Part shown: in pieces, positions 1-64,000 of the stretch | Numbering within the stretch: position 1 is the stretch's first letter | How the letters are laid out: each line of letters begins with the position of its first letter | Source of the DNA: a virus | Length of the DNA: 64,000 nucleotides | Reading direction: 5' to 3' (one strand) | Virus record (IMG/VR): IMGVR_UViG_3300004806_000016 | Notes under the pieces: model-generated | What the model was told of the DNA's origin: nothing | Databases searched by the model: none | What the model saw: the letters and a program-made list of their open reading frames with translations, nothing else | Translations under genes and position numbers: made by a program

Positions 1-111
1 ATGACTGGAATGAATTTTTACGGAACTTATAGAACAAACCAAGATTCCGCTCCAACTTTTAATTATTCACAAGTACCTTTCCAACCACTAAATATAATGC
101 TTGGATACTAA
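1..111 (+). CDS. 3' end of an upstream gene (partial)
   Basis: Frame 1 is open from the window edge to TAA at 109-111. Confidence 0.5.
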   Translation: MTGMNFYGTYRTNQDSAPTFNYSQVPFQPLNIMLGY

Positions 112-123
112 AGGATCAAATAA

Positions 124-3100
124 ATGGCAAGAAAAGTAATTCTCGATAGGTATTATACCTTTACACCTTCAACAAGAACAATCGTAATCCCACGTGCTGT
201 TCCGAAAGAGCGTCTTATCTTAATTACTGACGTAACAACAAACGTCGTAATCTATAACTTTTCTGATCCAAACCTGCTCTCGACCTCGTATACTATTGCG
301 ACCGATTCGAGCGGTAACACTACGACAACAATCGTATTAAACTACAATACTGCTGCTCTATCATCTACCGATAGCTTACAGATTATCATCGATGAATATG
401 ACGAAAAGTTCAGCCCATCTGAGACATATCTTGATCCTGTTAACAAGCTGCGTGTATCTCAGCCACAGTCATTGATCGATACCGATTTTGAATACTCAAC
501 ACAGGCTACAAAGTGGGAGCCACTTGCTCTCCTAAACAATCAGCCATTTGCTTACTATTATCAGACAACACCATTAACGATTACTGATATTCAAGCAACA
601 CAAGGTTCTAGATCATATGTTGCTAATACGAATGCTAACCTTGCTGTTGGTACTCCTATCTCAGTATTAGATACGCTTTATGGTGGTGCTGATGGTACAT
701 ACATTATTGACTCATCTAACGGAACCAATTTTACTTATACTGGAAAATTCTATTATCCAGGTACATCTGGCACCGTATACAGCAATAACGTAACAGCAAT
801 CTATCAGGGCTACCAATATTCATTCGCTCCAATATCTCTTTCTGCTGTATCGAATACTTCAAACGCAATTTCTATCACTACTACTCAGCCTCACAACTTG
901 GCTCTTGGTAATGAGATTGCATTGGTTGGTACCACAGCAACATCTGGTGCTCCAAACGGTTCTTGGGTTGTTAGCACCATTGCAAACAGCACAAACTTTA
1001 TTGTTTATACTAATGCTACTCCAGGTGGCGCTGTAACAACGACTACGGCTCTTGCTGGTAACGTAAGTACAGGTAACGTAATCATCAATACTATTACAAG
1101 TACTGCTAACATTGCTGCTGGTATGATTGCAGCGAATGCTACATATTTTACAGCTGCTCCGCCAACAATTGTTACTGCAGTTATCAATAGTACTGCTGTA
1201 TCAGTATCGCAACCACCATTAGCTTCAGCAACTAACGCTACTATTAACTTTGGCGCAGTAGTTTACCCACGTCCAATGGGTTCTACACTCCATCGCCCAT
1301 TCTCTGGTGGTATTCGTTTTAGTACTAATTCGCCAAGTCATAATCAACAGTATATCCGCCAGACTCGTCGTTATTTCCGCTACCAGTCTGGTAAAGGCAT
1401 TCAGATGTCAACAGGTACGACTCTGAAGCCGAATATGTTTATTGATCAGCTGACATCTTCTGGTAACACAGTAACAGTCTATACAAAAGACCCACATAAT
1501 ATTACCAATGGTGCTACAGTTAACATCGCTAACACAAACGAAACAGGTTATAGTGGTACTTGGACCGTTGCAAACGTAATCAACCCATATGCGTTTACAT
1601 ATGTCTCAAACTCAGCTCCTACAGTAACTACTGCTTCTGGTAACTATAACGCATCTGTTGCTGGTTGGTACGGTGGTTCGACTCGTATCGGTATTTTTGA
1701 TAACATGAACGGTATGTTCTGGGAGTTTGATGGCCAGACTCTGTATGCTGTTCGCCGTAACTCAGTTTATCAACTAGCTGGCTATGTATCTGTAACTCCA
1801 GGAAGTGCGACTGTTACTGCGAATACTTCTCTATCAACTGGCGTATCTACAGCGTTTTCTAAACAGCTAGCTGTTAACGATTTCATCGTTATCAAAGGTA
1901 TGTCGTATCGTGTTACAAATATTCTATCCGATACTACAATGACAATTAGCCCTGCTTATCGTGGGACAGCTTCTTCGCCAAACGCAATTATCACGAGAAC
2001 AGTTGATAACAGAACACCTCAGAGCGCTTTCAATATCGATCGTCTAGATGGTACTGGTCCTTCTGGTTACAACATTGACTTGACTAAGAACCAGATGTTC
2101 TATATTGACTACTCATGGTATGGTGCTGGTTTCATTCGCTTTGGCGTTCGTGGCCCAGACGGTAACGTAATCTACTGCCATAAAGTAATCAACAACAACG
2201 TAAACTATCAGGCTTACATGCGCTCGGGTAACTTGCCTGGACGTTATGAGACCAATACGTTTAGTAAGATTACTAACATTACATCCAGTGTCGCGACTGG
2301 TGATACAACAATTAACGTCGCTAATACTGTTGGCTGGCCAAATACTGGTATTGCATGGATTCGCACCCCAACAACAAGTGAGTTCGTCAACTATACAGCA
2401 AAAACAAATACCAGCTTGACAGTAGCAAGAACTCTCGCTGGCGCGAGTGCTGTTACTACAAGCACTACAAATAACAGTCCTGTTGTTGTAGTTTCTTCTA
2501 ACAGCAACATTCAAGTAGGTCAATATGTTATTGGTACTGGTGTTCCTCCAGCTGCATTCGTTACAAACGTAGTGGGAACTAACGTAACACTGAGTGTCGC
2601 TACAACGAATACTAACGCTTCTGCAGCGCTAACTTTTGCACCTATGGGAGCTACTGCCGCCCAGACGTTCTCATATTCTGCAACAGCTCCTGTCAACGTA
2701 GAACTCCATGCTCCATCTTATGCATCAGAAATTAACCACTGGGGTACTTCTGCTATTATGGACGGTCAGTTTACGGTCGATAAAGCATACGTCTTTACGA
2801 AGGGTATGACAACTTCAACCACTGTTCCTACTGGTAACACATATGCTATTATGAGCTTCCGTATTTCTCCTTCTGCATCACAAAGCCAGCCAGGAAACGC
2901 TCTCGGTGTTCGTGAAATTGTTAACCGCATGCAGTTGATTCCATACGAACTTGATATGGTTACACCTGCTTCGATGCTTGTTAGCGTTTACTTGAACACT
3001 CCGATAAACTTGCTTAACCAGACATGGACAAACGTAGGTGGTTCGAGTCTATCACAGTATGTTTTCCATAATGCTAACACTATCGTAACTGGTGGTGAAG

Positions 3101-3333
3101 CCATCTTTGGTTTCTATCTAAACTCATCAGGTGGTAACAACGTAACAGTGACTCAGCAAGATATGACCTTCATCCGCGATCTTGGTACTTCTATCTTAAG
3201 TGGTGGAACAGCAACTGCTGGTTACGGTATCTACCCAGACGGACCTGATGTATTGACTATTGCTGTTACCAACCTAACAGCTGGTGCTAATACCGTTTCT
3301 GGTCGTTTCTCATGGACAGAAGCTCAGGCTTAA
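124..3333 (+). CDS. Large virion structural / tail-associated protein
   Basis: 1069 aa, Thr/Ser/Asn-rich beta-type composition, SD AAGGA, lies upstream of the neck genes. Confidence 0.65.
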   Translation: MARKVILDRYYTFTPSTRTIVIPRAVPKERLILITDVTTNVVIYNFSDPNLLSTSYTIATDSSGNTTTTIVLNYNTAALSSTDSLQIIIDEYDEKFSPSETYLDPVNKLRVSQPQSLIDTDFEYSTQATKWEPLALLNNQPFAYYYQTTPLTITDIQATQGSRSYVANTNANLAVGTPISVLDTLYGGADGTYIIDSSNGTNFTYTGKFYYPGTSGTVYSNNVTAIYQGYQYSFAPISLSAVSNTSNAISITTTQPHNLALGNEIALVGTTATSGAPNGSWVVSTIANSTNFIVYTNATPGGAVTTTTALAGNVSTGNVIINTITSTANIAAGMIAANATYFTAAPPTIVTAVINSTAVSVSQPPLASATNATINFGAVVYPRPMGSTLHRPFSGGIRFSTNSPSHNQQYIRQTRRYFRYQSGKGIQMSTGTTLKPNMFIDQLTSSGNTVTVYTKDPHNITNGATVNIANTNETGYSGTWTVANVINPYAFTYVSNSAPTVTTASGNYNASVAGWYGGSTRIGIFDNMNGMFWEFDGQTLYAVRRNSVYQLAGYVSVTPGSATVTANTSLSTGVSTAFSKQLAVNDFIVIKGMSYRVTNILSDTTMTISPAYRGTASSPNAIITRTVDNRTPQSAFNIDRLDGTGPSGYNIDLTKNQMFYIDYSWYGAGFIRFGVRGPDGNVIYCHKVINNNVNYQAYMRSGNLPGRYETNTFSKITNITSSVATGDTTINVANTVGWPNTGIAWIRTPTTSEFVNYTAKTNTSLTVARTLAGASAVTTSTTNNSPVVVVSSNSNIQVGQYVIGTGVPPAAFVTNVVGTNVTLSVATTNTNASAALTFAPMGATAAQTFSYSATAPVNVELHAPSYASEINHWGTSAIMDGQFTVDKAYVFTKGMTTSTTVPTGNTYAIMSFRISPSASQSQPGNALGVREIVNRMQLIPYELDMVTPASMLVSVYLNTPINLLNQTWTNVGGSSLSQYVFHNANTIVTGGEAIFGFYLNSSGGNNVTVTQQDMTFIRDLGTSILSGGTATAGYGIYPDGPDVLTIAVTNLTAGANTVSGRFSWTEAQA

Positions 3334-3336
3334 GAA

Positions 3337-4047
3337 ATGGCTGTACTCAATAAAGTTTTTCTCCAGAACGATGGACTACAAGTTGGCAATAACCAGCTTG
3401 TAGTTTCTGGAGGAAACGTATTGGTTGGAAATACTTTAGCTATTGGTAATACAGTAATTGTTCCAAATATATCAGTTAATGGATCAATAGGATCTGCAGG
3501 GCAAGCATTATTAAGTGGTGGATCGACATCGAATGCTTATTGGGGTGTTGCTGGGGTTAATACTGCATCTCAGTATACTTTTACCAACACAATAACTTTC
3601 AACTCTTCTGTGTATTTCGGCGCTGTACCTTCGACTTCATTTTTGGCCAGTGGTGCGCCCATATTGGAGCCAGTAAACGCAAACGGATCTGCTACAACAG
3701 GTACTGTTTCGGTGAACGCATCAAATGGTGGTATCTTATATCTAACCTCAAATTTAACAGGAAGTCTGACTCTCAATTTTATCGGTAATAGCTCTGTTAC
3801 TTTTAATTCTTTGTTGGCGAATGCGCAGAGCATGTCATTTTCTATAATAACAAGTACAGGAGCAACAGGATACACTCCTACATCAATACAGGTCGACGGA
3901 ACTGCAACTGGTGTTACCGTCAAGTATCTTTATGGCGGTTCTTTCGTAGCTGACAGTAATGCTACGCATCTTTACAATTTTATCGTTATAAAAACAGCCG
4001 CAACTCCAACATACACTATTTTGGCTTCTCAAACTAGGTATGCATAA
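3337..4047 (+). CDS. Putative tail-fibre-associated protein
   Basis: Has the NGSxGxAGQxLxSxG..NAYWG motif that also occurs in ORF 5254..8844. Confidence 0.55.
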   Translation: MAVLNKVFLQNDGLQVGNNQLVVSGGNVLVGNTLAIGNTVIVPNISVNGSIGSAGQALLSGGSTSNAYWGVAGVNTASQYTFTNTITFNSSVYFGAVPSTSFLASGAPILEPVNANGSATTGTVSVNASNGGILYLTSNLTGSLTLNFIGNSSVTFNSLLANAQSMSFSIITSTGATGYTPTSIQVDGTATGVTVKYLYGGSFVADSNATHLYNFIVIKTAATPTYTILASQTRYA

Positions 4048-5222
4048 TGCCAATACTAGCTTCCGTTTCAGCATCATCTAAAACAGTCGTACCATCGAAA
4101 CCAACACTAACATTTGATTATCTGCTTGTTGCAGGTGGTGGAATGGGTGGTGTTTCTAACTATTTTAACTACGGAAGCGGTGGTGGTGGAGCAGGTGGTT
4201 ACATATACAATACAGGCGTAACTATACGACCTGGAACAACATTGTCAGTTAATGTTGGTGGCGGTGGTGGTACTGCAGCAACATTAACAACAAGAAATGG
4301 TATAAATTCATATTTTACAGCAACTGGTGCTACAGTTTATGGTACTAATACAGCAGTTGGCGGCGGCGCAGGCGCATCGGTTGTTGGTTCTAGTGGTGGC
4401 GGCAATGGCGGTAATGGTGGCTCTGGTGGTGGCGGTTCATCAAACGGTCAATCATCATTTTCGGGTGGTACTGCAGTATCCGGTCAGGGTTCTAGTGGAG
4501 GAAGTAGTGGTGGTTTTCCTTCCGGTCCAAGAGAATATGGTGGTGGTGGTGGTGGATATCTTGGATCGGGTGGTTCTGCTAACGCTACATATGCTGGTAA
4601 TGGAGGTCCGGGAGATTCGCCTCCAATATGCGGAATCAGTAGATATACTGGCAGTATTTCTGGAACAACTTTAACCGTAACAGCTATATTAAATGGAAAT
4701 ATAACTCTTGGCCAAGTTCTAGTAGGCACAGGTATAACAAACATTACATACGTCACAGCTCAAAATTCTTCAACAGAAGCAAATAGCGCTTTGGGTTTGA
4801 GAGGAACTTATACAGTTACAACTAATACAGCGACAGTAACACAAACAGTTGGGCCTTTGACGATATCAGGCTATCGTTATTTTGCTGGTGGCGGTGGTGG
4901 TACTCCGTATTTTGGTTATGCTGGTGGTTATGCTGGTATTGGTGGTGGTGGAAGAACTGGAACATCTGGCACAAGCGGCGCTCCAGGTATAGATGGTACG
5001 GGAGGAGGATCTGGTGGTAGCGCGACAGCAACAGCAGCTAATGGAGGAACTGGTGTCTTCATATTATCGTATTCAAACAGTTATAATTTTGGTGGCACAT
5101 TAAGTCTTTTCAATCATAATGCTAACACATTTTCTTATACTGGCGGATCAACTGCTAATGCTTTGTATGAATGCACCCATTCAGCAGCCAATACTCAAGT
5201 TGCATACACACTAACCTACTAA
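4047..5222 (+). CDS. Glycine-rich virion protein
   Basis: YLLVAGGG...GGGGAGG pattern; TAATG overlap with the previous gene. Confidence 0.6.
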   Translation: MPILASVSASSKTVVPSKPTLTFDYLLVAGGGMGGVSNYFNYGSGGGGAGGYIYNTGVTIRPGTTLSVNVGGGGGTAATLTTRNGINSYFTATGATVYGTNTAVGGGAGASVVGSSGGGNGGNGGSGGGGSSNGQSSFSGGTAVSGQGSSGGSSGGFPSGPREYGGGGGGYLGSGGSANATYAGNGGPGDSPPICGISRYTGSISGTTLTVTAILNGNITLGQVLVGTGITNITYVTAQNSSTEANSALGLRGTYTVTTNTATVTQTVGPLTISGYRYFAGGGGGTPYFGYAGGYAGIGGGGRTGTSGTSGAPGIDGTGGGSGGSATATAANGGTGVFILSYSNSYNFGGTLSLFNHNANTFSYTGGSTANALYECTHSAANTQVAYTLTY

Positions 5223-5253
5223 ATAGTTAAAACAAACAGGATAGTAGTTACCA

Positions 5254-8200
5254 ATGACAGGATTTTCTCCTAATGTTCCAGATCTATATGACTTAGGAAG
5301 TAATACTGCTGAGTGGGCGAACGTATATTCTAACGCCGCAATTCTAAACCAACTCTATGTTGGTAATAATATAACTGCCAATTCATCAAATCTTACAGTA
5401 AATTCATATGCTCTGTTCAGTCAGAACGTAGAACTATCAAACTCTACGATGATTATTGCGAGCGGTTCTGCTGGTCTTGCTGGTCAGGTCTTAAAGACGG
5501 ACGGAACAAGTATATTATGGGGAACAGTATCCGGAGGCGGTAATAGTAATTTTGACCCATCTCTAAAATATACATTCAGTAATACCATAACATTTGGTAA
5601 TTCAACTGTCAATACAGTAGTCAATTCATCAATAATCAAGATTGGCAATTCTGCTGTAAACGCTTCTATAAATTCTACCGTATTTACTGGTACTGCAAAT
5701 AATGCTCTCTACATTGGGACGCTGTCAGCAGCGAATGTCGTATCTAATGCACAGCTATCTTCTAATCTGGCAAATTATGTAACGACTACCAATCTAACAA
5801 GCAATCTGGGAAACTATCAGACATTAGCAGGTTTGTCTGCTAACGTAGCTCTATTGACGTCAAACAATTCTTTATATCTTGGCGGTAACGCTGCTTCTTC
5901 TTATGCTCTTAAGACTTACGTTGATACTGCAGCCCAAACAGCTTTTACTAATGCTATCAATTATGTCGGTGGTAATTCTGGTCCCGCGACCGCATACGCG
6001 AATGCTATAGCTCAAGCTAATATATACGCAAACAATGCGTATAACAACGCAACATCATATGCAGCAACTATAGCAGCTACAGCGTATAGTAACGCAGCTT
6101 CCTATACCGATTCTAAATCTGGTGTTGCTTTTTCTAATGCTGTTTCTGCAGCCTCTTCAGATGCAACAACAAAAGCTGCGACTGCTTATTCTAATGCTAT
6201 CTCTTTTGCAAATACGATAGCGAACACTGCCTATTCCAACGCCATCGTATTTGCTAACACGATTGCTAATACTGCCTATGCGAATGCTGTAATATTTGCT
6301 AACACAGTCGCAAACGCAGCATATGCTAATGCTGTATCGACTGCCTCTTCCGATGCGTCAACGAAAGCTGCGACTGCCTACTCGAATGCTGTGTCATATA
6401 CCGATACTAAAGCAGGTCAGGCGTATACTAATGCTATCGGTACAGCTCAGATAACAGCTAACAATTTAGCAAGTAATGCCTATGCCAATGCTATATCTTA
6501 TGCAAACGCTGCAGCTTCTAATGCTTATTCTAATGCTGTAATATTCGCAAATAATATTGCCAATACTGCTTTTGCTAATGCTGTTGCCAATTCTAAGAAT
6601 TACACCGATTCGGTCGTGAGTAATGTTAATACAGCTATTACGAGTAATGCTGCTACTGCCTATTCTAATGCTGTTTCTTATGCAGCCACGATAGCAGGAA
6701 CTGCCTATTCTAATGCCATCGCTTATTCTGGTAATGCTGTCCAGGCATATAGCAATGCTGTAGTATATGCGAATTCTATAGCAGCAACTGCCTATTCTAA
6801 CGCTGTATCTGTTGCCGCCTCTGATGCTACGACCAAAGCAGCTACTGCTTATTCTAATGCTATTGCCTATTCTGGTAATGCTGCTCTCGCGTATGCGAAC
6901 GCTGTCGCGAACTCTAGATCATATGTTGATAATAATTATCTTCCGCTTACAGGTGGTACGCTTACTGGCGATTTAATCATAAGCGCGAATCTGTCCGCCA
7001 ACGTAATTACTGCGAATGGTATTAACATTACAAGCGTAAATGCAGCAAGGGTCGGCGGAAATACAGCATCAACATTGAGAAATTATTCGGATACTACTGC
7101 GGCGACTGCCTATTCTAACGCTACCAGTTACACTGATACTTCTATAGGAACAGCGAATACAGCAATGGTTGCTAATGCAGCAACAGCCTATTCTAACGCA
7201 ACAACATATACTGATACAAGAATCGGCACAGTCAATACAGCTATCACCAGCAATGCAGCAACAGCATATTCTAACGCTACCAGTTACACTGATACTAGAA
7301 TTGGTGTAGTCAATACAGCAATTACAAGTAACGCTGCTACTGCTTATTCTAACGCTGTTATATTCGCGAATACAGTTGCTAACGCAGCATATGCCAATGC
7401 TGTCAGTTACACTGATACTAAGATCGGAACAGCAAATACAGCAATGGCTGCTAACGCTGCTACTGCCTACTCAAATGCTGTGTCATATACCGATGGTAAA
7501 ATTGCTACTGCTAATACAGCAATGGCTGCTAATGCTGCTACGGCATATTCAAACGCTACTGGCTATACGGATACCAAGATAGGAACAGCGAATACAGCAA
7601 TGGTTGCCAATGCTGCAGCTGCGTATGCAAATGCTGTTACATTCGCTAATACAGTTGCTAATAATGCCTACGCAAATGCTACTGCATATACAGATGCTTC
7701 TTCTGCTACTGCTTATTCAAATGCTGTAATATTTGCTAACACAGTTGCTAATAGTGCTTATGGGAACGCTGTATATTATGCAGACAATAGATTTGCAACA
7801 ACTAACTCTTCTATCGTCGCTAATGCTGCCACTGCATATAGCAACTCTGTCTCATATACAAATACCAGATTGTCGACAGCTAACTCAGCAATGGTTGCTA
7901 ATGCTGCCACTGCCTACTCGAATGCTACTAGCTATACCGATGGTAAGATTTCTACAGCCAACTCAGCAATGGTTGCTAATGCTGCAACTGCATACTCAAA
8001 TTCTGTAACGTATATTGATACTCGTATTGGCGTTGTCAATACAGCAATCACATCAAATGCTGCTACCGCTTATAGCAATGCAACATCATATGCTGATACT
8101 TCTTCTGCTACTGCTTATTCTAATGCGACGACCTACACTGATACCAGAATTGGTGTCGTAAATACAGCAATAACTTCTAATGCAGCAACAGCTTACAGCA

Positions 8201-8844
8201 ACGCAACGACTTATACTGATACTCGTATTGGGGTTGTCAATACAGCAATCACATCAAATGCTGCTACTGCATACAGTAATGCAACAACATATACGGATAC
8301 AAGAATTGGTGTCGTTAATACAGCAATAACATCAAATGCTGCTACTGCATATTCAAATGCTACCAGCTTTGTAACTTCACAAAACTATACAGTAGCAGGT
8401 AATCTTTATTTTACTGGCACCAATAATTATTTCGGAACTGTTCTTTATATTGCTTCTTCAAATATTATCGCCAACTCGGCAGGTTTATTTGTTGCTAATA
8501 CGACTGGCGTTGTGAATGCTTCTGCTCATAATGTTGGTACTGCATTTACTGCAAACTCAACGCTTGTTAATGCGGCAGCAATAAATATCGTTAACCAAAC
8601 TAACACTGCTACGTTGTATGTTACGACTTCAGCGAATGTTGGTACGAACATTACCGCTAACTCTACTCAGTTAACAGTAACAGCAAACCTATCAGTAAAT
8701 GGTGTAATTTTTGCCAACGGTAGTGCTGGAACAGCGGGTCAATTATTATATACATCTGGTACTGGCGCTAACGCATATTGGGGTTCGCTGCCTCTGACTC
8801 AAGGTCAATTATATGCTGCTGCTGCAGGATTCAATTTAATATAG
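5254..8844 (+). CDS. Long Ala/Asn/Thr-rich repeat fibre protein
   Basis: 1196 aa with dozens of AATAYSNA repeats and a YLPLTGGTLTG fibre motif. Confidence 0.7.
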   Translation: MTGFSPNVPDLYDLGSNTAEWANVYSNAAILNQLYVGNNITANSSNLTVNSYALFSQNVELSNSTMIIASGSAGLAGQVLKTDGTSILWGTVSGGGNSNFDPSLKYTFSNTITFGNSTVNTVVNSSIIKIGNSAVNASINSTVFTGTANNALYIGTLSAANVVSNAQLSSNLANYVTTTNLTSNLGNYQTLAGLSANVALLTSNNSLYLGGNAASSYALKTYVDTAAQTAFTNAINYVGGNSGPATAYANAIAQANIYANNAYNNATSYAATIAATAYSNAASYTDSKSGVAFSNAVSAASSDATTKAATAYSNAISFANTIANTAYSNAIVFANTIANTAYANAVIFANTVANAAYANAVSTASSDASTKAATAYSNAVSYTDTKAGQAYTNAIGTAQITANNLASNAYANAISYANAAASNAYSNAVIFANNIANTAFANAVANSKNYTDSVVSNVNTAITSNAATAYSNAVSYAATIAGTAYSNAIAYSGNAVQAYSNAVVYANSIAATAYSNAVSVAASDATTKAATAYSNAIAYSGNAALAYANAVANSRSYVDNNYLPLTGGTLTGDLIISANLSANVITANGINITSVNAARVGGNTASTLRNYSDTTAATAYSNATSYTDTSIGTANTAMVANAATAYSNATTYTDTRIGTVNTAITSNAATAYSNATSYTDTRIGVVNTAITSNAATAYSNAVIFANTVANAAYANAVSYTDTKIGTANTAMAANAATAYSNAVSYTDGKIATANTAMAANAATAYSNATGYTDTKIGTANTAMVANAAAAYANAVTFANTVANNAYANATAYTDASSATAYSNAVIFANTVANSAYGNAVYYADNRFATTNSSIVANAATAYSNSVSYTNTRLSTANSAMVANAATAYSNATSYTDGKISTANSAMVANAATAYSNSVTYIDTRIGVVNTAITSNAATAYSNATSYADTSSATAYSNATTYTDTRIGVVNTAITSNAATAYSNATTYTDTRIGVVNTAITSNAATAYSNATTYTDTRIGVVNTAITSNAATAYSNATSFVTSQNYTVAGNLYFTGTNNYFGTVLYIASSNIIANSAGLFVANTTGVVNASAHNVGTAFTANSTLVNAAAINIVNQTNTATLYVTTSANVGTNITANSTQLTVTANLSVNGVIFANGSAGTAGQLLYTSGTGANAYWGSLPLTQGQLYAAAAGFNLI
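7093..8370 (+). repeat. Intragenic degenerate tandem repeats (about 26-aa and 15-aa units)
   Basis: Repeated NTAITSNAATAYSNATTYTDTRIGVV-like units; near-identical DNA at about 8038 and 8239. Confidence 0.8.
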
Positions 8845-8854
8845 GAGTTTAACA

Positions 8855-9277
8855 ATGGCAGGAAATCAGGCACCTATCTTTTCAAGAGTAGGTCTCATAG
8901 GTGGTATCGGATCCACTACGCTTACTACAGCTGCAGCTGATTATACTGGCGTAAGCACTAACAATATTTTAATTCTTACTGCAGATTCTACCAATGGTAG
9001 TTTTGTCCAGCGTCTTAGATTTAAAGCAATCGGCACTAACGTCGCATCAGTAGCTCGTATATACATCAACAATGGTAGCGTTAATACTTCAGCCACTAAC
9101 AATGTGTTATTCGGTGAATTATCGCTACCAGCTACGACTGCGGCTACTGCTTCAGCAACTGTTGATCTTGATTATCTTATGAATTTCGCACTACCTCCTG
9201 GATATAAGATTTACGTTGGGCTTGGTACTACTGTTGCTGCTGGTTGGGTTGTGAGTGCTATTGCTGGAGCATATTAA
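8855..9277 (+). CDS. Small structural protein
   Basis: 140 aa, SD AGGAG. Confidence 0.55.
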   Translation: MAGNQAPIFSRVGLIGGIGSTTLTTAAADYTGVSTNNILILTADSTNGSFVQRLRFKAIGTNVASVARIYINNGSVNTSATNNVLFGELSLPATTAATASATVDLDYLMNFALPPGYKIYVGLGTTVAAGWVVSAIAGAY

Positions 9278-10206
9278 TGCTTGAGATGAATGATCTGCCT
9301 ATAGGACAAAAAGGTTCTAATCAGCAGATATTTTATGGCAACTCAACCACTGCTGGTGGCAGTTGGTATGCTTGGCAAAAACCACTAAACGTCAATTACA
9401 TACACATCTTTATGTTAGGTGGAGGTGGTGGTGGCGGAGCAGGTCAGACAAGTGGTTATGGTGGTGGCGGCGGTGGAGCTTCTGGTAGCCAATATAGTTT
9501 CTTGTTTCCCGCTACACATTTACCAGATGAATTGTTTTTTTCGGTTGGTGTTGGTGGCGTTGGTTCTAACCCTGGAATTGCCAGTTATGCATCAGTATTT
9601 CCTGCTACTACCACACAATTTCTTTTAGGTATCGCCAATGGTGGTAATGCTGGTTCTCAGGGAACTAGTGGTGGTACTACTGGTGCGGGTGGTACTACAG
9701 GAGGCGCAAGCACTATAGCTGCAGCTCCTCTAGCTGGGTTGGGGATGTGTTTGACCACATCTGCCGCAGGAAATATTTCTATAGCTGGTCAGGCTGGAGC
9801 AGCAGGTGGTCTTACTGTACCTCTTACTGGATTAGTTGTCACAGGCGGTGCTGGTGGAGGTGCTGGTGCGCCTGCTGTTAATAGTAGTGGTACGATCGGT
9901 TCTAGCATAGGTGGCACCTCGCCAATTTTTTCTCTAATACCTGGAGGTGCTTTCGGTGGCGTTGGTAGTAATCCAGGCGGACAGGGTGGTAATGGATTCC
10001 AGTACTTTTCGAAATTATTATACTTCACAGGTGGAGCAGGTGGCGGTGGTGGTGGAGCGCCAGTCAGTGGTCTGGGCGGAGCTGGCGGAAGAGGTGGTGA
10101 TGGAGCTTATGGTTGCGGCGGTGGCGGAGGTGGTGGTTGTTACAATAGCAGCATTGGCTCTGGGGGCAATGGTGGTTCTGGTTTAGTAATAGTAACATGT
10201 TTTTAA
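9277..10206 (+). CDS. Glycine-rich protein, paralog 1
   Basis: ATG overlaps the previous TAA; WQKP..I.IFMLGGGGGGG motif. Confidence 0.65.
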   Translation: MLEMNDLPIGQKGSNQQIFYGNSTTAGGSWYAWQKPLNVNYIHIFMLGGGGGGGAGQTSGYGGGGGGASGSQYSFLFPATHLPDELFFSVGVGGVGSNPGIASYASVFPATTTQFLLGIANGGNAGSQGTSGGTTGAGGTTGGASTIAAAPLAGLGMCLTTSAAGNISIAGQAGAAGGLTVPLTGLVVTGGAGGGAGAPAVNSSGTIGSSIGGTSPIFSLIPGGAFGGVGSNPGGQGGNGFQYFSKLLYFTGGAGGGGGGAPVSGLGGAGGRGGDGAYGCGGGGGGGCYNSSIGSGGNGGSGLVIVTCF

Positions 10207-10215
10207 GAGATAACA

Positions 10216-11379
10216 ATGCTAGATTTTTTTGATTTACCGACAAACCAAAAAACTAATCAACAAAGATTTTATTGTGGTACCAGCTCAACTTCTTTCAGTG
10301 GCCAAGGAACTATATCTGGCACTACTTTAACTATCAGTTCAGTGCAATCTGGTTCTTTGCAGGTTGGGTCAGTAATATATGGTAATGGTATAATTCCTGC
10401 TACAATTACTAATGGTTCGGGTGGGACTGGGTCTTATACTATATCTGTAAGCCAAACAGTATCAACAGCCACCACAATTACTGCTCCAACACTATACTGG
10501 CAGACATGGCAAAAACCACGTGGCATCAACATGGTTAATATATTCATGCTTGCTGGTGGAGGTGGTGGCGGCTCTGGTCAATACTTATCTTCATCATCCC
10601 CAGGAGGTGGAGGCGGAGGTGGGTCTAGTGCTCAATACAATTTTCTATTTCCAGCATATTGTTTGCCAGACGAACTTTATTTTTATGTTGGGTTTGGTGG
10701 AAGTGGTGGGGATTCTGGTAGCAGTATATCTCCTACTGCTGGTGCGCCTAGTCTTGCATCAATATATCCTTCTGCTATTCCTAATCATCTATTAGGAATT
10801 GTTTCTGGTGGTAATATTACTTTAACACTTGGGGCAGCTAGTGGAGTTCCTGCAGCTGGTGGTCTTGGGGGTTCATCCCACAGTATATCTGCTGCTCCTC
10901 TTGCTGGTTTAGGAATGAATTTATGCACTTCTGCAGCTGGTAACATTACTTTATTTGGGCAAGCTGGTGGCGGTGGTTCAATTTCCGCTGGCCCTGTCAC
11001 GTTACCATCAACAGGATTAGTTGTTACAGGTGGAGCAGCTGGTGGTGCAGGAGGTGGTGGTAAATCAGCTGGTTATGGTATAACTGGGATTAGTCCATTT
11101 TTCCCTTCTATTTCGGGAGGTGGGGTAGGTGGTGGCACCACAGGCGACGCTGGTTATGGTGGAGATGGATGTCAACCTATACCAAAATTTAATTATTTTT
11201 ATGGTGGCTGTGGTGGAGGTGGTAATGGTACTTCTGGTGGTACTTCAGCTGCAAATGCTGGAGTTGGTGGTACTGGTTCTTATGGCTGCGGAGGTGGTGG
11301 AGGCGGTAGTAATTATGGTGGGACGCAAGGCGTTGGCGGCAAAGGCGGCAATGGTCTCATAATTGTAACTAGCTTTTAA
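10216..11379 (+). CDS. Glycine-rich protein, paralog 2
   Basis: [12 protein letters not shown]...WQKPRGINM. Confidence 0.65.
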
Positions 11380-11387
11380 GGAATAAG

Positions 11388-12365
11388 ATGTTAGATTTTT
11401 TTCATCTACCAACTAATCAAAAAACAGATCAAAAGATATACACTACTTCTTCTGGTGGTTTTGAGACTTGGCAGAAACCACGTGGTATAAATATGATTGA
11501 TATATTCATCCTCGGCGCTGGTGGTGGTGGCGGAGCAGGTTCTGGTAGTGCTGGTGGCGCATATGGTGGCGGTGGTGGAGCCTCTGGTAACCAATATCAC
11601 TTTTTGTTCCCAGCATATTGTCTACCAGATCAATTATATGTCTATGTTGGTTTAGGAGGCAGCGGAGCAACTTTTTCGCCATTAGTAGCTGCTACTGCTG
11701 GGACGGCTAGTTACGTATCGATATGGCCAGCTCCTACACCAAATTTTATGGTCGGTATTGCTTCTGGCGGTGGTGCTGGTGTTTCGGGTGTTACTAATAC
11801 TTCTGGTGGGACGGGCGGAAGTCCAGCTGCAGCTGATACTATAGGCGCAGCGGCTTTGGCTGGTTTAGGAGTAAGTTTGTGCGCAGTCACTGCTGGGAAT
11901 ATTTCTATAACTGGCCAAGCTGGTGGCGCAGGAAATACAACGACCCCTACTTTTTCATTACCAACAACAGGTTTGTGTGTTACTGGTGGGACTGGTGGCG
12001 GAATAGGTTCTACGAGTACTGCTAATTCTTATGGTGCTTCCTCAATACCATCAACAAATATTAGCAATTTTCCAACATTGCCTGGAGGCGCTAATGGTGT
12101 AAATACTACTGGCCCACTAAATGGCGGCAACGGAAGTAATGGAATTGCTTTACCAAATTTAAGATATTTTTATGGCGGTACTGGCGGAGGTGGCGGAGGC
12201 TGGATTACTGGTACTGGCCCTTATGGTAACAGTGGCAGCGGAGGAGCTGGTGCCTATGGTTGCGGTGGTGGTGGTTCTGGCGGCATATATAATACTGGCG
12301 GCGGTACTACTGTAGGTGCTGGTGGCCGAGGTGGTGATGGTCTGGTAATTATAACTTGCTGGTAA
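11388..12365 (+). CDS. Glycine-rich protein, paralog 3
   Basis: MLDFFHLPTNQK...WQKPRGINM. Confidence 0.65.
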   Translation: MLDFFHLPTNQKTDQKIYTTSSGGFETWQKPRGINMIDIFILGAGGGGGAGSGSAGGAYGGGGGASGNQYHFLFPAYCLPDQLYVYVGLGGSGATFSPLVAATAGTASYVSIWPAPTPNFMVGIASGGGAGVSGVTNTSGGTGGSPAAADTIGAAALAGLGVSLCAVTAGNISITGQAGGAGNTTTPTFSLPTTGLCVTGGTGGGIGSTSTANSYGASSIPSTNISNFPTLPGGANGVNTTGPLNGGNGSNGIALPNLRYFYGGTGGGGGGWITGTGPYGNSGSGGAGAYGCGGGGSGGIYNTGGGTTVGAGGRGGDGLVIITCW

Positions 12366-12404
12366 ACTAAATAAAATACATATAAACACGAGGGAGAGGG
12401 AACC

Positions 12405-13013
12405 GTGGCAGATAAAGTTTTCGTGGCCAAGAATGGCCTTGTAGTCAATACCAATTTAATTTACGCATTGAGCGGCCAAGTTGGTATTAACAATTCCTCT
12501 CCTGACGCAAACGTAACAATTACTGGTACCGCCAATGTTCAGGGCAACGTTGCCATCACAGGCACATTGGGAATTGCTAATACGCTTTCAGTAACTGGTA
12601 ACGTAACATTCAGTAACTCATCAATTCATGTCGGCAATGCTAGTTTCTCAAATACGTTAACGGTAGCTGGCAATGTTACCTTTAGCAACTCATCAATACA
12701 TACTGGCAATGCTGTATTCTCGAATACAATCGCAGTTACTGGTAACGCTGTATTTTCAAATACATTAGCAGTTACTGGCAACGTTACTTTTAGTAATGTC
12801 TTTACTGTGGCTGGCCTATCTACTTTTAACGGAAATACTACTCATGCTGCTAACGTAACGTTCTCAGCTAATACATCACATGTAGGAGCTGCTGCTTTCA
12901 GTAATACGATTACTGGACCAAGCACTTTTGCAAACGGTACTTCTATCACAGCAGGTACTGGTTCTGTGGGAACTCTTGATGGATTCTTCCTTGATTGTGG
13001 TGTTTATTCATAA
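12405..13013 (+). CDS. Beta-helix-like repeat structural protein
   Basis: GTG start; 12-aa TGNxxFSNTLxV repeats. Confidence 0.6.
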   Translation: MADKVFVAKNGLVVNTNLIYALSGQVGINNSSPDANVTITGTANVQGNVAITGTLGIANTLSVTGNVTFSNSSIHVGNASFSNTLTVAGNVTFSNSSIHTGNAVFSNTIAVTGNAVFSNTLAVTGNVTFSNVFTVAGLSTFNGNTTHAANVTFSANTSHVGAAAFSNTITGPSTFANGTSITAGTGSVGTLDGFFLDCGVYS

Positions 13014-13049
13014 TACTAAATTATAACTTAGATCATTGAGGAGATTGAA

Positions 13050-13619
13050 ATGAAAGCTATGTGGCAAATGTGGTCTGGATTGATACCAGCTGAGACTTGT
13101 GATGAGATTGTGGCTACAGCTTCCCTGCTTCCCGAACAGCAGGGCAAGATTGGTACCAAAGAGGGAATAGGCGTTGATAGAAAGATTCGCCGTTCTGAGA
13201 TCCGCTGGATTGATGATTACAATGAAGATTTTGTTGATATCTGGAAATTCGTAGAGAGAAGATTCCATGAGGCGAATGCGAATGCTTTCGGTGCTGATAT
13301 TACATACTTGAGAAATATGCAGTTTACGACATACAATGCTAACAACGTTGGTCATTATGATTGGCATGAAGATGTATTCTGGGAATCAGAAAGTGTTCTT
13401 GATAGAAAATTATCAATGGTAATTCAGCTTTCTGATCCTAGCGAATATGAGGGTGGTAATTTAGAAATTCAATGGCACAGCAAACCTGTTGAACAAGATC
13501 TTAGAAAGAAGGGCAGTATTATCGTATTCCCAGCTTTCTTAAAACATAGAGTAACACCAGTGACTCAGGGTATTAGGCATTCCTTGGTTGCTTGGATGGA
13601 AGGACCAAGATGGCGATAA
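13050..13619 (+). CDS. 2OG-Fe(II) oxygenase (PKHD / prolyl-hydroxylase-like)
   Basis: [32 protein letters not shown] motifs. Confidence 0.9.
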
Positions 13620-14341
13620 GAATTAGATTTCCGTATAATACTACTTCAGGCGTTACGCCAACAGCTGCAAATTTTGTGGTTGGGGAGATAGCTATCAATA
13701 CGGCAGATCAAAAGGCATACGTCAGAGATACGACTCTAATGCGTCAACTGATTGGCGCTACTGGGCCTACTGGACCACAAGGTCCAACTGGCCCAACTGG
13801 TCCAACTGGTTCTCCAGGTCCGACAGGCCCAGCTGGTGCGACCGGACCAACAGGTTCTCCAGGTCCGACTGGTAGTCCAGGCCCATCTGGCCCGACTGGT
13901 GCGCAGGGTGCACAAGGCGCTGTTGGTCCTCCAGGTCCGACTGGTCCAACTGGTTCTCCAGGTCCGACTGGTCCTACTGGCGCTCCAGGAGGAACTGGAC
14001 CAACAGGTGCTCCAGGAGCAACTGGTCCAGCTGGACCTCCTGGGCCATCTGGTTCTGATTATAGAATAAAAGATAATATTATACCAATGGATCTATCATA
14101 TGCTCTTATGAGACTTGATAGTTTAAAACCAATTAAGTTCTCATATAAGAGCGATCCAGAAGCCAAAATTATTGATGGATTTATTGCTCATGAAGTTCAA
14201 GAAGTAGTTCCTGAGGCTGTTACTGGCGTAAAAGATGGAACAGATATTCAGACGTTAGATCATTCTAGAATTGTTCCTGTTCTTGTTGGCGCTGTCAAAG
14301 AATTGTATGCGATCGTCAAGGAGATGAAGCATGGCAATTAA
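13610..14341 (+). CDS. Collagen-like fibre with C-terminal S74 intramolecular chaperone
   Basis: Gly-Pro-Thr repeats followed by SDYRIK...[15 protein letters not shown]. Confidence 0.85.
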
Positions 14342-15062
14342 GATTAGATTACCTTACAACACATTAACAGGTAAAGTTCCAACTGCTACTAATTTTATCA
14401 CAGGCGAGATCGCTATTAACACAGCTGATGGTTATGCTTGGGTCAAACATAGCGATGGGACTATGCCTCTTATTACTAAGACTGGACCGACTGGTTCTAC
14501 AGGCCCAACTGGCCCAACAGGAGCAACTGGTTTGACTGGTCCTCCAGGAGCTGCAGGCCCAACTGGACCAACTGGTCCAACAGGAAGCCCAGGACCAGCT
14601 GGACCGACAGGACCAACAGGATTTACTGGTCCAACTGGACCCACTGGTTCTCCAGGTCCGACTGGTCCAACAGGATTTACAGGCCCAACAGGTCCAACTG
14701 GTGCTCCAGGAGCAACAGGCCCAACTGGACCCACTGGTTCTCCAGGCCCAAGCGGTCCAGCTGGTCCTCCAGGAACTTACATATCTGACTATAGAATGAA
14801 AATTATTCATACTAATATGGATGATGGTCTAGAAAAAATTATAAGATTAAATCCTGTTAAGTTTTCATACAAAGATAATCCTAATCACATTGTTGATGGA
14901 TTTATTGCTCATGAAGTACAAGACATAATTCCTGAGGCTGTTACTGGTGTTAAAGATGGGTTTGAAATACAGACTCTTGATCAGACTAGAATGATCCCAT
15001 CAATGGTAAATGCAATACAAGAATTATATAATATTGTGGGAAGAATTAAAAATGGCAATTAA
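14331..15062 (+). CDS. Collagen-like fibre with C-terminal S74 intramolecular chaperone (paralog)
   Basis: Gly-X-Y repeats followed by SDYRMK...[15 protein letters not shown]. Confidence 0.85.
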
Positions 15063-16098
15063 GATAAGAATACCATATAATACCACATCATCAGTAACAC
15101 CTACTGCTACTAATATGACTATAGGTGAGATAGCAGTCAACACAGCTGATGCTATTTTGTATGCTAAGAATGCGGCAGGTTCTGTTGTTGCTTTAAATAC
15201 TACTGGCCCAACAGGAGCAACTGGACCAACAGGTCTTACTGGTCCAAGAGGCCCAACAGGCGCGACTGGTCCGGCGAGTACTGTTCCTGGTCCAACAGGT
15301 GCGACTGGCCCAGCTGGTGCAACTGGACCTACTGGTTCTCCAGGACCAACAGGTTCTCCAGGCCCAACAGGATTTACTGGTCCAACAGGCCCACGTGGTC
15401 CAACTGGTCCAACAGGTCCAACTGGTCCGACAGGGCCAACAGGCCCAACTGGTTCCCCAGGAGCAACTGGCCCAACAGGAGCAACTGGCCCAGCTGGTCC
15501 TGATGTTTACCCACCAACTGGTACTGGTGATGGCGGTACTGGAACAGGTTGCTGTTTTAATAGCGAAGCATATGTTCTTATGGCAAATATGTCATGGAAA
15601 AAGATTAAAGATATAAAATTATTTGAAAGAGTAATGAGCGTTAACGGAGAAATTAACACAGTCAACGCTATTAAGACAACAACTGTCGGTGATAGAAAAA
15701 TGGTTAAATTTGATAACCATGATTTTTATGCTACTGACGACCATCTGTTCTTAACCAACAACGGTTGGAAAACTTGGAGACCTGATAGAATTATAGACAA
15801 TAACAGACCAAACGCTGTATTTCTTGAGAGCGATCAACCAATAGATTCTGATGATAAATTTACATTTATTGATACAGAAAACGGTAAGGTGTTATCTATT
15901 GATAGCGATGAATTAAATGCTAAGATGGTAGATTTTGATCCAGAAACAGTCATTTATGATCTTGTTCTTGATGGAGATAATACATATATCGTTGAAGGGT
16001 TTGTAGTCCATAACTGTGGCGGAGACGTTGGAGGTACTGGTGGTGACGGCGGCGGTGGTGACGGCGGCGGCGGTGGCGGTGATGGCGGCGGCGGTTAA
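15052..16098 (+). CDS. Collagen-like fibre with Hint (intein-like) domain and Gly/Asp tail
   Basis: Gly-X-Y repeats, then CF..., TDDH, IYDL...FVVHN-C. Confidence 0.85.
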
Positions 16099-16118
16099 TA
16101 CAAAGGAAGGTTACTAAA

Positions 16119-16826
16119 ATGGGGTTTTTTGCTGGTAGTACGGTTTTGATGGCAAACGGTAGCCAGAAACCAATAGAAAAATTAGAAATTGGCGACGAAG
16201 TTAAAGATATTTTTGGCCAAACACAAACTGTAAATGGGATTAGAAATTTACAATATAGTAAAGTTGGTGTTTCTTATTTAATTAATGGTAAATATCTTAT
16301 AACTTCTCAGCATTATTTTTTCTCAGAAGACAATAAAATATATTGTATCTGGAGTCATAATTACGCTGAACATCCAGGCCATGAGATTGTTGCTGTTTAT
16401 CCATATATAACAAAAGATAATAAAATAAAACAGTTGTGGTCTTGCGTGCCTTCCGAAGAAACAGGAATAATTAAAAGATTCTATCAAGAAGATCCTAGAT
16501 GGCAAGATGTTTATCTTAAGACAATGAATGGCCCAGAAAAAGTTGAAATAATAGAACAGATAGATATGACATCCGAAGATACTATCTATGCACATTCTGT
16601 AACTGGTTCTGGGAGTTATTTTGTTGGTGGTCTTTGTGCGACAGCAAGATTAAATGAGAATTGGGATTATGAAAATATGAGACCGATTGATGGAACTGTT
16701 ACGATAATTTCTGCTGGAAACGGCAAACCACACCAAAGAGTAATAAATATTGATCATTCTACCAATGAAAATTCAGTATGGTGTCCAGAAGATCAACACT
16801 GGAAAAACCATTGGAGATTTAAATAA
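16119..16826 (+). CDS. Stand-alone degenerate Hint-domain protein
   Basis: GFFAGSTVLMANGSQKPIEKLEIGDEV and TSQH; no Cys1 and no terminal HN. Confidence 0.7.
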   Translation: MGFFAGSTVLMANGSQKPIEKLEIGDEVKDIFGQTQTVNGIRNLQYSKVGVSYLINGKYLITSQHYFFSEDNKIYCIWSHNYAEHPGHEIVAVYPYITKDNKIKQLWSCVPSEETGIIKRFYQEDPRWQDVYLKTMNGPEKVEIIEQIDMTSEDTIYAHSVTGSGSYFVGGLCATARLNENWDYENMRPIDGTVTIISAGNGKPHQRVINIDHSTNENSVWCPEDQHWKNHWRFK

Positions 16827-16837
16827 GGAATTAAATT

Positions 16838-17500
16838 ATGGAAATGTTGGATATCTTTAGAATTCCAGTCTATTCTTTTAAATTTGAAGAGCATGAAAAA
16901 TTTAAACAGAGCTGGAGTCAATATCTAGATGAATATGATTACTCAAAAAATAAAAAACTAAAAAAGAATCATTTTGATATAACCGGACCCAATTTACATA
17001 AACAACAATTGTTTAATCCGATTAGAGTTTTCTTTTTACAGTCTATTTATGAGATGATGAGTGATATTACTCTAAATCATGATGTAGGTATCACGAGTTG
17101 CTGGGGCGTGAAACAGGGTCATAATGGATATCATCATGTGCATACGCATGGTAACTCTCTTTTTGGAGCTGTCTATTATCTAGATTCTGACGCACAAAAC
17201 CCATCTGGTACGATATTCCAAAATATTCTTGGTGATTTTATGAGTATCCGTATGGGGCAAAATTCCAGAAAAACAAATTTTACTACTACTTTTAATAGCG
17301 AACATCATGTGCCATGGGAAGAGGGTAAACTCGTAATATTCCCAGGTTGGCTAAGGCATACTACTAAGACAAACAAAGGCGAGACTAGAAAGATTATCGG
17401 CTTTAATGTTATGCCAATAGGTAAGACTCTTATTGATCCATATGATAGATATGATTATCAGGATTTCAGGGATCGTGAAATGTTCGGGGATGATTTATAA
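16838..17500 (+). CDS. Putative 2OG-Fe(II) oxygenase (TIGR02466-like)
   Basis: HHVHTHGNS, GAVYYL, LVIFPGWLRH, RKIIGFN. Confidence 0.8.
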   Translation: MEMLDIFRIPVYSFKFEEHEKFKQSWSQYLDEYDYSKNKKLKKNHFDITGPNLHKQQLFNPIRVFFLQSIYEMMSDITLNHDVGITSCWGVKQGHNGYHHVHTHGNSLFGAVYYLDSDAQNPSGTIFQNILGDFMSIRMGQNSRKTNFTTTFNSEHHVPWEEGKLVIFPGWLRHTTKTNKGETRKIIGFNVMPIGKTLIDPYDRYDYQDFRDREMFGDDL

Positions 17501-17534
17501 TAAATACAATAAACATCAACCACGGAAGTAAAAA

Positions 17535-18275
17535 ATGGCAGTTCCAACAACCAGAGACCAATTTAAAGAATATTGCCTCCGCAAGTTAGGTAAGCCTGTT
17601 ATTGAGATTAACGTAGATGATGATCAGGTAGACGATCGTGTAGACGAGGCTCTTCGCTATTTCTGGGACTATCACTTTGATGGTTCTGATAAGATGTATT
17701 ACAAATATCAGGTTACTCAGACTGATATTGTCAATCGTTACATTACGATGCCAGATAATATCATTGGAGCTGTAAATCTATTCCCAATCGGTCAGGCTCT
17801 CAACACCAACAATCTGTTTAACATCCGTTACCAGATCGCATTGAACGATCTATACACCCTTACATCGGTCTCGATGGTTCCTTATTACATGGCTCTACAA
17901 CACGTTCAGTTCCTAGAGCAGATGCTAGTCGGCCAACAGCCATTCCGTTATAATCGCCATATGAATAGATTCTATATCGATATGGATTGGTCTATCATCA
18001 ACGTAGGCGATTATATTATCGTTGAGGCATATCAGATCGTCAATCCTGACGAATACACTCGCGCATGGGGCGACCGTTGGTTGGCTCGTTATGCTGAATG
18101 TCTGATCAAAGAACAGTGGGGTCAGAATCTTAAAAAGTTCAACGGTATGCAACTTCCAGGTGGTCTTACTTTTAATGGTCAGAAGATCTATGATGAAGCA
18201 GTAGAAGAGCGTAAGAATCTAGAGACAGAGATGATCAATACTTACAGCTTGCCTGTTGCAGATATGATCGGATAG
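17535..18275 (+). CDS. gp13: Neck protein gp13
   Basis: YCLRKLGKPVIEINVDDDQ...QLPGGLTFNG; T4 synteny. Confidence 0.92.
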   Translation: MAVPTTRDQFKEYCLRKLGKPVIEINVDDDQVDDRVDEALRYFWDYHFDGSDKMYYKYQVTQTDIVNRYITMPDNIIGAVNLFPIGQALNTNNLFNIRYQIALNDLYTLTSVSMVPYYMALQHVQFLEQMLVGQQPFRYNRHMNRFYIDMDWSIINVGDYIIVEAYQIVNPDEYTRAWGDRWLARYAECLIKEQWGQNLKKFNGMQLPGGLTFNGQKIYDEAVEERKNLETEMINTYSLPVADMIG

Positions 18276-18288
18276 CGCGACCGTTTTA

Positions 18289-18296
18289 TATAAATA
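18289..18296 (+). promoter_or_regulatory. T4-type late promoter TATAAATA
   Basis: Exact consensus upstream of the endonuclease. Confidence 0.75.
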
Positions 18297-18329
18297 CTTT
18301 TGTAAAAATATTTTTTATAGGAGTATAAT

Positions 18330-19010
18330 ATGGAAAAATACGGATTTGTTTATATCTGGTTTGATAAAAAACGTAAAATGTATTATGTAGGATGTCATTG
18401 GGGAACAGTTAATGATGGATATATTTGTTCATCAGATAGAATGAGAAAGGCGTATAATAGAAGAAATAATGATTTTGTTAGAAAAATAATAATTGATAAA
18501 ATTTCTAGTAGAGAAAAAATGTTTGAAGAAGAATATAAGTGGCTTTCTTTTATAAAAGAGGAAGAGCTTGGTAAAAAATATTATAATTTACGTAAACATA
18601 AATGGGGTCACTGGGCTACCGATGTTAATTCTTCTTTATCGATAAAACAACGCATTTCCGAAAAAACAAAAGAGGCTATGAATCGTCCAGAAGTTCGTGA
18701 AAAATATCTTGCTGGATTGGCAAAAAGAAACAATAGAGCTTCTGAACCAGAAGTTAGAGCTAAAATGAGTGTTTCTAATAAAGGTAAAAATACTGGGAAA
18801 GATAATTCAAAAGCAATAGCTATGGCTGCAGCTGCTAATCGTGGTAGAAAATTATCAGAATCTCATAAAAATAGAATAAAAGAAACAACTATCTTCAAAG
18901 AACTAAATAATAAAAAAATCAAATGTTCTCATTGTGATTTTGAGGGTAATGCTGGAAACATAGGTCGATATCACAATGAAAAATGTAAACAAAAATTCGT
19001 TTGCAATTAA
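18330..19010 (+). mobile_element. Free-standing GIY-YIG (Seg-like) homing endonuclease
   Basis: GFVY...YYVG, DGYICSS, NUMOD-like basic repeats, C-terminal CxxC..H..C; AT-rich; inserted between gp13 and gp14. Confidence 0.85.
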
Positions 19011-19030
19011 CCTTTTAACAGGAGGTTAAG

Positions 19031-19774
19031 ATTAGCACTAATTTTTATTTCAACAACTTTCAATCAAGCCAAGAGCAACAGCTTCTCGAGAATCTTATCA
19101 TCGAGGCTATTCGCATATATGGCGAGGACATGTATTATGTTCCTCGTAATCTTGGTAATTATGATCAGTTGTTGACGGCTGATGATCAGTCGGTTTATAA
19201 CTCAGCGTTTCTTGTTGAATTTTATATTAAGTCTGTTGATGGCTTTACGGGCGATGGTAATTTTATGTCTAAGTTTGGTCTTGAGATCAGAGACCAAGTT
19301 ACATTCTCTATTGCTCAGAGAGTATTCAATGACGAGATCGGTGCGTATACTTCATTCGTAAGACCACGAGAAGGCGATCTAATCTATTTCCCACTGAATA
19401 AAAAATGTTTCCAGATTAAATTCGTTAACAAGTTTGAGATGTTCTACCAGCTCGGAGCATTACAGACCTGGGAAATGACATGTGAATTGTTTGAATACAG
19501 CGATGAAGTGTTTAATACTGGCATTCCTGAGATTGATATCATTCAGACTAAATTCTCAACCAACATCCTTGATTATTCTATCAGAGATGAAGATGACAAT
19601 TGGTTAACCGATGAAGATGATAATTACATTGTTGTTGAAGCATGTAATCTAGAGACTATTGTTCCAGGCGCTGAGAATGAAACATTAGATAATGGTTCTA
19701 ATAATTTCTCATTAGGTTCTTCTTCGTTTATTGACTTCAGCGTCAGAGATCCATTCAGCGAAGGTGTTGTATAA
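19031..19774 (+). CDS. gp14: Neck protein gp14, probable non-canonical ATT start
   Basis: gp14-like N-terminus STNFYFNNF..EQ.LLENL..E.IRIYG.D extends 33 codons upstream of ATG 19130; GGAGG lies 5 nt before ATT. Confidence 0.85.
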   Translation: MSTNFYFNNFQSSQEQQLLENLIIEAIRIYGEDMYYVPRNLGNYDQLLTADDQSVYNSAFLVEFYIKSVDGFTGDGNFMSKFGLEIRDQVTFSIAQRVFNDEIGAYTSFVRPREGDLIYFPLNKKCFQIKFVNKFEMFYQLGALQTWEMTCELFEYSDEVFNTGIPEIDIIQTKFSTNILDYSIRDEDDNWLTDEDDNYIVVEACNLETIVPGAENETLDNGSNNFSLGSSSFIDFSVRDPFSEGVV

Positions 19775-20610
19775 TGTTTTATCAAACTTATTATCATTCT
19801 ATTATACGCAAATATGTTACTCTGTTTGGGACTTTGTTCGATTCTATCAGTATTACTCGCACACACAATGGTGCGATGACAGAACTGATTAAAGTTCCGA
19901 TTACATATTCACCAAAAGAAAAGATGCTAGCTCGTCTGAATTCTGATCCTAATATTGATCGTCAGACAGCAACTCCTACGCTACCATTGATGGCATTTGA
20001 GATGACCAATATATCATACGATGGTAACAGAAAATTGAATACTGTAAATAAGGTCGTAGTAAGTCAGGCGAATAATGCTAATATTATGAAATATCAGTAT
20101 AACCCAGTACCATATAATATTGGGTTTAAATTGCATATCATGGTTAAGAATGCTGAGGACGGCACTAAGATTATTGAGCAGATCCTACCATATTTTACTC
20201 CTGACTGGACTACTACAGTACAGCTCATTCCTGAGATGGAAATTACCCAAGAGATACCAATCATATTAGATACAGTCGCCCAAGAAGATGTTTATGAGGG
20301 TCAATTTACAGAACGTAGATCTTTAACATGGACTTTAGATTTTACACTCAAAGGTTTTATCTATGGCCCAGTTAAGACTGGTGCTATCATTAAATTTGCT
20401 AATACTGTATTCTATACTCCAACAGTTGCTGATGGTGCGATATCAACAGTTGTTGGTAATACTAATCCTGCTGCTTTCTTACAGACTCAGCCTGGATTGA
20501 CATCTAACGGCCAACCAACAGCAAATAGTTCTGCTTCTATCGACCCGAATCTAATTACTGCAACTTCTGATTTTGGTTATGTTCAAACGAATACAAATAC
20601 AGGTGTTTGA
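19774..20610 (+). CDS. gp15: Tail sheath stabilizer / terminator gp15
   Basis: IRKYVTLFGTLF, KVPITY.PKEK, QIIEQILPYF-type motif. Confidence 0.92.
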   Translation: MFYQTYYHSIIRKYVTLFGTLFDSISITRTHNGAMTELIKVPITYSPKEKMLARLNSDPNIDRQTATPTLPLMAFEMTNISYDGNRKLNTVNKVVVSQANNANIMKYQYNPVPYNIGFKLHIMVKNAEDGTKIIEQILPYFTPDWTTTVQLIPEMEITQEIPIILDTVAQEDVYEGQFTERRSLTWTLDFTLKGFIYGPVKTGAIIKFANTVFYTPTVADGAISTVVGNTNPAAFLQTQPGLTSNGQPTANSSASIDPNLITATSDFGYVQTNTNTGV

Positions 20611-21041
20611 TGACTGCTAATAATGATCCTGTCTGGAATGCTCTAGGAGTAACTCCCCCAGCCAAAACTGAGAGCGTTGTTGCTACTATTGTTGCTTCGG
20701 CTAAAGACGATAGTGCTATGACCGACTTCAATCTAGCTCGTTCAAATATACATGAGGTAATTCAAAACGGTTCTCATGCTATAGATAAATTATCCCAGAT
20801 CGCGGATGCATCTCAACACCCAAGAGCGTTTGAAGTTCTAGCCACATTGTTAAAAGTGCAGCTAGATGCTAACAAAGATCTAATGGAATTACAAAAGAAA
20901 ATCCGTGACATACAAGCTGCTGATGAGCCACACAACCAAGATGCAAAACAGGTAACGAATAATCTGTTTGTTGGTTCTACATCAGAGCTTCAGAAAATGA
21001 TAGAGAATATGAAAAATGGATCCAACGATCAAGTCGTATAA
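20610..21041 (+). CDS. gp16: Terminase small subunit gp16
   Basis: HPRAFEV...NNLFVGSTSELQK. Confidence 0.9.
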   Translation: MTANNDPVWNALGVTPPAKTESVVATIVASAKDDSAMTDFNLARSNIHEVIQNGSHAIDKLSQIADASQHPRAFEVLATLLKVQLDANKDLMELQKKIRDIQAADEPHNQDAKQVTNNLFVGSTSELQKMIENMKNGSNDQVV

Positions 21042-22665
21042 CGGCAACCCTAATCTAAAGAGAGCACAGCAAAAGATTCAATTCACTCCTGATATGATTC
21101 AGGAATGGCTCAAGTGTTCTCAAGACCCAGTTTATTTTACTGAAACTTACATGAAAATTATCAGTATTGATAAGGGTCTAATCAGTTTTAAATTGTATGA
21201 TTATCAGAAAGAGATGCTCCGCTCTATGAAAGATAATCGTTATACGATTATTGCTACTGCACGTCAGGCTGGTAAATCGACTACGACCTGTGCTTTCATT
21301 CTCTGGTATGTATTGTTTCACGGCGAAAAGACAGTCGCTCTATTGGCCAACAAGGGGGAAACCGCCCGTGAAATTATGGGACGTATCCAGCTAGCGTTCC
21401 AACATCTTCCAAAGTGGTTACAACAGGGCGTAAAGGAATGGAACAAAGGTTCGTTCGAGCTTGAAAATAACAGCCGTGTTATCGCTTCTTCAACAAGCTC
21501 CGACAACATTCGTGGTTATTCTATCAACCTTCTGTTCATCGACGAAGCAGCGTTCATTGAAAATTGGGACTCTTTCTTCACCTCAGTTTATCCTACTATC
21601 TCGTCTGGTAAAGATTCAAAGATTGTTCTCGTATCAACGCCGAATGGCCTGAACCATTTCTATTCTATATGGGTAAATGCTTCCGAGAAACGTAATCAAT
21701 ATGAAGCATTGAAAGTCATGTGGCATGACGTTCCAGGACGTGATGAGAAATGGCGTGTTGAGACTTTATCTGGTATGAATTTTGATACTCAGAAATTTGA
21801 ACAAGAATATTGTGTAGAATTTATGGGTAGTTCTGGGACTCTTATCTCAGGCTGGAAACTAAAAGAGCTCGTCCATTTAAATACATTACATCAGAACGAA
21901 GGATTGTATGTCTATAAACAGCCAGAAGCTGGGCATTCTTATGTTCTCGTAGCTGACGTATCTAGAGGTAAAGGACTGGATTATTCTGCATTCCAGTTGA
22001 TTGATGTGACTACCATGCCATATCAACAGGCTGCTATCTATAGAAATAATAATATAACACCCTATGATTTTGCTACGACAATAAATCAGATAGGTAGAAT
22101 ATATAACAAGGCTGCAGTTCTTGTAGAAATAAATGATATTGGTGAGAGTGTATCGGTAACTCTACACAACGATTTAGAATATGAGAACGTATTGTTCACT
22201 GAAAATGCTGGGAGAAGCGGTAAACGTATTACGACTGGGTTTGGTGGTTCATCGATTGATAAGGGTATCCGCACCACAAAAGTCGTAAAAGCTATCGGCT
22301 GTTCTATGTTGAAGTTACTTGTCGAACAGAATCAATTAGTAATTAATGACTTTTATACCATTGCCGAGCTCGGCACATTCTCTAAGAAAAACAACAGTTA
22401 TGAGGCTGAACCTGGGCACCATGACGATTTGGTGATGTGTCTGGTGTTGTTTGGCTGGCTGACAGACCAACAATATTTCAAAGAGTATACGAATATAAAT
22501 ACTCTAATGAAATTGAGAGATAAGACCGACGAAGAGATCGAAAACGATCTTGTACCTTTTGGATTTGTAGATTTTGGTGAAGACCTGGATATTGTGTTGG
22601 ACCCCACACCTTTCCGTGGGAATTGGCTATATCGTGATGATTCTGAGGAATTCAAAGATATATAA
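21016..22665 (+). CDS. gp17: Terminase large subunit gp17
   Basis: ARQAGKS, LFIDEAAF, STPNG, DVSRG, HDDLVM. Confidence 0.97.
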   Translation: MDPTIKSYNGNPNLKRAQQKIQFTPDMIQEWLKCSQDPVYFTETYMKIISIDKGLISFKLYDYQKEMLRSMKDNRYTIIATARQAGKSTTTCAFILWYVLFHGEKTVALLANKGETAREIMGRIQLAFQHLPKWLQQGVKEWNKGSFELENNSRVIASSTSSDNIRGYSINLLFIDEAAFIENWDSFFTSVYPTISSGKDSKIVLVSTPNGLNHFYSIWVNASEKRNQYEALKVMWHDVPGRDEKWRVETLSGMNFDTQKFEQEYCVEFMGSSGTLISGWKLKELVHLNTLHQNEGLYVYKQPEAGHSYVLVADVSRGKGLDYSAFQLIDVTTMPYQQAAIYRNNNITPYDFATTINQIGRIYNKAAVLVEINDIGESVSVTLHNDLEYENVLFTENAGRSGKRITTGFGGSSIDKGIRTTKVVKAIGCSMLKLLVEQNQLVINDFYTIAELGTFSKKNNSYEAEPGHHDDLVMCLVLFGWLTDQQYFKEYTNINTLMKLRDKTDEEIENDLVPFGFVDFGEDLDIVLDPTPFRGNWLYRDDSEEFKDI

Positions 22666-22668
22666 ATA
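22661..22668 (+). promoter_or_regulatory. Late promoter TATAAATA for gp18
   Basis: Exact consensus. Confidence 0.75.
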
Positions 22669-22711
22669 AAAACAGAATGAATAAGAGCCTTTCCATTGGA
22701 GGAGAAATAAA

Positions 22712-24820
22712 ATGCCATTTCAATTAAGTCCAGGCGTTAATGTTACCGAAATCGATCTAACAGGTATTGTGCCTGCAGTTGCTACCTCTGACGGTGCTAT
22801 TGCTGGTATTTTCCAGTGGGGTCCAGTTGGTGCAAGACGTTTAATCAGTTCAGAAGCAAACCTTGTTGCTGTTTTCGGTAAGCCAAATGCAAATAATGCT
22901 GAAACATGGTTTACCGCAGCAAACTTCCTTTCTTACACAAATCGCCTTTGGGTGGTTCGTGCTGCTAACACTACTTCTTCAAACGCTCTAGCTGGCGCAC
23001 TTTCCGCTGTTGCTAACGTAGGATCAGTAACTAACGTAGTAGCCCAGACAGTTAAGAATGATACATTCTATCCACAATTAGATGGCACTTTTGATGCTGA
23101 CGTTTACTACGTAGCAAGATATCCAGGCGCAATCGGTAACTCTCTAAAGATTTCAGTTTGCGATAGCGCTGCAGCTTATACTTCAAACCTTTATGCTAAC
23201 GCAAAAGTAAGTTCATCAAACCTTGACGTTGTAGCTACTACAACCTTTGTTCTTGGTTCGAACGTAGCGACTGTTAACGCTATCCCAGGCGGTACTGGTT
23301 CTGCTGGCGATGCTAACACATATACTCATGCTCTTGTCGCTAACCTGACTATCGGCGACTATCTGACTGTTGGTAACAGCGCTCTTGGAACACAATATGT
23401 TCAGATCTCTGGAATCAGCTCCATCACTTCTAACTCGACTGGTTCTTACTTCGCTATTAACCTAGAAGAGCCATACAGATTAGCTTATAACTTTACTTCA
23501 AACGGTACTGTTAACAGCACTCTAAAGCGTAACTGGGAATACTTCAACGTAATCAGTTCTGCTCCAGGCCAGTCAAACTATCAGTCTAATTTTGGTAATA
23601 CTTCAGCAAACGACCAGCTACATATCGTAGTATCTGATGAAAATGGTGCATTTACTGGTGTTCCTGGAACAATCCTAGAATCATATGCTGATCTATCGTT
23701 CGCTACTGATTCTAAGACTGATAATGGCGCTACAAACTACTACAAGACTGTTCTAGAAAATAATTCGTTGTATGTTCACTGGACACAAGATCGTGCAGGA
23801 ACCACATCAAATACAGCTTTGAATATTACTTCTTCAACAAACCAGACTCCATTTACTCTATCGTTCAATAGCGGTACTGATGGTTATACAGAATCGACTG
23901 CTCCTCTTGGAACAATCGCTGCAGGATATGACTACTTCAACTCAGCTGAAAACGTTGATATCTCATTGATCATGCAGGGTAAGCCAATCGGCGGTACTAC
24001 TTCAGTAAATGGCCAGACAATCAATAACACTCAGCTAGCAAACTATATCATTGACAATATCGCTGAAATTCGCAAAGACTGTGTATTGTTTGTTTCCCCA
24101 GATGATACTCTTGTTCAGTCAAATCCAGGCAACCAAGCTCAGTCGATTGTTAACTGGCGTGGCGCTATCCATGACTCTTCTTATGCGGTAATGGATACTG
24201 GTTACAAGTATATGTATGATCGCTACAATGACGTATATCGCTACGTTCCAATGAACGGTGATATTGCTGGTCTATGTGCTCGTACTGATAATACTCGCGA
24301 TCCTTGGTGGTCACCAGCTGGCTTCAATCGTGGTCAGATTAAGAATCTTCTAAGACTTCGTTGGAACCCAACTAAGGCTGATAGAGATATTCTTTTCAAG
24401 AACGGTGTTAACCCAGTTGTAACATTCCCAGGTCAGGGTACTGTTTTATTCGGCGACAAGACTGTTCAGACTAAGCCATCGGCGTTTGATCATATCAACG
24501 TTCGTCGTCTATTCATCGTACTTGAAAAAGCAATTTCTACTGCTTCTAAGTTCTTCCTGTTCGAGTTCAACGATGAATTTACTCGCGCTCAGTTTAAGAA
24601 TCTCGTGACTCCATATCTCCGTGACGTTCAAGGTCGCCGTGGTATTACAGACTTCCTAGTAGTTTGTGACGCTACAAACAATACTCCTGAAAGAGTTGAC
24701 CGTAACGAATTCTGGGGTGATATCTATATTAAACCTGCTCGCTCAATCAACTTTATTCAGCTTAACTTCGTGGCTGTAAGATCTGGCGTACAGTTCTCTG
24801 AAATTGTCGGTAAATTTTAA
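22712..24820 (+). CDS. gp18: Tail sheath protein gp18
   Basis: LSPGVNVTEID...WWSPAGFNRG...INVRRLF...KPARSINFI. Confidence 0.97.
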   Translation: MPFQLSPGVNVTEIDLTGIVPAVATSDGAIAGIFQWGPVGARRLISSEANLVAVFGKPNANNAETWFTAANFLSYTNRLWVVRAANTTSSNALAGALSAVANVGSVTNVVAQTVKNDTFYPQLDGTFDADVYYVARYPGAIGNSLKISVCDSAAAYTSNLYANAKVSSSNLDVVATTTFVLGSNVATVNAIPGGTGSAGDANTYTHALVANLTIGDYLTVGNSALGTQYVQISGISSITSNSTGSYFAINLEEPYRLAYNFTSNGTVNSTLKRNWEYFNVISSAPGQSNYQSNFGNTSANDQLHIVVSDENGAFTGVPGTILESYADLSFATDSKTDNGATNYYKTVLENNSLYVHWTQDRAGTTSNTALNITSSTNQTPFTLSFNSGTDGYTESTAPLGTIAAGYDYFNSAENVDISLIMQGKPIGGTTSVNGQTINNTQLANYIIDNIAEIRKDCVLFVSPDDTLVQSNPGNQAQSIVNWRGAIHDSSYAVMDTGYKYMYDRYNDVYRYVPMNGDIAGLCARTDNTRDPWWSPAGFNRGQIKNLLRLRWNPTKADRDILFKNGVNPVVTFPGQGTVLFGDKTVQTKPSAFDHINVRRLFIVLEKAISTASKFFLFEFNDEFTRAQFKNLVTPYLRDVQGRRGITDFLVVCDATNNTPERVDRNEFWGDIYIKPARSINFIQLNFVAVRSGVQFSEIVGKF

Positions 24821-24853
24821 TAAATAGACTAAAGGTCAATAAGGAGATAAACT

Positions 24854-25450
24854 ATGCCTTCAGGATTTAATATCAGTACTTTCAAGACAAGAGGCCTCCA
24901 GTTTGGAGGCGCTCGCCCTACGCTATTCGAAGTTTACCTAGGTATTCCGGATGGTGTTGCAGCTGATGCTCCTTCCGCTGACAAGTTCCGTTTTACTTGC
25001 AGCGCAGCTCAGCTACCAGCAGCTACAATATCAGCGATCGACGTGGGTTACTTCGGTCGTAAGATTAAAGTTCAGGGCGATCGTACTTTCGCAGACTGGA
25101 CAGTAACAGTAATGAACGATGAAGATTTCCTCGTTCGTTCTATGTTCGAAAAGTGGTCAAACTCGCTAAACAGCTTAGAATCAAACGTTCGTGACGTTGC
25201 TTATTCAACTAACGAAAATGATTACAAGGCTGATATGGATGTAATCCAATATGGTAAAGATGGTACTCCTATCCGTCAATATACCATTCTTGGCGCTTTC
25301 CCAACTTCAGTTGATGCTATCACTCTAAATTGGGATACAACAAACCAGATCGAAACATTCCAAGTAACATTCGCTTACGACTACTGGCTACCAACTCTTG
25401 AAACTGCTAACCAGTATCTACCACAGGCTACTAGTCCAATTTCCACCTAA
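24854..25450 (+). CDS. gp19: Tail tube protein gp19
   Basis: GGARPTLF, GDRTFADWTVTVMNDEDF. Confidence 0.95.
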   Translation: MPSGFNISTFKTRGLQFGGARPTLFEVYLGIPDGVAADAPSADKFRFTCSAAQLPAATISAIDVGYFGRKIKVQGDRTFADWTVTVMNDEDFLVRSMFEKWSNSLNSLESNVRDVAYSTNENDYKADMDVIQYGKDGTPIRQYTILGAFPTSVDAITLNWDTTNQIETFQVTFAYDYWLPTLETANQYLPQATSPIST

Positions 25451-25492
25451 TACTTTATTATGACAGCCTCTTGAAACAATTTAGATTATTTT

Positions 25493-25529
25493 AAGAAGGG
25501 GCTAAGTATACTTGGCCTCTTCTTTTTTT
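25493..25529 (+). terminator. Intrinsic terminator after gp19
   Basis: AAGAAGGGGCTAAG/CTTGGCCTCTTCTT stem followed by a T-run. Confidence 0.7.
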
Positions 25530-25542
25530 GAAGGAAAGAAAA

Positions 25543-27249
25543 ATGGAATTATTCGGTTTCGAGTTTAAACGTAAGGTAGTCCAAGACACCCAACCATCTT
25601 TTGTACCTCAAGAACAAGATGATGGTGCAGTAGTTGTTGCAGCGGGTGGTTCGTATGGGACTTATGTTGACTTAGACGGCACTGTAAGAACCGAAGCAGA
25701 GCTAGTTACCAAATACCGCGAGATGGCATTACAACCAGAATGTGATGCTGCTGTTGATGAAATTATCAACGAGACGATGTCGATTGATGAAAAAGAAATC
25801 GTATCCATCAATCTAGACAATCTTAAGATTACAGAGACATTAAAGAAAGCAATTCGTGAAGAGTTTGAGAATTGCTTGAATATCCTAGATTTCCAGAAAC
25901 ATGCTTATGAGATCTTCCGTCGTTGGTATATTGACGGTCGTCTCTATTATCATGTTATCATTGACGATAAAGATCCAAAAGCTGGCATCAAAGAGATTCG
26001 TTATATTGACCCACGCAAGATCCGTAAGGTAAGAGAAGTTGCCAAGCGTAAAGTTCGTGGCGGTGGCGAGACTGAAGCAGTCATTCAGAAGGTTCAGAAT
26101 GAATACTTCATGTTTAATGATAAGGGGTTCAACTACGGTAACAAGACTGTCGGCCCATCGACCACTGGTCTTAAGATCGCCAAAGACGCTATCATTCATA
26201 TTACATCAGGACTGACCGATACGAACGGCACCATGGTCCTTTCTTATCTACACAAAGCAATTAAAGCATTGAACCAACTACGCACGCTCGAGGACGCTTT
26301 GGTAATCTACCGCTTGGCTAGAGCTCCCGAGCGTCGCGTATGGTATATTGACGTCGGTAACCTTCCTAAAATGAAGGCAGAACAATATCTACGCGACATT
26401 ATGGTGAAACACAAGAATCGTCTTATCTATGACGCTTCATCAGGTGAAGTTCGTGACGACCGTAAGTTTATGACTATGTTGGAAGATTACTGGTTGCCTC
26501 GCCGCGAGGGTGGACGTGGTACTGAAGTTACTACGCTTCCAGGTGGCCAGACTCTCGGTCAGATGGATGACGTTCTATATTTCCAAAAGAAATTCTTACA
26601 GACTCTTAGTGTTCCTGTTAACCGTCTCAACTCAGACGCTTTATTCTCATTAGGTCGTGCTACTGAAGTCAGCCGTGACGAATTGAAGTTTGCTCGTTTC
26701 ATTGCTCGTTTACGTAATAAGTTTGCTGTTATGTTTACTCGTATGCTAGAGAAACAGCTCGTCCTTAAACAGGTTATGTCTATTGAAGATTTCCAGAATA
26801 TTCAACAAGATATCCGTTATGACTTTGCTAAGGACAACTACTTCACTGAGTTGAAAGAAGCAGAAGTGCTTGAGAATCGTATCAATCTTGCTCAGTCAAT
26901 ATTGCCGCTCGTTGGTCAATATTACTCTCATGAGTGGATGCGTAAGAACGTCCTTCAACAGACTGACGATGAGATTGAAGAGATGGATGCTGAGATTGAT
27001 GAAGAGATGAACGATCCTAGATGGCAACCACCAATGGATCCGAATGACCCGAATGCGCAACAACAAAATGTTCAACCTTACACAGATGATGATGGTGCAG
27101 CAGAGACTCCACAAACATCTGATGATAGAGAAAAGATTAGACAGGCTGAGATGACTGTTAGAATGATGAAAGAGAAAAAAGGTAATCGTTCTATGCAAGA
27201 TGAGTCAAAATACAAATCAGCTCTACAGATATTAGCTAAAAATAAATAA
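25543..27249 (+). CDS. gp20: Portal protein gp20
   Basis: IYRLARAPERR, EDYWLPRREGGRGTE. Confidence 0.97.
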   Translation: MELFGFEFKRKVVQDTQPSFVPQEQDDGAVVVAAGGSYGTYVDLDGTVRTEAELVTKYREMALQPECDAAVDEIINETMSIDEKEIVSINLDNLKITETLKKAIREEFENCLNILDFQKHAYEIFRRWYIDGRLYYHVIIDDKDPKAGIKEIRYIDPRKIRKVREVAKRKVRGGGETEAVIQKVQNEYFMFNDKGFNYGNKTVGPSTTGLKIAKDAIIHITSGLTDTNGTMVLSYLHKAIKALNQLRTLEDALVIYRLARAPERRVWYIDVGNLPKMKAEQYLRDIMVKHKNRLIYDASSGEVRDDRKFMTMLEDYWLPRREGGRGTEVTTLPGGQTLGQMDDVLYFQKKFLQTLSVPVNRLNSDALFSLGRATEVSRDELKFARFIARLRNKFAVMFTRMLEKQLVLKQVMSIEDFQNIQQDIRYDFAKDNYFTELKEAEVLENRINLAQSILPLVGQYYSHEWMRKNVLQQTDDEIEEMDAEIDEEMNDPRWQPPMDPNDPNAQQQNVQPYTDDDGAAETPQTSDDREKIRQAEMTVRMMKEKKGNRSMQDESKYKSALQILAKNK

Positions 27250-27262
27250 TTGGAGGTAACTT

Positions 27263-27520
27263 ATGGATAATGATAAATATTCAGTACAAGATTTAATTAA
27301 GTACTCTTACAATCAACAACCTATTGATTTTGAAAATGTGTTTAATAGTTTAGTCTCCGATAAGATCGCAGCGGCTATAGATGATAAAAAAAGAGAACTA
27401 GCTGGTTCTATGTTTACTAATGGTTATGAACCAGAAGATGAAAACTCTGATACAATAGACGAGCCATATGATGACGTTGATGATAGAGAATACGAAGAAG
27501 AGGAAGATTACGATGGCTAA
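27263..27520 (+). CDS. Acidic prohead core protein (gp67-like)
   Basis: Position after the portal gene; small and acidic. Confidence 0.6.
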   Translation: MDNDKYSVQDLIKYSYNQQPIDFENVFNSLVSDKIAAAIDDKKRELAGSMFTNGYEPEDENSDTIDEPYDDVDDREYEEEEDYDG

Positions 27521-28559
27521 ATCGTTAAAAGATATCGTCAAGGGCGTAAAGTCATCTAAGACTGATGCTGGTAAACTTGGCAAAGATCCAGGCGTTGACT
27601 ACGAGCCAAAACCAGGCGATGAGCAAAAATTCGTAAAGAAACATTCAGTAGAAAAGCATGATGATCGCGTAGGTAACGGCGAACATGTTTACAAGGGTGG
27701 TACTAAAGAAGCTCCTTATAATAAACAAAAAGAAGGTGTGTATGAGGCAAAAGAAGCAGAAGATGCTCAATGCAACAATACACCAAAAGGTAAATCCTGC
27801 CCAGTTCATGGCATGGCAGAGTGTATGTCTGTAAAACCAATTAAAGAAGAAGAGCTTGATGAGATGGGTATTCGCCCATTAAGTCGCGCTGCTACAAAAT
27901 ATAAAGATAACCCAAAATCTTATGCTACGAATTCCCCAAAAGCATACCGTAAACCATGGGAAACTTCTAAAGCAGATTCTCGTAAAGAAATAGAGAATCT
28001 TTCAAAAGGAATTTCTGTAAAAAAACTTACTGCTGGAAAGGCCAAGGGTATCAAAGAAGAAGATCAGATTGATGAAGTGCTAACTAAATCAACAACTGCT
28101 GGTGAGACTATCCACGATTTTGTCCACTCAAAAAATCCTAAGTTTGCTGGTAAATCAAAGGAAAAGCGTAAAGAGATGGCTCTCGCTGCTTATTATGCAA
28201 AACAGCGTAATGAAGAAGTCGAAGAAGCATATGCAGTCCAGCCATTGCTTGGTGGTGATATAGCAAAACATAAGACAAATGATACAGGCGAAGAGATTGA
28301 TATGGTTCGTACAGAGCTAAAAGCGATTGCTAATAAAGCAATGCATATGTTAGCTTCTATGCCAAAAGACGTTCATATTGAGCCATGGGTTCAGGCTAAG
28401 ATCGCTCAAGCAAAAGAGATGATCGGTTCAGTTCATGACTATTGCATCTATGGCGATCACAATAAGCCAGAAGAAGATGAACAGAATGATACACCAATGT
28501 CAACTCCAACAATGTTTCCGAACATGGCTTCGGATAATGCAGCAGGAATAAACGTATGA
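27513..28559 (+). CDS. Prohead core / internal head protein
   Basis: Lys/Glu-rich, many I/L-x-E possible gp21 cleavage sites, between gp20 and gp21. Confidence 0.5.
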   Translation: MAKSLKDIVKGVKSSKTDAGKLGKDPGVDYEPKPGDEQKFVKKHSVEKHDDRVGNGEHVYKGGTKEAPYNKQKEGVYEAKEAEDAQCNNTPKGKSCPVHGMAECMSVKPIKEEELDEMGIRPLSRAATKYKDNPKSYATNSPKAYRKPWETSKADSRKEIENLSKGISVKKLTAGKAKGIKEEDQIDEVLTKSTTAGETIHDFVHSKNPKFAGKSKEKRKEMALAAYYAKQRNEEVEEAYAVQPLLGGDIAKHKTNDTGEEIDMVRTELKAIANKAMHMLASMPKDVHIEPWVQAKIAQAKEMIGSVHDYCIYGDHNKPEEDEQNDTPMSTPTMFPNMASDNAAGINV

Positions 28560-28822
28560 CCGATTTTGTAAAAACAATTGCAACAGAAACATATTGTAAC
28601 ACAACTGCCAACACATTTGGTGGTAATCGTTTTGTTAGATTGACAAATATCAATACAGCTCCTTGGTTGATTACTCGCGCATACGCAAATGGTACTACTA
28701 TCGGTACTTTCACTTTGTTGAATGGCCAAACAGTTGTTGCTGAAAAATATTTTACAGAAACTCTAGCAGCGAATACAGCATCAAATTATATCGCTGCGGT
28801 GCCTGTAGCTATGAAGGGTTGA
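28556..28822 (+). CDS. Hypothetical protein
   Basis: ATGA coupling inside the head operon. Confidence 0.55.
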   Translation: MTDFVKTIATETYCNTTANTFGGNRFVRLTNINTAPWLITRAYANGTTIGTFTLLNGQTVVAEKYFTETLAANTASNYIAAVPVAMKG

Positions 28823-28826
28823 TCAG

Positions 28827-29492
28827 ATGAAACTTATTACAGAGCTCGTCGAAGAAGTAGAATATATTTCCGAAGCCAGAGAGAATGGCGAAAAGGAACA
28901 TTATATTCACGGTATCTTCTTACAGGCAAACCGTAAGAACCGTAACGGTCGCATCTATGAGATGAAGGTTATGGAGCCTGAAGTAAACCGTTATATGAAA
29001 GAAGTCGTAGCGAATAAGCGTGCTTATGGCGAGCTCGGCCACCCACAAGGACCAGCAATTAATCTTGATCGCGTCTCTCATATTATTACTGAATTGAAAC
29101 GTGATGGTGATAATTTTATCGGTAAAGCAAAACTAACAGATACTCCAATGGGTAATATTGCTAGAGGACTTTTAAAGTCTGGTGCTCAGCTTGGTGTCTC
29201 TTCTCGTGGACTTGGTTCTCTTGTTCCTAAAGATGGAGCAATGATGGTTCAACCTGATTTTCGTTTAGCAACTGCAGCTGATATCGTAGCTGATCCTTCA
29301 GCCCCAGATGCTTTCGTTCAGGGTGTTATGGAAAACGTAGAATGGCTTTATGATCCTGTTAAAGATACATGGCATGAAGAAAAATTGGATAACATGAAAA
29401 AGAAAATTCATGCTATGTCAAAAAATCAGCTTGAAGAACAGCGCATCGCCATTTTTGAGAACTATTTAACATCTCTCACCTTTAAACAGTAA
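28827..29492 (+). CDS. gp21: Prohead protease gp21
   Basis: NRNGRIY, GELGHP, GVSSRGLGS, DIVADPSAPDA. Confidence 0.97.
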   Translation: MKLITELVEEVEYISEARENGEKEHYIHGIFLQANRKNRNGRIYEMKVMEPEVNRYMKEVVANKRAYGELGHPQGPAINLDRVSHIITELKRDGDNFIGKAKLTDTPMGNIARGLLKSGAQLGVSSRGLGSLVPKDGAMMVQPDFRLATAADIVADPSAPDAFVQGVMENVEWLYDPVKDTWHEEKLDNMKKKIHAMSKNQLEEQRIAIFENYLTSLTFKQ

Positions 29493-29496
29493 CAAT

Positions 29497-29504
29497 TATA
29501 AATA
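29497..29504 (+). promoter_or_regulatory. Late promoter TATAAATA for gp22
   Basis: Exact consensus. Confidence 0.75.
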
Positions 29505-29533
29505 AATCTAAATTCCACTAAGGAGACTCTCAG

Positions 29534-30589
29534 ATGTCAGAAGAAAACGAAATGATTGATAACCTTGACGAAGCTACAACTGCAATGGATTCATTGAAGC
29601 CTGCAGCTCGTTCGGCTGGTTCAGATCCAAAATCAAAAATTGATTACATCACTCACACTATCGGTGCTATGCATGCGATGCGTAAGGACGACCTTACAAA
29701 GTGGTTTGATAGCGCGATGGCTCTTATCGGCAAGGAAGCTTCTCACCTTCCAGGCGGCGCTACAGAAGGCGGAAACCAGTCATCAATTGACATGAAGCCA
29801 TCTTATGCATCTTCAACAAAAGGCCCAAAGACTCGTATGCCAATGCCAAAACTTTCTGTAAAAGAAGACGTTGAAGAAATGTTTGCTGGCTCTGACCTTT
29901 CAGAAGAATTTAAAGAAAAGGCATCAACTCTATTCGAAGCAGCTGTGACAGCTCGCGCGATGGTTGAAGTTGCTCGCCTTGAAGAAGAATTTGAAACACA
30001 GCTTGAAGAAGCTGTAGCAGAAATTAACGAAGAATTATCTTCTCGTCTTGATTCATACCTTTACTACGTAGTCGAGAACTGGATGCAAGAGAATGAAGTT
30101 GCTATCGAATCTTCACTACGTAACGAACTTACTGGTGAATTTATCGAAGGCATGAAGAATCTATTCGCTGAACACTATATCGATCTCCCAGAAAACAAGG
30201 TTGATGTTGTAGAATCTCTTGCTGATAAAGTTGAAATGCTTGAAGCAAAGATGGGCGAATTGATCGAAGAAAATTCAGAATACAAGAAAGCTATTGTTGA
30301 AGTAGAAAAAGAAAATGTATTCGAATCTTTCTTAGATGATCTTGCTCTATCTCAGCAAGAAAAATTTGCTGCTCTAGCAGAAGGCGTGGATTTCGACGGC
30401 GATCTTGATACATATGCAAGAAAACTATCTATTATCAAAGAAAACTATTTCACAACAGAAAAGAAAGCACCAGTTTCTACTAATATCGTAGAAGAAACAT
30501 TTGAAGGTGAAGTTTCTGAAACAATTGTAGCAAGCGATCCAACTATCGGAGCTATTGCTAAGGCGATCTCTAAGTCGATTAAAAGATAA
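29534..30589 (+). CDS. gp22: Prohead scaffold gp22
   Basis: LSEEFKEKASTLFEAAV; acidic coiled coil; synteny. Confidence 0.92.
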   Translation: MSEENEMIDNLDEATTAMDSLKPAARSAGSDPKSKIDYITHTIGAMHAMRKDDLTKWFDSAMALIGKEASHLPGGATEGGNQSSIDMKPSYASSTKGPKTRMPMPKLSVKEDVEEMFAGSDLSEEFKEKASTLFEAAVTARAMVEVARLEEEFETQLEEAVAEINEELSSRLDSYLYYVVENWMQENEVAIESSLRNELTGEFIEGMKNLFAEHYIDLPENKVDVVESLADKVEMLEAKMGELIEENSEYKKAIVEVEKENVFESFLDDLALSQQEKFAALAEGVDFDGDLDTYARKLSIIKENYFTTEKKAPVSTNIVEETFEGEVSETIVASDPTIGAIAKAISKSIKR

Positions 30590-30595
30590 CAATTA

Positions 30596-30603
30596 TATAA
30601 ATA
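30596..30603 (+). promoter_or_regulatory. Late promoter TATAAATA for gp23
   Basis: Exact consensus. Confidence 0.75.
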
Positions 30604-30634
30604 AAAAATATCCTAGAAACAAAAGGAGACAAAA

Positions 30635-32053
30635 ATGTATCTAGCTGAGGACATCCAAAAGAAGTGGCAGCCAATTCTTGAGCATGCCGATCTTAACCCA
30701 ATCACTGATGCGCACCGTCGTTCAGTAACAGCAATCATTCTTGAGAACACTCAACGTGCTCTTACTGAATCAGCTGCTCACGGTTCATATCAAACTCTTA
30801 CAGAAACTGGTCTTGAGCCACAAGGCGGCAACATTATGGGCACTTCAAGCTCAACTGCTGGCGCTGGTGGTATCGATACTTTCGATCCTGTATTGATCAG
30901 CCTTGTTCGTCGTGCGATGCCTAACCTTATCGCTTATGACATCTGCGGCGTTCAGCCAATGACTGGCCCAACTGGCTTGATCTTTGCTATGCGTTCGAAG
31001 TATAACAACCAAGGTAACGGTACTTCAAACACTTCGTTCGGTGGCAATAACACTAACGAAACATTCTATAACGAAGTTAATACTTCATTCTCATCTATCG
31101 TTTCTGGTAACTCCAGCTTCGGTCAGAACTTTGTTGGTACTATCCCAGGTGCAACAAATACTTCTCCATTGACTGCGAACACTACCTATAACACTGGTAC
31201 TGCGATGCCAACAGCTACAGCTGAAGCACTTGGCGCTTCTTACTATGCTAACGGCGCTGCTGGTCCTGGCGACTTTGCTCAGATGGCATTCTCGATTGAA
31301 AAAGTAACTGTTACTGCTCAATCACGTGCTCTAAAAGCAGAATACACTATGGAACTTGCTCAAGACTTGAAGGCAATCCATGGTCTAGACGCTGAAACAG
31401 AACTAGCGAATATCCTTCAGGCTGAAATTCTTGCTGAAATCAACCGTGAAGTTGTTCGTACTATCAACATCACTGCTGTTCAAGGCGCTGCTACTAACGT
31501 AACTACCGCTGGCGTTTTCGATCTTGACACCGACTCAAACGGTCGTTGGTCAGTTGAAAAGTTCAAGGGTCTTATGTTCCAGCTTGAACGCGAAGCTAAC
31601 CAACTTGCTAAAGACACTCGTAGAGGCAAGGGTAACATCATTATCTGTTCTTCTGACGTAGCGTCAGCATTGCAGATGGCTGGTGTTCTCGACTACACTC
31701 CTGCTCTTAACAGCAACAACCTACAAGTTGACGATACTGGCAATACTTTCGCTGGTGTTCTTAACGGTCGCTTCAAAGTTTATATCGATCCATATGCGAT
31801 CGGTGGTAACTACGTTACTGTTGGCTATAAGGGTTCGTCAGCGTTCGACGCTGGTCTATTCTATTGCCCATACGTTCCTCTACAGATGGTTCGCGCTGTT
31901 GACCAACAGTCTTTCCAACCTAAGATTGGTTTCAAGACTCGTTACGGCATGGTTGCAAACCCATTCGCAGAAGCTACAAACCAAGGTTCAGGACGTCTCG
32001 TTCTTTCGACTAACCGCTACTATCGTCGTGTTATCGTTAACAACCTTATGTGA
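30635..32053 (+). CDS. gp23: Major capsid protein gp23
   Basis: LVRRAMPNLIAYDICGVQPMTGPTGLIFAMR, ELAQDLKAIHGLDAE. Confidence 0.98.
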   Translation: MYLAEDIQKKWQPILEHADLNPITDAHRRSVTAIILENTQRALTESAAHGSYQTLTETGLEPQGGNIMGTSSSTAGAGGIDTFDPVLISLVRRAMPNLIAYDICGVQPMTGPTGLIFAMRSKYNNQGNGTSNTSFGGNNTNETFYNEVNTSFSSIVSGNSSFGQNFVGTIPGATNTSPLTANTTYNTGTAMPTATAEALGASYYANGAAGPGDFAQMAFSIEKVTVTAQSRALKAEYTMELAQDLKAIHGLDAETELANILQAEILAEINREVVRTINITAVQGAATNVTTAGVFDLDTDSNGRWSVEKFKGLMFQLEREANQLAKDTRRGKGNIIICSSDVASALQMAGVLDYTPALNSNNLQVDDTGNTFAGVLNGRFKVYIDPYAIGGNYVTVGYKGSSAFDAGLFYCPYVPLQMVRAVDQQSFQPKIGFKTRYGMVANPFAEATNQGSGRLVLSTNRYYRRVIVNNLM

Positions 32054-32083
32054 TCAAAAGATCGGGTTAACCGACAAAAGACT

Positions 32084-32111
32084 AGGGGAGCAGAAATGCT
32101 CCCCTTTTTTT
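32084..32111 (+). terminator. Intrinsic terminator after gp23
   Basis: GGGGAGCA GAAA TGCTCCCC followed by T7. Confidence 0.9.
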
Positions 32112-32113
32112 GC

Positions 32114-32142
32114 TTGACTTATGTCACGATTAACAGTATAAT
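32114..32142 (+). promoter_or_regulatory. Sigma70-type promoter
   Basis: TTGACT-N17-TATAAT. Confidence 0.7.
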
Positions 32143-32190
32143 CATTAATGCACTGATGATAAATATACTGCATAGGTATTGGAGATAATA

Positions 32191-32715
32191 ATGACAGCAA
32201 TAGACAATACACCAGTAAACAAGAATTTCTTGAGTCCGCTTAATTTCGTATTCCAGATTAAGCGTTCACCTCATCTTAACTTCTTTATTCAAAAAGTCAA
32301 CCTTCCATCATTATCTCTCAATTACCCACAACAGCCAACACCATTTACGACTATCTGGGTTCCAGGCGAACATCTAACATATGGAACACTAGATGTTGAG
32401 TTTAAGGTTGATGAAGATTTACAGAACTGGTTTGAAATTCATAACTGGTTAAGATCACTCGGTTTTCCTGATAACTTTGGTGAATATAATACGATTGAAA
32501 AACAGACACCAACAAGCGGTAAGGGTATTAGATCAGATATATCTCTAATCTTATTGAACGCTGTTAAACTACCAAGATGGGAAATAACATTTAGAGAAGC
32601 ATTTCCTACATCATTATCTGCTCTTCAATTCGGCACTACTGATGAATCTGTAAATTACATTACTGCAACAGCTTCCTTTAGATTTATCTTATACGACGTT
32701 AACGAAGTTACTTGA
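32191..32715 (+). CDS. gp3: Tail completion protein gp3
   Basis: NFLSP..F, F.VDEDLQNW.EIHNWL. Confidence 0.85.
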   Translation: MTAIDNTPVNKNFLSPLNFVFQIKRSPHLNFFIQKVNLPSLSLNYPQQPTPFTTIWVPGEHLTYGTLDVEFKVDEDLQNWFEIHNWLRSLGFPDNFGEYNTIEKQTPTSGKGIRSDISLILLNAVKLPRWEITFREAFPTSLSALQFGTTDESVNYITATASFRFILYDVNEVT

Positions 32716-32740
32716 CTTTTATTGTCTTTTATAGTATTAT
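32712..32740 (+). promoter_or_regulatory. Sigma70-type promoter for uvsY/uvsW
   Basis: TTGACT-N17-TATTAT. Confidence 0.55.
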
Positions 32741-32769
32741 TATACTGTAATTAAGATTGTGGAGTAGGT

Positions 32770-33204
32770 ATGAAGATCGAGTCGATATTTGAAGAGTGGG
32801 AAAAAGATTCGCAGATTGATAAGACGGATCTAGACGAAGAGTCCCTAAAGATACCAAAATTACACCATAAATACTACCGTCAGTTTGTATCTGAACGGTT
32901 GCTTTGTCGTAAGCTCGAAGCAGATATGAAACAGCTTAAACTAGAGAAGCATGAGTTTTATACTCAGGGACCAACTAAAGAGACTCAGGAAAAAGGTTGG
33001 CAGCTACCAGCAAAAGGAATGATCCTTAAGAACGATCTACCTATGTATATTGATGCGGATAAAGATATAATTGAACTGTCTCTTAAGATCGGTTACCAGT
33101 TAGAAAAAATTGATCTGTTAGAATCTATACTTAAAACATTACAGAACAGAGGCTATAATATTAAGACTGCTGTTGACTGGATTAAATTTACACAAGGCAA
33201 TTAA
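32770..33204 (+). CDS. uvsY: Recombination mediator UvsY
   Basis: WEKDSQID...IPKLHHKY...RGYNIKTAVDW. Confidence 0.9.
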   Translation: MKIESIFEEWEKDSQIDKTDLDEESLKIPKLHHKYYRQFVSERLLCRKLEADMKQLKLEKHEFYTQGPTKETQEKGWQLPAKGMILKNDLPMYIDADKDIIELSLKIGYQLEKIDLLESILKTLQNRGYNIKTAVDWIKFTQGN

Positions 33205-34652
33205 TGGATATTATTAGAATCGAGAAAGTCGACGAAGTCTATAATAAAGTTACAGCTGATCCAGGTGTTGCCTACGAGATCAACGAATACTTTACATTTG
33301 ACGTCCCAGGCGCCAAATTTATGCCAGCTTATAGGAATAAGATGTGGGACGGTAAGATTCGTCTCTACAACACCATGACTGGATATCTGTATGCAGGTCT
33401 GAATAAATATGTAGAAGAGTTTGCTAGGACTCGCAACTATGATATAGAATATGCGAGTGATTTTGCTGCTGATGAATTTTCATTAAAAGAAGCAATGGAT
33501 TTTATCAACAAACTACAGATACCGACTAAATTTGATCAACGTGATTATCAGATTGAGGCATTTATCTACGCAGTCCGTAATCGTAGAGCATTGATGCTTT
33601 CTCCTACAGCTTCTGGTAAATCTTTTATTATCTATCTATTGGCGAGGTATTATGATGCGAAGACTCTCATTATTGTTCCGACGACTTCTCTGGTCCATCA
33701 GATGGCGACTGACTTTACAGAATATGGATATACGAGCCCCATACACAAAATACAAGCGGGTGTCGACAAAAATGTCAATACGCAAATTACAGTCTCAACA
33801 TGGCAATCAATATACAAACAACCGAAAGGTTGGTTCGATCAGTTCGAGGTAGTTATCGGTGATGAAGCTCATCTATTCAAAGCCAAATCTCTTTCTAGTA
33901 TTATGTCTAAGTTACAAAATTGTCGTTATCGCTTTGGTTTTACTGGGACTCTGGATGACACACAAACACATAAACTTGTTTTAGAGGGTCTTTTTGGTGC
34001 TGTTAGACGTGTAACCACAACAGCTAAATTAATTGAGGATAAACATCTTTCTAGTTTTCTAATCAAGGCGATTGTCCTTAAATATCCAGACAAAGAGCGT
34101 CAGCTCATAGCCTCTTATGACTATCAAAAAGAGATAGATTGGCTTGTTACTCTGGCTGCTCGTAATAATTTTATCAAGAATCTAGCTTTATCCCTCCATG
34201 GCAATACACTGTTGATGTTTCAGTTTGTTGATAAGCATGGTAAAATATTATATGATATGATACAAAAAGCAACCAACCAGCCAGTGTTTTTTGTTCATGG
34301 TGGTGTTAGTGGAGATGAACGTGAAGAGATACGTAGGATCGTTTCAAAAGAAAATAATGCTATTATTATTGCTAGTTCGGGAACTTTCTCCACAGGTGTT
34401 AACATTCCTAATCTGTCTAACATTATATTTGGGAGTCCTTCAAAATCCAAGATTAGAAATTTACAATCAATTGGTCGCGTTTTACGTAAATCAGATAACA
34501 AGACTAGCGCAACATTATATGACATTGCTGATGATTTAAGCTGGAAGACTAAAAAGAATTTTACTATACTACATTTTGTTGAGCGTATGAAGATATACAA
34601 TGAGGAAAAATTTGACTATAAGATATATCCTGTAAATTTGAAAGTGGAATAA
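33204..34652 (+). CDS. uvsW: SF2 helicase UvsW
   Basis: SPTASGKS, GDEAH, QSIGRVLR. Confidence 0.95.
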   Translation: MDIIRIEKVDEVYNKVTADPGVAYEINEYFTFDVPGAKFMPAYRNKMWDGKIRLYNTMTGYLYAGLNKYVEEFARTRNYDIEYASDFAADEFSLKEAMDFINKLQIPTKFDQRDYQIEAFIYAVRNRRALMLSPTASGKSFIIYLLARYYDAKTLIIVPTTSLVHQMATDFTEYGYTSPIHKIQAGVDKNVNTQITVSTWQSIYKQPKGWFDQFEVVIGDEAHLFKAKSLSSIMSKLQNCRYRFGFTGTLDDTQTHKLVLEGLFGAVRRVTTTAKLIEDKHLSSFLIKAIVLKYPDKERQLIASYDYQKEIDWLVTLAARNNFIKNLALSLHGNTLLMFQFVDKHGKILYDMIQKATNQPVFFVHGGVSGDEREEIRRIVSKENNAIIIASSGTFSTGVNIPNLSNIIFGSPSKSKIRNLQSIGRVLRKSDNKTSATLYDIADDLSWKTKKNFTILHFVERMKIYNEEKFDYKIYPVNLKVE

Positions 34653-35210
34653 ATGGCAACAGCACCCAGAAAAAAGAAACAACACTACGTCAATAACAGA
34701 ACACTCTTTGAAAAGATGCAAGAGTATAAGGCTGCTAGGATATTAGCAGAATCTGAAGATAGACCTCCTCCTAAGATTCCTAGATATATCGGAGAGTGTT
34801 TATTGATGATCTGCACCAAATTAGCAACCAAACCTAATTTTTCTGGGTATACATATAGAGACGAGATGGTGGCTGACGGTATAGAAAACTGTATCGCGGC
34901 AGTTGATAATTTTGATCCAGATAGATATAATAATCCTTTCGCCTATTTTACACAGATCGCATGGAATGCTTTTATCCGTAGGATTAACAGAGAAAAGAAG
35001 CAGTCTTATATTAAACATAAGAATTATCAGAACAATTATCTGATGAGCGATCAACAAATGGAATCTATTACAACAAATGAATATTCTGATGACTTAATTA
35101 AATCTTTTGAAGATAAGATGGTAGTAAAGAAACCTGCTACTACCAAAAGATCTGGTGTTGAATTATTTGCAAATGGAGATGTTAAGAGTGAAAATAGCGT
35201 TAATAACTGA
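34653..35210 (+). CDS. gp55: Late sigma factor gp55
   Basis: HYVNN, PNFSGYTYRDEM..DGIENC, NPFAYFTQI. Confidence 0.95.
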   Translation: MATAPRKKKQHYVNNRTLFEKMQEYKAARILAESEDRPPPKIPRYIGECLLMICTKLATKPNFSGYTYRDEMVADGIENCIAAVDNFDPDRYNNPFAYFTQIAWNAFIRRINREKKQSYIKHKNYQNNYLMSDQQMESITTNEYSDDLIKSFEDKMVVKKPATTKRSGVELFANGDVKSENSVNN

Positions 35211-36258
35211 TACGCATTGGGGTATTCGTAATGATAATTCTGCATTTATGGACAATAGCAAAAAGTTTTTAGATGATGTCTTTTTTCCACGACTTAGCTC
35301 TATGGGTGTTAATCATATCATCCATCTTGGTGATATTGTTGACCGCCGTAAGTATATCAATTTTCTTACTGCGAAGCGTCTTCGTGATGATTTTCTTGAT
35401 CCTCTTGAAACTATGGGAATCTCTATAGACATCATTGCTGGTAACCATGATGTTTATTATAAGAATACAAATGAAGTAAATGCGCTTGAGGAGTTGATTA
35501 ATGGGAAATACAAAAACGTCCGCATCTTTACGGAGGCTAGTACTGTCGCTCAGAAAGATGATACACCGATACTATATGTCCCTTGGATCAACAACCAAAA
35601 CCGAGCAGACACTCTCAAAGAAATACAAGATTCCAAATCACAAATCGTTTTGGGGCACCTTGAGCTTGAGGGTTTTCAAATGTATAGAGGATCTGCTGTC
35701 TCTCATGGAGATAGTCCTGATCTCTTTGGCCGCTTTGATCTTGTGTGCTCTGGTCATTATCATCATAAGTCCACTATTGGTAACATTCATTATCTTGGCT
35801 CTCATTGCCAGTTTACATGGAGTGACTATGACGATCCTCGGGGGTTCCACATCCTCGACACCGAAACAAAAGAGTTGACTTTTATAGAGAATTTATATAG
35901 AATGTTTAATAAGGTCTGGTATAATGATTCTGATAAGACTATATCAGACGTGTTAGATCATGACTTTGATCAATATAAGAATCAGATCGTAAAGGTTATC
36001 GTAACAAATAAATCTAATCCTTACTGGTTTGATATGTTTATTGAGAAATTAGAAAAGGTTGGGACTCTAGAGATGCAGATCGTGGAAGATAATCTTAATC
36101 TTTATCTTGAGAGTGATGATGATATCATCAATGAAGCTGAAAGCACCCTAGATATATTCAACAAATATATTGATCAGTATGACGGTAATACTATCAATAA
36201 GAAAAAACTGCAGACTACGATTACAGATCTATACAATGAGGCATTGACCGTAGAATGA
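35188..36258 (+). CDS. gp47: Recombination endonuclease subunit gp47 (Mre11/SbcD-like)
   Basis: DTHWG, GDIVD, GNHD, GHYH; start uncertain (GTG 35188 or ATG 35179). Confidence 0.93.
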   Translation: MKIALITDTHWGIRNDNSAFMDNSKKFLDDVFFPRLSSMGVNHIIHLGDIVDRRKYINFLTAKRLRDDFLDPLETMGISIDIIAGNHDVYYKNTNEVNALEELINGKYKNVRIFTEASTVAQKDDTPILYVPWINNQNRADTLKEIQDSKSQIVLGHLELEGFQMYRGSAVSHGDSPDLFGRFDLVCSGHYHHKSTIGNIHYLGSHCQFTWSDYDDPRGFHILDTETKELTFIENLYRMFNKVWYNDSDKTISDVLDHDFDQYKNQIVKVIVTNKSNPYWFDMFIEKLEKVGTLEMQIVEDNLNLYLESDDDIINEAESTLDIFNKYIDQYDGNTINKKKLQTTITDLYNEALTVE

Positions 36259-37964
36259 TTGTATTTAAAAAATTACGCTGGAAGAATTTTCTTTCTACTG
36301 GTAATGTATTTACTGAAATAGATTTAAACAAACATAATACGACTCTTATTATCGGCGAGAATGGTGCTGGAAAGTCAACCATTCTTGACGCATTGTCATA
36401 TTCTCTGTTTGGTAAACCTTTCCGTAAGATTAAGAAACAGCAGATTATCAATTCTATAACCAAGAAAAACTTGATGGTAGAAGTTGAGTTTTCTATTGGT
36501 CCAAATAACTTTAAGATTCGTAGGGGTAACTGGCCGACTGTATTTGAAGTATATCAGAATGATGAGCTTCTGAATCAATCCGCAGAGATGAAAGATTATC
36601 AGGAGGTATTGGAAAAATATATCCTGAAGATCAATCATAAGTCATTCTGTCAGGTAGTCGTGTTGGGTTCGGCTACGTTCCTGCCATTTATGCAGTTATC
36701 TACTGGTTCTCGCCGAGAGATTATTGAAGACCTGTTAGATCTTCAAATATTCACGACTATGAATAATCTATTGAAAGATAAGATTACTGATAATAGAGAT
36801 AATATAACTGATCTACAGTATAATCAGAAATCAGTACAGGAAAAGATTAAACTTATCCGCGAACATATGTTAGAGATGCAAAATAACAATGATGTTATCA
36901 TTGCTGAAAAGAAAGATCGCATAGAGGCATCTAAGAAACAGATTGAAGATCACAACGGAACGATTGAAGATATAAAAACTATCGTACAAGATATGGCTAA
37001 AAAGACTGGTAGTCTTGAATCTCTAGAAAAGAAGATGAATAAACTATCAAGTCTACGCCATAAGATCGAGGCCAATCTTGCTGTATTGAACAGAGAAGTC
37101 AGTTTCTTTCATGATAATGATAGCTGCCCAACATGCAAACAAGAGATTGATAAAGATTTTAAGTGCGATGCTATCGAGTCTAGAAAGACAAATATATCTG
37201 AGATTCAGGATGGCCTAACTAAACTATCCGAGGAATATGATAAGACTGATACTGAGATAAAAGAGATGTTGTCTATAAACGATAATATCCGTCAAAAGAC
37301 TATCGAATTGAATATCATATCAACTAAGATAAGTTCGTTGAATACCTACATCAACCAGATAGAAAATGAGATTAGTTCTATCCGTCAGACTGAAGAAGAT
37401 AAGGACGAGTCTAAACTATCAGATCTTGAGATTGAACTGGCCCATATAAGCCAGAGATTACATTCTCTTAATGATGATAAGATGATATTGGCGGCTGCAT
37501 CTACTCTGTTGAAGGATGGCGGTATTAAGTCTAAGATTATTCGTCAGTATGTCCCAGTCATCAATAAACTGATCAACAAATATCTATCAGCGATGGAGTT
37601 TCTTGTTCAGTTTGAACTCGATGAAGAATTTAATGAGACGATTAAATCTAGGTTCCGTGATGAATTTTCCTATACATCTTTCAGCGAAGGCGAAAAGATG
37701 CGTATCAATCTGGCTATTCTGTTTGCTTGGCGAGCAGTGGCTAAACTTCGTAACTCCATAAATACTAACATTCTGATCATGGATGAAGTGTTTGATAGTT
37801 CTCTTGACGCTAATGGTACCGAAGAATTTATGAAGATCTTAAATACTATCACGATTGATACGAATACGTTTATCATTAGTCATAAGACTGATCAGATTAG
37901 TGATAAATTTGACAATGTAATTAAATTTGAAAAACATAAAAACTTTAGCAGGATAGCATCATGA
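36255..37964 (+). CDS. gp46: Recombination ATPase gp46 (Rad50/SbcC-like)
   Basis: GENGAGKS, CPTC zinc hook, FSEGE, MDEVFD. Confidence 0.96.
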   Translation: MIVFKKLRWKNFLSTGNVFTEIDLNKHNTTLIIGENGAGKSTILDALSYSLFGKPFRKIKKQQIINSITKKNLMVEVEFSIGPNNFKIRRGNWPTVFEVYQNDELLNQSAEMKDYQEVLEKYILKINHKSFCQVVVLGSATFLPFMQLSTGSRREIIEDLLDLQIFTTMNNLLKDKITDNRDNITDLQYNQKSVQEKIKLIREHMLEMQNNNDVIIAEKKDRIEASKKQIEDHNGTIEDIKTIVQDMAKKTGSLESLEKKMNKLSSLRHKIEANLAVLNREVSFFHDNDSCPTCKQEIDKDFKCDAIESRKTNISEIQDGLTKLSEEYDKTDTEIKEMLSINDNIRQKTIELNIISTKISSLNTYINQIENEISSIRQTEEDKDESKLSDLEIELAHISQRLHSLNDDKMILAAASTLLKDGGIKSKIIRQYVPVINKLINKYLSAMEFLVQFELDEEFNETIKSRFRDEFSYTSFSEGEKMRINLAILFAWRAVAKLRNSINTNILIMDEVFDSSLDANGTEEFMKILNTITIDTNTFIISHKTDQISDKFDNVIKFEKHKNFSRIAS

Positions 37965-38443
37965 TTTTAGTTGAACATACAGATCCGATTCTTACTACGA
38001 AATGTGAGCCATACAACTTTGTTAAATCATCAGAAGATCCAGTTGAGCTGGCCCAGAATATGGTAAAATTTATGTATGATAACAACGCTCTTGGCCTTTC
38101 AGCAAATCAGATTGGTTTGAATTATAGAGTGTTTGCTATGCGTGGTTACCCAGAAAACTTTGTATGTTTCAATCCTCGCATCGTCCAGCCTGGAGAACAG
38201 ATTGTCTCATTAGAAGAGACTAGTGTTACACATCCAGGTCTTATAGTAAAGGTAAAACGACCACAACATATTCGTGTTCGTTTCCAGACTCCGAATGGTG
38301 ATACTAGGACTGAGACTTTTACGGGTATGACTGCAAGAATATTCCAACAACAGCTTGACTTTATTGACGGAATACCGTATTATAGTAGAGCTAACAAATA
38401 TCATAAAGACCAAGCATTTAAAAAATGGAAAAAATCAGCATGA
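37961..38443 (+). CDS. def: Peptide deformylase homolog with degenerate active site
   Basis: GLSANQIG, FNPRI, VKRP..I.V fold motifs; EGCLS reads ETSVT and HExDH reads QQLDF. Confidence 0.8.
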   Translation: MILVEHTDPILTTKCEPYNFVKSSEDPVELAQNMVKFMYDNNALGLSANQIGLNYRVFAMRGYPENFVCFNPRIVQPGEQIVSLEETSVTHPGLIVKVKRPQHIRVRFQTPNGDTRTETFTGMTARIFQQQLDFIDGIPYYSRANKYHKDQAFKKWKKSA

Positions 38444-38976
38444 ATATTTTCTACATAGACCACGATCCAATACAGGCTGCTCGCTGGATGGTTGACAAAC
38501 ATGTTGTTAAGATGATTCTAGAGTCAGCACAACTATTGTCAACTGCTCATCGTGTATTAGATGGTATGGAAAGAATTGGTCTAACTCCTAATGGCCGAAA
38601 ACGAAAAGAGTGGGTATTACCCGATGCTCGCGAAAGTATCGTATATGCTGCTACACATATTAATCACCCTTCAGCTGTCTGGTGTCGTAAATCTATAGAA
38701 AATTATACTTGGCTTTCCGAACATCTATATGCTCTTTTAGACGAGTATACGTATCGTTATGAGAAACGCCATAAATGTTCAGAGATCGCATATACTCTAC
38801 AGTCTCCTCCGCATAAACTTAAAGATTGGGACTGGACTCCGATGCCTTCTTGTATGGCTGAAGAATATATTATCAGTAAAGACCCTATCACTAACTACCG
38901 CAATTACTACAAGATCGGCAAAGCTACTATGCACTCTTGGAAGAAACGCGAACAACCAGAATGGATTACAGCATGA
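38440..38976 (+). CDS. Pyrimidine-dimer glycosylase / DenV-like family protein
   Basis: MNIFYID..P...A....DKHVVKMILESAQLLSTAH, HINHP, YRNYY. Confidence 0.7.
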   Translation: MNIFYIDHDPIQAARWMVDKHVVKMILESAQLLSTAHRVLDGMERIGLTPNGRKRKEWVLPDARESIVYAATHINHPSAVWCRKSIENYTWLSEHLYALLDEYTYRYEKRHKCSEIAYTLQSPPHKLKDWDWTPMPSCMAEEYIISKDPITNYRNYYKIGKATMHSWKKREQPEWITA

Positions 38977-39362
38977 GTTTTTATACAGACGTAAAAGATT
39001 TTCACATTGCTTTTGGTCAGCGTGTTGGTACTAGACCAGAGTTGCCAAATATGAATGAGCGTAATTTACGTATCAAACTATTGGCTGAAGAATATAGAGA
39101 ATACACAGTCGCAGAAAATGAGAACGATATCGTAGAGATTGCTGATGCTTTGGCTGATATTATCTATATCGCATGCGGAACAGCAGTTTCTTATGGGATT
39201 CCTCTAGATATATTGTTTGCTGAAGTGCACCGTTCTAATATGGCAAAACTTGTAAATGGCAAGGTTCTCCGTCGTGAAGATGGAAAGATACAAAAACCAG
39301 AAGGCTGGAAAGCTCCGGATGTTAAGGCGATTTTGTATCCCAGCCATGATTATAACGCTTGA
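38973..39362 (+). CDS. MazG-like all-alpha NTP pyrophosphatase
   Basis: EEYREY, EIADALADIIY, EVHRSNMAK, DGKIQKP. Confidence 0.85.
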   Translation: MSFYTDVKDFHIAFGQRVGTRPELPNMNERNLRIKLLAEEYREYTVAENENDIVEIADALADIIYIACGTAVSYGIPLDILFAEVHRSNMAKLVNGKVLRREDGKIQKPEGWKAPDVKAILYPSHDYNA

Positions 39363-39387
39363 CAAATTGTATAAAATGGTATATAAT
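39359..39387 (+). promoter_or_regulatory. Sigma70 consensus promoter for the TET operon
   Basis: TTGACA-N17-TATAAT. Confidence 0.85.
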
Positions 39388-39430
39388 TTTGTCTATATAG
39401 TTTGGTAATGCACTTTTTGAGGAGACACAT

Positions 39431-40744
39431 ATGGTAGAAGTTCTTATATTGCCTAAACATGATGCTGAAGAAACTCTCGGCACATTTATTACATGCAAAG
39501 ATTACGCAGATCGTTTGATTGATTATGATTGTGACGTGTATGCTTTAGATCCTCTGGATCCCACCAAAGCCGATGAAGAAAACATTATCTTCAAATACCG
39601 CAAAAATATCTTTACTAAAGAAGAATGCGATATGGCGTATGCTGGATTGCGAGATGCTGCTGTTGAATCGCAGAACCGTGGTATGGCTGCTGGCCCTCGT
39701 GGCGATCAGCTTGGAGCTGAAGGTCGTGGTAATCGTGATTGGGTAACACCAGAGCAGGAAGAAATCCTTTCTTTTATTGCTCGCCCAATAAATACTATTG
39801 ATGATGGTACTACTATCGAATCAATTAAAGAGAGCCATAAGAAAGGTTCTAAAGAAGAGACTCGCGGACGTGTATGGTTGCGTTCCGAAGTTACTAAATT
39901 GTATCCTGAATATCATGGTTGGTTTGATAAGTGGCTTGCTGGTATCCATAATAAATCTCGAGAAGAACAGATTGTTGAAGCTAAGAATATCGCCGATAAC
40001 TGGATCTCCGAAACAAATTATGCTCAGTCAGTAATGTCTGGTATTGCTGGTTACTTTGACCGTTATCCTCGTATCCCATACGGTCGCGAGACTTCTTATA
40101 CTGAAAAGAATCGCGAGAAATTTGCGATGGCTTATCCCTACCTTCAGAAACTGAATGCTCAGTTTAAAGAATTGCTTCCTGTTCGCTGGGGTAACCAACG
40201 TAAAGCTGCCGATCAGCTTGATCCTAAATTCCTTGTTGAAGGAACAGTATTTACTACTCTAACAGTCAATCATAACTGGCGTACAGCTTGCCACCGAGAT
40301 GCGGGAGATTTGCATGAAGGATTCTCTAACATTTGTGGTATCACAGGCCCAGAAGGAAAAGGTTGGAAAGGCGCTGAGTTCATCCTACCTGAGTTTAGGG
40401 TGGCTATTAACCTTCAGCCTGGAGATATGTTGCTGGTTAACAATCACGGCGGGATTCACGGTAATGATGCTCTTATCGGGGATGATAATGACCGTCTTAC
40501 TCTTGTGTCCTATTTCCGTGAGAAAATGGTTGAACTGAAGTCTTGGGATTATGAACATCTCCGCAAACAATATGTTGAAGAGCGACGCATGAATCACAGT
40601 CATCCTTTACATCGCCCATTGTGGAATGGCGTTTCTCCAGGAATGTGGGAAGATAAAGAATGGTATGATTATATGGCGGCTCATAGTATGCCCGACCCAT
40701 ATGCGTCATCAGCAGCTGCAAGTCTGGAGTCATTTTTCGGATGA
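39431..40744 (+). CDS. TET/JBP-family 2OG-Fe(II) dioxygenase (5-methylpyrimidine oxidase)
   Basis: FTTLTVN.NWRTACHRDAGD, LQPGDMLL, IHGN, RLTLVSYFREKM. Confidence 0.85.
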   Translation: MVEVLILPKHDAEETLGTFITCKDYADRLIDYDCDVYALDPLDPTKADEENIIFKYRKNIFTKEECDMAYAGLRDAAVESQNRGMAAGPRGDQLGAEGRGNRDWVTPEQEEILSFIARPINTIDDGTTIESIKESHKKGSKEETRGRVWLRSEVTKLYPEYHGWFDKWLAGIHNKSREEQIVEAKNIADNWISETNYAQSVMSGIAGYFDRYPRIPYGRETSYTEKNREKFAMAYPYLQKLNAQFKELLPVRWGNQRKAADQLDPKFLVEGTVFTTLTVNHNWRTACHRDAGDLHEGFSNICGITGPEGKGWKGAEFILPEFRVAINLQPGDMLLVNNHGGIHGNDALIGDDNDRLTLVSYFREKMVELKSWDYEHLRKQYVEERRMNHSHPLHRPLWNGVSPGMWEDKEWYDYMAAHSMPDPYASSAAASLESFFG

Positions 40745-41505
40745 TTGTAACTGTCCAGTCTGCAAATAGATCTGAAAAAGTCGGAGCTCTCTTGAAAAAG
40801 ATTGCTCCGATTGATCCTATCTTTTATGTTCCTATGTGGCAGGTCCAGGATTATATTTCTGCTGGTGCAAATTATGTCGTTGGCGTAGAAGGTGTTATGC
40901 CAATGAAACCAAAACAGCTTAATGCTGCTCTTAATGATTTTCAGGGCGAGACTATTGTTACTATGGATGACGATTTCGTCAGCTGTGTATCTGTAACACC
41001 TGATAAGAAGGCCAAGGGTTGTTCTCTTAAAGATTTAATTGAACAGACGCTAGAGGAATTTGAAAAGTCCGATGCTGAGTTGGCAGGATTCTCAACAACT
41101 TCTAATCCTTTCTTTCTGCGCACTACCGAGAGTGAGAGTTTCGGTATGATTACTGGCCAGATATTGTTTCACAAATCTAATGGTATTTTGTTTGATGAAG
41201 CAATGAATGAGATGGAAGATCTTGAATATATCATTCAGCATCACCTACATAAAGGTATATTGAAGATTAACAGGTTCGTTGTCAATTTTCACATCTTCGG
41301 TAGAAACGAAAATGATGATGCTAAATACTCTGGCGGTTATAAAGGGTTCAGGACTAAAGAGACTGAATTTAAAACATATAACTATATGAGAAACAAGCAT
41401 CCTACAGCTTTCTCTAATAAGATCGAATACAATAAGACTGCTGATATACCCAAGAGAGTTATGTGGCAAAAATTGACAGAGCGTGGTGGCGCGACTCTAT
41501 TTTGA
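40741..41505 (+). CDS. TET-associated GT-A glycosyltransferase
   Basis: VQSANR, MDDD (DxD), MEDLEY, GGY; overlaps the TET stop codon. Confidence 0.7.
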   Translation: MIVTVQSANRSEKVGALLKKIAPIDPIFYVPMWQVQDYISAGANYVVGVEGVMPMKPKQLNAALNDFQGETIVTMDDDFVSCVSVTPDKKAKGCSLKDLIEQTLEEFEKSDAELAGFSTTSNPFFLRTTESESFGMITGQILFHKSNGILFDEAMNEMEDLEYIIQHHLHKGILKINRFVVNFHIFGRNENDDAKYSGGYKGFRTKETEFKTYNYMRNKHPTAFSNKIEYNKTADIPKRVMWQKLTERGGATLF

Positions 41506-41513
41506 GGTGACTT

Positions 41514-42305
41514 ATGATTGATTATGAAATTGCTATCCCGTCCTACAAACGACCAGAGACTATCAAGAAAAAGACTCTAAAGGTTCTTGAAAGTTATAAT
41601 ATCGACCCCAATCGTGTTACCATTTTTGTTGCTGATGCTGAAGAGTTGGAATCGTACACCAAATCTTTGTTAGGCACACCATATCAAAAGCTGGTTGTCG
41701 GTGTTCCGACCATTGGCGCTCAGCGTAACTTTATCGAAAAGTATTACCTTGAGGGAACACGACTGATGATGTTTGATGATGACATCGAAGAAGTGCAGGT
41801 TAAGATTAGCGAACAGAAACTTGGTCGTGTTGTTGATCTTGAAAAAGAAATCATTCAACAGGGTTTTACTGAATGCGAGAAAGCTGGTGCTAAGACATTC
41901 GGTATCTATGCTGCATCAAATGCTTATTTTATGAAGGACAGGATCTATACTAAACTCTGTTACATCATCGCTTCTATGTTTGGTGTTATCGTAGAGCATG
42001 ATGATTTTCTTGCTCGTGTTACCAATCATGGCGAAGATTATGAATATTCTATTCGTCAATATATTAAGAACGGTTGTGTAGTTCGTCTTGATAATTACAC
42101 CGTCAAATCAAATTATTACAAAGAAGACGGTGGCCTTCAGACTATCCGTACGAAACAGTATGTTTATGATTCTATTAAGAAGATTACAGAGATGTTTCCT
42201 AATCATTGCACCATGTATATTCGCGAGACTACGGGGCATGCTGAATTAAAACTTAAAGATAAGATTGGACCAGTAGGTTCAACGCTTGACAATTTCTTCA
42301 ACTGA
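41514..42305 (+). CDS. TET-associated GT-A glycosyltransferase
   Basis: IAIPSYKR, QRNFI, FDDDI, GEDYEYS, GGLQ. Confidence 0.8.
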   Translation: MIDYEIAIPSYKRPETIKKKTLKVLESYNIDPNRVTIFVADAEELESYTKSLLGTPYQKLVVGVPTIGAQRNFIEKYYLEGTRLMMFDDDIEEVQVKISEQKLGRVVDLEKEIIQQGFTECEKAGAKTFGIYAASNAYFMKDRIYTKLCYIIASMFGVIVEHDDFLARVTNHGEDYEYSIRQYIKNGCVVRLDNYTVKSNYYKEDGGLQTIRTKQYVYDSIKKITEMFPNHCTMYIRETTGHAELKLKDKIGPVGSTLDNFFN

Positions 42306-42312
42306 GGTTATA

Positions 42313-42609
42313 ATGGATAATATTAGCTACAAATATTCTGAAGATAAGAGTTTGGCTGAGATTGCAGCCTATATAGATGAGACATACTCTCAGCACTATT
42401 CCCAAAACAAATTTCAAGCAACTGAGTTTATTATCGACTCTGGTCTTGGTACAGGTTTTTGTATGGGTAATGTTATGAAATATGCTCAGCGTTATGGTAA
42501 GAAGGGTACTCCTGCTGACTGGCGCAAAGACTTACTAAAAGTTATTCACTACGCGATTATGCAATTACACGTTCATGAATTAGAAAATGGAGATAAGAAT
42601 GGAAATTAA
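42313..42609 (+). CDS. DUF3310-like protein
   Basis: HYS, GFCMGNVMKYAQRYGKKG, DLLKVIHY. Confidence 0.75.
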   Translation: MDNISYKYSEDKSLAEIAAYIDETYSQHYSQNKFQATEFIIDSGLGTGFCMGNVMKYAQRYGKKGTPADWRKDLLKVIHYAIMQLHVHELENGDKNGN

Positions 42610-43453
42610 TGTTCCTATTGAGAAACTACGTGAGAATAAACTGTTTGTAGCAACACCTATGTATGGTGGCCAGTGTGCTGGTATGTTTGCTAAGTCCTCA
42701 GCTGACTTGTCTGCTCTTTGCACTCAGTATGGTATTCCTCTTCAGTTTTATTACCTGTTTAACGAGTCATTGATTACTCGCGCTCGTAACTATTGCGTAG
42801 ATGAGTTCATGCGTTCTCCAGCTCAGCATCTGATGTTTATTGACTCCGATATCGGATTTAATCCTCAGGACGTTCTTGCTCTGATGGCTTTGCAGGCTGA
42901 AGAGCCAGAAAAGTATAACATCATCGGTGGCCCATATCCTAAGAAGTGCATCAGCTGGGAAAAGATTAAGCTCGCAGTTGATAAGGGTATTGCTGACGAA
43001 GATCCTAATGTTCTTGAAAAGTTCGTTGGCGATTATGTCTTTAATCCTAAGAACGGCACTGGTCAGATTCCGATTAACGAACCAGTTGAAGTTCTTGAGA
43101 TTGGCACTGGCTTTATGATGATTCATAAGAGCGCACTTCAGAAGTTTGCTGATGCTTATCCACAATACAGCTATCGCCCAGACCATGTTCGTACCGAAGC
43201 GTTTGATGGTAGCCGTGAGATTCTTCAGTACTTCCAAGCTGAAATTGATCCTAAGTCGAAGCGTTATCTCTCTGAAGATTACTGGTTCTGTCAGAAGGTT
43301 CAGGAGATTGGTCTTCGCACTTGGTTCTGCCCATGGATGTCTATGCAGCACGTTGGCTCATATATCTTTGGTGGTTCTCTTGCCGACTTGGCTTCTATTG
43401 GCGCAGCTGCTACGGCTGATCCAGGAGCTATTGGTGGTAAGAAAAAGAAATAA
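42599..43453 (+). CDS. GT-A fold glycosyltransferase-like protein
   Basis: VATPMYGG, ESLITRARN, FIDSDI, GTGFM, LSEDYWFC. Confidence 0.75.
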   Translation: MEINVPIEKLRENKLFVATPMYGGQCAGMFAKSSADLSALCTQYGIPLQFYYLFNESLITRARNYCVDEFMRSPAQHLMFIDSDIGFNPQDVLALMALQAEEPEKYNIIGGPYPKKCISWEKIKLAVDKGIADEDPNVLEKFVGDYVFNPKNGTGQIPINEPVEVLEIGTGFMMIHKSALQKFADAYPQYSYRPDHVRTEAFDGSREILQYFQAEIDPKSKRYLSEDYWFCQKVQEIGLRTWFCPWMSMQHVGSYIFGGSLADLASIGAAATADPGAIGGKKKK

Positions 43454-43477
43454 CTTTAATTTTGAATGGAGTATATT

Positions 43478-44137
43478 ATGAAACTTGATCCTAAGACTAT
43501 TAACGTAATGAAAAACTTTTCTTCAATCAATCCTTCAATGATTATCAACGAAGGTAACGTATTGAAGACTATCTCGCCTGGAAAGACTGTTATGGCGAAG
43601 GCAAATGTTCCTAACAGTTTTCCTTCTCGCGCATCTATCTATAACGTCAATCGTTTCTTGAGCCTGTTGTCTACTTTTGAAGAACCAGAAATTAAATTTA
43701 ATGATAATGGTTTCCTCATCAGCGATAAGTCTGGTCAGAAAAATGCACCTTATAACTTTGCTGACGAGTCAACAATCAAGGCTCCACCAGAAAAAGAAAT
43801 CGTACTTCCTTCAACAGAAGTTACTTTTACTTTGAATACTGTGAATCTTGCTGAGATCGAAAAGGTTCTTGGTATTCTTGGTCTGCCTGATATTACAGTA
43901 GTTGGTGACGGTAAAGAAATTACCCTGCAGGCTATTAACTCTAAAGAACCAAATGGCGATTCTGTTCGTCGTACTATCGGCACTACAGATAAAGTTTTCT
44001 GTGCTGTATTCAAGGCTGAGAATATGAAGCTGATGGATGGTACGTATGAAGTATCTGTCTCTTCTAAGGGGATCTCTCATTTTAAGGGCGACAATGTAGA
44101 TTATTGGATCGCTGTTGAAAGCGGTTCTTCCTTCTGA
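43478..44137 (+). CDS. gp45: Sliding clamp gp45
   Basis: KNFSSINPS...YWIAVE; synteny. Confidence 0.92.
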   Translation: MKLDPKTINVMKNFSSINPSMIINEGNVLKTISPGKTVMAKANVPNSFPSRASIYNVNRFLSLLSTFEEPEIKFNDNGFLISDKSGQKNAPYNFADESTIKAPPEKEIVLPSTEVTFTLNTVNLAEIEKVLGILGLPDITVVGDGKEITLQAINSKEPNGDSVRRTIGTTDKVFCAVFKAENMKLMDGTYEVSVSSKGISHFKGDNVDYWIAVESGSSF

Positions 44138-44144
44138 TAGTGAA

Positions 44145-44173
44145 GGGAGGGCTAACCACCCTCCCATTTTTTT
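44145..44173 (+). terminator. Intrinsic terminator / attenuator after gp45
   Basis: GGGAGGG/CCCTCCC stem followed by a T-run. Confidence 0.7.
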
Positions 44174-44185
44174 GATATGGAGAAT

Positions 44186-45127
44186 ATGATGCGTGAAGAT
44201 TTTCTTTGGGTAGAAAAGTATCGACCAAAAACTATTGCTGATTGTATCTTGCCTGTTGATCTTAAGAATACATTTCAGCAGTTTGTCGAACAGGGTAATA
44301 TTCCTAATTTGATTCTTTCTGGTTCTGCTGGTGTCGGTAAGACAACAGTAGCCAAAGCCATGCTTGAACAGCTTGAGTGTGATTATATCGTAGTTAACGG
44401 ATCTATGAATGGTAACATTGATACGTTGAGAAATCAAATACAAAACTTTGCTTCTTCTGTATCTTTTACGGGAAAAAGAAAATATGTTATCCTTGACGAA
44501 GCCGATTATCTTAATGCTAATAGCACTCAGCCTGCTCTTCGTAACTTTATGGAAGAATTTTCCAAGAACTGTGGATTCATTCTTACTTGTAACTTTCGTA
44601 ACCGCATCATTGATCCTCTTCACTCTCGTTGCTCAGTCATAGAGTTTAAGATTGGCAAAGCTGATATGGCTAAGTTAGCCAAGCAGTTCTTTAAACGTGT
44701 TATTAACATTTTAGAAATTGAAAATGTCAAACACGAACCAGCTGTTGTTGCTGAGGTAATCAATAACCATTTCCCAGATTGGCGCCGAGTTCTTAATGAG
44801 CTTCAGCGTTATTCAGCTACTGGTGCTATTGATCAGAATATTTTAAACAGTGTCAAGGAAGTTCAGATTGATGCTCTCATTGCTCTTCTAAAGAGCAAGA
44901 ATTTTACAGATCTTCGTAAATGGGTTCATAACAATTTAGATATGGATCAGAATACATTGTTCTCTAAATTCTATGAGATCTCAGCAGATGTGATGACGAC
45001 TCAGAGCGTAGCACAGCTCGTCTTGCTGTTGGCTAAGTATCAATATCAGTCTGCATTCGTTTCGAATCCTGAGATCAATATTATGGCTTTCCTTACAGAA
45101 GTACTGATAGAATGTGAGTTTGCATGA
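44186..45127 (+). CDS. gp44: Clamp loader large subunit gp44
   Basis: WVEKYRP, GSAGVGKTT, LDEAD, SRC. Confidence 0.96.
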   Translation: MMREDFLWVEKYRPKTIADCILPVDLKNTFQQFVEQGNIPNLILSGSAGVGKTTVAKAMLEQLECDYIVVNGSMNGNIDTLRNQIQNFASSVSFTGKRKYVILDEADYLNANSTQPALRNFMEEFSKNCGFILTCNFRNRIIDPLHSRCSVIEFKIGKADMAKLAKQFFKRVINILEIENVKHEPAVVAEVINNHFPDWRRVLNELQRYSATGAIDQNILNSVKEVQIDALIALLKSKNFTDLRKWVHNNLDMDQNTLFSKFYEISADVMTTQSVAQLVLLLAKYQYQSAFVSNPEINIMAFLTEVLIECEFA

Positions 45128-45573
45128 GCGGATTTATAGATGTTACTGGTGAAGAGCGTAAGGAAGAAGTAGTACAGGTATATTCTAAACCGAAATACGA
45201 CTGGCGTTATGAGAACAGCATCAGCTTTACTAAAACTAATGAAGAGATAGGATCTATGGCCGAGCATAAATACAGTGTTTGGCGAACTAATAATTATTTC
45301 TCCAACTTTGCTGATACTGTTTTGTATGCCAATGAAATGAATATAAATTATGGCATAACTGATAAGATGCATTATGATTATCTTAAAAGCATAATCGCAA
45401 AGAAAAGAAGATTCTTTAAGCATGATAAGAAGTCAGAAAAGAAAGATACTACTATAGAACTGTTGCAGGAATATTATGGTTATAGCCATGAGAAAGCAAA
45501 AGCTGCAGCACCTTTGTTGACTGATGAACATATTGATATCATGAAGAAGAGATTATATAAGGGTACAGTATGA
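45124..45573 (+). CDS. gp62: Clamp loader small subunit gp62
   Basis: YANEMN, HYDYL, YYGYS.EKA; synteny. Confidence 0.85.
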   Translation: MSGFIDVTGEERKEEVVQVYSKPKYDWRYENSISFTKTNEEIGSMAEHKYSVWRTNNYFSNFADTVLYANEMNINYGITDKMHYDYLKSIIAKKRRFFKHDKKSEKKDTTIELLQEYYGYSHEKAKAAAPLLTDEHIDIMKKRLYKGTV

Positions 45574-46595
45574 TTAGAACAATAGACAATTTTTTACCTG
45601 AAGATATGTATGCTGAATTGGCTAAGAGATTTGAACAGCCAATGATGTATTATGGTTGGAAAGCACACAATAAAAATGATCCTCATGGCCACTGGAATCA
45701 TCAGATAGGTATTTCTACTTCTGCTGATAATCTTGCAGACATATCATCAAAATTAGATGAACAGATTAAAGAGATATGGGATTATGTATCTTCAACATAC
45801 GAAGAGCTGAAAGATAATAAGATCCTTAGATGTTATGTCAACGGTCATACTTATGGCGTAGATGGTTATTTCCATAGAGATAGTACCAGAAAAGATGAGA
45901 TAACAATAGTTTTATATCTCACAGAAGAATGGAAACTAGACTGGGCTGGTGAGACTGTATTCGCTAGAGACGGTGATATCATACATTCATCTATCCCTAA
46001 GAAAAATAGAGCAGCCATGTTTGATTCTAGTATATTACATGCCGCCAGAGGGGTTTCTCGTAATTGTCATGAATTGAGAAAAACATTTATGTTTAAGACG
46101 AGAGCTCAGAGATCACACAATTTTGAAAAGATCAGTTCTTTTGCTTTTAATAATGGTGCTACAAACCACAGACACCAGAGAGGAACTCTTCATGATCATC
46201 TCGTAAGAGTATATCAACTCTTAGAAGATAAGGGTCTTGATGAATCAATCTGTTTTGCTGGTGGCCTCCATTCAGTATTTGGTACGACAGCATTTAAAAA
46301 TAACATTCTAACATTAAACGATGAAGAAAAAGTTGTTGCTGAATTTGGTCAGAAGGCATTTGATCTTGCTGCATTATTCAGTATCATCGATAGACCCAAG
46401 ACTCTTATTTCTCCAGAGTCATTTGATGGAGAGAATGTCTACCTGAAGATGAGAGACGGAAGAACATTATTTGTTGACAGAGATACCTTTGATGCACTAA
46501 GATATATAGAATGTGCAAATCTTTTAGACCAAAACTCTCTAAAAGATGAAGGATTATTAGCATTTTGGAATCAAAATGATGAAAACAATAAATAA
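45570..46595 (+). CDS. 2OG-Fe(II) oxygenase fused to an HD-like (DUF6817-like) domain
   Basis: N-terminal FHRD, WAGET, LHAA, R; C-terminal H..GTLHDHL...AGGLHSVFGT. Confidence 0.7.
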   Translation: MIRTIDNFLPEDMYAELAKRFEQPMMYYGWKAHNKNDPHGHWNHQIGISTSADNLADISSKLDEQIKEIWDYVSSTYEELKDNKILRCYVNGHTYGVDGYFHRDSTRKDEITIVLYLTEEWKLDWAGETVFARDGDIIHSSIPKKNRAAMFDSSILHAARGVSRNCHELRKTFMFKTRAQRSHNFEKISSFAFNNGATNHRHQRGTLHDHLVRVYQLLEDKGLDESICFAGGLHSVFGTTAFKNNILTLNDEEKVVAEFGQKAFDLAALFSIIDRPKTLISPESFDGENVYLKMRDGRTLFVDRDTFDALRYIECANLLDQNSLKDEGLLAFWNQNDENNK

Positions 46596-46624
46596 GATGA
46601 ACAATAATCATCATGGGGTAAATC

Positions 46625-47020
46625 ATGTCAGTTTTAGAAACACTCTTGGAGGTGAAGATAGGTGAAGAAGAAGACTTTCTAAAGATTAAAGAAACTCTTA
46701 CACGCATCGGCGTGGCTTCCCGCAAAGACAAAAAACTATATCAATCTTGTCATATTCTTCATAAACAGGGCAAATACTTCATTGTCCACTTTAAAGAACT
46801 ATTTGCTCTCGACGGCAAACCATCAAATTTCTCAGATGAAGATAAGGGTCGTCGTAACACAATAGCAGAATTATTACAACAATGGGGTCTGATCAAGATC
46901 GTTGAGCCAGAAAGGTTCAAAGAACCAAAGACTCCTATGAATCAGATTAAGATATTACCGCACAAAGAAAAACATGAGTGGGAATTAGTAACTAAGTATA
47001 ACATAGGTCGTAAGAAATAA
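46625..47020 (+). CDS. regA: Translational repressor RegA
   Basis: DFLKIKETLTRIG, LYQSCHILHKQG.Y.IVHFKELF. Confidence 0.97.
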   Translation: MSVLETLLEVKIGEEEDFLKIKETLTRIGVASRKDKKLYQSCHILHKQGKYFIVHFKELFALDGKPSNFSDEDKGRRNTIAELLQQWGLIKIVEPERFKEPKTPMNQIKILPHKEKHEWELVTKYNIGRKK

Positions 47021-47035
47021 TGGAGATGTTTTATT

Positions 47036-47320
47036 ATGAAATTTGTGACAGTGATGGATATGTGGCTTTTGGTATTGAATGGTATCCTGCTGGGAACCAT
47101 TCTTTACTATGGTAAAAAGCTAGTAGAGCTCGTAAAGTTTACGAGCGACGATAAGTTTGACGAAAGCATCAAGAAAGCAGTCAGCTTAGAGAATCAAAGA
47201 ATCGTCAATATCATCAACAAAGAACTCAATACGTTCAAGTCAGCTCAGACTATGGGCGATCCGAGCTACGATAATCTCATAACAGAATTAGAGACTATCC
47301 TGGGGCTAGTAAAGAAATGA
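47036..47320 (+). CDS. Hypothetical protein with N-terminal TM segment
   Basis: SD GGAG; hydrophobic N-terminus. Confidence 0.55.
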   Translation: MKFVTVMDMWLLVLNGILLGTILYYGKKLVELVKFTSDDKFDESIKKAVSLENQRIVNIINKELNTFKSAQTMGDPSYDNLITELETILGLVKK

Positions 47321-47664
47321 AGTGGCCCATCAAGATAGTAAGAAAACTACCAGACACAGAGGCTGGTCGTAAATTACAGCAGATAAAAGATATACTATAT
47401 CCGCCAAGCAAGTTAGATGATGTTGGTGAGTATAAGGTTCAGATTGAGTATGGCGCTGACTATAATCTAGATGCAGCTCTTACCGATTTAGAACATGATG
47501 CTAATGATGAAGTTACTCGCGAAACAATAAAAGAAGTTACTGAAAGACTGTATAAGGTCAGAAAGATACTTGAGGCTTATGTAGAATTACATGATGGTGC
47601 TCAGTATATGATTGTTGATAATCTTCAAGAAGAGAAGGATATAGAGTATGACAAACATTCATGA
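47317..47664 (+). CDS. Hypothetical protein
   Basis: ATGA coupling. Confidence 0.55.
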   Translation: MKWPIKIVRKLPDTEAGRKLQQIKDILYPPSKLDDVGEYKVQIEYGADYNLDAALTDLEHDANDEVTRETIKEVTERLYKVRKILEAYVELHDGAQYMIVDNLQEEKDIEYDKHS

Positions 47665-47881
47665 CAACAAATACTTAGATATTCTTTTCGATGAGATCGA
47701 GAACATGATTGATTATCAAGATGATATCTGGCATGCTGAGCAACAGGGTAAACTCAGCTCAAGAGATCGCACCAAAGAGATGTATGATGCCTCAAAGAAA
47801 CGTGCACATGATGCGTTTAAGAAGGCAGTTCGCATCGAGGTCGCTAACCTATTGAGAAATAAGGTAGATATTATTGTATAA
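47648..47881 (+). CDS. Hypothetical protein
   Basis: SD AAGGA; continues the operon. Confidence 0.5.
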   Translation: MTNIHDNKYLDILFDEIENMIDYQDDIWHAEQQGKLSSRDRTKEMYDASKKRAHDAFKKAVRIEVANLLRNKVDIIV

Positions 47882-47887
47882 TTTCGC

Positions 47888-47916
47888 TTGCTATTTTTTC
47901 CGTAATACCCTATAAT
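47888..47916 (+). promoter_or_regulatory. Sigma70-type promoter
   Basis: TTGCTA-N17-TATAAT. Confidence 0.55.
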
Positions 47917-47946
47917 GTGAATATAGGTTGATTGAGGAGAAAAGAA

Positions 47947-48123
47947 ATGAACGAAGTTTTTATTCAAGCTCAAGATAAGTCTGGTATGTGGAGAACTTAT
48001 CAGACTACTCAAAACCAGTCTCAGTTGATTCTGGTTCGTATGCAAGAGATCAAGAATCGTTATCCTGATTTTCGCGTACGTGCTGTAGATAAAGATGGCC
48101 GTGTCGTTGATATTCTCGGTTAA
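47947..48123 (+). CDS. Small hypothetical protein
   Basis: SD GAGGAG, 58 aa. Confidence 0.6.
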   Translation: MNEVFIQAQDKSGMWRTYQTTQNQSQLILVRMQEIKNRYPDFRVRAVDKDGRVVDILG

Positions 48124-48158
48124 CTTATATAAATAGATTTAACATGAAAGGTTATTAT

Positions 48159-48353
48159 ATGACAAAGACTGCAAAAGTATTGAATGCATTCCTCTCGGGT
48201 AAAGAAATGACCGCGAAGCAAATCGCCGCACGTTATAACGTAGGCAATCCAGGTCGTGTAGTCCATTATCTCCGCGAGCAAGGGTATAGTATTAATCTTA
48301 ATACTCATGTAGATACCAAGGGTCGTGTAACAAATAAGTATAGCCTCGCATAA
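48159..48353 (+). CDS. Small winged-HTH DNA-binding protein
   Basis: MTAKQIAARYNV..P..VVH.LREQGY.I; TATAAATA at 48128-48135. Confidence 0.65.
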   Translation: MTKTAKVLNAFLSGKEMTAKQIAARYNVGNPGRVVHYLREQGYSINLNTHVDTKGRVTNKYSLA

Positions 48354-48378
48354 TCGATAGGAAAAAACCTAGAGATTT

Positions 48379-48410
48379 AAGCGGGGACCGAAAAATCCCC
48401 GCTTTTTTTT
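48379..48410 (+). terminator. Intrinsic terminator
   Basis: AAGCGGGGA/TCCCCGCTT stem followed by a T-run. Confidence 0.85.
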
Positions 48411-48414
48411 ATGC

Positions 48415-48443
48415 TTGACTTTTTACTGCTACTAAGTTATAAT
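48415..48443 (+). promoter_or_regulatory. Sigma70 promoter for the ncRNA/tRNA island
   Basis: TTGACT-N17-TATAAT directly after a terminator. Confidence 0.8.
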
Positions 48444-48497
48444 GTGTATAATGTGAAATTCGCTCTTTGACATCGTAAGAAAAAAGAAGATAACTTT

Positions 48498-48660
48498 GGT
48501 TATCTCTTTATAGATACACCGTTGATCTGGGACACGGTATGCGTGAGATTTTGTTTCACGTCGTGCAGTAAACTAAGATGCCTTTTGGGGACCTGGAGGG
48601 TCTCCGTATAAAGGCTACGTAGGTGAGAATCCTACACGGTGTATCTTGATAGAGATAATT
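48498..48660 (+). ncRNA. Unclassified structured RNA A (long closing stem, three hairpins, T-arm-like)
   Basis: TTATCTCT..AGATACACCGT pairs with ACGGTGTATCT..AGAGATAA; GTAGG-TGAGAAT-CCTAC arm. Confidence 0.65.
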
Positions 48661-48800
48661 GTTTCTTCACGGGTGCATCAGAGCCCGAAGCGTCTGCAGA
48701 ATAATTAACGCAGAGGTAGACTTCTCAGTCCGTATAATCAGCTGTAATCGACGGTGGTGACAGAAGTTAGACAGCTGGTGCATCCTTGAAGAAACAATTA
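48656..48800 (+). ncRNA. Unclassified structured RNA B (about 25-bp closing stem)
   Basis: TAATTGTTTCTTCA-C-GGGTGCATCAG pairs with CTGGTGCATCC-T-TGAAGAAACAATTA. Confidence 0.65.
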
Positions 48801-48801
48801 T

Positions 48802-48877
48802 TCCGTGGTAGCACAGCGGTAGTTGCATCTGACTGTTAATCAGAATGTCGTAGGTTCGATCCCTACCCACGGAGCCA
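48802..48877 (+). tRNA. tRNA-Asn(GTT)
   Basis: Cloverleaf with encoded CCA. Confidence 0.95.
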
Positions 48878-48980
48878 ATTTTATGACCTGGATACTGCGA
48901 ACTGAGCCGTGATTCAGACCAGTCGAAATGCCAGGCAGCTGGGTACTTTTAGGCGTGAAGCCCAGCAACTTTTTTGAGTT

Positions 48981-49090
48981 AGATGCGTTAGCGAGCCTTA
49001 ATGGGGTAATGGTGCCCAGCCTATACGGTGGCTCCCAGCACAGTGAGTCCAAAACACTGTGCTGGAAGGATTCGAGCGCCTTACGCATCT
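48981..49090 (+). ncRNA. tRNA-like structured RNA C
   Basis: AGATGCGT/ACGCATCT closing stem, D-loop-like TAATGGT hairpin, 11-bp arm, TTCGA-containing arm. Confidence 0.55.
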
Positions 49091-49150
49091 TGAGAGTCGC
49101 TGGATTACTATAGAGACGGTCTCCGCGGTCTGTCTCTTGTGCTTACCAGT

Positions 49151-49187
49151 AGAGGGTCGCCGCATCCCCTCTATAAACAAACGGCGA
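49151..49187 (+). ncRNA. preQ1-I riboswitch-like aptamer (H-type pseudoknot)
   Basis: AGAGGG-TCGCCGCATC-CCCTCT-ATAAACAAA-CGGCG. Confidence 0.65.
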
Positions 49188-49200
49188 GGAATTTAAGTTA

Positions 49201-49298
49201 TGTGGTGTATGGTGTAATGGTAGCACAGGAAGTCCGAGACGCCGTAAGGTGGAGTAGGCATCAAAAGGCCAAGAGCAGTTCGATTCTGCTACACTGCA
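49201..49298 (+). ncRNA. tRNA-like RNA D lacking a normal anticodon arm and CCA
   Basis: 8-bp TGTGGTGT/ACACTGCA stem, D-arm GTGT-AATGGTA-GCAC, T-arm AGCAG-TTCGATT-CTGCT. Confidence 0.65.
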
Positions 49299-49309
49299 CA
49301 ATAAGTTTA

Positions 49310-49425
49310 TCTTGATATGACCTGTGAGAGTACTCTGGTCGTATTTCGTGTAGTGTAGAGCTATGCGGGGAAACACTTCATGCTTGAGAGTCGGCATGGT
49401 AAATGGTGGGGTAAAAGTCCTAAGA
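49310..49425 (+). ncRNA. Unclassified multi-hairpin RNA E
   Basis: ATATGACC/GGTCGTAT, CGTGTAG/CTATGCG and CATGCT/GGCATG stems. Confidence 0.45.
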
Positions 49426-49442
49426 CGTTCTCGTAAGTTTTT

Positions 49443-49533
49443 AGGTGGGCTGCAGAGACGGTGGTTCTGCGACAGACTGTAAATCTGTTCCCTATGGGTA
49501 ACACTGGGGGTTCGAATCCCTCCCCACCTACCA
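49443..49533 (+). tRNA. tRNA-Tyr(GTA)
   Basis: Cloverleaf with long variable arm and CCA; atypical A1-U72 and C8. Confidence 0.9.
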
Positions 49534-49539
49534 AGTTTT

Positions 49540-49614
49540 GGATCGGTAGTTCAGCGGTAGAACGAGGGACTCTTAATCCCTGTGTCGTAGGTTCAATCCC
49601 TACCCGATTCACCA
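49540..49614 (+). tRNA. tRNA-Lys(CTT)
   Basis: Cloverleaf with CCA. Confidence 0.93.
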
Positions 49615-49710
49615 AGATGGTGTTGGTCGAGATCCCAAAATACTCGACAAGTCCTGTCCGTGATGGCGATGCGGCACCAGCTGCTACCATTAAGATGGGC
49701 ACCGAAATTC

Positions 49711-49786
49711 GGGGAATTAGCTCAGCTGGGAGAGCGTCTGATTTGCATTCAGAAGGTCAACGGTTCGATCCCGTTATTCTCCACCA
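49711..49786 (+). tRNA. tRNA-Ala(TGC)
   Basis: Cloverleaf, G3:U70, CCA. Confidence 0.96.
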
Positions 49787-49790
49787 TTTT

Positions 49791-49866
49791 GCCCGTATAG
49801 CTCATCAGGTAGAGCAGTTGATTTGTAATCATCAGGTGGTGGGTTCGAGTCCTGCTGCGGGCACCA
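49791..49866 (+). tRNA. tRNA-Thr(TGT)
   Basis: Cloverleaf with CCA. Confidence 0.94.
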
Positions 49867-49871
49867 TTAAT

Positions 49872-49948
49872 GGTCTGGTAGCTCAGTTGGTTAGAGTATC
49901 GGCCTGTCACGCCGAGGGTCGCGAGTTCAAGTCTCGTCCAGATCGCCA
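49872..49948 (+). tRNA. tRNA-Asp(GTC)
   Basis: Cloverleaf with CCA. Confidence 0.95.
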
Positions 49949-49951
49949 AAC

Positions 49952-49975
49952 AAAAAAGGGAGCATTTCTGCCCCC
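49952..49975 (-). terminator. Intrinsic terminator for the antisense acidic ORF
   Basis: Minus strand reads GGGGGCA GAAA TGCTCCC TTTTTT, nearly identical to the gp23 terminator. Confidence 0.75.
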
Positions 49976-50000
49976 AAGTTGTATCTAGCTTTTTTATAGA

Positions 50001-50252
50001 TTACTGAGAATCTGATTCTTCTTCAGTTTCTTCTTCGTCTGATTCATCTTCTAGGTCTTCATTTGAGAATACGTCAGCGTATTCATTTACAAATTCGAAA
50101 TCTGCGTCTTCTGAATCTTCTTCAGAGTCGTCATCCATGTCGCGATCAGCAACAAGGTCAGCAACTTCAACAGGAATAGCAGCAACTGTTACTTCTAAAG
50201 AAGTAAGACGTTCTAGGATAGCATTGAGAATATCGTTTGTATCATCAGCCAT
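50001..50252 (-). CDS. Small highly acidic protein
   Basis: 83 aa, SD AAAGGAG, TATAAGTA upstream (50297-50304), own terminator. Confidence 0.75.
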   Translation of the reverse strand: MADDTNDILNAILERLTSLEVTVAAIPVEVADLVADRDMDDDSEEDSEDADFEFVNEYADVFSNEDLEDESDEEETEEESDSQ

Positions 50253-50361
50253 GGTAGTCTCCTTTGATTGATCATCCTAAAGATCTCACTCGCGACTACT
50301 TATAAAACGAATATTAAAGATTTATTAAAAACGAAGAAAAACAAAAAAATAAATACTACGT

Positions 50362-50436
50362 GTCGGTGTGTTGTAACGGTAGCATGCGGGTCTCCAAAAC
50401 CTTGCGGTCAGAGTTCGAATCTTTGCACCCTCGCCA
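50362..50436 (+). tRNA. tRNA-Trp(CCA), degenerate acceptor stem
   Basis: CTCCAAA loop, T-arm, GCCA end; two acceptor-stem mismatches. Confidence 0.75.
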
Positions 50437-50442
50437 GTATTC

Positions 50443-50518
50443 GCTTAGATAGCTCAGTTGGTAGAGCATACGACTGAAAATCGTAGTGTCGTTGGTTCGA
50501 TTCCAACTCTGAGCACCA
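50443..50518 (+). tRNA. tRNA-Phe(GAA)
   Basis: Cloverleaf with CCA. Confidence 0.96.
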
Positions 50519-50523
50519 TCTAT

Positions 50524-50599
50524 GGGGTCATAGCAAAATGGCTAATGCACGGGACTGCAAATCCTTGAGGTTCCAGTTCGAATCTGGATGACCCCTCCA
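50524..50599 (+). tRNA. tRNA-Cys(GCA)
   Basis: Cloverleaf, U73, CCA. Confidence 0.93.
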
Positions 50600-50604
50600 A
50601 TTTT

Positions 50605-50681
50605 GGTCTCTTAGCTCAGCTGGATAGAGCATCTGACTACGAATCAGAAGGTCGGGCGTTCGACTCGCTCAGAGACTGCCA
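50605..50681 (+). tRNA. tRNA-Arg(ACG)
   Basis: Cloverleaf, A20, CCA. Confidence 0.95.
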
Positions 50682-50685
50682 TTTC

Positions 50686-50759
50686 GCGGAGTTCGTATAG
50701 TGATAATACCTCAGCCTTCCAAGCTGATGCGAGGGGTTTGATTCCCCTACTCCGCTCCA
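50686..50759 (+). tRNA. tRNA-Gly(TCC)
   Basis: Cloverleaf, U73, CCA; A19/U56 in place of G19/C56. Confidence 0.92.
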
Positions 50760-50764
50760 TTATT

Positions 50765-50841
50765 GCCCCTGTAGTCCAATTGGTAGAGGCGCTTGACTTA
50801 GAATCAAGATGTTGGGAGTTCGAGTCTCTCCAGGGGCACCA
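50765..50841 (+). tRNA. tRNA-Leu(TAG), short variable loop
   Basis: Cloverleaf, A73, CCA. Confidence 0.9.
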
Positions 50842-50847
50842 TTTTAC

Positions 50848-50921
50848 GCTGCTTTGGTGTAATGGTAACACACGAGTTTGTGGCACTCGTATCACTGGAT
50901 CGTAACCAGTAAGCAGTACCA
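50848..50921 (+). tRNA. tRNA-His(GTG), alphaproteobacterial type
   Basis: No encoded G-1; G1:U72, A73, CCA. Confidence 0.9.
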
Positions 50922-50925
50922 ATTC

Positions 50926-51000
50926 GCTAGTGGGACGGTTCGGCATCGTAGCATCCTCATAAGATGCCAAAAGCTGGTTCGAAACCAGCCATTAGCACCA
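50926..51000 (+). tRNA. tRNA(CAT), elongator Met or Ile2
   Basis: CTCATAA loop, T-arm, ACCA; atypical D-arm. Confidence 0.8.
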
Positions 51001-51008
51001 AATTTATT

Positions 51009-51083
51009 GTCGGGGTAGAGCAGAGGTAGCTTGTCAGTCTCATAAACTGAAGGTCGGTGGTTCGAGTCCATCCCCCGCAACCA
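51009..51083 (+). tRNA. tRNA-Met(CAT), initiator-like
   Basis: CGGGG.../CCCCGCAACCA end and unpaired position 1; lacks the three consecutive G-C anticodon-stem pairs. Confidence 0.8.
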
Positions 51084-51089
51084 GTTTCT

Positions 51090-51166
<77 letters not shown>

Positions 51167-51172
51167 AATTAT

Positions 51173-51262
51173 GGACAGGTGGCCGAGTGGTTGAAGGCTC
51201 TAGTCTTGAAAACTAGCGTGGGCGCAAGTCTACCGTGAGTTCGAATCTCACCCTGTCCGCCA
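51173..51262 (+). tRNA. tRNA-Ser(TGA)
   Basis: Long variable arm, GCCA. Confidence 0.95.
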
Positions 51263-51266
51263 TTAT

Positions 51267-51342
51267 GGGACGTTCGTCTATCGGTTGAGGATAACAGCCT
51301 TTCACGCTGTAGAGACGGGTTCGATTCCCGTACGTCCTACCA
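51267..51342 (+). tRNA. tRNA-Glu(TTC)
   Basis: Cloverleaf with CCA. Confidence 0.94.
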
Positions 51343-51346
51343 TATT

Positions 51347-51436
51347 GGTGAGTTGGCTGAGAGGCCGAAAGCACTCGTTTGCTAAATGAGCGAAGCAGAA
51401 ATGTTTCCGTGGGTTCGAATCCCACACTCACCGCCA
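51347..51436 (+). tRNA. tRNA-Ser(GCT)
   Basis: Long variable arm, GCCA. Confidence 0.95.
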
Positions 51437-51470
51437 ATATAAATACGGAGTAATGACTTATGGAGTGTTG

Positions 51471-52130
51471 ATGAAGCCCAGAATAGCGTTGTTCCAAAAC
51501 CATCCAGAATGTTCTAGACAATGCGTCAATGGAATGATTGAGGCTCTGAGAAATAATTACTCCATCAAAATAGTTTCAAATGAATTTTTCACAAAAGAAA
51601 ATCTAAAAGAATTTGATATTGTTGCATTTCCAGGAGGTATCGGTGATGCAGATACTTACTACGACTTTTTCAAACGTCGTCACGGAAATGCAGTTGCTGA
51701 CTTCGTTGATCGTGGTGGGCATTATCTTGGAATTTGCATGGGTGCCTATTGGGCTGGCCCTGATTTTTTTGATATCCTGGATAATGTCGTACCAGTTCAG
51801 TACATAACCAGAGAAACAGCAGATATACGCAGACCCTACGGGACAGTCGCGAAGGTAGATTGGTTAGGATCACAGCAGAATATGTTCTTCTATGATGGCT
51901 GTGCTTTAATAGGAGAAGAAAATGGACATGGAACATTATCTAATGTTTATGGGCGTTATGCTAATCACGATCCTATGGCTATCATTCAAGGACGTGTAGG
52001 TGTAATCGGTTGTCATCCCGAGTCAGAAAAGTTTTGGTATGACCAATACAAATATATAAAACATCATTGGCACAAAGGCGAGCATCATAAATTACTCCTT
52101 GAGTTTGTCAATAAGTTAATGCTCGGTTAG
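51471..52130 (+). CDS. Class I glutamine amidotransferase-like protein (BPL_N family)
   Basis: FPGG, YLGICMGAY, HPE catalytic triad; TATAAATA at 51438-51445. Confidence 0.8.
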   Translation: MKPRIALFQNHPECSRQCVNGMIEALRNNYSIKIVSNEFFTKENLKEFDIVAFPGGIGDADTYYDFFKRRHGNAVADFVDRGGHYLGICMGAYWAGPDFFDILDNVVPVQYITRETADIRRPYGTVAKVDWLGSQQNMFFYDGCALIGEENGHGTLSNVYGRYANHDPMAIIQGRVGVIGCHPESEKFWYDQYKYIKHHWHKGEHHKLLLEFVNKLMLG

Positions 52131-52195
52131 CTCAGAGGTAGAGCTCCTCCTTTACACGGAGATTGTCGGCGGTTCGATCCCGTCACCGAGTACCA
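52121..52195 (+). tRNA. tRNA-Val(TAC)
   Basis: Cloverleaf with CCA; overlaps the last 10 nt of the upstream CDS. Confidence 0.93.
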
Positions 52196-52297
52196 ATTGC
52201 ATATCGACGGGTATGCCTTATCGCGCTTGTTCGCCGCGATTCATAAATCATTAGGGTTAGCAGATGGCGCCATCTCCGCTAGCGGACTACCAATTAT

Positions 52298-52371
52298 TGT
52301 CCTGTAGCTCAACGGTAGAGCAGGCGATTGATAATCGTCCGATAGAAGTTCGATTCTTCTCGGGACAACCA
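52298..52371 (+). tRNA. tRNA-Ile(GAT)
   Basis: Cloverleaf, ACCA. Confidence 0.9.
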
Positions 52372-52372
52372 A

Positions 52373-52446
52373 GCTCTCTTAGTTAAATGGTATAACAGTT
52401 GATTAGTAATCATCTATTGGCAGTTCGATTCTGTCAGAGAGCACCA
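52373..52446 (+). tRNA. tRNA-Thr(AGT)
   Basis: Loop TTAGTAA; same anticodon stem as the Thr(TGT) gene; ACCA. Confidence 0.85.
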
Positions 52447-52451
52447 GAATT

Positions 52452-52525
52452 GCGGATGTAGCTTAATGGTAAAGCAGAGCGTTGCCAACGCTCCGACGAG
52501 GGTTCGATTCCCTTCATCCGCTCCA
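52452..52525 (+). tRNA. tRNA-Gly(GCC)
   Basis: Cloverleaf, U73, CCA. Confidence 0.95.
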
Positions 52526-52527
52526 GT

Positions 52528-52601
52528 TGGGGTATCGTCTAATGGTAGGACAGCGGATTTTGATTCCGTCAATCGTGGTTCGAGTCCATGTACCCCAGCC
52601 A
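52528..52601 (+). tRNA. tRNA-Gln(TTG)
   Basis: U1-A72, GCCA. Confidence 0.95.
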
Positions 52602-52620
52602 ACAAACCTAAATAAACTAC

Positions 52621-52649
52621 TTGACTTTTTAATCCAGATAAGTTACAAT
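52621..52649 (+). promoter_or_regulatory. Sigma70 promoter upstream of the arfA-like ORF
   Basis: TTGACT-N17-TACAAT. Confidence 0.75.
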
Positions 52650-52674
52650 TACAAAATAAAGAAAGGAGACTGCG

Positions 52675-52803
52675 ATGAAAAATACTTTTAAGACACGTTG
52701 CGTATACGCTAAAGCATTGCAGTCTCGACTGTTTGCTAACCGTATCGTCGCACCCAAAAAGGGCAAAGGTTCATACAAACGCAGCAAAAAAATAGCTGCG
52801 TAA
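52675..52803 (+). CDS. arfA: ArfA-like alternative ribosome-rescue factor (42 aa, not in the ORF track)
   Basis: MKNTFKTRCVYAKALQSRLFANRIVAPKKGKGSYKRSKKIAA; SD AAGGAG; LF..R....KKGKGSYxR motif. Confidence 0.75.
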   Translation: MKNTFKTRCVYAKALQSRLFANRIVAPKKGKGSYKRSKKIAA

Positions 52804-52811
52804 TGTTTAGA

Positions 52812-52886
52812 GGACCCATAGCACAATGGTGGTGCAAACGACTTTTAATCGGGAGGCTGCTGGTTCGAGTCCAGCTGGGTCTACCA
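52812..52886 (+). tRNA. tRNA-Lys(TTT)
   Basis: Cloverleaf, ACCA; two mismatches at the top of the anticodon stem. Confidence 0.85.
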
Positions 52887-53030
52887 AATTCGAGTTTTAT
52901 ATTATGACTATATGTGAAAAATTGATGGCTACATTATACTGCACTTGGATGGCTATACCTCCACTAACCATGGTGGTGGTCATCGATTTGCTTAGTGATT
53001 GAATATCTGAAACAATCTAAGGAGATAAAA

Positions 53031-53567
53031 ATGCAAAAGACTATCTTAGCGGCGCTCGCAGTAGTTGCCTCGATGTCTGTAGCATCTGCTACTGATATCC
53101 CAAGCAAGGCTGCACCAGCTATCCCGCAGTCGCCTGTATTTGTTCAAAACGGTTATATCGGTTTGAATGTTGGCGCACTAAAGGGTACTGATCGCGTCTA
53201 CTCTGGTGGTGCTGTTGCTGGTTGGAATGCCTCACCATTCCTTGCAGTAGAAGGTGCATACAGCTATAATTATGATGACAACAAGACTGGTTCTCGTGCT
53301 CATAATACACATACTCTTACTACAGCTGTATTACCACAGTATCGTATCCCAGGAACTGATCTAACACCATATCTTTTGGCTGGTGCTGGATACCGTTTCG
53401 ACAACGAAACTGCGAATCATACCGTTTATAATCTTGGTGGCGGTGTGAAATATGGTGTTTTAGTTAACACTGATATTGATTTTCGTTTCACACGTACCGA
53501 AGCCTTTGATACCAAGTATCGTGGTACCGAAGACAAGTTTACCGCTGGTGTAAACTACAAGTTCTGA
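53031..53567 (+). CDS. Outer-membrane beta-barrel protein (Omp25/RopB-like)
   Basis: Signal peptide, ATDIPSKAAP linker, alternating strands, C-terminal GVNYKF. Confidence 0.85.
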   Translation: MQKTILAALAVVASMSVASATDIPSKAAPAIPQSPVFVQNGYIGLNVGALKGTDRVYSGGAVAGWNASPFLAVEGAYSYNYDDNKTGSRAHNTHTLTTAVLPQYRIPGTDLTPYLLAGAGYRFDNETANHTVYNLGGGVKYGVLVNTDIDFRFTRTEAFDTKYRGTEDKFTAGVNYKF

Positions 53568-53572
53568 CTCAA

Positions 53573-54010
53573 ATGATTAAATTAGCATCTTTAATTTATC
53601 TAGATGCTGTTTATGAGTTAGAAAAACAATTTGGCGCAGAGGCTTTCTCAAAGAGGTCGCTGCGCCATTTCATTTTGACCAGTCAGTTATATGTATTCGT
53701 AGACAATGATGATAATGTTATCGGTTCTGCTATCATATTAAAGCGTAAGAACTCTAACAGATGCAGGCTCTACAGTTTCATAATAGATGATAGATTTAGA
53801 GGTAAGGGTGTAGGAAAGAATTATCTACATGTACTCTTAGAGCAACTTACCTACAAAGAAATAACATTAGAAGTATCTGAGAATAATAAACCTGCAATTG
53901 GATTATATACTCTGTTGGGATTTGAGGTTACTGGGACAAAGAGTGAGTATTATAAGAATAAAGATAATGCTCTTGTAATGAAGAAAGTCCTTGACAAATT
54001 TCAAAAATAA
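53573..54010 (+). CDS. RimI-like GNAT acetyltransferase
   Basis: FRGKGVG, LEVSENNKPAIGLY..LGF, YY...DNALVMKK. Confidence 0.85.
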   Translation: MIKLASLIYLDAVYELEKQFGAEAFSKRSLRHFILTSQLYVFVDNDDNVIGSAIILKRKNSNRCRLYSFIIDDRFRGKGVGKNYLHVLLEQLTYKEITLEVSENNKPAIGLYTLLGFEVTGTKSEYYKNKDNALVMKKVLDKFQK

Positions 54011-54019
54011 AGGTATAAT
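53991..54019 (+). promoter_or_regulatory. Sigma70 consensus promoter
   Basis: TTGACA-N17-TATAAT. Confidence 0.8.
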
Positions 54020-54047
54020 TACTATATAATGATTGATGGAGGTGGAT

Positions 54048-54263
54048 ATGTGGACAGAACTTCAGATGAACGAATATGCTAAGATTCTTGAGCTTCACGA
54101 GACACTCGTCCTTGAGGCTTTCTATTCAGAAAAATTACACACACTTTCTGAGATTGAACAATGGGTTCTTGAGCGTATGAAAGATGAATTCGATAAGGAT
54201 TATGTCAAATCAGTATATACTCTGGTTACGCATCCTGATCGCAAAGTATCGTTGACGGACTAA
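54048..54263 (+). CDS. Hypothetical protein
   Basis: SD GGAGG. Confidence 0.6.
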   Translation: MWTELQMNEYAKILELHETLVLEAFYSEKLHTLSEIEQWVLERMKDEFDKDYVKSVYTLVTHPDRKVSLTD

Positions 54264-54294
54264 ATAATATGTTATCCTTTCTGTGGAGACTAAC

Positions 54295-54594
54295 ATGCGT
54301 TCTATTTTTATTGTATCTGTTTGTGCACTTGCTCTTGGGTTTACCAGCCCCGCTTCTGCTCAGTACCGTCGTTACCACTCTTACTCTAACGGTGGGTGGG
54401 CTGCTCCTCTCGTTGGTGGTCTTATTGTTGGTGGTGTGCTTGGCGCTATGGCTAATCAGCCTCGTTATTATGCCAACCCTCCCGTGGTAATCGAACAGCC
54501 TTATCGTACTGAATGTCGATTTGTTCCAGTCTATGATAGTTGGGGCAGCTATCGCGGCGAGCGTCGCGAGTGTTATCAGGTTCCTATCTACTGA
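54295..54594 (+). CDS. Secreted glycine-zipper protein of host-like type
   Basis: Signal peptide ending ASA, GGLIVGGVLGA, two C-terminal Cys. Confidence 0.65.
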   Translation: MRSIFIVSVCALALGFTSPASAQYRRYHSYSNGGWAAPLVGGLIVGGVLGAMANQPRYYANPPVVIEQPYRTECRFVPVYDSWGSYRGERRECYQVPIY

Positions 54595-54870
54595 TCATTT
54601 CTTAACTTCTAGTTCTGCTTTCGATTCGTTGAGAAATCTGCGAATCGATTCTATGCTGTTCTTACAGATCTTGTTATTCTTATTAAGCTCAACCAATAGA
54701 CGAGCTACCTGCAATTCAGTCAGCTGCTCTGGCTTTGGATAATAAGTTGATGTCGGGCAGTTATACATGGTCTCAGATGGCAGTATCACTACCTGTTCTT
54801 TTGTCGTAAGTAGTTGGGTTGATTGACAGCCAGATAAAAATAAAGCTGATATGATGACTAGCTTTTTCAT
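54595..54870 (-). CDS. Putative o-spanin lipoprotein
   Basis: Lipobox LSGC, additional Cys, coupled to the i-spanin. Confidence 0.75.
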   Translation of the reverse strand: MKKLVIISALFLSGCQSTQLLTTKEQVVILPSETMYNCPTSTYYPKPEQLTELQVARLLVELNKNNKICKNSIESIRRFLNESKAELEVKK

Positions 54871-55220
54871 TTGCTGTTCCTCAGTTCTGTTATGGTTTTC
54901 TTAAATATATCAGAGGCAGGTTTGTCTTGCTTTTTTGCTGCTTTTGAATCGAGATATTCTGTAACAGTAGATAATGTCTTATTTACCTGATCATTCTGAA
55001 CAGCCAGATCATTTTCTATTGTCTTCTGTTTATTCTCGACTTCCTGCATCTTCTGCTGGAATCTCTGTTGATCTTGTATCACCTGCTCAAGCTGTCTCTG
55101 GTTGTATTCCATAAGAGCCTGTTGCTCTACGTTATGTTTCCAGAAAAAATAAATACCAATGATAGCAATTGCTCCAGCGATGTATAACTGAATACGTCCA
55201 CCTAATAATAAACCAAACAT
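54867..55220 (-). CDS. Putative i-spanin
   Basis: N-terminal TM then coiled coil; SD GGAGG; minus-strand TATAAATA at 55244-55251. Confidence 0.75.
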   Translation of the reverse strand: MFGLLLGGRIQLYIAGAIAIIGIYFFWKHNVEQQALMEYNQRQLEQVIQDQQRFQQKMQEVENKQKTIENDLAVQNDQVNKTLSTVTEYLDSKAAKKQDKPASDIFKKTITELRNSK

Positions 55221-55251
55221 TTTATCCTCCATCTAATACGGAATATTTATA

Positions 55252-55848
55252 ATGAAAGTATACATCGGACCATATAAAGATTGGATCGGACCATGTCAAA
55301 TCGCAGATATGATTTTCTTCTGGTGTGAAAAGTATCCAAGCGATGAGTTAGATCAACGCTGGGACTATCAGCTCCGCGACAAGGTTTCCAACTGGCTCTA
55401 TGATTCTTGGGTCCATGATTTTTGTAATTGGATTCACGAGAAAAGAGAACGTAAGGTAAAAGTTCGTATCGACAAATACGATACATGGTCTGTTGATCAT
55501 ACTCTTGCGCTCATCATTCTCCCATTGCTAAAACAGTTTAAGGAAATTCATCATGGTTCACCACTTGTCGATGATGAGGATGTGCCAGATGAATTGAAGT
55601 CTACATCCGCTCCGCCAAAAGAAAATGAATGGGACACAGATGTCAATCATCACAAGCGTTGGGAATGGATTCTTGACGAGATAATTTGGGCGTTTGAATG
55701 TAAGGTAGATGATAGCTGGGAAAACCAGTTTTGGAATGATACAAACGATAAACTTGAACTTGACCGAGAGGGTTATAATAAATACAGGAGTCGAATCAGT
55801 AATGGATTGAGACTCTTTGGTAAATATTACGAAAATCTATGGGATTAA
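55252..55848 (+). CDS. Trp-rich hypothetical phage protein
   Basis: 198-aa ORF. Confidence 0.65.
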   Translation: MKVYIGPYKDWIGPCQIADMIFFWCEKYPSDELDQRWDYQLRDKVSNWLYDSWVHDFCNWIHEKRERKVKVRIDKYDTWSVDHTLALIILPLLKQFKEIHHGSPLVDDEDVPDELKSTSAPPKENEWDTDVNHHKRWEWILDEIIWAFECKVDDSWENQFWNDTNDKLELDREGYNKYRSRISNGLRLFGKYYENLWD

Positions 55849-55871
55849 AATAATAACAAAAAGGAATCTCA

Positions 55872-56096
55872 ATGAAAGAAGCGCCAAGTATGATGGGCTT
55901 ACAGATCGTTCCTGAACATTGGATTATGGAAATAGCTAAGATGAGTGAGAACGATCCTAACAGCACCATGCACATCCTAGTAGAATCCGCGCAAGATTTT
56001 AGGGACGCTGGTCTTACACCAATATTCTTAGCCGATGATAAATTGGCTAAGGTCTGTGTGACCACCAAAGAAAAACTACAGAAAAAGTTTCACTAA
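55872..56096 (+). CDS. Hypothetical protein
   Basis: SD AAGGA. Confidence 0.55.
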   Translation: MKEAPSMMGLQIVPEHWIMEIAKMSENDPNSTMHILVESAQDFRDAGLTPIFLADDKLAKVCVTTKEKLQKKFH

Positions 56097-56178
56097 TTTT
56101 ATATTGCTAAGCACTTTTTAGAAGCGCAGCAATATAAATAAACCGTGGGATGCTTAATTGGTCCTACAAATTTTAATA

Positions 56179-56199
56179 ACCTTGCTTAAATTAGGAGGT
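56179..56199 (+). promoter_or_regulatory. ROSE-like RNA thermometer hairpin
   Basis: ACCTT-G-CT pairs with the SD AGGAGGT, leaving a bulged G; TATAAATA at 56133-56140. Confidence 0.7.
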
Positions 56200-56206
56200 A
56201 ACTACT

Positions 56207-56653
56207 ATGTATAAATTCGATCACACATTCTCAGATCTCTCTAAGTTCGATAAGTATTTTGTTGGTGCGGACAAGTATTTCGCCCAGATTCAAAAGACTG
56301 CCGACCTTCTTGCTAATACCGCTACTGCAGTTGGCTATCCGCCATTCAATTTGAAAAAGACAGACGAAAATACCTATGTCGTTGAAATGGCTGTCGCTGG
56401 TTTTGGTAAGCAAGATATTGAGATGACACTTAATGAAAATACGCTAGTGATTAATGGAAAGTCATCTGTCGATTCAGAAGATGTTCAGGTTCTTCACAAG
56501 GGTATTTCCGACCGTGCGTTTACAAGAACTTTCACTCTAGCCGATAACGTTGAAGTTAAGAATGCTAAGATGATGAACGGACTATTAAAGATTTGGCTTG
56601 AACATATTATCCCAGAAGATAAGAAGCCAAAACAAATATCTATTGAAGAATGA
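56207..56653 (+). CDS. hsp20: Small heat-shock protein (Hsp20/IbpA family)
   Basis: YPPFNL, EMAVAGF, LHKGIS.RAF.R.F.L, NGLL.I, IxI. Confidence 0.95.
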
Positions 56654-57182
56654 TTTTTTTGTGGGACACAGATAAATTGATTTTGTGTTGTTCAGAAAAT
56701 TTCATACCTTTTCTAGCTTCACTTATCTTTTTTCTGTGTTCCGCTGATTTTGATTTACGCAATTTGGCAATATATTCTGGTGATTGAGCTTTAAGTTGAT
56801 TCGCTATTTTTATTTTTTGTTTATGTTCTTCTGATTTTGGTTTACGCATTTTTTCTTTGAATATTTCCGATTTTGGTTTACGTAATTTTTGTTTGGTTAT
56901 TTCCGAATGAGAAAAACCGTTTATACCATCTCCACCATCTGTTCTATTTAAAAGAATGCCTGTACCATTATCTTTACGACCATACCATCTAATATATCTA
57001 CGTTCTAATGCAAATGCACCAAGTTCGGTTAAATTAGATTCTAAAATAATAATTTTTGATTTGTCTTTTGGAACACTTATATTATGTTTTTTATAAGCTC
57101 TATCGTTTTTACCTTTACCGATATAATAAGGTAAACCAGTTTTTTTGTTTATATATGCGTATATGTAAAATTTATCATTCAT
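56640..57182 (-). mobile_element. GIY-YIG homing endonuclease with NUMOD3 repeats
   Basis: FYIY...[22 protein letters not shown] repeats; AT-rich; minus-strand TATAAATA at 57244-57251. Confidence 0.85.
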
Positions 57183-57278
57183 AGCTGATGTCCTTTCCGA
57201 CGTTAGAGTAGTTGGGACCGCCATCCGCGAACTACAATATATGTATTTATATTAAAGAAAATCACAAAGGAGTAAGTT

Positions 57279-57452
57279 ATGCTTTTAAGTCTGTTCGGAG
57301 CTTTTTCAAGATGGCTCAAGAAGGAAATGGAATACCGTAGAACAGTTCACGATTTAAGTCTATTGTCTAATCGTGATCTTGCTGATCTCGGTATCAACCG
57401 TTGCGATATTGAATTTATCGCCCGTGGTGCATCCGATAAGAAGTTTGCCTAA
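57279..57452 (+). CDS. DUF1127 (YjiS-like) small protein (57 aa, not in the ORF track)
   Basis: YRRTVHDLSLLSNRDLADLGINRCDI; SD AAGGAG. Confidence 0.85.
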   Translation: MLLSLFGAFSRWLKKEMEYRRTVHDLSLLSNRDLADLGINRCDIEFIARGASDKKFA

Positions 57453-57501
57453 TCATAAATAGGGGGGACACTGGTTCCCCCCTCATTTTATGGAGACTGA
57501 T

Positions 57502-58113
57502 ATGATTACTAAAGAACAACTTCAAAAATTCTTTGAAGATACAGACGAAGAAATTATTGATTCTTTCGTTGATCCTCTTAACAAAACATTCGAACATTTT
57601 GAAATTAATACTCCAGAACGTATCTCTATGTTCTTGGCGCAGGTTGGTGTTGAATCAGCTGGCCTGACTGCAACAAAAGAAAACTTAAACTACAAACCAG
57701 CAACCCTAGCTAAACTCTGGCCATCGCATTTCCGTGACGTTGATGTAAATGATTACGCCCACAATCCAGAAAAGATTGCTAATCGTGTATATGCTGATAG
57801 AATGGGGAATGGTGATGAAGATTCAGGAGATGGCTACAAGTACCGTGGTCGTGGTCTTATTCAGCTTACTGGCCATGATAACTACAAGCATTTTGCTGAC
57901 AGCATGGGGATGGGTATTGATGAAGCTGTTTCTTACCTAGAAGGCCCAGAAGGTGCTGCGATGTCAGCTGGCTGGTTCTGGGATAATCATAAATTAAATC
58001 ATCTCGCCGATGTTGATAATGTTAAAGACGTAACCCACAAGATCAATGGTGGGTACAATGGTCTTGAAGAGCGTGAGTCTCTATACAAAGAAGCAAGAGA
58101 GATATTCGCATAA
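57502..58113 (+). CDS. GH19 family endolysin
   Basis: FLAQVGVES, ENLNY, YRGRGLIQLTG..NY, INGGYNGL. Confidence 0.92.
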   Translation: MITKEQLQKFFEDTDEEIIDSFVDPLNKTFEHFEINTPERISMFLAQVGVESAGLTATKENLNYKPATLAKLWPSHFRDVDVNDYAHNPEKIANRVYADRMGNGDEDSGDGYKYRGRGLIQLTGHDNYKHFADSMGMGIDEAVSYLEGPEGAAMSAGWFWDNHKLNHLADVDNVKDVTHKINGGYNGLEERESLYKEAREIFA

Positions 58114-58121
58114 TATTTTAC

Positions 58122-58171
58122 TTTACTTTTTATTCGCCACGAGGTATAATGGAATATATTATCTCGTGGCG
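58122..58171 (+). promoter_or_regulatory. Sigma70 promoter inside an inverted repeat upstream of gp43
   Basis: TTTACT-N17-TATAAT; CGCCACGAG...CTCGTGGCG. Confidence 0.6.
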
Positions 58172-58192
58172 TATTCATGTTTTGGAGTGTAT

Positions 58193-60679
58193 ATGAAATT
58201 CTATACTGATGTTTTTACTAGAGGCAATAAAGTTTATCTTCGTGGCTACGAGAATGGCAAGGCTGTAAAGAAGGTTGAGGAATATTCACCATATCTTTTT
58301 TTAAAAGCAGATAGAGGAACACATAAGACCCTAGATGGTTCGCCTGTAAAGAAGATTAACTTTCATAACATAAGCGAAGCTCGCGAATTCTATAAACAAT
58401 ATGAAGAGATAGATAACGCCGATGTCTATGGTTATAATAACTGGGCGTACATGTATATCTATGATAACTATAAGGGCGATATCGATTATGATCCTAATCT
58501 AGTCAAGGTCGTCACGATAGATATTGAGTGTAAGTCTGATAATGGTTTTCCCGATATTGAACTGGCTGATCAGCCATTGACTGCTATCACAATCCGCAAG
58601 AAGGGTTATAATCTAGTATTCGGCCTAGAGTATTACAAGAACGAAGATCCTTATACAAAATACTTCATGTGTAAGGATGAAGTCGATATGATCAATAAGT
58701 TTCTATTGGTCTGGGGTTCCGATGAATGGTGTCCTGATATTGTTACAGGCTGGAACATTGAGTTCTTTGATATTCCCTATCTCGTCAATCGTATACGCAC
58801 TCTTGGTTTTGATATTAAACGTATGTCCCCATGGGGTATGGTTGACGAGAAGGTGATAGAATTCCGTAACAAAGAGAACAAGAGCTATTCACTGGCTGGT
58901 ATTGCCGTCATGGATTATTATCAGCTGTATCGCAAGTTCTCGTTCGGTAACCAAGAATCATATAAGCTGGATTACATCGCACAGGTCGAGCTTGGTGAGA
59001 AGAAGGTTGACTACCGCGATCAGGGATACAAAGACCTGACGGACCTCTACAATAAGAACCACCAGCTATTCATTGACTATAATATCAAGGATACCGTCCT
59101 AGTCGAAAAGCTAGATGATAAGATGAAGTTTATCGAGCAGGTCATGGCCATGGCTTATGATGCTAAAATTAACTTCTCGGATACTATGACGACAGTCCGC
59201 ATGTGGGATACTATCATTCATAACTATCTTATGGATCAGAATATTGTAATCCCACCATTCAAGAGGCAGAAAGATTACAACTCTCTTGTCGGTGGGTTCG
59301 TCAAAGAACCAAAGATTGGTCTTAGTAACTGGATAGTATCGTTTGACTTGAATAGTCTGTATCCGCATCTAATCATGCAGTATAATATCAGTCCTGAGAC
59401 TTTTGTTGCCAAGATTGATAATTTTCCATCTATTGATGCTCTCCTAAAGAGCAATTCAAGTTTCGGTGAATATGGTGATGATGTAGCTTATGCAGCGAAT
59501 GGATGCACTTATCGCAGGGACAAGCAAGGGTTCTTGCCTGCACTAATGGAGAAGATGTATAATGATCGTGTGGTTTACAAGAAAAAGATGCTCGAAGCCA
59601 AAAAGCAATACGAAGCGTCAAAGAACCCAGACGACGAAAAACTTATCGCTCGTTACCACAATATGCAGCTTGCGAAAAAGATCCAGCTCAACTCCGCTTA
59701 TGGTGCATTGGGGAACCAATACTTCCGATGGTTTAACTTTAACCATGCTGAGGCAATCACCACGTCAGGCCAACTCTCGATTCGTTGGATCGAAGGAAAG
59801 GTCAATAACTTTCTCAATCGACTACTCAAAACATCCGATCATCGGGATTATGTGATCGCAGCTGATACCGATTCGATCTATGTTACTCTTGATGAGTTGG
59901 TAGAAAAAGTATGTAAAGATAAGACTGATCAGGAAATCGTATCAATCCTTGATCAGTTTATTGAGGCAAAGATCCAACCTTATCTTGATAAATGTTATCA
60001 GGAACTGGCCGATATGATGAATGCATATCAGCAAAAGATGCAGATGAAGCGGGAGACCATCGCGAATAAGGGTATCTGGCGTGGTAAGAAGATGTATATC
60101 CTCAATGCCTGGAACGTTGAGGGCGTACAGTATGATAAGCCAAAGCTGAAGATCCAGGGTATTGAAGCTGTTCGTTCGTCAACTCCTCATGCCTGTCGTG
60201 AAAATATTAAGAAGGCTCTTGATATCATCATGAATAGCAACAGGGAAAATCTTAAGAAGTTCGTCGAAGAATTCCGGAAAGAGTTTCTTGAGTTGCCGTT
60301 TGAAGATGTGGCTTTCCCGAGAGGTGTTAAGAACATGGATAAGTATAAGGATTCGGCCAGAATCTATAAATCGGCCACTCCTATTCATGTCAAGGGCGCA
60401 TTGCTGTTTAATGATCTAATCAAGAAGCATAAATTAAAACATATCATGCCAATTACCGATGGGGATAAGATTCGGTTTGCTTATCTTAAGGTTCCCAATC
60501 CTATTCATGATACTGTTATTGCTGTTCCTGAAGAACTCCCAGAGGAATTTAATCTAGATAAGTATGTCGACAGGCAACTGCAATTCGAAAAGAGTTTCCT
60601 TGATCCTTTGAAGTCTATAACTGAAGTCATAGGATGGGAGATTGAAGAGAAAGCAACTCTAGATGACTTCTTCAATTAA
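58193..60679 (+). CDS. gp43: Family B DNA polymerase gp43
   Basis: DIE exonuclease motif, SFDLNSLYP, KIQLNSAYG, DTDS; SD GGAG before ATG 58193. Confidence 0.97.
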   Translation: MKFYTDVFTRGNKVYLRGYENGKAVKKVEEYSPYLFLKADRGTHKTLDGSPVKKINFHNISEAREFYKQYEEIDNADVYGYNNWAYMYIYDNYKGDIDYDPNLVKVVTIDIECKSDNGFPDIELADQPLTAITIRKKGYNLVFGLEYYKNEDPYTKYFMCKDEVDMINKFLLVWGSDEWCPDIVTGWNIEFFDIPYLVNRIRTLGFDIKRMSPWGMVDEKVIEFRNKENKSYSLAGIAVMDYYQLYRKFSFGNQESYKLDYIAQVELGEKKVDYRDQGYKDLTDLYNKNHQLFIDYNIKDTVLVEKLDDKMKFIEQVMAMAYDAKINFSDTMTTVRMWDTIIHNYLMDQNIVIPPFKRQKDYNSLVGGFVKEPKIGLSNWIVSFDLNSLYPHLIMQYNISPETFVAKIDNFPSIDALLKSNSSFGEYGDDVAYAANGCTYRRDKQGFLPALMEKMYNDRVVYKKKMLEAKKQYEASKNPDDEKLIARYHNMQLAKKIQLNSAYGALGNQYFRWFNFNHAEAITTSGQLSIRWIEGKVNNFLNRLLKTSDHRDYVIAADTDSIYVTLDELVEKVCKDKTDQEIVSILDQFIEAKIQPYLDKCYQELADMMNAYQQKMQMKRETIANKGIWRGKKMYILNAWNVEGVQYDKPKLKIQGIEAVRSSTPHACRENIKKALDIIMNSNRENLKKFVEEFRKEFLELPFEDVAFPRGVKNMDKYKDSARIYKSATPIHVKGALLFNDLIKKHKLKHIMPITDGDKIRFAYLKVPNPIHDTVIAVPEELPEEFNLDKYVDRQLQFEKSFLDPLKSITEVIGWEIEEKATLDDFFN

Positions 60680-60740
60680 ATGTTTATGCGGTTTAAATAT
60701 CAGATGCACTCCAATTTGTCCAAACTATGAGGAAAATAAG

Positions 60741-61031
60741 ATGAAAGTAGATGTAAATACGTCAGACGATTTCGGCTTCAGTCTAGTATCCGAACAAGAG
60801 CTTCGTAAACATGAGGAGCTCCTTAAGAAAAAGGTTGAAGAACAATCTAAGGTCGTTGTTAAGACACAACAGGATCTAACGGATAAACTCCATGGCCTAC
60901 GCGATATGATCATGCCACTGTTGGTTAACCTTTCGCGAGACGCAGAAAAAGATTATATCCTCTGGCCGGATCGTGCCGAAAAGATGAAAGCATTCATTCA
61001 GAAAGTAAATGATTACGTAGACAGCGAATGA
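60741..61031 (+). CDS. Hypothetical protein
   Basis: SD GAGGA. Confidence 0.6.
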   Translation: MKVDVNTSDDFGFSLVSEQELRKHEELLKKKVEEQSKVVVKTQQDLTDKLHGLRDMIMPLLVNLSRDAEKDYILWPDRAEKMKAFIQKVNDYVDSE

Positions 61032-61975
61032 TAAATTTCTTAGCACTTCTGGTTGCGCTAGTAGTATCAGGCGTATCAGCTTATTTCAGTATCATAGGAC
61101 TTACAACATTATTTGCTGCTGCGTTTATACCAGTAGTAGTAATGGGCGGAGCTCTGGAAGTAGGTAAGCTGGTTACAGTCTCATGGCTACATCGCAACTG
61201 GCATACCTGCCCATGGTTATTGAAGTCGTATCTGTCAGTAGCCGTGGTGGTTCTTATGTTTATCACGAGCATGGGCACATTTGGGTTTCTATCAAGAGCA
61301 CATATAGAACAACAGCTTAACATAACAACAGGCGATGCCGATAAGCTGGCAATCATTGAGTCCCAGATTCAAAATAAAAATAGTATTATAGCAGATTATG
61401 ATAAACAACTTCAACAGATAGACGATGCGTTGTCTAAGATTACGGAGAAGGGTCGTGGTGAATCGTCATTACAGGCAGCCGACAAGCAGAGGAAGACGAG
61501 GAATGAGCTTGTGGCGAAGAAGAACGCTGAACTCGGATCGGTCTCTAAACTTAAAGAAGAAGTCGTTGGGCTTCGTTCAACCATTAGAAAAACTGAAGCA
61601 GAAGTCGGCCCTCTCAAATACATTGCCGAAGCGATCTATGGCGGGCAGGATACCTCTGTCGTGGATCTTGATCGAGCAGTTAGGATGGTTATTATTCTTC
61701 TGGTTGTTGTATTCGACCCTCTTGCCGTTGTTTTACTTATTGCAGCTAACCATGGAATGAGTAAAACAAATAACTTGACTAATATAAACAATACAAGTAT
61801 ACTTACAATAGATGAAAATATATTCGGAGAAACACATGTCATTAAAAGATCGCCTGATAAAGAACTCAACAATCGACTTCACCTCTACCCTAGAGGACAG
61901 CAAGATTTACACAAAGAAGGATATGATTCCGACGACAGTCCCTATGATCAACGTAGCACTGAGCGGATCAATTGA
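61028..61975 (+). CDS. Multi-pass membrane protein with coiled coil
   Basis: Three N-terminal TM segments, coiled coil, C-terminal TM (VFDPLAV). Confidence 0.7.
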   Translation: MINFLALLVALVVSGVSAYFSIIGLTTLFAAAFIPVVVMGGALEVGKLVTVSWLHRNWHTCPWLLKSYLSVAVVVLMFITSMGTFGFLSRAHIEQQLNITTGDADKLAIIESQIQNKNSIIADYDKQLQQIDDALSKITEKGRGESSLQAADKQRKTRNELVAKKNAELGSVSKLKEEVVGLRSTIRKTEAEVGPLKYIAEAIYGGQDTSVVDLDRAVRMVIILLVVVFDPLAVVLLIAANHGMSKTNNLTNINNTSILTIDENIFGETHVIKRSPDKELNNRLHLYPRGQQDLHKEGYDSDDSPYDQRSTERIN

Positions 61976-62873
61976 TGGCGGTATTACTCCAGGACTGACC
62001 ATGCTTGCTGGGCCGAGTAAGCATTTTAAGACAGGGTTTGCTCTTCTGCTTGCTTCGGCTTATATTAAGAAGTATGAAGATGCTGTAATCTTGTTTTATG
62101 ATTCGGAGTTTGGTACTCCTCAATCTTATTTTGATACCTTCAAGATTCCGCTTGGTTCGGTAGTCCATACGCCGATCACTGATATCGAAGAGCTGAAGTT
62201 TGACATCATGGCTCAGATGAAAGAGATCAAGCGTGAAGATAAAGTGTTTATTGTTATTGACTCTATCGGCAATCTGGCTTCAAAGAAAGAAGTTGAAGAT
62301 GCGCTTGATCAGAAATCAGTCGCGGATATGTCTCGTGCGAAACAGTTGAAGTCGCTGTTCCGCATGATCACTCCTCATCTGACTCTCAAAGATATTCCTT
62401 TGGTAGTGATCAATCATACTTACAAAGAGATTGGTTTATACCCGAAGGATATTGTCGGTGGTGGTACTGGTTCATATTATGGCTCTGACAATATCTGGAT
62501 TCTTGGTCGCCAGCAAGATAAGGATGGTGGTGAGATCGCTGGTTATCATTTTGTTATCAATGTAGAAAAGAGTCGTTATGTTAAAGAAAAATCAAAGATT
62601 CCTATTACTGTCTCCTTTGAAGGCGGGATTAATCGTTGGTCTGGGTTATTTGATGTTGCTATTGATGGTGGTTATATTACAAAGCCCAAGGTAGGCTGGT
62701 ATAAGATTGTTCATCTTGGCGAAGACTCTAAGCTCTATCGCGCTGGTGAGATCGTAAATAATAAAGATGTCTGGTATGATATTTTCCAGAATACAGACTT
62801 CTCGACCTTCATTGAGAATAAGTATAAGATGGCGATGGGCGCTATTCTCGAAGAGGAAACAGATGACGAATGA
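61836..62873 (+). CDS. uvsX: RecA-like recombinase UvsX
   Basis: AGPSKHFKT, YDSEFG, IDSIGN; TTGACT-N17-TATACT at 61775-61803. Confidence 0.95.
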   Translation: MSLKDRLIKNSTIDFTSTLEDSKIYTKKDMIPTTVPMINVALSGSIDGGITPGLTMLAGPSKHFKTGFALLLASAYIKKYEDAVILFYDSEFGTPQSYFDTFKIPLGSVVHTPITDIEELKFDIMAQMKEIKREDKVFIVIDSIGNLASKKEVEDALDQKSVADMSRAKQLKSLFRMITPHLTLKDIPLVVINHTYKEIGLYPKDIVGGGTGSYYGSDNIWILGRQQDKDGGEIAGYHFVINVEKSRYVKEKSKIPITVSFEGGINRWSGLFDVAIDGGYITKPKVGWYKIVHLGEDSKLYRAGEIVNNKDVWYDIFQNTDFSTFIENKYKMAMGAILEEETDDE

Positions 62874-63075
62874 TTTGTTTGTTACTAAACTATCAGAATT
62901 GATAGAAGGACTTTCTAATTCAGAGCCACACTTTTATACAGTGGCTCTGTTAAAAGAATGTAGAGAGAGAATTGATACCGTGAAAGATTTAGAAGTTGAA
63001 CTGGCATATTATAGATCACTGTGCGAGGGCTACGAACTCGTATTAAGAGGATTAGGAAAAGGAATTATCGAATGA
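62863..63075 (+). CDS. Hypothetical protein
   Basis: SD GAGGA; overlaps the uvsX stop. Confidence 0.5.
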   Translation: MTNDLFVTKLSELIEGLSNSEPHFYTVALLKECRERIDTVKDLEVELAYYRSLCEGYELVLRGLGKGIIE

Positions 63076-63155
63076 ACAAATCAGATGTAATATATGGTTT
63101 ATTGTTAGCATTAGCCATGGTTCTAGCTTTGGTGTTTATTAAAGATGTATTCTAA
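63072..63155 (+). CDS. 27-aa hydrophobic peptide
   Basis: ATGA coupling, SD AAGGA, single TM segment. Confidence 0.4.
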   Translation: MNKSDVIYGLLLALAMVLALVFIKDVF

Positions 63156-63200
63156 ACAACCAAGCTCTTGTAAATATGATTATCCGATTGAGGAGAGTGA

Positions 63201-64000
63201 ATGTCTATTGAAAAGATTATTTTTGCAAATCTTATTAAGAATGAAGAATATACTCGCAAAGTTATACCGTTCCTGAAGCCTGACTATTTCTCAGACTTTA
63301 AAGATCGTACATTATTTCAATTAATTGATAGTTATGTTGGTGAATATAACACTCTTCCTTCTACTGAAGAGTTGCTTGTAAATTTGACAAATAAGGATGG
63401 GTTGAGTGATGAAGCATTTAAGAGTATCGGCAACACGATTACTAATCTCGGTGAAGCCGAAGGGGCGAAGATCGAATGGCTCGTCGACCAGACTGAAAAG
63501 TTCTGCCAAGAAAAAGCAGTATACAATGCCATCATGTCCTCCATTCAAATTATCGACGATAAAACAGGCAAGACCGCGAAAGGGTCAATACCGCAGATTC
63601 TCTCAGATGCCTTGGCAGTATCGTTCGACACTCACATTGGTCATGACTTTATCGAAGATTCTGAATCAAGGTTTGAATTTTACCATAAAAAAGAAGTACG
63701 TATACCCTTTAGCCTTGATTACTTTAATAAGATCACCAAAGGCGGACTCCCAAGAAAAACTCTGAACATCGCACTGGCTGGCACTGGTGTGGGTAAATCA
63801 CTATTCATGTGTCATTGTGCAGCGGCAAATATGGTTCAGGGTCAGAATGTATTATACATAACTATGGAGATGGCTGAAGAGCGAATTGCGGAACGCATTG
63901 ACGCTAACCTGCTTGATACGCCACTAGACGAGCTTGAGCTTATTCCTAAAGATTCTTATGATAAGAAGTTTCAAAAGATCAAGAGCAAGATCAAGGGTAA
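63201..64000 (+). CDS. gp41: Replicative helicase gp41 (truncated by the window end)
   Basis: MSIEKIIFANL..NEEY.RKV.PFL, ALAGTGVGKSLFMCH, ITMEMAEE. Confidence 0.95.
   Translation, partial: MSIEKIIFANLIKNEEYTRKVIPFLKPDYFSDFKDRTLFQLIDSYVGEYNTLPSTEELLVNLTNKDGLSDEAFKSIGNTITNLGEAEGAKIEWLVDQTEKFCQEKAVYNAIMSSIQIIDDKTGKTAKGSIPQILSDALAVSFDTHIGHDFIEDSESRFEFYHKKEVRIPFSLDYFNKITKGGLPRKTLNIALAGTGVGKSLFMCHCAAANMVQGQNVLYITMEMAEERIAERIDANLLDTPLDELELIPKDSYDKKFQKIKSKIKG

What the first reader, a model, noticed from the sequence alone, without database searches (positions are those of the whole stretch)
48415..49710. Island of unexplained structured RNAs heading the tRNA operon
Seen: after a terminator and a strong sigma70 promoter, about 1 kb has no credible ORF, is more GC-rich than its flanks, and folds into at least six discrete domains interleaved with tRNAs. 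Three domains have a T-arm-like hairpin next to a closing stem but no anticodon or CCA, and TGAGA(A/G) loops recur. Known: T4 has stable RNAs of unknown function in its tRNA cluster, and large RNAs such as GOLLD occur beside phage tRNAs. Inference: a co-transcribed set of tRNA mimics and aptamers, possibly decoys for tRNA-targeting defences, or parts of one large RNA.
Basis: partly seen in the sequence, partly recalled or inferred. Interest (0 to 1): 0.85.

Follow-up and report, generated by a model that had tools for sequence, protein, structure and literature searches.

The report
Modular structured RNAs heading phage tRNA operon
The stretch in front of and between the first tRNA genes of this uncultured T4-like phage encodes several separate, conserved, folded RNAs that match no catalogued family, including one predicted to stick to copies of itself and one tRNA look-alike with no anticodon arm; what they do is unknown.

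Summary
A terminator and an 11/12 sigma-70 promoter precede about 1.3 kb that has no credible ORF, is GC-rich and is strongly structured.

It is not one large RNA. It is a mosaic of independent modules that recur, shuffled, in related IMG/VR phage contigs. None matches Rfam 15 except as a weak tRNA.

- **A and B** belong to a cassette system. At least 10 unrelated cargos are closed by the same roughly 22-bp "handle" helix, which has a conserved pyrimidine·U mismatch. Cassettes form tandem arrays that usually end 1-8 nt before a tRNA.
- **B** (29 distinct sequences) has strong covariation and two loops that are always perfect palindromes although their sequence varies (9 and 3 types). This is the signature of kissing-loop self-association.
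- **C3** is a covariation-supported H-type pseudoknot. It resembles preQ1-I but fails that family's tests.
- **D** is a tRNA-shaped RNA. An invariant two-hairpin module of about 45 nt replaces the anticodon arm, and no CCA is encoded. It always occupies a tRNA slot in large phage tRNA arrays.
- **C2 and F** are conserved but thinly sampled. C1 and E are weak.

The most likely mechanism is inferred, not shown: host tRNA-processing enzymes release stable passenger RNAs. Function is unknown.

The parts
48144..48353 (+). 69-aa winged-helix gene (Pfam HTH_39) just upstream. It is frequently but not always syntenic with the RNA array.
   Evidence: Pfam PF14090, E = 3e-6; PHROG of unknown function. 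In loci found by the B motif alone, 15 of 26 have this gene ending 156-359 nt upstream of B, 5 have it about 1 kb downstream, and 6 lack it.
48379..48404 (+). Intrinsic terminator of the upstream gene
   Evidence: 9-bp stem followed by a T run
48415..48443 (+). Sigma-70 promoter TTGACT-17-TATAAT of the tRNA operon
   Evidence: Matches 11 of 12 positions. Equivalent promoters sit at the same place in relatives.
48461..48475 (+). Conserved 5' leader motif CGCUCUUUGACAUCG
   Evidence: CGCUGUUUGACAU is conserved near the transcript start in many relatives. It occurs once in the window. Function unknown.
48486..48507 (+). "Anti-handle" hairpin GAAGAUAAC-UUUG-GUUAUCUC. It sequesters the 5' arm of the first handle and so competes with handle closure.
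   Evidence: In relatives the first 5' arm is nearly always preceded by its complement plus a GAAA, GUAA, GCAA or UUCG tetraloop.
48498..48661 (+). Module A: handle-closed four-way junction. Hairpin 3 (GUAGG-UGAGAAU-CCUAC) sits next to the closing stem.
   Evidence: z = -7.9 together with B. Homologues in L001 and L003. 49 predicted pairs, 4 of them compensatory, in 3 sequences.
48655..48801 (+). Module B: handle-closed three-way junction RNA, ending 1 nt before tRNA-Asn
   Evidence: 29 distinct homologues. 98.4% of cells paired against 37-48% in slid controls, and 13 of 33 pairs compensatory. z = -6.5.
48693..48700 (+). B hairpin-2 palindrome UCUGCAGA
   Evidence: Same offset in 16 of 16 long-type sequences: UCUGCAGA, UGCGCGCA, UGUGCACA or GUGCAC.
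48739..48744 (+). B apical-loop palindrome CAGCUG
   Evidence: A perfect 6-8-nt palindrome at this place in 29 of 29 sequences, in 9 types.
48802..48877 (+). tRNA-Asn(GUU), first true tRNA
   Evidence: ARAGORN and Rfam, 61.9 bits
48878..48977 (+). C1: spacer with no demonstrated structure or conservation
   Evidence: z = -1.3; no nhmmer hits
48981..49090 (+). C2: junction RNA closed by an 8-bp stem, with three inner hairpins
   Evidence: z = -4.4. One homologue, 89% identical, in L369, where it follows D. No informative covariation.
49099..49186 (+). C3: stem GCUGG/CCAGU enclosing a hairpin, then an H-type pseudoknot. P1 is 49151-56 with 49167-72, P2 is 49158-62 with 49182-86, and L3 is the A-rich AUAAACAAA.
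   Evidence: 6 sequences. 97.5% paired against 31-58% in slid controls. 11 of 21 pairs compensatory, including 4 of 5 in P2.
49202..49298 (+). D: tRNA-shaped RNA. It has an acceptor stem, an invariant D arm and T loop, an invariant X domain in place of the anticodon arm, and no CCA.
   Evidence: tRNA covariance model scores 24.3 bits, below the gathering score of 29, with a 41-nt insert. 10 aligned homologues have covarying acceptor and T stems. It sits in tRNA slots.
49299..49442 (+). E: spacer before tRNA-Tyr, only partly conserved
   Evidence: z = -0.7. Partial similarity to L003 and L001.
49443..49614 (+). tRNA-Tyr(GUA) and tRNA-Lys(CUU)
49619..49703 (+). F: leader of tRNA-Ala. The stem GGUG/CACC encloses two hairpins and an invariant AAGUCCU.
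   Evidence: Conserved in L001, L003, L103, L149 and L121. z = -1.8.

Best explanation
The island is the promoter-proximal part of a polycistronic tRNA precursor of an uncultured T4-like phage. Besides tRNAs it carries a set of independent, conserved "passenger" RNAs.

Shown:
1. Modules A and B are members of a cassette system. Unrelated structured cargos are each closed by the same roughly 22-bp handle helix, which has a conserved pyrimidine·U mismatch at pair 11. Selection acts on the tRNA-sense strand.
2. Cassettes are strung head to tail. Most end a few nucleotides before a tRNA 5' end or before the next cassette.
3. B has a covariation-supported three-way-junction fold and two loops that stay palindromic while their sequence changes.
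4. C3 is an H-type pseudoknot sitting directly before a tRNA or tRNA-like RNA.
5. D is a tRNA-shaped RNA with an invariant non-anticodon module and no CCA. It sits in tRNA slots.

Inferred:
- Host RNase P, together with tRNA 3'-end processing, cuts the precursor at each tRNA or tRNA-like unit.
- This leaves each passenger with its 3' end buried in a long helix (the handle) or capped by a pseudoknot with an A-rich strand. The arrangement is the same logic as the MALAT1 triple helix followed by mascRNA.
- The passengers therefore accumulate as stable small RNAs early in infection.
- B then pairs with copies of itself through its palindromic loops, forming dimers or, with two loops, chains or rings.
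- D presents its invariant module on a tRNA scaffold, most likely to bind a protein.

The cellular targets and the benefit to the phage are unknown.
For: Setting: the promoter, the terminator and the absence of ORFs are confirmed.

Handle:
- A covariance model built on B also hits handles enclosing other cargos.
- 48 distinct tRNA-sense modules show 66 G·U against 12 A·C, and U·U or C·U at pair 11 in 44 of 48.
- There are at least 10 cargo classes and arrays of up to 4 cassettes.
- 30 of 48 modules are followed within 8 nt or less by a tRNA or the next module. The window's B ends 1 nt before tRNA-Asn.

B:
- 98.4% of cells are paired against 37-48% in slid controls. The covariation score is 0.338 against 0.092 or less, and 0 of 500 shuffles reach it.
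- The apical palindrome is present in 29 of 29 sequences, in 9 types. All three half-site pairs change on both sides and there are no violations.
- A second palindrome is present in 16 of 16 long-type sequences.

C3: 97.5% paired, 11 of 21 pairs compensatory, and P2 covaries.

D:
- The acceptor and T stems covary at every position but one.
- None of the 10 aligned sequences has a CCA tail, whereas the window's true tRNAs encode CCA (sequence).
- It is spaced like a tRNA inside arrays of about 12 or more tRNAs.

Precedents:
- T4's roughly 1.75-kb tRNA precursor also yields species I and II RNAs (PMC2330249; annotation).
- ROOL and GOLLD lie near phage tRNA islands and form RNA-only homo-oligomers (PMC12286853).
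Against: - There are no expression or end-mapping data.
- Processing by RNase P is inferred only from position.
- 15 of 48 handle modules are not followed closely by a recognisable tRNA.
- The conserved anti-handle hairpin hints at an alternative fold or a regulatory switch that this model does not explain.
- Palindromes could in principle be DNA sites for dimeric proteins.
- Short-type B has only an invariant GAUC in hairpin 2.
- C1 and E show no constraint, and C2 has one homologue with a pair-breaking change.
- All alignments come from one clade of metagenomic contigs, many found by synteny or by motif, so sampling is biased.
Confidence: 0.6

Rival explanations
1. The handle cassettes are small mobile DNA elements (MITE- or Correia-like). 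They have conserved terminal inverted repeats and a variable interior, have inserted into the tRNA operon leader, and have no RNA-level function.
For: - The arms are conserved while the interiors are unrelated.
- Cassettes are tandem and shuffled among relatives.
- The covariance model also hits the minus strand weakly, as expected for inverted repeats.
- Other follow-ups in this scan found palindromic insertion elements with conserved arms in other bacteria.
Against: - The arms show a strand bias of 66 G·U to 12 A·C.
- In the window the covariance model hits only B, and its minus-strand hit there scores 40 bits against 165.
- In the loci inspected, cassettes lie in the tRNA sense, at tRNA operon heads or directly before tRNAs. 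Modules that passed only in the antisense orientation were set aside when orienting by tRNA direction.
- Cargos themselves show covariation and invariant loops.
- The mismatch position is conserved.
Confidence: 0.1
2. The island is a cis-acting regulatory leader (a riboswitch or attenuator). It senses a metabolite such as preQ1 or a protein and controls transcription or processing of the downstream tRNAs.
For: - The anti-handle hairpin and the handle are mutually exclusive.
Against: - There is no Rfam hit for any riboswitch, even at E <= 10 on 221 nt.
- The nucleotide equivalent to the ligand-pairing C is C, A, A, G, G, G in the six sequences.
- No + strand terminator or expression platform was found in or after the island.
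- Cassettes and C3 also occur inside arrays, before various tRNAs.
Confidence: 0.1
3. D, and the handle cassettes with tRNA-like cargo in relatives, are Y-RNA-like (YrlA-type) RNAs. They would bind a host Ro60/Rsr protein and redirect RNA decay.
For: - D combines a tRNA-like D/T-arm elbow with an invariant GUCCGA. This resembles the GGUCCGA contacted by Ro60 (PMC4201824).
- YrlA RNAs are known in phages.
- Cassettes in L107, L113, L117 and L165 have a long closing stem plus a tRNA-like cargo.
Against: - The Rfam YrlA model gives no hit on D. Its only weak hits, at most 21 bits against a gathering score of 69, overlap true tRNAs.
- No TROVE/Ro60 gene is present in a complete 197-kb D-bearing relative or in four partial ones, nor in the six largest window ORFs of about 440-570 aa.
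- D's topology is permuted relative to YrlA.
- The shared motif is only 6 nt long.
Confidence: 0.1
4. The non-tRNA stretches are decaying pseudo-tRNAs and neutral processing spacers. Their apparent structure is inherited from tRNA ancestry and high GC.
For: - C1 and E show no significant fold and little conservation.
- D scores as a weak tRNA.
- Relatives carry odd tRNA-like calls, for example L001 9206-9274.
Against: - D's non-tRNA core is invariant across sequences whose stems have diverged.
- B and C3 have no tRNA-like layout, and both show extensive compensatory change.
- The palindromes are maintained through double substitutions.
Confidence: 0.05

Closest known systems
T4 species I and II stable RNAs (rnaC, rnaD) of the T4 tRNA gene cluster
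   Same: - They are non-tRNA stable RNAs co-transcribed and co-processed with phage tRNAs in a T4-type phage (PMC2330249; annotation).
- Their function is still unknown.
- rnaC also has a T-arm (CCGGG-UUCGAAU-CCCGG) next to its closing stem.
   Different: - There is no sequence or model similarity. The B/handle covariance model and the profiles of A, C3, D and F give no hit on the T4 tRNA region.
- The T4 RNAs lie at the 3' end of the cluster.
- They have no shared handle, no arrays and no palindromic loops.
ROOL and GOLLD RNAs (large ornate RNAs near phage tRNA islands that form RNA-only nanocages); also the manA motif
   Same: - They are phage-encoded, lie next to tRNA islands and have no known protein partner.
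- They self-assemble through intermolecular loop contacts (PMC12286853; bioRxiv 10.64898/2026.07.01.735769).
- B's two self-complementary loops predict comparable self-association.
   Different: - There is no Rfam match.
- B is only about 145 nt and has a simple three-way junction.
- Self-association is predicted from palindrome covariation, not observed.
- Palindromic loops give two-fold contacts (dimers or chains), not the heterotypic contacts seen in the cages.
HIV-1 dimerisation initiation site and other palindromic kissing loops
   Same: A 6-nt self-complementary sequence sits in a hairpin loop flanked by unpaired A and U residues. Different palindromes occur in different lineages while self-complementarity is kept.
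   Different: - The comparison rests on my own knowledge, not on a tool result.
- The biology is unrelated.
- B's loops are larger (14-19 nt), and there are two of them per molecule.
MALAT1/MEN-beta 3' end: a triple helix followed by the tRNA-like mascRNA, cut by RNase P
   Same: A structured 3'-end cap with an A-rich strand lies immediately upstream of a tRNA-like RNA that lacks an encoded CCA (PMC8457004, PMC4824109). This is the same order as C3 followed by D.
   Different: - The known example is eukaryotic and nuclear.
- C3 is an H-type pseudoknot, not a U·A-U ENE triple helix.
- Cleavage and stabilisation have not been tested here.
Class I preQ1 riboswitch aptamer (Rfam RF00522)
   Same: It has the same size and H-type topology. 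P1 AGAGGG/CCCUCU and the A-rich L3 AUAAACAAA are close to the Bacillus subtilis queC aptamer as I recall it.
   Different: - There is no covariance-model hit at E <= 10.
- The ligand-pairing C is not conserved.
- There is no expression platform.
- It sits between tRNAs rather than before a gene.
Bacterial Y RNAs (YrlA) and engineered tRNA scaffolds
   Same: A tRNA-like elbow is combined with a non-tRNA functional module. YrlA is handled by tRNA enzymes (PMC4201824). Engineered tRNA scaffolds replace the anticodon arm with a cargo, as D does (PMC3753655; only its abstract was seen).
   Different: - There is no YrlA model hit.
- No Ro60 gene was found in relatives.
- D keeps an open acceptor stem, so its topology is permuted relative to YrlA.

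Membership tests
tRNA (RF00005) | Covariance-model score at or above the gathering score of 29 bits, and an anticodon arm with a 7-nt loop | tested here: not met
   D scores 24.3 bits, with a 41-nt insert where the 15-nt anticodon arm should be. ARAGORN does not call it. The hairpin-2 loop is 6-9 nt long in homologues.
tRNA (RF00005) | Acceptor stem, D arm and T arm with a GUUCGAUUC-type T loop | tested here: met
   D has a 7-bp acceptor stem and a 5-bp T stem with compensatory changes at nearly every pair. Its D arm and T loop are invariant.
tRNA (RF00005) | 3' CCA, which the true tRNAs of this cluster encode | tested here: not met
   The D tails are ACAA, CUAA, AUAA, GACC, CAAA, UUAU and UCAA. 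None is CCA. The neighbouring tRNAs read ...CCA.
preQ1-I riboswitch (RF00522) | Match to the Rfam covariance model | tested here: not met
   No hit at E <= 10 on 1.7 kb or on 221 nt.
preQ1-I riboswitch (RF00522) | H-type pseudoknot with an A-rich L3 | tested here: met
   P1 and P2 are supported by covariation in 6 sequences. The AUAAA(C)AAA tail is conserved.
preQ1-I riboswitch (RF00522) | Conserved cytidine at the end of L2 that pairs with the ligand (a feature recalled from the literature) | tested here: not met
   The last nucleotide before the P1 3' strand is C, A, A, G, G, G in the six sequences.
GOLLD / ROOL / other Rfam large RNAs | Match to the Rfam covariance model | tested here: not met
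   Only tRNA hits in the window at gathering score. Nothing relevant at E <= 10 in 48300-50000.
YrlA / Y RNA (RF02553) | Covariance-model match, and a Ro60 (TROVE) gene nearby or in the genome | tested here: not met
   The only hits score at most 21 bits and overlap true tRNAs. No TROVE gene is present in 5 D-bearing contigs, one of which is a 100%-complete 197-kb genome. The host genome is unknown.
T4 species I/II RNA | Sequence or structure similarity to T4 rnaC or rnaD | tested here: not met
   The B/handle model R1 gives no hit on the T4 tRNA region L152. nhmmer profiles of A, C3, D and F give no hit there either.
T4 species I/II RNA | A non-tRNA RNA co-transcribed within a T4-type tRNA cluster | tested here: inconclusive
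   The position and the single promoter fit. Transcription and stability could not be tested.
Handle-cassette RNAs (family proposed here) | A closing helix of about 22 bp with the consensus arms UUGUYUCUUCA.../...UGWAGARACAA and a pyrimidine·U mismatch at pair 11 | tested here: met
   B meets it fully. A has a diverged version, GGUUAUCUCUUUAUAGAUAC/GUAUCUUGAUAGAGAUAAU, which aligns with the consensus handles of its L001 and L003 homologues.

The most novel reading that the evidence does not exclude
The handle cassettes are a phage system for producing and displaying interchangeable structured RNAs from the tRNA operon. On this reading, cargo B, with two orthogonal palindromic kissing loops, polymerises into RNA-only dimers, chains or closed assemblies in the infected cell. 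It would be a small relative in function, though not in ancestry, of the ROOL and GOLLD nanocages found beside phage tRNA islands. The tRNA-shaped D RNA would use a tRNA scaffold to present an invariant module that captures a host protein.
Probability: 0.3. Interest if true: 0.9.

Novelty: new variant of a known kind. Interest (0 to 1): 0.74.

Why it matters
Phage tRNA islands are known to harbour enigmatic RNAs: T4 species I and II, unexplained for 50 years, and ROOL and GOLLD, recently shown to be self-assembling cages. This locus adds at least four uncatalogued RNA families supported by covariation, plus a cassette architecture I did not find described: one conserved helix closing many different cargos, strung in arrays in front of tRNAs.

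Two features make long-standing questions directly testable.
- A 145-nt RNA has loops that stay palindromic through many double substitutions. This predicts RNA-RNA self-association that a native gel or cryo-EM can check within days.
- A natural "tRNA scaffold" RNA has an invariant cargo that can be used as bait to find its partner.

If the processing model holds, it would show phages using the host tRNA maturation machinery as a general production line for stable small RNAs.

Tried and rejected
- **Cultured relatives.** DNA searches of the island against 50,697 GenBank phages, in near and distant modes, found only tRNA-level matches. The two flanking proteins found nothing. The DNA polymerase is at most 49% identical to T4-like cyanophages.
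- **Window genome.** No genome is held for the window.
- **Rfam.** Nothing beyond tRNAs. Atu_At1 hits appear only in relatives, on the opposite strand.
- **Antisense targets.** Reverse complements of the invariant single-stranded motifs of B, D, A and the leader have no convincing match in the 64-kb window.
- **RNase P-like reading of D.** GGAAGUCCGAG resembles the CR-I motif. I rejected this by inspection: it is one nucleotide short of the GNAANNUCNGNG register, has no P4 partner strand and has no Rfam RNase P hit.
- **Hammerhead-like core in B.** The reverse complement of CAUCAG resembles one. I rejected it because the core is incomplete and there is no Rfam hit.
- **RNAalifold on the MAFFT alignment of D.** It mis-predicted a pairing between the invariant core and the T loop because of register shifts. 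I replaced it with anchored pair counts.
- **TGAGA(A/G) recurrence.** The enrichment is only mild.
- **Palindromic loops in other cargos.** Absent from the 160-nt cargo class found in relatives. UGAUCA loops occur in one other class, but with too few sequences to test.
- **Published catalogue.** The supplement of the 10,006-candidate viral RNA catalogue (PMC10690425) is not held, so I cannot exclude that some of these motifs are listed there without a function.
Full report
**1. Setting**

The window carries T4-type genes: portal gp20, major capsid gp23, terminase, sheath, UvsW, the clamp loader and a family-B DNA polymerase. It has no close cultured relative. The polymerase is at most 49% identical to T4-like cyanophage polymerases. 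The island and its flanking genes match nothing in 50,697 GenBank phage records beyond tRNA-level similarity. No genome is held for the window. Many related contigs exist in IMG/VR.

**2. The observation**

- A terminator (48379-48404) and a TTGACT-17-TATAAT promoter (48415-48443, 11 of 12 positions) precede the island.
- ARAGORN finds 24 tRNAs from 48802 to 52886. Rfam adds a weak tRNA (anticodon CCA by my reading, so Trp) at 50362-50433.
- Inside 48415-49710 lie tRNA-Asn, tRNA-Tyr and tRNA-Lys. The rest has only short ORFs.
- GC is 0.41-0.51 against 0.34-0.40 outside.
- The leader 48450-48801 folds far better than shuffles (z = -7.9). B alone gives -6.5 and C2 gives -4.4. C1, D, E and F are unremarkable by energy alone.
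- Rfam 15 reports only tRNAs, plus a sub-threshold tRNA hit on D at 24.3 bits.

**3. Homologues show a mosaic, not one RNA**

blastn and nhmmer against the fetched loci find each domain separately:

| Domain | Where found |
|---|---|
| A | L001, L003 (L004, L162 and L175 are fetches of two contigs with the same sequence) |
| B | about 40 loci |
| C3 | 6 distinct sequences |
| D | 11 |
| F | about 6 |
| C2 | one (L369) |
| C1 | none |
| E | partly, in L003 and L001 |

Order and content differ between contigs. L001 has A, a different cargo, then tRNA-Asn. L103 has a 160-nt cargo, then B, with D about 190 nt downstream of B. L212 has tRNA-Pro, C3, D and then, about 110 nt on, tRNA-Trp. L369 has tRNA-Tyr, D, C2. 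This rules out a single large RNA.

**4. The handle cassettes (A and B)**

A covariance model built on B also hit, at 25-48 bits, stems that enclose unrelated interiors. These include domain A of L003 and two elements inside the L165 array.

Inspection shows a shared closing helix: 5' GGUUGUYUCUUCAY... paired with ...UUGWAGARACAAC. I collected 48 distinct modules and oriented them by the neighbouring tRNAs:
- Pairs 1-10 are nearly invariant.
- Pair 11 is U·U or C·U in 44 of 48.
- Pairs 12-22 covary.
- G·U outnumbers A·C 66 to 12, so the constraint acts on the tRNA-sense RNA.

At least 10 cargo classes share this handle. They include B, A, a 160-nt class that itself shows compensatory changes, tRNA-like cargos (L107, L113, L117, L165) and a class with a T arm plus a CUGAUCA loop.

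Cassettes form tandem arrays of up to four, as in L136 7732-8246. 30 of 48 modules are followed within 8 nt or less by a tRNA 5' end (23) or by the next cassette (7). In the window, B ends 1 nt before tRNA-Asn.

The first 5' arm of an array is nearly always preceded by its own complement plus a stable tetraloop (GAAA, GUAA, GCAA or UUCG). In the window this is GAAGAUAAC-UUUG-GUUAUCUC, 48486-48507. This hairpin is mutually exclusive with the handle, and I cannot explain it.

T4's own tRNA region has no such element.

A first-reader note on another genome of this scan describes [quoted passage not shown] (e1-5618341). It agrees with my result. I did not examine that genome.

**5. Module B**

29 distinct sequences are known. 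The consensus is a three-way junction made of the handle, hairpin 2 and a long arm with an internal loop.

On the 26-sequence alignment:
- 98.4% of cells are paired, against 37-48% when the partners are slid.
- 13 of 33 pairs show changes on both sides.
- The covariation score is 0.338, against 0.092 or less for the slid controls.
- 0 of 500 shuffles reach the observed values.

The new point is the loops. The apical loop (window 48739-48744, CAGCUG) holds a perfect palindrome at the same place in 29 of 29 sequences. Nine different sequences occur: CAGCUG, CAGCGCUG, CGGCCG, UGGCCA, UCGCGA, UCGCGCGA, GGUACC, GGGCCC and UUCGAA. Each of the three half-site pairs takes three or four Watson-Crick pair types, and there is no violation. 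The flanking loop nucleotides are not complementary to each other. A palindrome of at least 6 nt occurs somewhere in a shuffled loop in about 25% of trials. At one fixed position the chance is about 1/64 per independent lineage, and at least five lineages are independent.

Hairpin 2 of the long form carries a second palindrome at a fixed offset in 16 of 16 sequences: UCUGCAGA, UGCGCGCA, UGUGCACA or GUGCAC. Two of its pair positions change on both sides. The short form has an invariant GAUC there.

A 6-8-nt palindrome cannot fold on itself. A protein-binding DNA site would be expected to keep its sequence rather than its symmetry. Intermolecular loop-loop pairing between identical RNAs is therefore the best reading. 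With two such loops, chains or rings are possible. This is an inference and no assembly was observed.

**6. Module C3**

Six sequences support three elements:
- a 5-bp stem, GCUGG/CCAGU;
- a hairpin enclosed by that stem;
- an H-type pseudoknot, with P1 at 49151-56/49167-72 and P2 at 49158-62/49182-86.

Overall 97.5% of cells are paired against 31-58% in slid controls. 11 of 21 pairs are compensatory, and 4 of 5 in P2.

Against that, no Rfam hit appears even at E <= 10 on 221 nt, and the position of the ligand-pairing C reads C, A, A, G, G, G. I do not file it as a preQ1 riboswitch.

In four of the six sequences C3 ends within about 15 nt of a tRNA or of D: tRNA-Tyr in L089, and D in the window, L003 and L212. 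What follows it in L133 and L149 was not determined. An RNase P cut at that downstream 5' end would leave the pseudoknot with its A-rich strand at the very 3' end of the upstream fragment. This is the same order as the MALAT1 triple helix followed by mascRNA (PMC8457004, PMC4824109).

**7. Module D**

In the 10 aligned homologues, about 30 nt of the core are invariant: GUGUAAUGGUAGCACAGGAAGUCCGAGAC. A 3-4-bp hairpin follows, usually GNRA-capped, and it covaries (GCC/GGU, AUC/GAU, ACC/GGU). Next comes the invariant GGAGUAGGC, followed by a 3-4-bp hairpin whose loop is 6-9 nt. Last come a T arm and an acceptor stem in which nearly every pair shows compensatory change.

No member encodes CCA, whereas the window's true tRNAs do. 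D members sit in tRNA slots of arrays of about 12 or more tRNAs. For example, in L221 the order is tRNA-Ala 1754-1829, D 1840-1922, tRNA-Met 1935-. All 20 amino acids are already served by the window's tRNAs.

A 19-nt invariant word occurs only once in 185,579 species genomes, on an 8-kb contig of a lake MAG that is probably a mis-binned phage.

D shares GUCCGA with the Ro60-binding GGUCCGA of Y RNAs (PMC4201824). However, no TROVE gene is present in a complete D-bearing genome, and the YrlA model does not hit D.

D has no anticodon loop, so it cannot be a decoy for anticodon nucleases. It could still engage enzymes that read the tRNA elbow or the acceptor stem.

**8. Other parts**

- A has only three distinct sequences and 4 compensatory pairs. 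Its helices tolerate insertions and deletions.
- F precedes tRNA-Ala in three contigs and has an invariant AAGUCCU.
- C2 is well folded. Its single homologue offers no supporting covariation and has one pair-breaking change.
- C1 and E may be plain spacers.
- The 69-aa winged-helix gene upstream (HTH_39) is often syntenic with B, but not always.

**9. Mechanism and comparison**

Shown: conservation, folds, strand-specific constraint, palindromic loops, and placement next to tRNA 5' ends.

Inferred: co-transcription from the 48415 promoter; release by RNase P and tRNA 3'-end processing; end protection by the handle or the pseudoknot; self-association of B; and protein binding by D.

The nearest known things are:
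- T4 species I and II RNAs, made from the same precursor as the tRNAs (PMC2330249);
- ROOL and GOLLD, which lie beside phage tRNA islands and self-assemble (PMC12286853);
- short self-assembling RNAs such as manA (bioRxiv 10.64898/2026.07.01.735769).

None is related in sequence or fold. A 2023 catalogue of 10,006 candidate viral RNAs drawn from IMG/VR (PMC10690425) might list some of these motifs. Its tables are not held, so I could not check.

**10. Limits**

- The host is unknown.
- The alignments come from one metagenomic clade and were gathered partly by synteny or by motif.
- Several pair counts were made by my own anchored scripts.

Noticed in passing
L003:9266-9372 (-), L104:9875-9982 (-): Rfam Atu_At1 (a Rhizobiales sRNA) scores above its gathering score (70.8 and 64.2 bits against 60). 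The hits lie on the strand opposite to the tRNAs, inside the tRNA clusters of two relatives. There is no such hit in the window.
   Followed up: no
L003:1268-1439, L001:8957-9129, L081:4011-4181, L084:4734-4905, L110:10385-10558, L103:2718-2882: A cargo class of about 160 nt, closed by the same handle, takes B's place directly before tRNA-Asn in the window's closest relatives. It shows visible compensatory changes and conserved GGACGC and ACGGCUGCAACCGACUCC blocks. This is another uncatalogued RNA family.
   Followed up: partly
L107:9743-9882, L113:3539-3682, L117:10344-10487, L165:3993-4128: These handle cassettes have a tRNA-like cargo (D arm plus T arm) whose T arm abuts the 3' strand of the handle. 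The handle therefore acts as a very long acceptor stem.
   Followed up: partly
window 50362-50433: ARAGORN misses a tRNA here that Rfam finds at only 33.4 bits. By my reading the anticodon is CCA (Trp). tRNA-Tyr (49444-49529) is similarly weak at 33.3 bits. Several tRNAs of this cluster look non-canonical.
   Followed up: no
It is not conserved in the C3 homologues.
   Followed up: partly
window 49227-49240 (D) and 49650-49656 (F): The word AAGUCC lies inside invariant single-stranded stretches of two otherwise unrelated modules: GGAAGUCCGAG in D and CAAGUCCUG in F.
   Followed up: no
L246:4636-4710, L081:4391-4459, L001:9206-9274: ARAGORN calls suppressor-like or odd tRNAs in relatives: anticodon CUA ("Pyl"), anticodon UCA ("SeC"), and a tRNA with a 2-nt anticodon.
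   Followed up: no
L249 (CAILUI010000185.1, 8.3 kb): The only hit of D's invariant 19-mer among 185,579 species genomes is a short contig binned into a Victivallales MAG from a lake. It may be a mis-binned phage contig or a weak host hint.
   Followed up: no
window 48461-48475: The motif CGCUNUUUGACAU is conserved close to the predicted transcript start of the tRNA operon in many relatives. It contains TTGACA but has no consistently spaced -10 element.
   Followed up: partly

Follow-up and report, generated by a model that had tools for sequence, protein, structure and literature searches.

In reviews, ArfA is described as a back-up ribosome-rescue factor of the beta- and gammaproteobacteria that is made solely from non-stop mRNA. 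The parts of the Escherichia coli protein have been assigned distinct roles. Its helix comprises residues 15–24, and the A18T substitution blocks activation of RF2; F25 makes a hydrophobic contact with strands β4 and β5 of RF2, the strand Q27–E30 extends the sheet of RF2 domain II/IV, and the basic tail sits in the mRNA channel, where the KH motif binds a pocket, the importance of this motif being given as untested in the review (PMC8012679). On the ribosome 46–48 residues of ArfA are ordered, ArfA 1–40 is inactive, and ArfA/RF2 pairs have been reported to be species-adapted (PMC8012679). ArfA has also been recorded in phages: g10 of Citromicrobium phage RXM was noted as an ArfA (PMC8953757), and the ArfA of pelagiphage HTVC027P, gp30, was reported to be highly expressed both early and late in infection (PMC12753301). 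Our search of the literature found no functional study of any short ArfA from a phage or from SAR11, whether of activity, ribosome binding or RF2 dependence.

Here we describe an arfA-like gene in the window, by which we mean the whole 64,000-nt stretch of the IMG/VR virus record IMGVR_UViG_3300004806_000016. The evidence presented below, which comes from sequence comparison, suggests that this ORF probably encodes a functional minimal ArfA for RF2-dependent rescue; the protein would be made early and independently of tmRNA, from a transcript shared with tRNA-Lys(UUU), with an RNA hairpin protecting the end of the mRNA.

The phage and its arfA locus

The window encodes a large terminase, a tail sheath, a portal, a major head protein, a gp46-like nuclease subunit, a gp43-type polymerase and regA, and it carries 24 tRNA genes detected by ARAGORN plus one more detected by Rfam. 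The source is an uncultured T4-like myovirus; hence the structural and replication genes bear out the view of the earlier note on this DNA, made from the sequence alone, that the ORF is a phage gene. There is no close cultured phage: the top identities of the major head protein were 61–67%, to Stenotrophomonas phage DLP_6, Pelagibacter phage Mosig, the Sinorhizobium phage phiM12 group and Methylophilales phage Melnitz.

The features of the locus are collected in Table 1, and the 42-residue protein encoded by the ORF is MKNTFKTRCVYAKALQSRLFANRIVAPKKGKGSYKRSKKIAA. The ORF, the promoter, the Shine-Dalgarno sequence and the location between tRNA-Gln and tRNA-Lys had all been described in the earlier note, and each was recovered at its place, with the qualification that position 52621, given there as the start, is that of the −35 hexamer and not of the ORF. 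The tRNA-Gln(UUG) is also the upstream neighbour in four relatives (L001, L002, L004 and L008). Six sites of this quality (10/12 positions) were found in 2.3 kb versus 5.3 expected, so that a single match is not above chance. The TTGACT-17-TACAAT site is kept in three relatives (L001, L002 and L004), and its counterpart in L008 is a perfect TTGACA-17-TATAAT; we infer that the site may function as a promoter. The Shine-Dalgarno sequence is conserved among the close relatives as well. The gene ends with a true stop codon, UAA, at positions 52801–52803, leaving a protein with the C-terminus IAA, and the interval to tRNA-Lys(UUU) leaves no room for a separate tRNA promoter. Downstream of this tRNA lie genes for an outer-membrane β-barrel protein, a GNAT acetyltransferase and an HSP20 protein. 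The order arfA, tRNA-Lys, β-barrel and acetyltransferase was kept on three metagenome contigs (L001, L006 and a third one), and a further contig, L007, stops inside the third gene of this order. L001 to L007 all come from lakes.

Table 1. Features of the arfA locus, with positions counted from the first nucleotide of the window
Feature	Position	Strand	Basis
tRNA-Gln(UUG), last tRNA upstream of the arfA unit	52528..52601	+	ARAGORN; Rfam tRNA 60.5 bits
Putative sigma-70-type promoter TTGACT-17-TACAAT	52621..52649	+	Consensus scan, 10/12 positions match
Shine-Dalgarno sequence AAGGAG, 6 nt upstream of ATG	52663..52668	+	Read from the sequence
arfA-like gene, 42 codons plus UAA	52675..52803	+	ORF list, Pfam PF03889, BLASTP, dN/dS
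RNA hairpin ACGCAGC-(9 nt)-GCUGCGU, 7-bp stem	52779..52801	+	dG −11.3 kcal/mol, z −3.2
8-nt spacer, 5′ leader of tRNA-Lys	52804..52811	+	Coordinates, sequence and ARAGORN
tRNA-Lys(UUU), same strand as arfA	52812..52886	+	ARAGORN; Rfam tRNA 58.8 bits

Relationship of the 42-residue protein to ArfA

The HMM search against the ArfA family that the earlier note had proposed as a check gave a Pfam match (PF03889; E = 6.1e-9) whose 35.6 bits exceed the 25.5-bit gathering score, with residues 15–39 aligned on positions 18–42 of the 44 in the model. Solved ArfA chains were the sole matches in a search of the PDB and aligned over residues 8–39; together with the Pfam score, this establishes the claim that the gene belongs to the ArfA family. 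BLASTP against E. coli ArfA (from NC_000913) gave 13/25 identities (E = 4e-6). The 42-aa protein had no match in NCBIfam, and PHROGs returned only a weak match to an unnamed family (phrog_37108; E = 8.6e-4). Two protein libraries yielded four close homologues (62–93% identity, 42–51 aa), which the JGI pipeline names 'stalled ribosome alternative rescue factor ArfA', and seven distant ones (43–57 aa). Pairwise dN/dS among five gene copies (that of the window and four relatives) was 0.08–0.26, demonstrating that the protein is under purifying selection. An alignment of 12 sequences revealed that A12, L15, K28, K29, G30, G32, S33, Y34 and R36 are invariant and that K13, F20 and K31 are nearly so.

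According to the phmmer alignment, the phage protein spans approximately positions 7–47 of E. coli ArfA. Its N-terminus is six residues shorter and its C-terminus is equivalent to E. coli residue 47, which places its length within the range ordered on the ribosome and beyond that of the inactive 1–40 form. The segment K28–R36 is identical to E. coli K33–R41 at all but one residue. In terms of position only, F20 aligns with F25, and N22-R23-I24-V25 with Q27–E30. The phmmer placement of A12 on A18 requires a gap of one residue; without the gap, it is K13 that falls on A18. E. coli K44-H45, the KH motif, aligns with K39-I40, and relatives likewise have K-V or K-I in its place. The 42-aa protein is thus best read, from these alignments, as a minimal ArfA trimmed to the core that is ordered on the ribosome.

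By homology to the E. coli factor, the basic half of the protein (KKGKGSYKR-SKKIAA) would enter the mRNA entry channel left vacant when a ribosome stalls at a broken mRNA 3′ end, and the N-terminal half, with a helix at about A12–L15, F20 and a strand N22–V25, would recruit and activate the RF2 of the host; RF2 would then free the peptide and the ribosome would be recycled. A structure prediction of the peptide (with its alignment) in complex with E. coli RF2, which may not match the RF2 of the host, scored 0.02, a value to which we attach no weight for or against binding. We also considered an ArfA-derived blocker that fills the empty mRNA channel without activating RF2 and keeps tmRNA-SmpB, or a sensor of host defence, off the ribosome. 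Such a role would suit a protein whose best conserved part is the channel-binding tail, whose N-terminus is shortened, with residues 1–14 left unaligned by the Pfam model, and from which the KH motif is absent. Nevertheless, phage and SAR11 proteins alike show little or no variation at A12, L15 and F20 of the RF2-contacting half, a pattern that would be unexpected if channel binding alone mattered, and SAR11 cells retain a chromosomal gene for this short form; a blocker is hence very improbable, and RF2-dependent rescue is the reading that we carry forward.

The hairpin on the stop codon and the adjoining tRNA-Lys(UUU)

The 5′ arm of the hairpin listed in Table 1 is composed of the last base of the Lys35 codon and the codons for Arg36 and Ser37, and the 3′ arm of the codons for Ala41 and Ala42 and the U of UAA. 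Pairing is kept in relatives with altered sequences: the AGC...GCU of the window is UGC...GCA in L008, which changes Ser37 to Cys and leaves Ala41 unchanged, L076 has AAC...GUU, replacing G-C with A-U, and three relative sequences use U-G pairs. Over seven sequences, 89% of the cells were paired and two pairs showed double (compensatory) changes; in this small sample the hairpin was equalled by 14 of 500 shuffles, and shifted registers scored far lower. We regard this covariation as supportive rather than conclusive with respect to selection on the RNA. In addition, GCUGCGUAAUGUU is identical in the window and in L006, although synonymous divergence between the two is saturated. In L021 and L024 a 10-bp hairpin begins on these Arg codons with the register shifted by one codon, and the 20-bp hairpin of E. 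coli arfA is located ten codons further along. Rfam contains no family matching the hairpin or its surroundings besides the tRNAs. Two functions of the hairpin were discarded: it is not a general intrinsic terminator, as no terminator was called in 51400–53700 and L008, L075 and L076 lack the U-tract, and with 7 bp versus 20 bp it is unlikely to be an RNase III site of the E. coli kind.

The same codons specify the tail that the earlier note had likened to a ClpXP degron. In this alternative the rescue factor would be the same, and the C-terminal K-K-I-A-A would make it short-lived, so that activity would track transcription. The free C-terminus does consist of Ala-Ala preceded by a hydrophobic residue (..KKIAA), and the tail resembles the ClpX signals of ssrA (..YALAA), RseA(1–108) (..GVAA) and MuA (RRKKAI) (PMC8138137). 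The likeness is kept in the close clade, in which all members down to 61% identity end in KK[IV]AA, SVAA, KIAA or KVA/NVA. On the other hand, the GCU GCG codons form the 3′ arm of the hairpin and are partners of the invariant Arg codon and the one next to it, and a 3′ arm that is complementary to an Arg-Ser 5′ arm must, in this frame, read Ala-Ala. The changes in L008 and L076 are compensatory. Since the hairpin codons covary and their synonymous sites stay fixed where dS elsewhere is saturated, RNA pairing alone can explain the tail. Outside the clade the tail is rare: most other viral ArfA proteins and all of those from SAR11 end differently, and in L021 a KKVAA stretch is internal. Furthermore, the tail would sit in the mRNA channel on the ribosome, and proteins of the window clade and of SAR11 have exactly six residues after the invariant Arg, the length that is ordered in this channel. 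Because the tail codons pair as RNA, tails differ elsewhere and the six-residue length fits the channel, we rate a degron as rather unlikely; it would be compatible with the rescue reading, and need not be invoked to explain the sequence.

The earlier note had also tied the gene to the tRNA array, and this association holds down to approximately 61% protein identity. The distance from the arfA stop codon to tRNA-Lys(UUU) is 6–8 nt in L001, L003, L004, L006, L007 and L008 and 21 nt in L005, and the linkage was observed in every close relative whose contig extends far enough. In three relatives of 61–63% identity (L075, L076 and L078), tRNA-Lys(UUU) lies 215–230 nt downstream of arfA. Large phages of other ArfA subgroups (L021, L024, L035, L038 and L050) have arfA 0.3–1.5 kb from arrays of 12–17 tRNAs, and most small contigs with arfA have no tRNA. 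The unit made up of promoter, arfA, hairpin on the stop codon, 8 nt and tRNA-Lys(UUU) is conserved, and it belongs to the clade of the window. The tRNA species that adjoins arfA, tRNA-Lys, is the same one that is cut by the anticodon nucleases PrrC and PARIS.

This arrangement could be read as a Lys-codon-rich leader for expression of tRNA-Lys, in which translation of the ORF controls the hairpin and the likeness to ArfA is secondary. Lys accounts for 9 of the 42 codons (21%, versus 5.7% in the long ORFs of the window), two AAA codons lie in the hairpin loop and the hairpin is directly upstream of tRNA-Lys(UUU). Richness in Lys is nonetheless a trait of the whole ArfA family, including members that have no nearby tRNA, and there is neither a conserved U-tract nor an alternative antiterminator pairing; with selection acting on the protein and a Pfam match above the cut-off, we rank a leader lowest among the rival explanations and consider it extremely unlikely.

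A further alternative to the rescue reading is a hidden non-stop switch, in which the whole unit would act as a single regulatory device. In such a switch, cutting by RNase P and exonuclease trimming back to the hairpin would deprive part of the arfA mRNAs of their stop codon, and output of ArfA would be gated by tmRNA capacity and coupled to processing of tRNA-Lys; if true, this would be the non-stop switch of bacteria in a form driven by tRNA processing. In seven diverged relatives the end of the hairpin coincides exactly with the stop codon, and the tRNA begins only 6–8 nt past it. Alphaproteobacterial MAGs (L093, L128 and L140) have an arfA in which a full intrinsic terminator begins on these Lys/Arg codons, and the ORF of L033 contains a terminator. 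In viral arfA genes, a hairpin ending ≤3 nt from the stop codon was found in 17/44 versus 103/511 control ORFs (p = 0.007, with non-independent samples), which amounts to only a modest enrichment across all of them, on which we do not rely. Set against these points, regulation of the E. coli type, through a non-stop mRNA generated at an internal hairpin, was not found, as an in-frame true stop codon (UAA) is kept in every member of the clade. The hairpin of L005 is a different one, located just 3′ of the stop codon, where the stop would be protected. The U-tract past the hairpin is not conserved, L008, L075 and L076 being examples, and the stem is far shorter than that of the E. coli RNase III hairpin. 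On balance, we consider such a switch improbable.

Under the preferred reading of a stop-terminated rescue factor, the host-type promoter of the gene, its strong ribosome-binding site and its true UAA would allow early synthesis by normal termination; given the UAA, synthesis should not await failure of tmRNA, unlike that of the bacterial arfA. With arfA and tRNA-Lys(UUU) on one transcript, excision of the tRNA by RNase P would leave an arfA mRNA ending 8 nt past the stop codon, and the conserved hairpin would most likely shield this 3′ end from exonucleases. A hairpin just past the stop codon, such as that of L005, fits the behavior expected of a plain 3′ stabilizer. The likely benefit would be that ribosomes stay available to translate phage genes at a stage of infection when mRNAs, and perhaps tRNAs as well, are being cleaved. 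The timing, the contributions of RNase P and the hairpin, and this benefit are what we infer from the gene arrangement.

Short ArfA genes in other phages and in SAR11

To place the locus among its relatives, we note that IMG/VR contigs contain at least 67 confirmed loci with ArfA-like genes. Among the 67 listed, 45 are short (36–76 aa, with true stops according to our own ORF calls), and the other 22 have a C-terminal domain fusion or are otherwise long. The nearest cellular relatives found (46–68% identity) are almost all from Pelagibacteraceae; the chromosomal copies of SAR11 encode 38–42 aa, end with a true stop and occupy a fixed gene context (YkuD, regulator, arfA, PfkB, HhH-GPD). A tblastn search of 50,697 phage records with the 42-aa protein as query gave no match at E ≤ 1, which reflects a limit in sensitivity, because copies in cultured phages were recovered when other phage ArfA genes served as queries. 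Genes of Brevundimonas phages (in vB_BpoS-Kabachok, KABACHOK_05300, 39 aa) and of Citromicrobium phage RXM are labelled 'alternative ribosome-rescue factor' in GenBank. ArfA-like ORFs that are unannotated or 'hypothetical' were found in Caulobacter phage Cr30 (KF301602.1, approximately 11139–11291 on the complementary strand), Ochrobactrum phage vB_OspM_OC, Erythrobacter phage XM05, Sinorhizobium phage phiM9, Pelagibacter phage HTVC027P, Roseobacter phage CRP-212 and Pseudomonas phage pf16, and the ArfA-like gene of Salmonella phage Arash is labelled 'ribosomal protein L2'.

It follows that phage ArfA genes are already annotated elsewhere, though uncharacterized, and that the gene of the window is another such gene. 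A short ArfA that terminates at a stop codon is the norm once the classical genes of beta- and gammaproteobacteria are set aside, and is not special to this phage. The proposal in the earlier note that the short form is encoded directly hence stands as far as the real UAA and the 42 aa are concerned; as an innovation of this phage it does not, since the same form occurs in viral contigs, SAR11 and cultured phages. The distinctive detail of the locus is the conserved arfA-hairpin-tRNA-Lys unit, and this coupling to tRNA-Lys(UUU) offers a specific connection between rescue and the supply of tRNA that can be tested.

Together with its relatives, the locus reveals that minimal ArfA genes ending at a stop codon are widespread in phages, mostly those of alphaproteobacteria, and in SAR11 cells. 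If these proteins are active, phages would supply ribosome recycling that is independent of tmRNA, in large phages beside sets of tRNAs, and ribosome rescue would join the list of translation functions supplied by phages. An active 42-residue form would be the smallest working ArfA and useful for structural and synthetic work. The existence of cultured phages with such genes, including Caulobacter phage Cr30 and the Brevundimonas phages, makes tests feasible.

With regard to known systems, the annotated phage ArfA proteins (those of the Brevundimonas phages, RXM g10 and HTVC027P gp30) are likewise short, end at a real stop codon and come mostly from alphaproteobacterial phages. They differ in being only ~45–55% identical to the window protein over the core and in their tails, that of Kabachok ending in ..RKGRGA, and no tRNA is annotated in the 2 kb around the Kabachok gene or in the 2.5 kb around the ORF of Cr30. 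The short ArfA of SAR11 shares with the window protein a true stop codon and the spacing of six residues beyond the invariant Arg, and is 46–68% identical to it, whereas it is a cellular gene in a fixed housekeeping context, has neither the hairpin nor a tRNA neighbour, and encodes a tail ending in ..KKV or ..KKA. BrfA of Bacillus subtilis and the terminator-type arfA of other alphaproteobacteria have, like the phage gene, a hairpin where the ORF ends, and the phage protein would share with them RF2-dependent back-up rescue. Their hairpins, however, are full intrinsic terminators that give rise to non-stop mRNA (PMC8012679), whereas the phage hairpin has 7 bp, lacks a conserved U-tract and precedes a stop codon and a tRNA; BrfA, moreover, is not a sequence relative of the phage ArfA.

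The comparison with E. coli ArfA (YhdL; PF03889; PDB 5MGP, 5MDV, 5U4I and 5H5U) reveals the following shared features: (i) a core of LF.xR(V/I)...KKGKGSY.R, (ii) a conserved Phe at a position that contacts RF2, and (iii) a basic tail corresponding to the part that fills the channel, with the phage protein having the length of the part that is ordered on the ribosome (PMC8012679). The conserved Ala of the phage protein may likewise occupy the RF2-activating position, provided that the one-residue gap is accepted. The two differ in that the E. coli protein is trimmed from a 72-aa ORF to ~55 aa while the phage protein has 42 aa, and in that the E. coli gene produces a non-stop mRNA through a 20-bp RNase III/terminator hairpin at codons ~51–67 while the phage gene has a real stop codon. 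In the phage protein K-I replaces KH and there is no hydrophobic C-terminal extension. Finally, unlike the E. coli gene, the phage copy is located in a tRNA array, where it is presumably joined to the transcript of tRNA-Lys.

The tRNA array and the genes downstream of tRNA-Lys

The array of the window comprises 25 tRNA genes, since Rfam adds one to the set detected by ARAGORN (see the table). The BPL_N-type ORF located within it is flanked by tRNA-Ser(GCU) and tRNA-Val. Downstream of tRNA-Lys, the start of the small hydrophobic ORF is retained in the viral relative L008 (MSCREIIMTILWCNWMAIS), and gene callers join this ORF to an upstream start within the tRNA, resulting in a 58-aa product. The pair of genes encoding the β-barrel protein and the GNAT acetyltransferase is conserved 3' of arfA-tRNA-Lys in related contigs.

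Features in the window and in relatives carrying an ArfA-like gene
Feature	Location	Strand	Remarks
Additional tRNA	window 50362-50433	+	Rfam 33.4 bits; missing from ARAGORN list
225-aa ORF with BPL_N-type domain	window 51453-52130	+	E 7.7e-14; within tRNA array
Small hydrophobic ORF (MTICEKLMATLYCTWMAIPP...)	window 52905-53002	+	directly 3' of tRNA-Lys
Outer-membrane β-barrel protein	window 53031-53567	+	PF13505; signal-peptide-like N-terminus; phage-borne
GNAT acetyltransferase	window 53573-54010	+	next after β-barrel gene
Cr30 ArfA-like ORF	L143:2447-2599; KF301602.1 about 11139-11291	complement of KF301602.1	unannotated
Conserved non-coding stretch	L075:680-830; L076:6150-6280; L077:880-1047; L078:730-857

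ArfA-like genes in cultured and uncultured phages

The cultured T4-like Caulobacter phage Cr30 carries an ArfA-like ORF (..RNPIAKALRSSHLQPKIVKPRKGKGSFTRKGK), which is flanked on both sides by genes annotated as RNA ligase; Cr30 would be a tractable system in which phage ArfA could be tested. Salmonella phage Arash (OQ632216.1 57937-58077, H58) encodes a 47-aa ArfA of the gammaproteobacterial type, which shares 100% identity with the copy from IMG/VR locus L035. Its annotation as "ribosomal protein L2" is likely a mis-annotation.

Among the IMG/VR matches listed, 21 of 67 combine the ArfA-like module and a conserved C-terminal domain, ..GNYTKP..RKR(I/L)F..IK(A/S)GGKGG.PGQWSARKAQ..GGGY, in one ORF of 101-142 aa, with an additional N-terminal extension in some cases. 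The loci named for this fused form are L018, L019, L026-L028, L034, L036, L037, L039-L042, L046, L052-L055, L058, L071, and L074. In four other viral relatives (L075-L078), a conserved non-coding stretch of ~150 nt, which is absent from the window and has no match in Rfam, separates arfA from tRNA-Gln/tRNA-Lys. The helix that closes this stretch shows covariation (CUUGAGGGG/CCCCUGAAG, GAGGAGC/GCUCCUG, GAAUGCA/UGCAUUC). The viral arfA at L033:6001-6147 contains a strong intrinsic terminator within the ORF, GGCCGCUGCGAAGCGGCC followed by UUUUUU, 10 codons past the Arg; this gene on a phage contig has the classical non-stop design.

Cellular relatives and the position of the terminator

Descriptions of ArfA usually assign this factor to the beta- and gammaproteobacteria. 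An ArfA-like gene of 38-42 aa with a real stop codon was found on Pelagibacteraceae (SAR11) chromosomes among the cellular relatives L085-L142 (e.g., L102:1501-1593 and L122:1501-1581), in a fixed neighborhood of YkuD, a response-regulator-like gene, arfA, PfkB, and HhH-GPD; no hairpin was observed at the SAR11 genes among these loci. In three alphaproteobacterial MAGs (L093, L128, and L140), arfA possesses a 12-bp GC-rich hairpin and a U-tract (about 1590-1660 in each), beginning on the Lys/Arg codons immediately 3' of GSY. These elements constitute an in-ORF intrinsic terminator, the position of which is identical to that of the short hairpin in the window.
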